From Candidatus Sysuimicrobiota bacterium (GTDB taxonomy: Bacteria > Sysuimicrobiota > Sysuimicrobiia > Sysuimicrobiales > Sysuimicrobiaceae), in the NCBI GenBank assembly GCA_040289515.1, contig PSLI01000016.1, positions 1 to 31,829 of the forward strand: a stretch of 31,829 nt of DNA, written 5' to 3'. Of this stretch, positions 1 through 31,829 are shown piece after piece. Position 1 is the first letter of the stretch; each line of letters begins with the position of its first letter. The notes under the pieces are model-generated. The model saw only the letters and a program-made list of their open reading frames with translations, ran no database searches and had not been told where the DNA came from. Position numbers and translations under genes: made by a program.

Positions 1-1
1 G

Positions 2-103
2 GACGCGGACAAGCTCCGGGTGGTGATGATGGAGGACCTGGACGAGCGGGAGTTCCAGCAGGCCCGAGACGAGCTGGGGCCCCTGTTCCGGAGGAGTCGG
101 TGA
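2..103 (+). CDS. 3' end of ABC transporter substrate-binding protein (partial, runs off the window start)
   Basis: Frame from nt 2 reads DADKLRVVMMEDLDEREFQQARDELGPLFRRSR*, matching the C-termini of the SBPs at 1853-2884 (DAERLRVVIMEDLDE...FGRLFR) and 12239-13245. The TGA stop overlaps the GTG of the permease. Confidence 0.85.
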   Translation, partial: DADKLRVVMMEDLDEREFQQARDELGPLFRRSR

Positions 104-1833
104 GCGCACGCACAGCAGCCTCCCAGGTACTGGTCAGCCGCAGGCGGTGGGCCCAGGTGGAGGCCAGCACGTGGATCGGGGGTGGGGTGGGGTTGCTGCT
201 AGCCTTCCTCACCCTGTACCCCACGGCCATGCTCTTCTACGGCAGCCTCAGCGACGCCCCCGTGGGAACCCTGGGCCGGCTGACCCTGGCCCACTACCGC
301 GCTGCGTACACCGACCCTGCCACTTACCGACTCATGGTCAACTCCTTCGTGTTTGCCGCAGGGGCGGCGGGGCTGTCGGTCCTGCTGGGGCTTGTGCTGG
401 CCTGGATCACGGTGCGGACCAACGCCCCGGGCCGACCCCTGTTCGAGCTGGTGGCGCTGGCGCCCAACGTGCTGCCACCCCTCCTGGTGGCCACCGCGTG
501 GACGCTCCTGCTGAGCCCGCGCATCGGCATCCTGAACCTCACGTTGCTGCGCTGGCTGGGGCTGCCGCCGTGGAACGTGTACTCCCTGGGCGGGATGATG
601 TTCGTGGAGGGGCTGGTCCTCACCCCCTTGGCGTTCCTCCTCATCGCTGCGGCTCTGCGGTCCATGGACCCTAGCCTGGAGGAGGCGGCGCGCCTGGCGG
701 GTTCCAACACCCTGGACGCGGCCCGGCGGGTTACGGTCCCCCTGGTGGTGCCCGCGGTGTTGGCCGCGGCCACTCTGAACTTTGTGCGGGCGGTAGAGAG
801 CTTCGACGTCCCCGCGGTGATCGCGCTGCCCGTGGGGATTGAGGTGTTCAGCACCAAGATCTTCCGGGAGGCCCTGGCCGCCTTCCCGCCCAACCACAAC
901 CTGGCGGCCACGTACGCGGTCAGCCAGCTGGCCATCGCGGTGGCCTTCGTGCTCGTGTACCGGCGCATCACCCGCATGTCGGAGCGATACGCCACCATCA
1001 CGGGCCGGGGCTACCGTCCGCACCTGGTGGACCTGGGCCCCTGGCGGTACCTGGCCTCCGGGGTGGCCCTGGCCATCCTCACGGTCCTCGTGGTGCTTCC
1101 CTTCCTGGTGCTCCTGTACGTCTCCCTGATTCCCTTCTACGAGGTCCCCAGCCGGGAGGCGCTGGGCCGGCTCACCCTCCGCCACTACACCTTCCTGCTG
1201 CAGAGCGACCGGGTGGAGCGGGCGTTGCAGGTGAGCTTGGCCTTGGCCCTGGGCGGGGCGTCCGTGGCCATGCTGCTGGCCAGCCTGGTGGCCTACTTCG
1301 CGGTGCGCCGGCGGACCCGGTGGGGCGGTCTTTTGGAGGCGCTGTCCTTCGTCCCGTGGGCGTTCCCGGGCACGGCGCTGGCCATCGGGCTGCTGTGGGC
1401 GTACGTGCAGCTGCCCCTGCCGATTTACGGGACCGTGTGGATCCTGCTCATCAGCTACGTGACCCGGTTCCTTCCCTACGGCCTCCGGCCCATGACGGCC
1501 ACCCTGGTGCAGGTGCACCGGGAGCTGGAGGAGTCCAGCCGGGTATGCGGCGCCGGGTTCGTGCGCACCTTCCGGCGAGTGTTGCTACCCCTGTTACGTC
1601 CCGGCTTCCTAGCGGGCTGGGCCATCCTGTTCACCATCTACGTGCGGGAGTTCAGCACTTCGGTGTTCCTGTACACCCCACGGGCGGAACCCATCGGCCC
1701 GCTGCTGTACCACCTATGGCAGGATGCACAGCCGGGGCGCATGGCGGCCCTGGGGGTGGTGGTGAGTTTGCTGTGCGTGGTGGTGGTGGGCCTAGCACGG
1801 CGGTGGATGGGTACGGGAGAACGAGCACATTAA
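100..1833 (+). CDS. ABC transporter permease, FbpB/AfuB-type with two fused BPD_transp_1 domains
   Basis: 577 aa, very hydrophobic, with two EAA loops (LEEAARLAGS, LEESSRVCGA). Lies between two SBP genes. Confidence 0.92.
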   Translation: MSARTAASQVLVSRRRWAQVEASTWIGGGVGLLLAFLTLYPTAMLFYGSLSDAPVGTLGRLTLAHYRAAYTDPATYRLMVNSFVFAAGAAGLSVLLGLVLAWITVRTNAPGRPLFELVALAPNVLPPLLVATAWTLLLSPRIGILNLTLLRWLGLPPWNVYSLGGMMFVEGLVLTPLAFLLIAAALRSMDPSLEEAARLAGSNTLDAARRVTVPLVVPAVLAAATLNFVRAVESFDVPAVIALPVGIEVFSTKIFREALAAFPPNHNLAATYAVSQLAIAVAFVLVYRRITRMSERYATITGRGYRPHLVDLGPWRYLASGVALAILTVLVVLPFLVLLYVSLIPFYEVPSREALGRLTLRHYTFLLQSDRVERALQVSLALALGGASVAMLLASLVAYFAVRRRTRWGGLLEALSFVPWAFPGTALAIGLLWAYVQLPLPIYGTVWILLISYVTRFLPYGLRPMTATLVQVHRELEESSRVCGAGFVRTFRRVLLPLLRPGFLAGWAILFTIYVREFSTSVFLYTPRAEPIGPLLYHLWQDAQPGRMAALGVVVSLLCVVVVGLARRWMGTGERAH

Positions 1834-1852
1834 GCCGAAAAGGAGGAGGTCG

Positions 1853-2884
1853 ATGTCGATGCAGGTGAAGCGGGTGGTGCTGGTAGGGATCACTCTCTTG
1901 CTGGTGGCAGGGGGGGTCGCGGAGAGGGCGGGCGCACAGGCAGACGCCACCGCGGCCGCACGGGCGGAGGGACGGGTGGTGGTTTACGGGACCATGGCGG
2001 CGGACAACTTCGACGTCATCGCCCGCATCTTCGCGGGCCGTACCGGTGTCCAGGCGGAATACTGGCGGGCAGCGCCCGACCGCCTCCTGGACCGCGTGCT
2101 CTCGGAGGTGCGTGCCCGCCGGCCCGCCTTCGACGTGGTGCTGGGCCCCAGCTACGCCCTCCGGCTGCTCAAGCGGGAGGGGGCGTTCGCCCGGTACGCG
2201 AGCCCCTCCTACGAACAGTTCCCGCGGGCCAGCTGGGACCGTGACGGCGTGCTCTCCCCTCCGTACCGGGTCACGCCCATCGGGATCGTGTTCAACACAC
2301 GGTTGCTGCGCCGGGAGGAGGCGCCCCGGGGATACCTGGAGCTGGCGGAACCCCGCTGGCGGGGCAAGATCGGCATGGCAGACCCCACCCTCAGCATCTT
2401 CAGTGCGACCTGGCTGGTGAACCTGCGGCCGTACCTGCGGGATCGGTGGACGGGCTTCGTCCAGGGTCTGGCGGAGAACGTGGGGAGCCTGGAGGAGTCC
2501 ACCCTGACCGTGGTCAGCAAGGTGGCCGCGGGGGAGGTCCCGCTGGGCATCGCGCACCTCAACTTCATGTACATCCTCGCCCGGGGCGGGGCACCGGTGG
2601 ACTACGTGCGGACCGACCCCATTTTGGCGGACGCACACCTGACGGCGGTGGGCCGCGAGGCGCCTCATCCAAACGCCGCCAGGCTGTTCGTGGACACGTT
2701 AACCTCGCGCGCGGGGCTGCTGGCCCTGGCGCGGGCAGGGGAGTTCGTCGTGGTAACGGGGATCCATCCTCCGATCCAGGACGCGGAGCGGCTCCGTGTG
2801 GTGATCATGGAGGACTTGGACGAGGCCCGGTACGCGCAGTTCCGGCAGGAATTCGGGCGGCTGTTCCGTGGTGGACGACGCTAG
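1853..2884 (+). CDS. ABC transporter substrate-binding protein (Fe3+/AfuA-like SBP family, ligand unknown)
   Basis: AAGGAGGAGG RBS, signal peptide ending AGA-Q, motifs AARAEGRVVVY, PRWRGKI.MADP and APHPNAARLFVD. Confidence 0.9.
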   Translation: MSMQVKRVVLVGITLLLVAGGVAERAGAQADATAAARAEGRVVVYGTMAADNFDVIARIFAGRTGVQAEYWRAAPDRLLDRVLSEVRARRPAFDVVLGPSYALRLLKREGAFARYASPSYEQFPRASWDRDGVLSPPYRVTPIGIVFNTRLLRREEAPRGYLELAEPRWRGKIGMADPTLSIFSATWLVNLRPYLRDRWTGFVQGLAENVGSLEESTLTVVSKVAAGEVPLGIAHLNFMYILARGGAPVDYVRTDPILADAHLTAVGREAPHPNAARLFVDTLTSRAGLLALARAGEFVVVTGIHPPIQDAERLRVVIMEDLDEARYAQFRQEFGRLFRGGRR

Positions 2885-2894
2885 GAGGAAGGGC

Positions 2895-3614
2895 ATGGTG
2901 GGTCGTTGGCCGCGGGCCATCTTCTACGACTCTAAGGGCACCCTCTTCAACTGGGCCTGGACCTGGCGGAGGACGGCGGAGGTGGTGCTGGAACGGTGCG
3001 GGTCCCCGGTGCCCGTGGAAGCCTTCCTGCAGGACTGGATCACCCTCTTTGAGGGGTTCCACCGGCGGGCCGCCTTCCGGCGGTACGCAGACTTCTTCGG
3101 CGTCCTGGTACGGGAGGCCCTGGCGTACGCGTGTCGGCTGCACCGCGTGTCCTGCGACCTTGAGGAGGCGATGGCCCTCCTCACGGGGCTGCAGGAGGAG
3201 GTGGAACCCTTCGAGGACGTGCCGGCGGCCCTGCGACGGCAGCAGGCGCTGGGCGTGAAGATCCTCGTGTTCTCGGACGTGGAGCGGCGGTACCTGGACG
3301 CCTACCTGAGGAAGCTGAAGGACTTCCAGCCGGACTTCGTGGGCACCACGGAGGAAGCACGCATCCAGAAGCCGAACCCGCGCGTCTACCGCTGGGTGCT
3401 GCAACGGGCGGGCCTGGAGGTGCGGGACGTCCTGTACTGTGCGGGCCCCCAGTATGACGTCCAGGGCGCCATGGCCGCGGGCATGAAGGCGGCGTGGGTC
3501 CGGCGCCCGGAGGGCCGACTGGACATGAGCGAAGGGGATCTGCCGGCGGACTACGAGGTGCGGGATCTGCTGGAGCTGACGGAGCTGGTGGCGGCAAACC
3601 TGGGAAGGAGCTGA
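2895..3614 (+). CDS. HAD-superfamily hydrolase, haloacid dehalogenase type II-like
   Basis: Motif I FYDSKGTL, motif II FSD, motif III QKPNP.VY, motif IV YDVQGA..AGM. Start moved to ATG 2895, downstream of AGGAGG. Confidence 0.85.
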   Translation: MVGRWPRAIFYDSKGTLFNWAWTWRRTAEVVLERCGSPVPVEAFLQDWITLFEGFHRRAAFRRYADFFGVLVREALAYACRLHRVSCDLEEAMALLTGLQEEVEPFEDVPAALRRQQALGVKILVFSDVERRYLDAYLRKLKDFQPDFVGTTEEARIQKPNPRVYRWVLQRAGLEVRDVLYCAGPQYDVQGAMAAGMKAAWVRRPEGRLDMSEGDLPADYEVRDLLELTELVAANLGRS

Positions 3615-3615
3615 G

Positions 3616-5007
3616 GTGCTCGAAGAACAAGGCCCAAAGGAGCTGAGGGAGCCCGCGCGGCGGCTACCCGTGTACCGGGAGTGTGACGTGGTGGTGCTGG
3701 GCGGAGGCCCCGCGGGGATCGCGGCCGCGGCTGCAGCGGCCCGGCTGGGCTGTTCCACGCTGCTGGTGGAGCGCTACGGATTCCTGGGCGGGATGGGGAC
3801 CGCGGCGGGGGTGACGAACTTCTGTGGCTTCTATGCCAGCGTTCGCGGGGAACACAGGCAGGTGGTGTTCGGGGTGGGCCAGGAGCTTCTGGAGCGGATG
3901 GCGCGGCTAGGCGGGTTGAACCGGCCGCACCTGTCTCTGGGCCGGCGGATCCTGGCGCAGGCGTACGACGTGGCGGTGTACAAGATCGCGGCAGACCAGC
4001 TGCTGCTGTCGAAGGGGGTGGAGCTGCTGTTCCACGCCCTGGGCGTGGGTGTGGTGATGCGGGATGCAGCGACGGCGGATGCCCTGGTGGTGGAGACCAA
4101 GAGTGGGCGGCTTGCCATCCGCGGGAGGGTGTTCGTGGACTGCTCGGGGGACGGAGACCTGTGCGCGTGGGCGGGAGCCCTGTACGAGAAGGGAAGAGGC
4201 CCCGGGGAGCTGCTGTACCCGACGACCATGTTTCGGGTGGGAAGAGTAGATCCGCAGCGTGCCGGGCGTGCGTGGGAGCTGATCCCGTCGCTGATGGAAG
4301 AGGCGGAGCGCCACGGCCACCGCTTTTCCCAGCGGGCTCCCATCGTGAGGCCGCAGAAAAACCCGACGGAGTGGCGGGTGAACTTCACCCAGATCCGAAA
4401 TCCGGACGGGAGCCCGGTAGATGGGACGGACGTGAGGCAGCTCAGTTACGCGGAGGTGGAGGGGCGCCGACAGGTGTGGGAGGTGTTCGAGTTCCTACGG
4501 GAGTGGGTGCCGGGTTTCGAGGGGGCGTACCTGGTGGACATCCCGCCGCAGGTGGGGATCCGGGAGACCCGACGGGTGGTGGGGGAGTACCAGCTGAGCG
4601 AGGAGGACGTGCTGAGCTGTGCGCAGTTTCCCGACGCCGTGGGCGTGAACGGGTGGCCGGTGGAGGAGCACGTGCTGGGAACGGTCCGGATCCGGTGGCC
4701 TCCGGAGGACGCACGGGGGTTCAACCAGCTGCCGTACCGGATGCTGCTGCCGAAGGGGCTGGCGAACGTGCTGGTCGCGGGACGGTGCGCTTCCATGACG
4801 CACGGAGGCCAGTCCGCCGCTCGGGTGTCGGGCCCGTGCTTTGTCATGGGCGAGGCGGCGGGGACCGCGGCGGCCCTGGCGCTCCGGAAGGGGGTAGCGC
4901 CGCGGGAGCTGCCCGTGCGGGAGCTGCAAGGTCAGCTGGAGGTCCAGGGCGCCTACCTCGGGTACGGAGAGCCCGCGGGGCCGCCCGTGGAAGCGGTGGA
5001 TCGCTAG
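3616..5007 (+). CDS. FAD-dependent oxidoreductase (FAD_oxidored / PF12831-type)
   Basis: DVVVLGGGPAG..AA..AAR.G..TLLVERYGFLGGMGT, VFVDCSGDGD, GIRETRRVVGEY, NVLVAGRCAS, ARV..PC..MGEAAG. Confidence 0.9.
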   Translation: MLEEQGPKELREPARRLPVYRECDVVVLGGGPAGIAAAAAAARLGCSTLLVERYGFLGGMGTAAGVTNFCGFYASVRGEHRQVVFGVGQELLERMARLGGLNRPHLSLGRRILAQAYDVAVYKIAADQLLLSKGVELLFHALGVGVVMRDAATADALVVETKSGRLAIRGRVFVDCSGDGDLCAWAGALYEKGRGPGELLYPTTMFRVGRVDPQRAGRAWELIPSLMEEAERHGHRFSQRAPIVRPQKNPTEWRVNFTQIRNPDGSPVDGTDVRQLSYAEVEGRRQVWEVFEFLREWVPGFEGAYLVDIPPQVGIRETRRVVGEYQLSEEDVLSCAQFPDAVGVNGWPVEEHVLGTVRIRWPPEDARGFNQLPYRMLLPKGLANVLVAGRCASMTHGGQSAARVSGPCFVMGEAAGTAAALALRKGVAPRELPVRELQGQLEVQGAYLGYGEPAGPPVEAVDR

Positions 5008-5021
5008 CATTATAACGGCCG

Positions 5022-5030
5022 TGTTATAAT
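5022..5030 (+). promoter_or_regulatory. Extended -10 promoter (TGtTATAAT) for the DUF502 gene, inside a 10-bp perfect inverted repeat (5007-5032)
   Basis: Perfect TGnTATAAT in an otherwise high-GC intergenic gap: GCATTATAAC-ggccgt-GTTATAATGC. Confidence 0.7.
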
Positions 5031-5068
5031 GCCCGCATGGCTGGGCTTCGGCGCAGGGTGGCACGGCG

Positions 5069-5728
5069 TTGCGGCGGATTCGGACGTTCTTCATCACCGG
5101 CCTCGTGGTGCTGCTCCCGGCGGCGGTGAGCCTCTGGATCGCCTGGCGGGTCGCCGCGTTCATGGACAGCCTGTTCGGCATCTGGGCCGACTACCTGACC
5201 ATGTCGTTGTTCGGCTTTCGCGTCCCTGGGCTGGGCCTGGTCCTCACCTTGTCGTTCATCGTCTTCGTGGGCGCGTTTGCCACCAACTACGTTGGCCGCC
5301 GCCTCATCGAGCTGGGCGAGCGGATCCTGCTGCGGCTGCCCTTCATCCGGTGGATGTATACCACCACCAAGCAGGTCGTGGACGCCGTGGCCGCCACCAA
5401 CCGGGACGCCTTCAAGCGGGTGGTCCTCGTGGAGTACCCGCGGAAGGGGATCTACGCGGTGGCCTTCGTCACCGGCGCCGGCCGGGGCGAGGTCCAGGAC
5501 GTGACGGCTGAGGACGTGATCAACGTCTTTTTGCCGACCACGCCCAACCCCACCTCGGGTTTTTTGCTGCTGGTCCCCCGCCACGAGGTCATCCCGCTGG
5601 AAATGTCGGTGGAGGATGGGCTGAAGCTGGTCATCTCGGGTGGGGTGGTGTCGCCCGGCAGCCGGGATCCGGTGCCGGTTTCCAACCCCGCGGTGGTCTC
5701 GCCCGGCGACGGGGGAGCTCGTCGGTGA
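5069..5728 (+). CDS. DUF502 / COG2928 family membrane protein
   Basis: FFITGLVVLLP, IPF-like LPFIRWMY...KQ, VVLVEYPRKG, FLPTTPNPTSGFL, MSVEDGLKLVISGG. The start is uncertain (TTG with no clear RBS). Confidence 0.9.
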   Translation: MRRIRTFFITGLVVLLPAAVSLWIAWRVAAFMDSLFGIWADYLTMSLFGFRVPGLGLVLTLSFIVFVGAFATNYVGRRLIELGERILLRLPFIRWMYTTTKQVVDAVAATNRDAFKRVVLVEYPRKGIYAVAFVTGAGRGEVQDVTAEDVINVFLPTTPNPTSGFLLLVPRHEVIPLEMSVEDGLKLVISGGVVSPGSRDPVPVSNPAVVSPGDGGARR

Positions 5729-5774
5729 GCAGGTGATCGCCCCCTCTGCGCGGCACCGGCGGCTGCGGGGATCG

Positions 5775-6869
5775 TCAGCTGCCTTCGTCGCGCAGCAGGA
5801 CCACCTTGTCCGGGTCGAACCGGAGCGCGACCCGATCCCCTGGGTTCCAGCCCGTCTCCCCGTAGGCCAGCAGAGGGAGGTCGCCCACCTCGATCCGGTA
5901 CTTTGTGGCCGACCCCTCGAACAGCGCGGACCGCACGGTGCCTTGCCAAACGGTGGCTTCCTCCGGGGGTGGAGCCTCGATGGCCACGTGCTCGGGCCGC
6001 ACGCTGGCCAGCACCCGATCCCCGGCGCGAAGTTCCACTCCGTCGGCGCGGGCCTGCAGCGTGCCGTGATCCGTCTCCACCCAGGCGGTCCCGTGCTCCA
6101 CCCGGACGAGCCTGCCCGGCACCAGGTTGGTGGTACCCAGGAACTGGGCTACGAACCGGGTGCGGGGTCGCTCGTACAGCTCGCGGGGGCTGCCCACCTC
6201 CAGGAGCTTGCCGTCCCGCATCACCGCCACCACGTCCGAGAGGCTCAAGGCCTCCACCTGGTCGTGGGTCACGTACACGGTGGTGATGTTCAGCTGCCGC
6301 TGCAGCGCCCGCAGCTCCTCCCGCACCTGCTCGCGCACCTTCGCGTCCAGGTTGCTAAGGGGCTCGTCCAGCAAAAGAACCTGCGGTTCGTACACCAGAG
6401 CGCGTGCCAGGGCCACCCGCTGCTGTTGCCCGCCGCTGAGGTACGGTGCCGGGCGGTCGGCCAGGGCCGCCAGCCCCACCAGTTCCAGGGCCGCCTGCAC
6501 CCGCTTGCGCACCTCGGCGGAGGGGACTCGCCGGACGCGCAGGGGGTACGCCACGTTCTCGAACACCGTCATGTGCGGCCAGATGGCGTAGGACTGGAAG
6601 ACCATGCCGATCTGGCGGTGCTCCGGGGGTACGAACACGCTCGGAGCCCGGCTGAACAGCACACGGTCCCCGAACCGGATCTCCCCGTCGTCGGGCCGCT
6701 CCAGGCCCGCGATGCACCGCAGGGTGGTGGTCTTCCCGCACCCGCTGGGGCCCAGCAAGGTGAGGATCTTACCCTCCGGAGCCTCCAGGGTCACGTCGTC
6801 CACCGCCCGAACCAGCTGGCCGCGGAACTCGTACGCCTTGCGCAGGGAGAGCAGTTGGATCCGGGCCAT
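5775..6869 (-). CDS. ABC transporter ATP-binding protein (PotA/FbpC-type with C-terminal TOBE domain)
   Basis: Walker A GPSGCGKTT, Q-loop MVFQSYA, signature LSGGQQQR, Walker B LLLDEP, VTHD. Start set at ATG 6869, downstream of GGAGG. Confidence 0.93.
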   Translation of the reverse strand: MARIQLLSLRKAYEFRGQLVRAVDDVTLEAPEGKILTLLGPSGCGKTTTLRCIAGLERPDDGEIRFGDRVLFSRAPSVFVPPEHRQIGMVFQSYAIWPHMTVFENVAYPLRVRRVPSAEVRKRVQAALELVGLAALADRPAPYLSGGQQQRVALARALVYEPQVLLLDEPLSNLDAKVREQVREELRALQRQLNITTVYVTHDQVEALSLSDVVAVMRDGKLLEVGSPRELYERPRTRFVAQFLGTTNLVPGRLVRVEHGTAWVETDHGTLQARADGVELRAGDRVLASVRPEHVAIEAPPPEEATVWQGTVRSALFEGSATKYRIEVGDLPLLAYGETGWNPGDRVALRFDPDKVVLLRDEGS

Positions 6870-6892
6870 GGCACCACCTCCACCAGAGGATC

Positions 6893-8656
6893 CTAACGTG
6901 GCGCGCACAGCACTTCCACGAGGGCCGGCCGACGTTCCTCCGCGCACACCCGCACGGCCCGCGTGAGGACCGCGCCCAGAGCGTCGGGGTCCTCTACGCG
7001 CCCCTCCGCGTAGACGTGGAAGGACTCCGCCAGCCTGCGGTAGTCCACGTCGGGGTTATCCAGGCGGGTGCCCACGCCCTTGTTCTCCACGGGACGCCCG
7101 CGGGCGCGGGCCACCTCCTCTTGGTGCTCTTCGTCGTTGTAATAGGAACGGTTGTTCACCAGCACCACGAGCACCGGCAGGCGGTGGGCGGCGGCCGTGT
7201 ACAGGGCTCCCGGTGTGTACAGGAAGTCTCCCTCCGACTGCAGGTTCACCACCAGCCGGCCCGTGCTGCGGTTCGCCAGGCACGCGCCCAGGGACACGCC
7301 CATGCCGTAGCCAAGGCCGGCTCCCTCGTTGTAACCTAAAAAACAGTCCGGTTCGCGGAACGGCCACAGCCGCCGCGGCCAGCCCTCCAGGCGCCCGTTG
7401 GCCAGCTGCCAGGGAAGCCCCTGCAGGGCGCGCCCCACTTCGTAGGCCAGCCGGGGCAGGGAGACGGGCCGTTCTGCCCACCGGTCCCGGAGGACCAGCT
7501 CCGCCCTCCGGCGTGCGGTGCGGTGCAGCTCCTCCACGAAGCGCCTCCGGGCTTCCCGGGCGGTGGCTCCAGTGGCTGTGGCTCCCAGGCGTCGCTTTAC
7601 CCGCTCCACCAGCAGGGGTAGCGTTACCGCGGTGTCGGCCACCACGGTGAGGTCGGTAGGCTGCAGCTGGTTGGTGTCGTGCACCCAGCCACGGGCGTGC
7701 AGGTCGCCCACGGTCACGTGGGCCACCCGGACGTCCGGCCGCAGGAGGGATGGTGCTCGGCGGGTGGTGCGGTCCACCGGGGCGCGCAGCGCGCCGTACA
7801 GGTCGTACACCTCCAGGGCCAGCACAAAGTCCGCCCGCCCCAGCACTTCCGCCTTCGCGTCGCTGCAGTCCAGGGGATGGTCTGCTGGGAAGTTGTGGCG
7901 CCGTCCCGTGTCTACCACCGCGGCTCCTACGGCCTCCGCAAGCTCCGCCAGGGGTACCAGGGCGGCCGGGTTGCGGCCCGCCCGGTCCGCCAGGAGGACC
8001 GGGAACTCCGCCTCCACCAGCCACCATGCCAGCTGCTCCACCGCGTCCTCCTCCGGGGCAAGTCGCGTGGTCTGCAGGTACCGTTGCGGGTCGGGGATCT
8101 CCACGGGCTGTTCCAGGCGGGCCTCCTGCAGGGCAGCGCCGTAGCACAGATACACAGGCCCCTGAGGTTCCTGCGTGGCGAGACGATAAGCCCGGAAAAA
8201 GGACTCCGGGATGGCTGCCAGGCTCGCAGGCTGGTCATCCCACTTCACGTAGTCCCGGATCAGGTTGGCCTGCAGGTGCGCCGTATGCACCCAGTCGATC
8301 CACGGCCGCCGCTGAGCGGCTTCCATGGGTCCGGTCCCTCCCACCACCAGCACCGGCTCCCGGTCGCACCACGCGTTGAAGATGGCCATGCTGGCGTGCT
8401 GCAGCCCCACCACGTCGTGGACCAGGGCCACCATGGGCCGGTGGGCCGCTTTGGCGTAACCGTGCGCCACGGCCACCGCGATCTCCTCGTGGGTGCACAG
8501 CACCAGCTCCGGAGCACGGTTCCCCGCATAGTTCACCAGGGAGTCGTGGATGCCTCGGAAGGTGGCTCCGGGGTTCAGGGCCGCGTAGTCCACCCCGCAG
8601 CGCCGCATGAGCTCCACGATGAGGTCGGAGCCGTACTCCATGCGTCGGTCCGTCAA
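6893..8656 (-). CDS. Thiamine-diphosphate-dependent enzyme (acetolactate synthase / benzoylformate decarboxylase-like)
   Basis: N-terminal NPG and HEE.A...AHGYAK with the catalytic Glu, PQGPVYL, and a C-terminal ThDP motif variant SEG-X-NN. RBS AAAGGAGG precedes the TTG start. Confidence 0.88.
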   Translation of the reverse strand: MTDRRMEYGSDLIVELMRRCGVDYAALNPGATFRGIHDSLVNYAGNRAPELVLCTHEEIAVAVAHGYAKAAHRPMVALVHDVVGLQHASMAIFNAWCDREPVLVVGGTGPMEAAQRRPWIDWVHTAHLQANLIRDYVKWDDQPASLAAIPESFFRAYRLATQEPQGPVYLCYGAALQEARLEQPVEIPDPQRYLQTTRLAPEEDAVEQLAWWLVEAEFPVLLADRAGRNPAALVPLAELAEAVGAAVVDTGRRHNFPADHPLDCSDAKAEVLGRADFVLALEVYDLYGALRAPVDRTTRRAPSLLRPDVRVAHVTVGDLHARGWVHDTNQLQPTDLTVVADTAVTLPLLVERVKRRLGATATGATAREARRRFVEELHRTARRRAELVLRDRWAERPVSLPRLAYEVGRALQGLPWQLANGRLEGWPRRLWPFREPDCFLGYNEGAGLGYGMGVSLGACLANRSTGRLVVNLQSEGDFLYTPGALYTAAAHRLPVLVVLVNNRSYYNDEEHQEEVARARGRPVENKGVGTRLDNPDVDYRRLAESFHVYAEGRVEDPDALGAVLTRAVRVCAEERRPALVEVLCAPR

Positions 8657-8689
8657 GGCTCCCTCCTTTCACTCCGCGAAAGCGGGGCT

Positions 8690-8935
8690 GGGTCCGCAGT
8701 CGAGGTGAACAGCTCCCCGCGGTTCGCGTTGGCGCGCGGTGAGACCCCTGCTCACGGTATGGCGGGCAGCTGTCCACACCACGTGCGGGTCGCGCCCCAA
8801 CTCCCAGGGGTCTGGCGCCAGCGGCCGCCGCCGCTCTTCCGGGGCCGGCCAGAAACCATGCCAGGCTTGCCCGACGTAATAGCCTGCGGCAGCACTCCCG
8901 TTTGCTGGCCTCGAAGGCGGCCAGCCAGAAGATGG
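8690..8935 (-). pseudogene. Degraded C-terminal remnant resembling the 4,5-dihydroxyphthalate decarboxylase (OphC/Pht5) family
   Basis: Joining minus-strand frames gives WLAAFEASKRECCRRL..SLAWF / EERRRPLAPDPWELG..AARH / EQ / GLTARQREPR / ELFTST. This resembles my recollection of the family C-terminus (AFE.AK...L..LPW..EE.R.LMG.DPWPYG....RY..EQGL..R...EELF). Confidence 0.5.
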
Positions 8936-9074
8936 TACGTAGGCCCACGCCAATGGATCGTCCCCTCCGCAAGGGGCACAACAGACCGTGGTGGCCACAG
9001 GGTCAGCTACAGGCGCTCCCTCACGCAAGCGCAGTGCCGTGCTCCCGCCGCCTCAGCTTCCGCACGTAGTACTG

Positions 9075-9755
9075 CTAGTTGCGCTCCAGCTGGCGGGGCG
9101 AGTGCAGGTGGGCCGCCTTCTGGGCCACCTCCGCATGCGGCGTCCAGGCGTACGGGCCTAGACACGCGGCTAGGATCTGGAGCTTGGCCGCGCGCTCCAG
9201 CTGCAGGGCGAACAGGGCCGCCTCCTCCACGCTGCTGCCCACGGTGACGATACCGTGGTTGCGCATCAGGCACGCCCGCGCGGATCCCAGGGCGCGGGCG
9301 AGCTCCTCTCCTTGCTCCCGGGTCACCACCAGGTCCGTGGTGAAGGTGTAGCGGGGGACGTCCGGCCAGAACAGGGTACCTTCGTGGCTGACGGGCCGCA
9401 GGGGTACGTAAGAGGCAGCCAGGGCGGTAGCGTAGGGCGGGTGTGTGTGCACCACCGCCATCACGTCAGGCCGGGCTCGGTAGATCTCCGCGTGGATGGG
9501 CAGCTCCGAGTGCAGCGGACCAGTTCCCGACACTCTGCGGCCCTCCAGGTCCACCAGCACCACGTCGTCCGGGGTAACCTCGTCCAGACCTAGCCCGCTG
9601 GCCTTGATCCAGTAGTACGGAGTGCCGAGGTGACGCGCGGACACGTGGCCCTGGGTGATGTCCGTGTGCCCTTCCATGGCCAGCACCCGGCAGGCCACGG
9701 CCACCCGCTCGCGCAGCTGCGCGCCTTCCTGTACCCAACGGTCTTCGGACGCCAC
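9075..9755 (-). CDS. Class II aldolase/adducin-fold protein (possible decarboxylase), probably C-terminally truncated by a nonsense codon
   Basis: GHVSAR, SELPIHAEIY.ARPDV.AVVHTH, LMRNHG (Zn-binding His residues). The frame stays open for 17 more codons after the TAG, to TGA at 9021. Confidence 0.88.
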   Translation of the reverse strand: MASEDRWVQEGAQLRERVAVACRVLAMEGHTDITQGHVSARHLGTPYYWIKASGLGLDEVTPDDVVLVDLEGRRVSGTGPLHSELPIHAEIYRARPDVMAVVHTHPPYATALAASYVPLRPVSHEGTLFWPDVPRYTFTTDLVVTREQGEELARALGSARACLMRNHGIVTVGSSVEEAALFALQLERAAKLQILAACLGPYAWTPHAEVAQKAAHLHSPRQLERN

Positions 9756-9798
9756 CCTTGCACCTCCCCAATATTCAATCTGGGAACTCTTGCTTCGG

Positions 9799-11448
9799 TC
9801 AGCCCAACCCGTCCTCGTGGCCGGTCACCCGCGCGGCCAGGCGGAACACACCCTCCCCGAAGGCGTCGCGGGGCAGGCGGTTGCCCCGCCACGCCACATG
9901 CAGGTCGGGGCGCACCAGGATCAGGTCGAACCGTACACGTCCCGCACGAGTTCGTCGGGTACGTCCAGCACCCCCAGGGGCGCTCCGAAGTACTGAAACG
10001 CCTGCTCCAAAGGTCCGGTGTCCGTGTGCGTGCCGCCCAGGCGGAGCAAGGCGTACCGGTCGTGCGGGAGGCGGTCGTGCAGGGCCGTCCGGTCCCCCAG
10101 CCACAGGTGCGGCAGGCGCGCCCCGGGCCAGGTGGTGGGGCGGTATTCCATGAAGCTGTCCGGGGGCGGGTCGCCGGGCTCGGGCCACACGATGGGGGAT
10201 CCCAGGTAGCGGTAGCCCAGCTCCGTGCCCAGCATCTCGTTGGTCTTGCGCTGCTCCACGTTGGCGATGCGGGCCATCTCCTCACGTGCCCGCTGGCCCT
10301 CGGGGGTGCGGTCCGCGATCCAGGGTTTGTAGGCCGCCCGCCACGCTTGGCGCCCCAGCGCGGCGAAGCGGGCCGCCGCCACCGCTCGTTCCCCCACCGG
10401 GCGCCGTTCCGCCTCGTAGGAGGCCAGCAGCTTGGCACCACCCCAGCCCTTCAGGACCGCGGCCAGCTTCCATGCGAGGTCGGCGGCGTCCCCCACCCCG
10501 GTGTTCGTCCCTAATCCACCCGTGGGGATCACCAAATGGGCCGCGTCCCCGGCCAGGAACACCCGCCCGACCCGGTACCGTTCCGCCAGCAGCAGCTGCT
10601 GCCGCCACCGGCCTGCGTACAGGAGCTCGTAGCGGACTGGCATCCGCACAACCCGCTCGAAGATGCGGGGCATCTCCGCGTCGTCCTCCACCACCGCGTG
10701 CAGGGTGAAGTGGCGGGCGTCGTCCTGCACGATGAGCATGGTCTGCTGGGTATCCGCCACGTGGTAGTGGCGACCCTTGCCGATGGGGATACGCTCGAAC
10801 AGGTCGTGGGAGCGGAACAGGGCCTGGCACAGCTCCCGGATGTTGCCCTCCCCGTGCAGCGGGACGCCCAACAGCTCCCGCACCGTGCTGTTACCCCCAT
10901 CGCAGCCCACCAGGTACTGCGCCCGCACTGCCACCAGGGCTCCGTCGGAGGTCCTGCGGACCTGCGCCGTGACCCCATGGCTGTCCTGGTGGAAGGACAC
11001 CAGCTCATGGCCGTAGCGGACAATGACGTTGGGTAGGGCTTCTACCTCGGCCTTCAAAAGCGGCTCCAGGGTGTACTGGGATGAGCTGGTAGGGCTCCAG
11101 GGGCAGGCTCCCGTCGTTGCGGGACCGGATCTGCGCCTCCGCTTCGGCCACGGAAGGGTAGGGCAGCCGCAGGATGGGCGGATCCACCAGGGAGGTGACC
11201 ACGAACACGTCCATGGGGTAGTGGCGGGGGAACCCTGCCTGCCGGATCTTCTCCGCGATCCCCATCCGCCGGTAGATTTCCATGGTGCGCGCGTTGCAGC
11301 GTTCCATCTTGGGTAGGAACTGGGGTCCCTCCTTGCGCTCCACCAGCACGCACCGGACGCCCCGCTGGCCCAGGTCCAGGGCCAGGGTGAGGCCCACGGG
11401 CCCGGCGCCCACCACGAGCACCTGTGTCTGCCACTGGGCGGTTGCCAT
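9799..11448 (-). pseudogene. FAD-dependent aromatic monooxygenase (PheA/TfdB, FAD_binding_3 family), split by two frameshifts
   Basis: VLVVGAGPVG..LALDL, YLVGCDG..STVR, RVFLAGDAAH...PTGGLG.NTG, PGARLPH, LVRPD.HVAWR. Frames break near 11080 (ATC C CAG TAC) and 9931 (TAC GG TTC). Repaired length is about 550 aa. Confidence 0.85.
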
Positions 11449-11504
11449 GGTGTGTTGCGTCCGCTACTACCCTCTTCGAGGGAAGCCGGCAGCGCAACGG
11501 CCCT

Positions 11505-11521
11505 GTTCGGAAATGCTGAAC
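11505..11521. promoter_or_regulatory. Candidate IclR-type operator GTTC-N9-GAAC upstream of the monooxygenase
   Basis: GTTCggaaatgctGAAC, 57 bp upstream of the ATG at 11448. Same geometry as 14479-14495. Confidence 0.5.
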
Positions 11522-11534
11522 CCGGCCGCCCGGG

Positions 11535-12059
11535 CTACCCCAGCTGAGGGATGATCTCTGCCCACATCCAGATGCCCACCGCGACGGCCGCAATCCCTGC
11601 GGCAGCCCTCACCACGAGGTAAGCCCGCTCCCACCGGGAAGTGGCGGCCAGGGTGGGCGCGGCGATACCCAGGGTGGTGAAGAACATGCCTGCCACCGTC
11701 CCCAGTCCGAACGCCAACAGGTACGCGGCGCTCACGCCCAAGGACGGTGTCGCGGTCATGGCCACCACCGCGGCGGCCCCGCTGCCGGCGAGGCCGTGCG
11801 CCACGCCCACCAGGAAGCTGATCCGCGCTCGCGGTCCGGGGAGCGGGTGGGGATGCGCGTGGTCAGGGCCGTGGACGTGGCGGTGTAAGTGCAGGTGGCT
11901 GGTGCCCTCGTGCTCGTGCAGGTGAAGGGGCACCTGTTCCCGGCGCAGGTTCCAGAGGGTGCGCAGCCCCAAAGCCACCAGCAGCAGCCCGACGCCCAGG
12001 TCCACCCCGTGCTCCCACGTCTGCGGCAGCTGCAGCCGAAGGGCCACCAGGGGCAGACC
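11535..12059 (-). pseudogene. 5'-truncated HupE/UreH/NicO-like nickel-cobalt transporter or urease accessory membrane protein
   Basis: His-rich loop (HLHEHEGTSHLHLHRHVHGPDHAHPH), VG.AHGLAGS and FGLGTVAGM motifs. The N-terminal TM1 HAxDxDH-type motif and a credible start are missing. Confidence 0.75.
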
Positions 12060-12152
12060 GGGGTCAAGCGGCCCGGTCCCGAATAACCGAACCGCGTGCT
12101 TGTACCGAGTCCCCGTGCGTGTCAGGCTAAAAAGCGAAAGGGGGTGGACCGC

Positions 12153-12233
12153 ATGCGGGCTTGGTTCGGGATCTTCACGGAACGGGTGCTGCGGCGGCTG
12201 GGGAGCGTGACCGAATCCCCCACAGGGAGGTGA
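12153..12233 (+). CDS. Small ORF, 26 aa (MRAWFGIFTERVLRRLGSVTESPTGR)
   Basis: AAAGGGGGT RBS upstream of the ATG. The stop overlaps the GGAGGT RBS of the next gene. Not in the supplied ORF track. Confidence 0.35.
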   Translation: MRAWFGIFTERVLRRLGSVTESPTGR

Positions 12234-12238
12234 GATGC

Positions 12239-13245
12239 GTGTGGAGGCGGCTGGAAATCCTGATGGCCGCAGGGCTCCTGGCCCTGGCGGCTGCGGCACC
12301 TTCGCCCGCCGAGGCGGACCTGGTGGCTGCAGCCAAGCGGGAGGGTCGGCTGGTGCTGTACGGGTCTCTTACAACCCTGGAGGTTGTCAACAAGATCTTC
12401 GAGAGCCGGTACGGAATTCCCGTGGAGTACTGGAGGGCCGCCAGCACCCGGGTGCTAGACCGGGTGCTGAACGAGACCCGCGCAGGGCGAACGCTGTTCG
12501 ACGTGGTCCAGACGAACAGCAGCCCCATGATGGTCCTGCGGGAAGCAGGCGCCTTCGCGCGCTACGCCTCCCCGTCCTACGAGCTGTTCGACCGGGCAAC
12601 CCGCGACCCACAAGCCCTGGTTTCCCCCCAGTTCCTGGTAACTCCCATTGGCATCGTGTATAATAGGCGTTTGTGCGCCCGGAGGAGGCTCCCCGCAGCC
12701 TCACGGACCTGTTGGAGCTCCGGTGGAAGGGGAAGGTGGTGATGGCGGACCCCACCCTCCACACCACCACCGCCCAGTGGCTGATGGAGCTGCGGGGGAT
12801 CCTGGGAGCCCAGTGGCGCTCGTTTTTGGAGCAGCTGGCGGGGCAGGTGGGTGCGTACGTGGAGTCCCTCCTCCCGGTGGCAGACCGGCTCGTGCGGGGC
12901 GAGTTCCCCGTGGGCCTCACCTACATCCGTTACGTGTACCAGTTCGGCAAGGAGGGTGCCCCCTTGGACTACGTGCGCCTGCCCGTGTTTCTGGCGGACG
13001 GCCACCGGATCGCCTTGGGGGCTCGCGCGGCGCGGCCCAATGCGGGGAAGCTGTACATCGAGACGCTGTTGAGTCGGGCGGGCTTGCTGGCCCTGGCGCA
13101 GGACGGGGACTTCGTGTCCCTGCCGGGCGTGTACCCGCCCCTCAAGGACGCGGAGAGGTTGCGGATCGTCGCCATGCGGGATTATGACGAGGCCGCCCTC
13201 ACGCGGGCCAGGGAGGAGCTGGGGCGGATCTTCCGCAGGCGGTGA
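12239..13245 (+). pseudogene. ABC substrate-binding protein, third paralog, with a 1-nt frameshift
   Basis: GTG start after GGAGGT, signal peptide, AAAKREGRLVLY...YWRA. The frame breaks near 12673 (TTG TG CGC; adding one G gives YNRRLVRPEEAPR, matching FNTRLLRREEAPR of the 1853 paralog). Confidence 0.85.
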
Positions 13246-13500
13246 CGAAAGGGAAAGCAGCGAGAATTCCGAACGGCAATGGTGCTGGTGGTGGGGATGT
13301 GTGGCAGGCTGTCCGCGGGCCCTGCGGGTTGCGTTCCTGCGGCCCCTGAGCCGCCCGTTCGCCTTGTGGGGGACCAACGCGCGGAACGGCATGCGCATGG
13401 CGGTGGAGGAGCTGAACGCCGCCGGCGGGACCCTGGGGCGGCCCGTGGAGCTGGTGAAGCGGGACGACCGCAACAACCCCGCGGAGGCCATCCGCAAGGG
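13242..13500 (+). pseudogene. N-terminal fragment of a branched-chain amino acid (LivJ/K-type) ABC substrate-binding protein
   Basis: LRVAFLRPLSRPFALWGTNARNGMRMAVEELNAAGGTLGRPVELVKRDDRNNPAEA matches the family N-terminal pattern. No intact start, and similarity ends after about 60 aa. Confidence 0.75.
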
Positions 13501-13624
13501 CCGCTTCGTCCAGCCCGGGGGAGATCTCCCGGTGGGGTGTGTCCGGGATGCGGCTGGATCTAGAAGTCCGAGTTCGGGGTCCCGCGCCTGGACGTGTACG
13601 TGCCGGAGGAGTGACCCGCAGCGG

Positions 13625-14413
13625 TCAGCCGCTGGCGGCCTGCCGCCGCCTCTGGGTGTCTTCGTAGGCGGTGTAGCCCAGCCGGTAGGACACCTCCCGG
13701 CAGGCGGCCACGATGGCCCGGCGCAGCTCGTCCTTTTGCCGGTGGAACCGGTAGGCGGGTACCGATAGGCTCATGGCCGCCACCACCTCGCCGCGGTGAT
13801 CCCGGATGGGAGCAGCCACGCAGCACAGCTCCAAGACCGCCTCCTCGATGTCCAGGGCATAGCCGCGTTCCCGGACCTCCTCCAGCTCGGCCCGCAGCCG
13901 CTCCGGGTCGGTGATGGTGTTGGGCGTCAGCGGCGGCAGCCCCGTGCGGCTCAGCAACGCCTCCACCTCGGGCCACGGTTGGAAGGCCAGCAGGATCTTG
14001 CCCACCGCGCTGCAGTGGGCAGGCAACTCCACGCCGATCCCCGTGACGGACACCTGCACCGCACGGGTACCCTGCAGCTTGTCCACGTACAGCACCCGGC
14101 CCGATTCCATGGTGGCCAAATGCACCGTCTCCCCGAACCGTGCCACCAAGTCCCCCATCACGGGCCGGGCCTCCACCCGGTACTGGGTGGTGGCCAACAG
14201 CGTGGTGGACAGGGCGAGGATCCGCCAGCCCAGCCGATAGCGGCGGTCCGCGGTGCGGCGCAGTAGGCCGATGTCGCACATGGTGCGCAGGAGGGCGTGA
14301 GCCGTGGACTTGGGGATCCCCAGCAACGAGGCTACCTCGCTCACGCTGCGTTCGGGATGGTCCATCCCGAACAGCTCCAGGACCTGCCCCACCCGCCGGA
14401 CCGTACTGAGCAT
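13625..14413 (-). CDS. IclR-family transcriptional regulator
   Basis: HTH VSEVASLLGIPKSTAHALL, YRLG, GETVHLA, LPAHCSAVGK, TITDPERL..EL..VRERGYA.D.EE, CVAAPI. Confidence 0.95.
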   Translation of the reverse strand: MLSTVRRVGQVLELFGMDHPERSVSEVASLLGIPKSTAHALLRTMCDIGLLRRTADRRYRLGWRILALSTTLLATTQYRVEARPVMGDLVARFGETVHLATMESGRVLYVDKLQGTRAVQVSVTGIGVELPAHCSAVGKILLAFQPWPEVEALLSRTGLPPLTPNTITDPERLRAELEEVRERGYALDIEEAVLELCCVAAPIRDHRGEVVAAMSLSVPAYRFHRQKDELRRAIVAACREVSYRLGYTAYEDTQRRRQAASG

Positions 14414-14421
14414 CGTAGGTC

Positions 14422-14427
14422 ATTTTA
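14422..14427 (-). promoter_or_regulatory. Probable -10 box (TAAAAT) of a leaderless or near-leaderless iclR transcript
   Basis: TAAAAT lies 8 nt before the ATG at 14413, with no Shine-Dalgarno sequence in between. Confidence 0.5.
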
Positions 14428-14458
14428 GCCGCTCGTTACGCTGCTCGAAAAGGGCCAT

Positions 14459-14495
14459 GTTCGGAATGAACGGTGTGGGTTCCGCATTGTTGAAC
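14459..14495. promoter_or_regulatory. Candidate IclR operator(s) in the divergent intergenic region
   Basis: GTTCcgcattgttGAAC (14479-14495, near-palindrome TTCCGCA-T-TGTTGAA) plus GTTCggaatGAAC (14459-14471). Confidence 0.55.
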
Positions 14496-14647
14496 GGAGC
14501 CATTGCCGGACCCTCCCCCTCTGCGCCATCTTTGTGCTGCCAGGCAGCTAGCCCGCGGGCGGGTGAACACGGGTTCGCCTGTTGGCGGGCTGTTTGTCAA
14601 CCGGGTGGGCGCTGCCAGGGGATGAAGCGAGGGGAGGGAGGCGCGGG

Positions 14648-15073
14648 ATGGAGGCGTTACCGGAACGGCGCATGTCGGAGGAGGAGCTGCAGCGGCTTCG
14701 GTCCGTGTACGTGGACCTGGTGGGGTTCGTACCGCCCCGGATCCAGGCCCGCACGGAGCTGCTGAGCCGCCTGGACCCCGAAGGTTTGCGCATCCAGGAG
14801 GAGATGCGGCGGCACTTCATGTACCCCAGGTGTTTCGACACCAAGACGGCACAGCTGATGCTGTTCGGCATGCTGCTTGTGAACCTGCAGGACGCGGCCA
14901 AGCTGCACGCCATCGCGGCCCGGCGCGCGGGGGCCACGTGGGAGGAACTGAGTGCGGTGGTGGGGCTGGCCTTCCTGTTCCGGGGCCTGTCGGCGGCCAA
15001 CTACGGGTTCCAAATCCTGCAGGAGATGGCGCAGGTGGAAGCCAGCCAGTCCGAAATCCCGCAGAGGAGGTGA
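14648..15073 (+). CDS. Carboxymuconolactone decarboxylase / AhpD-like family protein
   Basis: [14 protein letters not shown]..., [16 protein letters not shown] pattern, 141 aa, GGAGGGAGG RBS, no CxxC. Confidence 0.8.
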
Positions 15074-15078
15074 GCTCG

Positions 15079-16059
15079 ATGACAGAACCCTTGGTGGCAC
15101 AGCTGGCCCACGTGGAAATCCTGACCCCAAGGCCCGAGCAAACCCTCTGGTTCTTTCACCACCTGCTGGGGATGGAGGAGACCACCCGGCAGGGGCCGTC
15201 GGTGTACCTGCGGGCGTACGAGGACTGGTATCACCACACCTTGAAGGTCACAGAGGGCTCCGAAGCGGCCCTGGGGCACATCGCGTGGCGGGCCTCATCG
15301 GAGGAGGCCCTGGAGGAACTCGTCCGCAGGCTGGAGCGGGCGGGGCTGGGGCGCGGCTGGATCGACGGCGACCTCGGCCACGGCCGCGCCTACCGGTTCG
15401 TTACCCCCGAGGGCCACCCCATGGAAGTCCTGTGGGAGGTGGAGGGCTACCGGCCCCCCGAGGAAATGCGCACCGTTCTGCGGAACCGGCCTCAGAAGCG
15501 GCCCCTGCGGGGGGTGCCCGTGCGCCGCATCGACCACGTGAACATCATGGCGCGTGCGGTGGGCCCCGTGCGGGAGTTCCTCACGGACCTTTTGGGCTTC
15601 CGGCTGCGGGAGCAGAAGCTGGGCAGGGATGGGGAGGAAGTGGGCGCCTGGCTCAGCGTGAGTCCCCTGGTGCACGAGATCGCCGTCATGCGGGACGCCA
15701 CGGGCCACCATGGCCGGTTCCACCACGTGGCGTACTGGTACGGGTACCCGCAGCACCTTATGGACGCGGCAGACGTGATGGTGGACTACGGAGTGCGCAT
15801 CGAGGCAGGGCCGGGCAAGCATGGCACCACCCAGGCCTACTTCATGTACGTGTTCGAACCGGGGGGTGTGCGCGTGGAGCTGTTCGGGGACACCGGCTAC
15901 CTCATCTTCGACCCCGCGTGGAAAACCGTGGTGTGGGACGTATCCAACGAGAGCGACCTGGAGCGCAGCAGCATCTGGTTTGGCGGGGGGCTGCCGGAGA
16001 CCTTCTACACCTACGGGGTGCCCCCCGTAGCCCCGGAGGCTGTGACGGGGCGAAGGTAG
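15079..16059 (+). CDS. Catechol 2,3-dioxygenase-type extradiol dioxygenase (two-domain VOC)
   Basis: [22 protein letters not shown], metal ligands IDHVN / FHHVAY / RVELF, HEIA, GPGKHG...[19 protein letters not shown]. Confidence 0.92.
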
Positions 16060-16073
16060 GAGGTGAGGGAAGC

Positions 16074-16805
16074 ATGGGATGCAGCCCTCTGGAGGCATCC
16101 GGCCTCCCTTTGTTCTTCCCGCTTGACCGGGCAGCGACGGGCCGAACGCCGCCAGCGGCCTCATCGGGCGTGGCGGTCCGGACTGCGGCAGGGTCCCTGT
16201 CCCGCATGCAAAAGGAGGCCTTGGTGGTCACCACCGCTGCAGCCGTGACGTGGCGGCTAGCCAGCGACGAGGCACCCTACCTGCTGGGGGACGACGTGGC
16301 GCCTCCCCCGTTGGCGTTCGTGCGTGTGGGGCCGGTCACCGACTTTGCGGAGAGGCTGCGGCAAGCCGCGGGAGTCCCGGCGGCAGAGGTAACCGTGTTG
16401 CAGGACACCCGGTACACCATGAAGGGCTCCGCTACCCAAGGGGCCCTGCTGCCCGCGGACCCTCCCCCTCGCCCCGACCTGCGGGATCGATTCTCGCACT
16501 TGCGTCCGCAAGGCGACCGCGGTGCCGTGCGGAGGGATGCAGTTACCCCGAAGACGGAGGAGGAAACGAGTTCGGAAGGGTCCAGCTTGGCGGAGACTCA
16601 AGAGCGGAAGGGTCTGCGGGCCTTCCGCGTGATACAGGACACGGGCTTCCGACCGGGAGGCGCTGCCGCGCCCGTGGTGACCCATGCGTACCTGGACACC
16701 GAAGAGGAGGATGCCTTCGCCCAGGAGTTGGTGGCCGTGGGAGGACGCACCTGCTTCGTGCACGGCCGGTGCCGGACGGAGCTGGACGTACGGGTGGTTG
16801 CGTGA
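16074..16805 (+). CDS. OsmC-related protein, possibly internally deleted
   Basis: WRLASDEAPYL.G.D.APPPLA, QDTRYTM.GSA, a repeated VIQDT motif and C-terminal TCFVH. The middle is low-complexity. The ATG follows GGAGGTGAGGG. Confidence 0.6.
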   Translation: MGCSPLEASGLPLFFPLDRAATGRTPPAASSGVAVRTAAGSLSRMQKEALVVTTAAAVTWRLASDEAPYLLGDDVAPPPLAFVRVGPVTDFAERLRQAAGVPAAEVTVLQDTRYTMKGSATQGALLPADPPPRPDLRDRFSHLRPQGDRGAVRRDAVTPKTEEETSSEGSSLAETQERKGLRAFRVIQDTGFRPGGAAAPVVTHAYLDTEEEDAFAQELVAVGGRTCFVHGRCRTELDVRVVA

Positions 16806-16823
16806 CCCGTGGGGAGGTGACGG

Positions 16824-18020
16824 TTGCCCGCAACCCAGGTGGCCATCGTGGGTGCCGGTCCCGCAGGCCTCCTCCTGAGCCATCTGCTGGACCGGGTGGG
16901 GATCCGCAGTGTGGTGCTGGAGTCCCGCAGCCGCGCGTACGTGGAGCAGCGAGTGCGGGCGGGGGTGTTGGAGGACGGGACGCGGCAGATCCTCCTGCGG
17001 GCCGGGGTGGGCGACCGCATGGAGCGGCAGGGGCTCGTGCACGAGGGCGTTAACTTCGCCTTCGAGGGGTCCTTGCTGCACTTCGACTTTCCTGCGCTCA
17101 CGGGCGGACACACCGTCACTGTGTACGGACAGCAGGAGGTGGTGAAGGACCTGATCCGGGCCCGCCAGGAGGGGGGTGGCGACGTCCGGTTCGAGGCGGA
17201 AGTGGTGCGGCTGGAGGAAGTGGAGCGCCGCCCCAGGGTGGTCTACCGCACCCCGGATGGGTCGGAGGAGGAGCTGGAGGCGGACTTCGTGGCGGGCTGC
17301 GACGGGTCCCACGGGGTCTGCCGCGCGGCGATCCCGCACACCGTGCGCCGGGTGCACCAGCGGGCGTACCCCTTCGCGTGGCTGGGGATCCTCGCAGAGG
17401 CCCCGCCCGCCTCCCACGAACTCATCTACGTGAACCACCCGCGCGGCTTCGCGCTCTTCAGCATGCGATCGCCCCGTCTGTCACGGAACTACGTGCAGGT
17501 GCGGGCCGAGGAACGTTTGGAGGACTGGCCGGACTCCCGTGTGTGGGAGGAGCTGGAGCGTCGCCTGGCCGGTGCGGCCCGCGTCACGCCGGGGCCCGTG
17601 CTGGAGAAGAGCCTGGCACCCCTGCGCAGCCTGGTGGTGGAACCCATGCAGCACGGTCGCTTGTTCCTTGCGGGCGACGCGGCGCACGTGGTCCCGCCCA
17701 CGGGTGCCAAGGGGTTGAACCTGGCCGTGTGCGACGTGGTGGTGCTGAGCCGGGCCCTGGCCGACTACTACCGGGCCGGTGACGAGACCGGACTGCGGTC
17801 GTACACGGAGTGGTGCCTGGAGCATGTGTGGCAGGCGGAGCACTTCTCGTGGTGGATGACCCAGCTGCTCCACCGCCTGGATGACCCCTTCGAGGAGGGG
17901 ATGCAGCGGGCGCAGCTGCGTGCCCTGCGCCGCAGCGAGGCCGCGCGTCGGTACCTGGCGGAGAACTACACGGGGCTGCACACCAGCCTGCGGTACACGG
18001 AGTGGGTCCTGCCCTCGTAG
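16824..18020 (+). CDS. pobA: 4-hydroxybenzoate 3-monooxygenase
   Basis: TQVAIVGAGPAGL, RVRAGVLE, YGQQEVVKDL, YPFAWLGIL, ELIY...RGFAL.SMRS, HVVPPTGAKGLNLA, FSWWMT.LLH, LAENY.GL. Confidence 0.95.
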   Translation: MPATQVAIVGAGPAGLLLSHLLDRVGIRSVVLESRSRAYVEQRVRAGVLEDGTRQILLRAGVGDRMERQGLVHEGVNFAFEGSLLHFDFPALTGGHTVTVYGQQEVVKDLIRARQEGGGDVRFEAEVVRLEEVERRPRVVYRTPDGSEEELEADFVAGCDGSHGVCRAAIPHTVRRVHQRAYPFAWLGILAEAPPASHELIYVNHPRGFALFSMRSPRLSRNYVQVRAEERLEDWPDSRVWEELERRLAGAARVTPGPVLEKSLAPLRSLVVEPMQHGRLFLAGDAAHVVPPTGAKGLNLAVCDVVVLSRALADYYRAGDETGLRSYTEWCLEHVWQAEHFSWWMTQLLHRLDDPFEEGMQRAQLRALRRSEAARRYLAENYTGLHTSLRYTEWVLPS

Positions 18021-18034
18021 GCGCCGGGGAGCTG

Positions 18035-19834
18035 TCAGCTGCGGACCAGAGGCCAGGCGGTGGGGACGAGCCACAGCCCCAGCAGGTACAGGAGAACCGC
18101 GAGGGGCAAGCCGGCCCGCAGGTAGTCGCGCAAAGTGTACCCGCCCGGAGCCATCACCAGCAGGTTGACCGGGTTCCCCAGGGGAGTGAAGGTGGTGGCG
18201 GTGGCCGCCACCACCGCCATCACCAGGGCCGCGGGACTGGCTCCCAGGCGCGTGGCCGCCTCCAGGGCCACGGGCGTGAGGACCACGGTAGCCGCCACGC
18301 TGGGCAGCAGCTGGTTAAGGAGGATGGCCGCCGCGTACAGGGCCGCGAAGGTGCCGAGGGGTGAACCGCCCACCTGCAACAGCGGCGCCACCAGGCTGTC
18401 CACCGCGCGGGTCCGCAGGAGGACTCCCGAGAGGGGCAGCAGGCAGGCGAGGAACACCACGCTGCGCCAGTCCACCACGCGGTAGACGTCCTCCCCGGGC
18501 AGGCACCCGAGCCCCACCACAGTCACCGCTCCAGCCAGTACCGCCACGGACACGTCCGCCCACCCCAGGCCGGCTGCGGCGGAGGTGACACCCACCACCG
18601 CTAGCGCCGCAGGGCCGCGCCATCCGAGAGCCTGTGCGGGCTGCTCCTGCAGGAGGATGAAGTCCGGATCGGAGGCCAGGGCGCGGAACCGATGCCGCGG
18701 CCCCTGCAGGAGGATAGCATCTCCCACCTCCAATGGCACGTCCGCCACCGCGCTGCGGCGGGGTTGGTCCTTGCGCCAGATGGCCAGAACCGACACCCCG
18801 TACCGCCGCCGGAAGTCCAGCTGGCGGACTGTGCGGCCCGCGACGGCGGACCTTGGCGGGATCACGACCTCCGCGAGCCCCACCCCCGTGAACTCCAGAT
18901 CCACCCGGTCCGGGGGCTGTAGCTCCAGACCCATTTCCTCCAGGCGTGATAGGACGGTCTCGTCCCTGACGCCCGCCAGCAGGAGTCGGTCTCCGGCCAG
19001 GATCACCTCCTGCGGCACCGGCAACGGCTGCGCGCGGTTGCCCCGCCGGAGTGCGAGGACGAGGACCCCCGCCTCTGCCAGGGGAGTCTGCGACAGGGGC
19101 CGGCCTGCCAATGCCGAGTTCGCTTTCACACGGGCCTCCCGCACCCGCTCGTGCATCCGGTACAGCTCCGCCAGCGCCGGGCTTGCCGGACGGTGAGCGC
19201 GGTGCCCGGAGGTGCGTGCGGGCAGGAGCCGACGGCCCACCAGGAGGAAGAAACCCGCCCCCACGGCCACGAAGGCGAGACCCAGGGGTAGGAACTCGAA
19301 CATCGCGAAGGGCCGGCCCGTGGCCTCCTGCAGCATGCGGGATGCCAGCAGGTTGCTCGGCCCAGCCACCAGCGTAAGCACCCCACCCAGTCGGGCGCTC
19401 AGGGCCACGGGTAACAGCAGGCGTGAAGGCGGGATGTCCCGCTGCTGGCAGGCGGCGGCGGTCACGGGCAGGAGCACCGCGATAGCGCCCAGGCTGTTCA
19501 TAAACCCGGAAAGCCCCGCTGCGGTCAGCATCAGTGCCAGCGCCAAGGAGGACTCCGAGGACACGTTGGACCGCAAGCGCCGGGCGAGGCTGGCGGCGAT
19601 CCCCGTGCGCTCCAAAGCCGCGCTCAGGACCAGCACCCCGGCCATCGCGACCACCGCGGGGTTGCCGAAGCCCGAAAGCGCCTCCTCAACCGGACTCAGC
19701 CCGGAGGTCACGAGGACCACGGGCACCAGGATCGCCACCGCGTCCGGCCTCCATCGCCCCCAGGCCAGGAGCACCACGGTGGCCAGCAGGATCCCCAGGG
19801 CCACGACACCCGGGGAGAGGTGCAGGGCGCTCAC
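18035..19834 (-). CDS. SLC13/DASS-family permease with two TrkA-C (RCK_C) domains
   Basis: SGFGNPAVV, LSGFMN, TLVAGPSNL, two cytoplasmic RCK_C repeats, TPLGNPVNLLVM.PGGY...DY...G. The GTG start is approximate. Confidence 0.88.
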   Translation of the reverse strand: MSALHLSPGVVALGILLATVVLLAWGRWRPDAVAILVPVVLVTSGLSPVEEALSGFGNPAVVAMAGVLVLSAALERTGIAASLARRLRSNVSSESSLALALMLTAAGLSGFMNSLGAIAVLLPVTAAACQQRDIPPSRLLLPVALSARLGGVLTLVAGPSNLLASRMLQEATGRPFAMFEFLPLGLAFVAVGAGFFLLVGRRLLPARTSGHRAHRPASPALAELYRMHERVREARVKANSALAGRPLSQTPLAEAGVLVLALRRGNRAQPLPVPQEVILAGDRLLLAGVRDETVLSRLEEMGLELQPPDRVDLEFTGVGLAEVVIPPRSAVAGRTVRQLDFRRRYGVSVLAIWRKDQPRRSAVADVPLEVGDAILLQGPRHRFRALASDPDFILLQEQPAQALGWRGPAALAVVGVTSAAAGLGWADVSVAVLAGAVTVVGLGCLPGEDVYRVVDWRSVVFLACLLPLSGVLLRTRAVDSLVAPLLQVGGSPLGTFAALYAAAILLNQLLPSVAATVVLTPVALEAATRLGASPAALVMAVVAATATTFTPLGNPVNLLVMAPGGYTLRDYLRAGLPLAVLLYLLGLWLVPTAWPLVRS

Positions 19835-19847
19835 GGGCGAGGCGTGC

Positions 19848-21014
19848 TCAGACCCGCCGCTCCACCGCCACCGCCACCGCCTCCCCGCCCCCCAGGCAGA
19901 TCGCGGCGACCCCGCGACGCGCATCGCGGCGTTCCATGGCGTGCAGGAGGGTCGTGAGGATGCGGGCTCCGGAAGCCCCGATGGGGTGGCCCAAAGCCAC
20001 CGCGCCCCCGTGCACGTTTACCGGATCCAGAGGTAGGCCCAGCTTGCGGCACACGCCCAGCACCACCGCGGCGAAGGCCTCGTTGATCTCGTACAGGTCT
20101 ACGTCCTCCTTGCGCCACCCCACCCGCTCCAGCAGCCGTTCGATGGCCGCCGCGGGGGCGATGGTGAACCACTCCGGAGCCGTCGCCGCCTGCGCGTAGC
20201 CCACCACGCGGGCCAGGGGCCTGGTGCCGACCCGGTCCGCCACGGATCGGTCCGCCACCACCAGGGCCGCGGCCCCGTCGCTGATGCTGCTGGCGTTGGC
20301 CGCCGTGACGGTCCCATCCGCCTGGAAGGCGGGCTTGAGGGTGGGGATCTTGTCGAACTGCACGCGCCGCGGTTCTTCGTCCTCCTCCACCCGCTTCCCG
20401 TCCGACTCCACGGCCACCGTCTCGGGCTGGAACCAACCGGAGTCCAGGGCCTGCAGAGCCAGGCGGTACGACCGCTCCGCGTACGCGTCCTGGTCCTCGC
20501 GGCTGATGCGGTACTCCGCAGCCAGCAGCTCCGCACACGAACCCATGTGGCAGTCCCGGTACGGGTCCCACAGACCGTCCAGGATCATGGAGTCCTGCAC
20601 TTCGCCGTGGCCAAGCCGGTAGCCCGTACGGGCTCGGGGCAGGAGGTAGGGGGCCCGGCTCATGTTCTCCATGCCGCCGGCTACGTACACCCGGCCGTCT
20701 GCCGCCCGGATGGCCTGCGCGGCCAGCACCACCGCCTTGAGGCCTGACCCGCACATCTTGTTCACCGTGACCGCGCCCACGGAGTCCGGCAGCCCCGCGT
20801 ACCGTGCCGCCTGCCGCGCGGGCGCCTGCCCCGTTCCCGCAGACAGGATGTTGCCCATGATCACCTCATCCACTTCCTCCGGCCGCACCCCGGCGCGCCG
20901 GACTGCCTCCCGCACCACCACTGCCCCCAGGCGGGGAGCCGGTACGTTCGCCAGCCCTCCCAAAAACCGGCCGATGGGGGTTCGCACTGCACTCAGGATC
21001 ACCGCCTCCGGCAT
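19848..21014 (-). CDS. Acetyl-CoA C-acetyltransferase (thiolase)
   Basis: AVRTPIG, VNKMCGSG (active Cys), EINEAFA, GGAVALGHPIGASG, AICLGGG. ATG 21014 follows GGAGG. Confidence 0.95.
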   Translation of the reverse strand: MPEAVILSAVRTPIGRFLGGLANVPAPRLGAVVVREAVRRAGVRPEEVDEVIMGNILSAGTGQAPARQAARYAGLPDSVGAVTVNKMCGSGLKAVVLAAQAIRAADGRVYVAGGMENMSRAPYLLPRARTGYRLGHGEVQDSMILDGLWDPYRDCHMGSCAELLAAEYRISREDQDAYAERSYRLALQALDSGWFQPETVAVESDGKRVEEDEEPRRVQFDKIPTLKPAFQADGTVTAANASSISDGAAALVVADRSVADRVGTRPLARVVGYAQAATAPEWFTIAPAAAIERLLERVGWRKEDVDLYEINEAFAAVVLGVCRKLGLPLDPVNVHGGAVALGHPIGASGARILTTLLHAMERRDARRGVAAICLGGGEAVAVAVERRV

Positions 21015-21086
21015 CGCCCACCTCCACGTTCGCAGGGTCCGCGCCCTCCGAGCCCATTCTACGCCCGCACCGCAGTCGGCGCGGTT

Positions 21087-21115
21087 TTTCAAGCACCGCG
21101 GCCTTCTGGTATTCT
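21087..21115 (+). promoter_or_regulatory. Probable sigma-70 promoter of the lysA run
   Basis: TTTCAA, 17-nt spacer, extended -10 TGgTATTCT. A TAGAAT on the minus strand (21056-21061) could serve the thiolase. Confidence 0.45.
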
Positions 21116-21142
21116 GGCGGCGATCGCGGATCCTGGAGGTGG

Positions 21143-22459
21143 GTGTTGCGCGACGAGTTCCCGCGGACCGCGTCCGGGCACCTGTGCGTGGGCGGGTGCG
21201 ACGCCATCGACCTGGCCCGCAACTTCGGCACGCCCCTGCACGTGCTGGACGGGGGGCGCCTGCGGGCAAACCTGCGCGCCTACCGGGAAGCCTTCGGCCG
21301 CCAGGCGCCCGGGGGTCAGCCCGTGTTCGCCTCCAAGGCCCTGTGCACGGTGGTCACCTGTCAGCTGGCGCACCAGGAGGGCTTCTGGGTGGATGTGGCG
21401 TCCGGCGGCGAGCTGTATACCGCCCTGCGGGCGGGCGTCCCACCTGCGTGCGTGGTGTTCCACGGCAATTACAAGACCGAGGAGGAGCTGCGCCTGGCCC
21501 TGCGGGTGGGCGTGGGGCGCGTAGCGGTGGACAACTTCCACGAGCTCGACCTGCTGGACCGGCTGGCCCGGGAGGTGGGGACGGTGGCGGAGGTGTGGCT
21601 GCGGGTCACCCCGGGGATCGAGCCGCAGACGCACCGGGCGATCCGGACGGGCGGGGTGGACACCAAGTTCGGGTTCGGCATCCCCGACGGTACGGCGCTG
21701 CGGGCCGTCCGGGAGGTTCTGCAAAGGCCGGGGTTGCGGCTGCGCGGCTTCCACAGCCACATTGGCTCCCAGATCCTGGAGCTGGAGCCCTTCCGTCGAA
21801 ACGCGGAGCTGGTGGCGGCCTTCGCGGCGCAGGTGCGGTCGGAGCTGGGCTACGTGGCGGAGGAGGTTAACCTGGGGGGCGGGCTGGGCATCCGATACCT
21901 TTCCTCCGACCGTCCTCCCTCCATCGAGGCGTACGTGGGCGCGGTGGCAGAGTCGCTCAAGGCTGCATGCCAGGCCCTTGCATACCCCACGCCCCGGCTG
22001 TTTGTGGAGCCGGGCCGGTCGGTGGTGGGGCCCGCGGGAGTCACGCTGTACACCGTGGGCCCGGTGAAGGAGATCCCGGGTGTGCGCACGTACGTGGCCG
22101 TAGATGGCGGGATGTACGAGAACCCCCGGCCGGCCCTGTACGGGGCGCGCTACGAGGCGGTGCTGGCCGCGCAGCCCGACGAGCCGCCGCAGCAGGTGGT
22201 GGCCCTGGCCGGCCGCTGCTGTGAGTCCGGGGACGTGCTCATCTGGGAGGCTCACCTTCCGCGGGTTCGGCCGGGCGACGTGGTGGCGGTGTTCTCCACG
22301 GGGGCGTACACGTACTCCATGGCCAGCAACTACAACCGGTTCCCCCGGCCCGCGGTGGTTCTGGCGGAGGAGGGGCAGGCTACGGTGATGGTGCGGCGGG
22401 AGACCTACGAGGACCTGGTGCGGCTGGAGGCGGCGCCGGCTCGCGCGGCCGCGGTGTGA
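21143..22459 (+). CDS. lysA: Diaminopimelate decarboxylase
   Basis: FGTPL, FASKA (PLP Lys), [52 protein letters not shown]. Confidence 0.97.
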
Positions 22460-22460
22460 G

Positions 22461-23063
22461 GTGCTGGGGCTGGATCCCCTGCAGATGCTGTTCACCGCGG
22501 CGGCTCTGTTGGTGGCCGCTACGGTGCACGAGTACGCCCACGCGTACGCGGCGGTGCAGCTGGGCGACCCCACGCCCCGGTGGATGGGCCGCCTCACGCT
22601 GAACCCGCTGGCGCACCTGGACCCCTTGGGAACCGTGGTCTTGCTGCTGGCGGGCTTCGGCTGGGCCAAGCCCGTGCCGGTGGACCCCACCCGTTTTGGG
22701 GACCCGCGCCGGGGCCTGCTGCTGGTGGCCCTGGCCGGCCCCCTGGCCAACGTGGCCCTGATGGCGATGCTTGGCTCCGCCTACCGCCTGGGCCTGGTGC
22801 CGGAGGGCGGGTGGGAAGCCTCCTTGTGGGGACGCATGCTGTACGTGAACGCCGTTCTTGCGGTGTTCAATCTCCTGCCCATTCCTCCCTTGGATGGCTC
22901 CCGCGTCGTGGAGGCGTTGCTGCGGGGCGAGGCCGGCCGCGCGTACGCCCGCTTCCAGCCTTACGGGGGCCTTCTGCTGGTGCTGCTTTTGGCCTCGGGC
23001 TGGCTGGGTCCGATCCTGCGCGGTCCCGTGGTCTGGCTGATGCGGTGGGCTGCGGGTGCGTGA
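22461..23063 (+). CDS. Site-2 protease (M50 family)
   Basis: [44 protein letters not shown]. Confidence 0.93.
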
Positions 23064-23071
23064 GGAGGCTC

Positions 23072-23794
23072 ATGGCCGAGGGACCCATCGTGCGGGTGGC
23101 GGGTTTCGAGGGCCCGGTACAGGAGCTGGTGCGCCGGGCCCACGCGGGGGAGCTGGACCTGCAGGAGGTGGACCTCGCAGCGATGGTCCGCGGCTACCTG
23201 GACGGGCTCGGGGAAGAGGTGGACCTGGAGGAGGCTAGCGAGTTCCTGTGGGCCGCCGCGGTGCTGGTGGAGCTTAAGAGCAGGCTGCTTTTGCCCCCCA
23301 AACCGCCCGCACCGGAGCCGGTGGGAGAGGAGGAAGCCGCGGACCTGGAGGAACGCCTGCGCCAGCAGGTGGAGGAGTACCGCGTGTTTCGGGAGGCCGC
23401 GGAGGCTCTGGCGGCCCTGGAGGCGCTCCAGCGCAGGGTGTTCACCAGGCCCGCGGACCCGGCTTCCGCAGGCGAACTGCCCCTGGTGGGTCTGACCGTG
23501 GAGGACCTGTTCGCGGCGTTCCAGCGGGTGCTGGAACGGTCCGCGAAGCCCGTGGAGGAAGTCCTCCCGGAGGGGGTCACGGTGGCGGACCGCATGCGTG
23601 CCATCCTGGCCACCCTGGAAGCTGCGCCGCACGGCGTGCGGTTTGAGGACCTGTTCGAGCCGGACAGCCCCCGCATCGTGGTGATCGTCACCTTCCTGGC
23701 CCTGCTAGAGCTGGTGCGCCGTCGAAGGGTCCGGGTCGCTCAAACAGAACCCTTCGGCCCCATCCGGCTGTACGCGGCAGGAGGGGAGGCGTGA
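23072..23794 (+). CDS. scpA: Segregation and condensation protein A
   Basis: FEGP, ASEFL..AA.L.ELKSRLLLP, VIVTFLALLELVR, Q...FGPI. ATG follows GAGGAGG. Confidence 0.92.
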   Translation: MAEGPIVRVAGFEGPVQELVRRAHAGELDLQEVDLAAMVRGYLDGLGEEVDLEEASEFLWAAAVLVELKSRLLLPPKPPAPEPVGEEEAADLEERLRQQVEEYRVFREAAEALAALEALQRRVFTRPADPASAGELPLVGLTVEDLFAAFQRVLERSAKPVEEVLPEGVTVADRMRAILATLEAAPHGVRFEDLFEPDSPRIVVIVTFLALLELVRRRRVRVAQTEPFGPIRLYAAGGEA

Positions 23795-24360
23795 CGGAGC
23801 TGGATCGCCAGCACACCCTGCGGTGCGCCCTGGAGTGCCTGCTGCTTTCGAGCGGCGGGCCGGTACCCGTGAGCAAGCTGGCACGGGCACTGGAGTGCTC
23901 CGAGGAGGAAGCGGAGTCCCTGCTGGCGCAGCTGCAGGAGGACTACCGCGCGCGCGGCCTTATGGTTCAGCAGGTGGCCGGCGGCTACCAGCTGTGCACG
24001 CGGCCGGAGTACGCACCGTACGTGACCCGGCTGGTGACCGCACAGCCCGAGCCCCTGTCGCGCGCCGCCCTGGAGACCCTGGCGGTGGTGGCGTACCGGC
24101 AGCCCGTGACGCGGGCCGAGGTGGAAGCGGTGCGGGGCGCCCGCAGCGACCACCATCTGCGCAGGCTGCTGGAGCGGAACCTGATCCGGGAGGTGGGTCG
24201 CAAGCCCGGACCGGGTAGCCCCATCCTGTACGGCACCACGGATCTGTTTTTGCGTTCCTTCGGGCTGCGGGACCTGTCCGACCTGCCGCCCCTGGAGGGG
24301 CGCAGGGTGCAGGACATGCTGGGGGGTGGACCTTCCGCGCGAACGGAGGGACGAACGTGA
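23791..24360 (+). CDS. scpB: Segregation and condensation protein B
   Basis: VAGGYQLCTRPE, LSRAALETLAVVAYRQPVTRAEVE.VRG, LYGTT..FL..FGL..L.DLP. Confidence 0.96.
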   Translation: MTELDRQHTLRCALECLLLSSGGPVPVSKLARALECSEEEAESLLAQLQEDYRARGLMVQQVAGGYQLCTRPEYAPYVTRLVTAQPEPLSRAALETLAVVAYRQPVTRAEVEAVRGARSDHHLRRLLERNLIREVGRKPGPGSPILYGTTDLFLRSFGLRDLSDLPPLEGRRVQDMLGGGPSARTEGRT

Positions 24361-25454
24361 GGCTGGCGGCTGCTGCGTTGCTGCTGGCCCTGGCAGCGCC
24401 GCACCCGGACCCAGCAGAGCCCCCTGTGGCCGCGCGGGCCTACGTGCTGGTGGAGGGACGCACCGGGCAGGTTCTGGCCGAGAGAAATGCGCACCTAGCC
24501 TGGCCACCTGCCAGCACCACCAAGATCCTCACAGCCCTGCTGGTGGCGGAGTCCCTGCCCCTGGACCGCGTGGTGGTCACGAGCGGCCGGGCTGCCGCGC
24601 AACGGGAAGGGGCGTCTGTGGGCCTTCGGCCGGGTGAGCGCCGCAGGGTCCGCGACCTGTTTTACGCCATGCTGCTGACGTCCGCCAACGACGCCGCCTT
24701 GGCGCTGGCGGAGGCCGCCGCGGGAAGTGTGGAGGCCTTCGTAGCCCGGATGAACCAGCGGGCGCGGGAGCTGGGCGCCCGCAACAGCCACTTCACCAAC
24801 CCGCACGGCCTGTACCATCCGCAGCACCGGTCCACCGCGTATGACCTGGCCCTCCTCGCGCGCGCCGCCCTGGCCAACCCGCAGGTGGCACAGGCCGTGG
24901 CCAGCCGCGCGTACGATTACCCCACAGAGGCCGGGGTGCGCAGACTCGTAAACCGCAACCGGTTGCTGGCCACCTACCCAGGTGCAGACGGCGTCAAGAC
25001 GGGGTGGCTGGCGGAGTCCGGGCCGTGTCTGGTCGCCTCCGCCCGCCGGGGTGCGCGCACCCTGATCGCGGTGGTGCTGGACTCTACCCGGGTGTTCGAC
25101 GACGCTGCCGCCCTGTTGGACTTCGGCTTTGAGGCCTACGAGCTGCGCGTGCTGGCCCGGCCGCAGGATCCTGTGGCGGAGGTTCGCCTGAGCGGGGGCG
25201 TGCGGCTGCGCGCCACGGTGCGGCAGGAGTTGGCGCTGTCCGTGCCCCGGGGGGCTCGGGTAGCCCTGCAGCCCCGGTGGGAACAGAATTTGAAGCCGCC
25301 CGTGGCAGCCGGCCAGCCGGTAGGCTGGCTGGAAGTGCTGGTGGGCGGCCGGCTGCACACGAGGGAGGTGCTGGTGGCCTCGCACCCAGTGGACCGGGAA
25401 CCTCCCGCGCCCTGGGTGCCGCGGTGGTTGTGGGAGAGGGTGGGGGGCAGGTGA
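24357..25454 (+). CDS. D-alanyl-D-alanine carboxypeptidase (peptidase S11, DacB/DacF-like)
   Basis: SxxK (ASTTK), SxN (SAND), F.NPHGL, KTG, signal peptide. Confidence 0.93.
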   Translation: MRLAAAALLLALAAPHPDPAEPPVAARAYVLVEGRTGQVLAERNAHLAWPPASTTKILTALLVAESLPLDRVVVTSGRAAAQREGASVGLRPGERRRVRDLFYAMLLTSANDAALALAEAAAGSVEAFVARMNQRARELGARNSHFTNPHGLYHPQHRSTAYDLALLARAALANPQVAQAVASRAYDYPTEAGVRRLVNRNRLLATYPGADGVKTGWLAESGPCLVASARRGARTLIAVVLDSTRVFDDAAALLDFGFEAYELRVLARPQDPVAEVRLSGGVRLRATVRQELALSVPRGARVALQPRWEQNLKPPVAAGQPVGWLEVLVGGRLHTREVLVASHPVDREPPAPWVPRWLWERVGGR

Positions 25455-26296
25455 GGGCGCTTTTCGTGGCAGCGCTGCTTGCGGCCCTGGCACGGCCGTG
25501 GCCCCTCACCGTGTTGGACGCCACCGGCTTCCGCCTGGTGTTCCACCAGCCGCCTGAGCGGGTGGTGTCGCTGGCGCCCAGCGTGACGGAAGTGCTGTGG
25601 GCGGTGGGTGCCGCGCGACAGGTGGTGGGGGTGTCCTCCGCGGACGACTACCCGCCGGAGGTCCGCACGCGGCCTCGCGTGGGAGGCGTGCGGGTGGACG
25701 AGGAACGTCTAGCGGCCCTGCGGCCGGATTTGGTGGTGGGCCTGGTGAGCTTGCAGGCTACCACCCTGCTCCGGCTGCGCGGTCTCGGCTACCGGGTCCT
25801 CGCGCTGGAGTCCAACACGCTGGAGGAGACCTACCGGGCCATCGTCCTGCTGGGGGAGGTTACCGGGCACCCCGAGAGGGCGCGGGAGGTGGTGGACCGC
25901 ATGCGGAGGACCGAGTCCGAGGTGGCGGCAAAGGCCGGCCGCCGGCGGGTGCGCGTCTTCGTGCAGGTATGGGACCAGCCCTTCATCACCGCAGCCGCGG
26001 GGACCCTGCCGGATGACCTGGTGCGGCGGGCCGGTGGGGTCAACCTGTTCGCCGACCGAAAAGGATGGCCGCAGGTATCCGAGGAGGAGGTGGTGGCGCG
26101 CGACCCCGAGTGCGTGGTGGTGCTGGGAAGAGGACTAGACCGCGTGCGCCGCAGGCCTGCTTGGGTGCGCACCGCGGCCGTGCGGCGCGGCTGCTTGGCG
26201 GAGGTGGATCCCTCGTGGGTGGTGCGTCCGGCACCACGTCTTGTCCTGGGACTTCGGGCCCTGGCGCGGGTGCTGCACCCGGAGGCGTGGCGGTGA
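25451..26296 (+). CDS. Cobalamin/Fe-siderophore-type helical-backbone substrate-binding protein (BtuF-like)
   Basis: PERVVSLAPSVTE.L.AVGA..VVGVS..DDYP, LRPDLVV, AGG.N, VSEEEV...DP, RP.PRL. Confidence 0.85.
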   Translation: MRALFVAALLAALARPWPLTVLDATGFRLVFHQPPERVVSLAPSVTEVLWAVGAARQVVGVSSADDYPPEVRTRPRVGGVRVDEERLAALRPDLVVGLVSLQATTLLRLRGLGYRVLALESNTLEETYRAIVLLGEVTGHPERAREVVDRMRRTESEVAAKAGRRRVRVFVQVWDQPFITAAAGTLPDDLVRRAGGVNLFADRKGWPQVSEEEVVARDPECVVVLGRGLDRVRRRPAWVRTAAVRRGCLAEVDPSWVVRPAPRLVLGLRALARVLHPEAWR

Positions 26297-27072
26297 GGCT
26301 GGAGGTGGAGGGCCTGCAGGTCCGGTACGGCGGTCAGGCGGTCCTGGACGGGGTGGGGCTCGTGGTGGACGCGGGGGAGCTGGTGGCCGTGTGCGGACCC
26401 AACGGGGCGGGCAAGAGCACCCTCCTGCGGTGTGTGGCCGGTCTGGTGAGGCCGCAGGGGGGTTCGGTGCGGGTGGACGGCCGGGAGGTGACCTCCCTGC
26501 CTCCCCGGGAGCGGGCGCGGCTGGTGGGCTACCTCCCCCAGGACCCCGCAGTACCCCACGGGCTGCGGTGCGCGGAGGTGGTGCGCCTGGGCCGGTACGC
26601 CGCCTCGGGCGGGTGGGCCGCGGGCTGGACTTCTTCCGACGACCGGGCCGCCGCGCAGGCCCTGCAAGCAACACAGACCGCGCAGCTCGCGCAGCGCCCC
26701 GTGCAGCACACCAGCGGTGGGGAGCGGCAGCGCGTGCTCCTGGCCCGGGTTCTGGCTCAGGGAGCACGGTTGCTGGCCCTCGACGAGCCCACCGCTCACC
26801 TTGACCTGGGCCACCAGGTGCAGGTGGTGGACCTGCTGCGGCGGCTGGCGCAAGAGGGCTACGGGATCCTCGCGGCGACCCATGACCTCAACCTGGCCTC
26901 TCTGTTCTTCGACCGCGTGGTGCTCCTGTGGCGAGGTCGCGTGCTCGTCCACGGTCGCCCGGAAGACGTCCTGCAACCCCACGTGGTGGGACGCGCCTAC
27001 GGGCCGTGGGCGCGCGTCTGGGCGCACCCGCACACGGGGTCTCCCGTGGTGCTGCCCCGGGTGTGGGGATGA
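26293..27072 (+). CDS. ABC ATP-binding protein (BtuD/FepC-like)
   Basis: GPNGAGKSTLL, YLPQ, SGGERQRV.LAR.LAQ, LDEPTAHLD..HQ, HDLNLA. Confidence 0.9.
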   Translation: MRLEVEGLQVRYGGQAVLDGVGLVVDAGELVAVCGPNGAGKSTLLRCVAGLVRPQGGSVRVDGREVTSLPPRERARLVGYLPQDPAVPHGLRCAEVVRLGRYAASGGWAAGWTSSDDRAAAQALQATQTAQLAQRPVQHTSGGERQRVLLARVLAQGARLLALDEPTAHLDLGHQVQVVDLLRRLAQEGYGILAATHDLNLASLFFDRVVLLWRGRVLVHGRPEDVLQPHVVGRAYGPWARVWAHPHTGSPVVLPRVWG

Positions 27073-27749
27073 GGGGCGGGTTACGGGTGGCCATCGACGG
27101 CCCCATGGGTGCGGGCAAGGGTACGGTGGCCCGGCTGGTGGCGCGGCGCCTGGGCTACCGCTACGTCGACACCGGGGCCATGTACCGGGCGGTGGCTTGG
27201 AAGGCGCTGCGGGAGGGCGTGGACCTGGATGACCCGGAGGCGGTGGCCTGTGTAGTCTGCAAGGCCCGGGTGCAGCTGGAGCCCGAACCAGATGGGCTGC
27301 GGGTGTGGTGCGACGGGGAGGATGTGACGGGGCTCATCCGCTCAATGGAGGTATCCGCCGCAGTGAGCCGGGTGGCCGCCAACCCCGCTGTCCGCCAGGT
27401 GCTCACCCAACAGCAGCGCGAGCTGGCGCGGTGGGGCGGGGTGGTGATGGAGGGGCGGGACATCGGCACCGTGGTGCTCCCGGATGCGGAGGTGAAGGTG
27501 TTCCTGGACGCCTCCCTGGAGGAGCGGGCCCGCCGGCGGTACGAGGAGATGCGGTCCCGCGGGGAAGCGGTGTCTTTGGAGGCGGTGCGGGAGCTGATCC
27601 GAAAGGACGACGAGCTGGCCTCGCGCCGGCCCACCGCGCCGCTGCGCCGGGCTTCGGACGCGGTGGTCGTGGACACCACGGGGCGAAGCCCGGAAGAGGT
27701 GGCAGAGGAGATCGTGCACCTGGTGCGGGAGCGGGCGGGGGCGCGCTGA
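27069..27749 (+). CDS. cmk: Cytidylate kinase
   Basis: AIDGP.GAGKGT, DTGAMYRA, VMEGRDIGTVVLPDA.VK.FL.AS...RA.RR. Confidence 0.96.
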   Translation: MRGGLRVAIDGPMGAGKGTVARLVARRLGYRYVDTGAMYRAVAWKALREGVDLDDPEAVACVVCKARVQLEPEPDGLRVWCDGEDVTGLIRSMEVSAAVSRVAANPAVRQVLTQQQRELARWGGVVMEGRDIGTVVLPDAEVKVFLDASLEERARRRYEEMRSRGEAVSLEAVRELIRKDDELASRRPTAPLRRASDAVVVDTTGRSPEEVAEEIVHLVRERAGAR

Positions 27750-27752
27750 CCT

Positions 27753-28448
27753 ATGGAGGGGACGTTGCGTGCGCGGAACCTTAGCGACAGCCGGGTCGGC
27801 GACTGGGTGTACCGCGCAAGCCGGCTGGTGATCCGCGGCATGCTGTACAGCGTGTTCCGCATGGAGGTGACGGGCAGGGAGCACGAACCGGCTTCCGGTG
27901 CGTACCTGGCGGTGTCCAACCACTGGAGCGCCTTCGACCCACCCGTGCTGGGCGCCGCCCTGCGCCGCAAGGTACACTTCATGGCCAAGCACGAGCTGTT
28001 CCGGATTCCCCTGCTGCGCAGCTGGATGTACTGCATCGGGACCTTCCCCGTCCGCCGGGGTGAGCCCGACCGGCAGGCCGTCCGCACCGCCCTGCAGGTG
28101 TTGGAGCGCGGCGGGGTGGTGGGGATGTTCCCCGAAGGCACCCGTAACCCACGCGGCTACCTGCTGCCAGCAGAGCCGGGGGCCGCCTTCCTGGCCCTGA
28201 AGGCGCGGGTGCCCATCCTCCCCGTGGGGATCCTGGGGACCCTGGAGGTGCTCCCCAAGGGCGCGTGGGTGCCGCGTGTGCGCAAGATCCGGGTGCGCAT
28301 CGGACCGGCGTTCCGCCTGGACGACCTGGAGGGTCAGCCGGACCGGCTGCAGCGGGCCGGCGACCGCATTATGACCGCCATCGCGGAGCTTTTGGGAGTC
28401 CCCCCACCGGTACCCCCGGGCCAGCGCGCGGGCCGGGTGGCCCCGTGA
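27753..28448 (+). CDS. plsC: 1-acyl-sn-glycerol-3-phosphate acyltransferase
   Basis: NHxSxxD (NHWSAFD), FMAK.ELF, FPEGTR, PILPV. Confidence 0.9.
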   Translation: MEGTLRARNLSDSRVGDWVYRASRLVIRGMLYSVFRMEVTGREHEPASGAYLAVSNHWSAFDPPVLGAALRRKVHFMAKHELFRIPLLRSWMYCIGTFPVRRGEPDRQAVRTALQVLERGGVVGMFPEGTRNPRGYLLPAEPGAAFLALKARVPILPVGILGTLEVLPKGAWVPRVRKIRVRIGPAFRLDDLEGQPDRLQRAGDRIMTAIAELLGVPPPVPPGQRAGRVAP

Positions 28449-28466
28449 TATGCTGGAGGTCGAGCG

Positions 28467-29318
28467 ATGCGGGTCGTGGTCGCCAGGCACATGGGATTCT
28501 GCGGGGGCGTTCGCCGGGCCGTGGATATGGCTGCCAGGTCCGCCCGCAACAGCCCCGCGGGAGCCGTCACGTGGGGACCCCTGATCCACAACCCCCAGGA
28601 GGTAGCGCGGCTGCAGCGGGAAGGCGTGCGGGTTGCGCAGCGGCCCGAGGACCTGGATGGCGGCACCTTTGTGGTGTCCGCCTACGGGGTGGCCTCCGCG
28701 GTGCTGGAGGCCGCGCGCCAGCGCGGCATGGCAGTGGTGGACGCCACCTGCCCCGTGGTGACCCGCGCCCACGAGCTGGCGGAGCGCTTGGCGGAGGAGG
28801 GCTACTTCGTGGTGGCGGTGGGCGACCACGGCCACCCTGAGATGGTCACCCTGAAGGAAAAGCTGGGGGACCGGGTGGCGGTGGTGCACACCCCGGAGGA
28901 GGCGGCGCAGCTCCGGCTGCGGGGCAAGGTGGGGGTGGTCTCCCAGACGACCCAATCCCTAGAGAACTTCCGGCGCATCGTGGCGGACATCGTCACGCGG
29001 ACCAAAGAGACGAAGGTGATCAACACCCTGTGCCCCGCCATCACCGTGCGGCAGGAGGAGACCCAGCGGATGGTGGAGGAGGTGGACGTGCTGCTGGTGG
29101 TGGGCGGCCGTGGTAGCTCCAACACCACCCGGCTGGCGGAGATCGGCCGCCAGCGCGGGGTAGCCACCTACCACGTGGAGACCGCGGAGGAGCTGCAACT
29201 CTCCTGGTTCGCCCCGCACGCTACGGTGGGCGTGGTGTCCGGTGCCTCCACCCCGGACTGGATCATCGAGCGGATCCTGCTGCGTCTGGAGGAGATCCGC
29301 GCCGAACTGGGCGCTTGA
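28467..29318 (+). CDS. ispH: 4-hydroxy-3-methylbut-2-enyl diphosphate reductase
   Basis: GFC.GV.RA, IHNP, DATCP, HPE, SQTT, NTLC....RQ, SSNT, GASTP. All three Fe-S Cys residues are present. Confidence 0.96.
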   Translation: MRVVVARHMGFCGGVRRAVDMAARSARNSPAGAVTWGPLIHNPQEVARLQREGVRVAQRPEDLDGGTFVVSAYGVASAVLEAARQRGMAVVDATCPVVTRAHELAERLAEEGYFVVAVGDHGHPEMVTLKEKLGDRVAVVHTPEEAAQLRLRGKVGVVSQTTQSLENFRRIVADIVTRTKETKVINTLCPAITVRQEETQRMVEEVDVLLVVGGRGSSNTTRLAEIGRQRGVATYHVETAEELQLSWFAPHATVGVVSGASTPDWIIERILLRLEEIRAELGA

Positions 29319-29427
29319 CCGTACCGCCTCACCCTCACCACCCGACCGGAGCCCGGCGAGCCTTCGCCGATCCAAAACCTACTGCCCGCGAGGGGCGCAG
29401 GCCACCGCCGCGGAGGGCATGAGGCTC

Positions 29428-30771
29428 ATGTCGGATCCCAACCTACCCCTGGTGGCCCTGGTGGGGCGTCCCAACGTGGGAAAGTCCGCCCTGTTCAACC
29501 GGATCGCGCGCCGGCGGCTGGCCATCGTGGAGGATACCCCGGGTGTGACGCGGGACCGGCTGTACGCGGAGGTGGAGTGGTCCACGCGCCGCCTCATGCT
29601 GGTGGACACGGGCGGCTACGTGTCCCGCCCGGAAGATCCCCTGGGGGAGCGCGTGCGCCGGCAGGCCCAGCAGGCGGTGGAGGAGGCCGACGTGGTGGTG
29701 CTCGTGGTGGACGCACAGACGGGTTTGGTACCCGCGGACTATGAGGTGGCGGAGGTGCTGCGCAGGTCGGGCAAGCCCGTGGTGGTGGCGGTGAACAAGG
29801 TGGACAGCCCAGGCCCTGGAGCCGCAGAAGTCGCAGAGTTCTCCGCCCTCGGCCTGGGCGAGCCCCTGCCCGTGTCGGCCCTGCACGGCCTACGGGTGGG
29901 GGAGTTACTGGACCGGGTGATTGAGCACCTGCCGCCCCCAGGACCGGAAGAAGCGCTGGAGGAGCCCGTGCGCGTCGCGGTGGTGGGCCGGCCCAACGTG
30001 GGCAAGTCCTCCCTGGTGAACACCCTCGTGGGCGCGGAGCGGGTGGTGGTGGACGCGCGGCCCGGCACCACGCGGGACGCCGTGGACACGTGGCTGCGGC
30101 ACCGGGACCGCCCCGTGGTGTTGGTGGACACCGCGGGGCTGCGGCGCCGTGCGCGGGTCTCGGAGGCGTTGGAGTTCTACAGCGTGCGGCGGGCCCTGCA
30201 GGCCCTGGACCGCTCCCACGTGGCGATCCTGGTGGTGGACGCCTCCGAAGGGGTGACCGACCAGGACCAGCGCATCGCTCGAGAGGTGGTGGACCGCGGC
30301 AAGGCCCTGGTGGTGGTGGCCAACAAGTGGGATCTGGTGAGGGGGCCGGTGGCGGAGGAACGGGCGCAGCAGCTGCACCACGCCCTGCGCCACGTGTCCT
30401 TCGCTCCGGTGCTGTTCGTGTCCGCGAAGACGGGACGCAACGTATCTCGCATCCTGGATGCCGCCCTGCGGGTGGACCGCGCGCACGCCCTGCGGGTGCC
30501 CACCGGGCCCCTCAACCGCGCCGTGGAGGCCGCGGAGGCTGCTCACCCCGCTCCCGCGGACTCCCGGGGCCGGCCCCTGAAGATCTACTATGCCACCCAG
30601 GTGAGCACCCGGCCTCCCACGGTGGCGCTGTTCGTGAACTACCCGGAGGTGGCCACCGAAGCGTACCTGCGCCACCTGGAGGCCCGGCTGCGGGAGCGGT
30701 TTGACTTCGAGGGCACGCCCATCCGGTTTGTGCTGAGGGCCCGCAGGCCGCGCGGGGAGGCGCGAGCGTGA
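29428..30771 (+). CDS. der: Ribosome biogenesis GTPase Der (EngA)
   Basis: Two G domains (GRPNVGKS twice, DTGG/DTAG, NKVD/NKWD) and a KH-like C-terminus (FDFEGTPI). Start is 29428 or 29419. Confidence 0.97.
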   Translation: MSDPNLPLVALVGRPNVGKSALFNRIARRRLAIVEDTPGVTRDRLYAEVEWSTRRLMLVDTGGYVSRPEDPLGERVRRQAQQAVEEADVVVLVVDAQTGLVPADYEVAEVLRRSGKPVVVAVNKVDSPGPGAAEVAEFSALGLGEPLPVSALHGLRVGELLDRVIEHLPPPGPEEALEEPVRVAVVGRPNVGKSSLVNTLVGAERVVVDARPGTTRDAVDTWLRHRDRPVVLVDTAGLRRRARVSEALEFYSVRRALQALDRSHVAILVVDASEGVTDQDQRIAREVVDRGKALVVVANKWDLVRGPVAEERAQQLHHALRHVSFAPVLFVSAKTGRNVSRILDAALRVDRAHALRVPTGPLNRAVEAAEAAHPAPADSRGRPLKIYYATQVSTRPPTVALFVNYPEVATEAYLRHLEARLRERFDFEGTPIRFVLRARRPRGEARA

Positions 30772-31370
30772 CGGGTCCGTGGGTGGTGCTGGCCAGTTAC
30801 CTGCTGGGCTCCGTCCCCACGGGTCTGTGGCTGGTGCGGGCGGTCCTGGGCGTGGACGTGCGCCGGCACGGCAGCGGCAACATCGGCACCGTCAACGTGT
30901 ATCGGGTGGCGGGCCCGTGGTTGGGGAGTGCGGTGCTGTTCCTGGACTTGGCCAAGGGAGCCCTGCCGGTGTTGGCCACCCGCACCCTCGGGCTGGATTC
31001 CGCGTGGTCGGTGGCCGCGGGGCTGTGCAGCATCGCGGGACACAACTGGTCGGTGTTCCTGGGATTCCGGGGAGGCAAGGGGATCGCCACCAGCTTCGGA
31101 GTTCTGCTGGCCCTCTCCCCGCGGGGAGCAGCCGTGGCGTGTCTGCTGTGGGTGGTGGCGGTGGCCCTCACGCGGTATGCGTCCGTGGGGAGCGTGCTGG
31201 CCATGCTGTCGGTGCCGGTCACGATGCTGGTGTGGCGCGAGCCCACATCCCACGTGGCGTTCGGATTGTCCGCGGCCCTGATGGGCCTGGTGCGCCACCG
31301 GTCCAACCTCCTGCGGCTGATGGAGGGGACGGAGTTGCGCATCACGGACCGGCCGAAGGATCGCGGGTGA
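30768..31370 (+). CDS. plsY: Glycerol-3-phosphate acyltransferase
   Basis: YLLGS.P, GSGNIG..N..R, D..KG, GH.WS.FL.FRGGKG.AT, RH.SN..RL..G.E. Confidence 0.96.
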   Translation: MTGPWVVLASYLLGSVPTGLWLVRAVLGVDVRRHGSGNIGTVNVYRVAGPWLGSAVLFLDLAKGALPVLATRTLGLDSAWSVAAGLCSIAGHNWSVFLGFRGGKGIATSFGVLLALSPRGAAVACLLWVVAVALTRYASVGSVLAMLSVPVTMLVWREPTSHVAFGLSAALMGLVRHRSNLLRLMEGTELRITDRPKDRG

Positions 31371-31829
31371 AGGTCCTGGTGTACGGGGCTGGCGCGGTGG
31401 GCTCCCTGCTGGGCGCAGCCCTGGCCCGTGCGGGCGCGCGTGTCACCCTCTTGGGCCGGGCGCCGCACGGGCAGGCCGCGGCCCGGGAAGGGCTCCGGGT
31501 GGACGGGCCGGCCGGGACGGGCCTGCGGGTGTCCCTGCGCGCTGTCAGCCGCGTGCAGGAGCTGGACGCTCCGTTCGACGTGTTGCTGGTCACCGTCAAG
31601 GGTTACGACACCCACCGTGCGGCTCCGGAGCTACCGAGCCTGCTGGCGCCGGATGGGCGTGCGGTGTGTTTTCAGAACGGCGTTGGCCATGAGGAGATCC
31701 TGGCGCGGTACGTGGGTGGCACCGTGTGGTGGCTGCAGCCCTGACCACCAGCGTTTCCTTGCCTGCGTCCGGGCACGTGCTCCAGCACACCCGCGGGGGG
31801 TTGTCAGCAGTTGCGCTATTTCATAGGTA
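31367..31829 (+). CDS. panE: 2-dehydropantoate 2-reductase (partial), with an apparent frameshift near 31717
   Basis: KVLVYGAGAVG, LVTVKGYD, FQNGVG. After RYVG the family-like text continues in another frame (HRVVAAALTTSVSLPASGHV) to the window end. Confidence 0.8.

Follow-up and report, generated by a model that had tools for sequence, protein, structure and literature searches.

A probable Thermus oshimai-type 4-hydroxybenzoate operon with a likely CMD-family protocatechuate decarboxylase in a Candidatus Sysuimicrobiota genome

Operon layout and putative IclR control

The window, i.e., the whole stretch of 31,829 nucleotides analyzed here (contig PSLI01000016.1, assembly GCA_040289515.1), harbored an iclR gene (13625-14413, minus strand; PF01614/PF09339) divergent from four plus-strand genes, encoding a CMD/AhpD-fold protein that is likely a protocatechuate (PCA) decarboxylase (cmd, 14648-15073), a type I (VOC) extradiol catechol 2,3-dioxygenase, AphC/PheC-like (C23O, 15079-16059), an OsmC-like protein (16074-16805), and the 4-hydroxybenzoate 3-monooxygenase PobA (16824-18020), respectively. 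The spacing between iclR and cmd was 234 bp, the subsequent intergenic gaps were 5, 14, and 18 bp, and a GGAGG-like site preceded each gene of the operon. All five genes named in the initial annotation, a divergent iclR and a closely spaced run of cmd, C23O, OsmC-like gene, and pobA, were found, with the OsmC-like ORF present in the run but not intact due to internal deletions. A sigma-70 scan returned 0 promoters, and no weight is placed on the scan for terminator-like sites (2 found vs 1.6 expected).

The divergent IclR-family regulator is the ortholog of T. oshimai THEOS_RS12265, which occupies the same divergent position. For the predicted IclR operator, GTTC-N9-GAAC, the second copy (14479-14495, strand not applicable) was intact and the first (14459-14471) was shortened to N5. 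Most relatives, like Thermus, have the operator in tandem: of the 12 further upstream regions searched (T. oshimai included), 11 had two copies (0-1 mismatch) and one (L065) had none. The exact motif occurred 35 times in 1.99 Mb, with an expectation of 0.004 per 250 bp. The operon is presumably under the control of IclR.

The encoded enzymes and the probable OsmC-like remnant

PobA passed the family model NF006091 (566 bits vs a cut-off of 351), scored slightly under the cut-off of TIGR02360 (518 vs 539 bits), and aligned to PHBH structures with an E value of 1e-129. Residues 201, 212, 214, 222, and 385 of PHBH are substrate-site residues, and Tyr, Ser, Arg, Tyr, and Tyr were retained at these positions, so that both the NF006091 score and the substrate site point to a genuine PobA.

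The C23O passed TIGR03211 (327 bits vs 320), had 3LM4/7Q2A (AphC) as its best PDB matches (E 5e-93), and kept the metal triad H153/H216/E267 and the catalytic residues H199/H248/Y257. Arg243 of homoprotocatechuate 2,3-dioxygenase (HPCD) has a carboxylate-binding role; the C23O had Ala243 at this position and scored 199 bits against the TIGR02295 cut-off of 321, and an assignment as HPCD was rejected on these two grounds. Three of the six residues of the AphC 4-alkyl pocket were polar in the C23O (T250, S298, and Y310, with S298 weakly aligned), and R296 was located near the pocket; these residues would not exclude a 4-carboxy substrate. The dioxygenases encoded as cmd partners fell into three or more types by active-site motif (KHGTT, KHAVT, and KHNIS), and Arg at the HPCD 243 site was found in none of the cmd-partner dioxygenases read.

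The CMD protein (141 aa) matched PF02627. Its structure model (pLDDT 91.6) was closest to 2qeu (Z 13.3, rmsd 2.9, 126 aligned), a Foldseek search with the model returned only weaker CMD-family matches and nothing at E <= 0.001, and a PDB sequence search yielded a single weak match (2af7, E 0.28). The protein shares the CMD/AhpD helical fold with PcaC and AhpD but was assigned to neither: it reached 18.5 bits with the PcaC model TIGR02425 (cut-off 155.7) and the genome had no match to the intradiol dioxygenases (pcaGH), whereas the CxxC motif, the defining feature of AhpD peroxidase, was absent from the protein, which has a single Cys, and occurred in 0 of 120 homologs in a sequence check. His87, Asp82, and Arg residues were invariant. 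The CMD subfamily comprises 2,817 proteins, its loci occur in Chloroflexota, Actinomycetota, Rokubacteria, Thermus, and the Sysuimicrobiota lineage, and its chemistry appears uncharacterized in the literature searched.

Compared with the full copy in the relative G010, the OsmC-like gene had lost two in-frame segments of 55 and 68 aa (123 residues), and the second loss removed the AFCF Cys motif, the first of two Cys motifs. The intact G010 copy matched PF02566, whereas the window ORF did not, and NF041052 matched the ORF weakly (38 bits vs a cut-off of 95); a complete OsmC/Ohr protein was rejected given the missing PF02566 match and the deleted motif. Among the relatives, the gene carried different disruptions in G005, G007, G008, and G011, and no OsmC-like gene was found between C23O and pobA in G001, G002, G004, and G006; nor was one annotated in the T. 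oshimai cluster. The intact G010 copy heads a run of GntR, peptidase, and cyclodeaminase-like genes (named from reading the ORFs). By these comparisons the OsmC-like gene is likely a non-working leftover, i.e., a pseudogene remnant, and would have no needed part in the pathway.

Genomic context and distribution of the cmd loci

The initial annotation had noted the absence of PcaGH, LigAB, PraA, and AroY from the window, which was borne out, with no PcaGH, LigB-fold, or UbiD family member among the 38 window ORFs scanned. The genome-wide search that it called for likewise returned no match to PF00775, PF02900, or PF01977 (PcaGH, LigB/PraA, and UbiD), in a genome of 96.7% completeness where absences are not proof. 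Lower meta-cleavage genes (dmpC-, dmpH-, dmpE-, dmpF-, and dmpG-like; 54-76% identical to T. oshimai) were located on contig C6, where DmpF and DmpG scored above their cut-offs and the DmpC-, DmpE-, and DmpH-like proteins below, though at 54-69% identity to T. oshimai. A 4-oxalocrotonate tautomerase was not found in the genome, and HMS hydrolase had no close genome match (best 29%). A separate hpa cluster on C70 has its own HpaD (TIGR02295, 394 bits vs 321), and the further VOC proteins encoded on C57, C49, and C75 scored far below the dioxygenase cut-offs. The protein on C57 looks CatE/YfiE-like, so that the genome may encode another catechol-cleaving enzyme besides the window C23O.

A presence survey covered 61 related genomes, one of which (G023) counts only in denominators of 61. 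The pobA gene was detected in 21 of them, 13 with a strong cmd ortholog and 8 without cmd; a pcaHG-like pair was present in all 8 of the latter and in 1 of the 13 former (G050, carrying two pobA copies), a pattern that is descriptive since the kin are not independent. LigB was absent in 14/14 cmd genomes. The C23O gene directly followed cmd in 13/13 relative regions and in 47 of 80 wider loci, and the arrangement is thus not due to chance; of the four-gene synteny, cmd-C23O was kept in all of these relative regions, but the OsmC-like gene was lost in four and broken in others. Across the wider loci, cmd was tied more to C23O (61/80) than to pobA (21/80). Six loci (L102, L107, L108, L112, L114, and L115) had cmd without a nearby C23O. 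Moreover, an HpaB-like monooxygenase was found near cmd, in place of pobA, in 13 of 72 loci, and never together with pobA (0/72).

Proposed route, alternatives, and known systems

It is quite probable that the window operon represents the known but uncommon T. oshimai-type 4-hydroxybenzoate route via PCA decarboxylation and not a new pathway. PobA would convert 4-hydroxybenzoate, an acid of plant origin, to PCA, the CMD protein would likely decarboxylate PCA to catechol, by analogy with its T. oshimai ortholog, C23O would cleave catechol to 2-hydroxymuconic semialdehyde, and the dmpC-, dmpH-, dmpE-, dmpF-, and dmpG-like gene products encoded on C6 could finish the degradation. The CMD chemistry may be cofactor-free, with the para-phenolate protonated at C1 and CO2 lost, and His87, Asp82, and Arg are candidate catalytic residues. 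Counting against this route are the looser tie of cmd to pobA than to C23O, the scarcity of pobA in distant cmd genomes, the loci with an HpaB-like neighbor, the polar residues and R296 at the C23O pocket, and the tautomerase and close HMS hydrolase that were not found. The initial annotation had left two fates for PCA, direct cleavage by the VOC enzyme or decarboxylation to catechol by an unrecognized enzyme; the latter is likely, with the CMD-like protein as the enzyme, which is not unrecognized given the role reported for a CMD homolog in T. oshimai JL-2 (PMC10815724).

The reverse order, in which PCA would first be opened at the 2,3-position by the VOC dioxygenase and the resulting 5-carboxy-2-hydroxymuconic semialdehyde would then be decarboxylated by the CMD protein, as a non-homologous version of PraA/PraH, is improbable. 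Both orders would use one lower pathway (PraH, B, C, D, E; PMC10765951), the established substrate of PcaC is non-aromatic, the C23O pocket is more polar than that of AphC, cmd usually adjoins C23O, and a cmd deletion might stall PCA use under this order too. However, the T. oshimai ortholog has been interpreted in print as converting PCA to catechol, the C23O has no HPCD-type Arg243, and cmd has no single dioxygenase partner type. For AphC, the closest characterized homolog, the substrates assayed were catechol and 4-alkyl/phenyl catechols, and its C4 pocket is hydrophobic (PMC9062432). Although compatible with the sequence, cleavage of PCA itself by the VOC enzyme is less likely. We also consider it quite unlikely that the CMD protein assists C23O in a non-redox manner (in folding, metal loading, or rescue) or decarboxylates hydroxybenzoates more broadly, with PCA as only one substrate (e.g., converting 4-hydroxybenzoate to phenol in loci with HpaB-like neighbors). 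Such roles would suit the mutual exclusion of HpaB-like and pobA genes, the size of the family, and the lack of pobA in 42 of 50 distant cmd genomes (8/50 with pobA), a sample picked for lacking adjacent pobA and of unstated completeness. Nevertheless, other PCA sources are plausible in such loci, as a QuiC-like gene lies in the Thermus cluster and MTHFR plus MetE-like genes suggest O-demethylation, and the six loci with cmd but no nearby C23O argue against a dedicated helper.

An extremely improbable reading, which goes back to the initial annotation, is that the function of XylT is taken over here by the OsmC-like and CMD-like proteins as thiol redox helpers. The cluster indeed lacks an XylT-like gene, with the four Fer2 matches of the genome on other contigs, and the two folds belong to superfamilies that include peroxidases. 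The same annotation had proposed the class II aldolase-fold protein (9075-9755) as a PCA decarboxylase, but its gene is on the opposite strand, ~4 kb off and non-syntenic, was linked to the operon in 0/13 relative regions and 1/80 wider loci, and reached 110 bits against the PhtC model cut-off of 200. The redox idea fails for the OsmC-like protein because a Cys motif is lost (in a gene broken or missing in most relatives and, where intact in G010, heading another gene run) and is weak for the CMD protein, which has no CxxC, and the aldolase idea fails because the gene is unlinked.

As the pathway is published, what the window locus contributes is a further host lineage and a compact form of the operon. 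A wider reading, which we regard as rather unlikely, is that the CMD subfamily represents widespread cofactor-free aromatic-acid decarboxylases beyond the PobA route, or acts after ring opening with the first VOC-fold PCA 2,3-dioxygenase; either, if true, would add to or correct the only assignment published so far, that for T. oshimai. PCA decarboxylase is the key step on the way from lignin aromatics to muconate. AroY-type enzymes are sensitive to oxygen and often depend on a second protein that makes their cofactor, and AGDC1, of separate origin, is a PCA decarboxylase that works without a cofactor (PMC12220188). The CMD family is a useful enzyme pool, with 141 residues, likely heat stability, likely cofactor independence, and thousands of proteins, none of them close to a solved structure.

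Among known systems, AphC of Rhodococcus jostii RHA1, the closest solved dioxygenase, shares the metal triad and catalytic His, His, and Tyr with the window C23O but differs in its pocket (I251 to Thr, L296 to Ser, and F309 to Tyr in C23O) and serves alkylphenol catabolism (PMC9062432). The pra pathway of Paenibacillus sp. JJ-1b also leads from 4-hydroxybenzoate via PCA to a meta-type lower pathway, but uses PCA 2,3-dioxygenase and PraH. PraA has the LigB fold and PraH is an amidohydrolase; the window genome had no LigB match, and its amidohydrolases were on contigs other than that of the cluster (three without an assigned NCBIfam label), so a Pra-type pathway was rejected.

The operon most resembles that on pTHEOS01 of T. 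oshimai JL-2, with which it shares the divergent iclR, cmd-C23O first, pobA downstream, and the GTTC-N9-GAAC operator. The IclR, CMD, C23O, and PobA proteins were 66% (over 247 aa), 73, 72, and 62% identical to THEOS_RS12265, THEOS_RS10945, THEOS_RS10950, and THEOS_RS11015, respectively. According to PMC10815724, Chakraborty et al. 2021 (AEM 87:e01589-20) reported that PCA is decarboxylated to catechol by a CMD homolog of T. oshimai JL-2. As the only CMD-family gene on pTHEOS01, THEOS_RS10945 is presumably the one they tested. That study reportedly also provided the plasmid location and deletion evidence, and we know of no in vitro assay. The two systems differ in lineage, in the inserted OsmC remnant, in the position of the lower meta genes (behind iclR in T. 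oshimai, on another contig here), and in the TTT/ABC transporters, QuiC-like gene, and Rieske pair of the T. oshimai operon, which the compact window operon lacks. The features expected of a T. oshimai-type route, namely divergent iclR, cmd before C23O, pobA, genes for a lower meta pathway of the catechol type, and no match to a canonical PCA enzyme, were all seen at the sequence level.

Organization of the cmd–C23O–pobA operon

Family scans recovered all five genes that the initial annotation had arranged as an iclR-divergent run: iclR (13625-14413, minus strand) and, on the plus strand, cmd (14648-15073), encoding a CMD/AhpD-fold protein, the catechol 2,3-dioxygenase gene C23O (15079-16059), an OsmC-like ORF (16074-16805), and pobA (16824-18020), encoding 4-hydroxybenzoate 3-monooxygenase. 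The gaps from cmd to pobA were 5, 14, and 18 bp, fitting a single operon, and the cmd–C23O–pobA operon is real. Among named genomes, the nearest cmd homologues (81-93%) included those of Ca. Tepidifontimicrobium thermophilum (L037) and Ca. Sysuimicrobium calidum (L042). In three relatives (L019, L020, and L022), a binding-protein and ABC transporter block, absent from the window, separates iclR from cmd. Nearby segments of the window (9921-11448, minus; 12161-13245, plus; 13184-13560, plus) also bore signs of decay or misassembly: frameshifts affected both a PRK06126-like FAD monooxygenase and a solute-binding protein, and a LivJ-like fragment had a longer counterpart in relatives.

The OsmC-like protein comprised 243 aa compared with about 370 in the relative G010, with deletions of 55 and 68 aa and loss of the first Cys motif, and its gene was broken differently in four relatives and absent in four (G003 could not be scored). 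In locus L025 (10259-15534), an intact copy precedes genes that read as GntR, two M24-peptidase-like proteins, and an ornithine-cyclodeaminase-like protein, a run that is likely the original unit of this gene. The earlier proposal that the OsmC-like and CMD-like proteins act as redox helpers is highly improbable, given this loss and the absence of the CxxC motif sought in CMD.

Association of cmd with C23O and pobA

A strong cmd orthologue was detected in 14 of 61 related genomes, omitting a weak fifteenth match in G036 that adjoins a pcaH-like gene and is probably PcaC. C23O directly followed cmd in all 13 other relative regions retrieved; pobA was downstream in six, divergent in two, on another contig in four (one of these cmd regions being a short contig ending in C23O), and not found in one. 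Among the 21 of 61 related genomes with pobA, which are kin and not independent, a pcaHG-like pair occurred in 8/8 lacking cmd and 1/13 carrying it. No LigB was found in the 14 cmd-bearing genomes.

The source genome (1.99 Mb, 70% GC, 96.7% complete), of which the window is contig C42, yielded no match to intradiol dioxygenases (PF00775), LigB/PraA (PF02900), or UbiD (PF01977); as controls, the same searches matched in 5, 4, and 9 of 14 genomes, respectively. On contig C6, a further aromatic cluster (L116) placed lower meta pathway genes (dmpF, dmpG, and dmpC-, dmpE-, and dmpH-like) next to an HpaB-like monooxygenase gene, two genes for Rieske dioxygenases, and two resembling class II aldolases; searches of this contig revealed no ring-cleaving enzyme. 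A separate HpaD was encoded within an hpa cluster on contig C70, and neither a tautomerase nor a close HMS hydrolase was found in the genome.

Among the best 80 of 399 cmd loci (close kin included, one genome supplying two), C23O was directly downstream in 47 and anywhere in the locus in 61; the corresponding counts were 21 for pobA, 23 for lower-pathway genes, three for OsmC, and one for the class II aldolase. The last count argues against the aldolase as the protocatechuate (PCA) decarboxylase considered previously. From 57 more distant pobA-less loci, 50 genomes of unreported completeness were searched and eight contained pobA; together with HpaB-like (13/72 distant loci, never alongside pobA) and MetE-like (27/72) contexts, this ties cmd more to catechol meta cleavage than to PobA. 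The low pobA count speaks against the simple reading of the pathway and in favor of CMD acting as a helper or on more substrates, which we nevertheless consider unlikely; PCA sources other than PobA may account for the pobA-less loci.

In addition, nine loci (L071, L076, L077, L083, L088, L090, L091, L105, and L109) showed TPP-decarboxylase-like subunit genes, an HpaB-like monooxygenase, cmd, and C23O in order, where the HpaB-like protein may stand in for PobA or act on phenol as a hydroxylase; its copy on contig C6 of the source genome is 69% identical. Recurrent neighbors of the cmd subfamily also included MTHFR genes and a PRK06520-like gene with a cobalamin-independent methionine-synthase domain: a MetE-like gene follows cmd in L102, L107, L108, L112, L114, and L115, which lack C23O, and an MTHFR/MetV-like gene lies near cmd in 6/72 loci. 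Speculatively, these could form an O-demethylation module supplying PCA; a single query found none in the source genome.

Candidate reactions of CMD and C23O

The predicted CMD structure (mean pLDDT 91.6) had CMD-family proteins as its six best matches (2qeu: Z 13.3, rmsd 2.9, 126 aligned), and assignment as PcaC was rejected by family score. Invariant polar residues across 46 sequences included R31, R35, R41, E51, R54, D64, K66, D82, H87, R93, E100, and N118. CMD is proposed to act without a cofactor via a ring-protonated dienone; AGDC1, described in PMC12220188, is a precedent for a cofactor-independent PCA decarboxylase.

The closest structure to C23O was AphC of Rhodococcus jostii RHA1; in this comparison (residues as described in PMC9062432), the metal triad and catalytic residues were kept and 3/6 4-alkyl-pocket residues were polar. 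Ala replaces Arg243 of homoprotocatechuate 2,3-dioxygenase and cmd partners fall into three active-site motif types, which favors catechol as substrate and makes PCA less likely. The reversed order, ring cleavage before decarboxylation, is given a small chance, slightly above that of CMD serving as a helper or more broadly.

Comparison with Thermus oshimai

Thermus plasmids were the top tblastn plasmid matches for both CMD and C23O, and the Thermus cluster resembled the operon more closely than did the Paenibacillus pra cluster. On pTHEOS01 of T. oshimai JL-2, lower meta genes and iclR are followed divergently by cmd, C23O, transporters, a QuiC-like gene, a Rieske pair, and pobA, with window identities of 66% (IclR), 73% (CMD), 72% (C23O), and 62% (PobA); the plasmid carries a single PF02627 gene. 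An HcaE/F/B-like cluster on contig C41 (L117) is related to this Rieske pair. In the 2021 work of Chakraborty and colleagues, the T. oshimai upper pathway is said to sit on a 0.27 Mb plasmid, with support reportedly from gene deletion. GTTC-N9-GAAC occurred in two copies upstream in 11/12 other regions scanned, T. oshimai among them, and in one intact copy in the window (14479; background 0.004 per 250 bp).

In JL-2, a carboxymuconolactone decarboxylase catalyzes PCA conversion to catechol, a finding of Chakraborty et al. 2021 as relayed in section 2.3 of PMC10815724. The window operon quite probably encodes this same route, by which 4-hydroxybenzoate would be converted to PCA, then catechol, and then enter meta cleavage; this is one of the alternatives suggested initially, and it was already reported for T. 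oshimai, according to that section. As in T. oshimai, the related genome G002 also has the lower pathway behind iclR.
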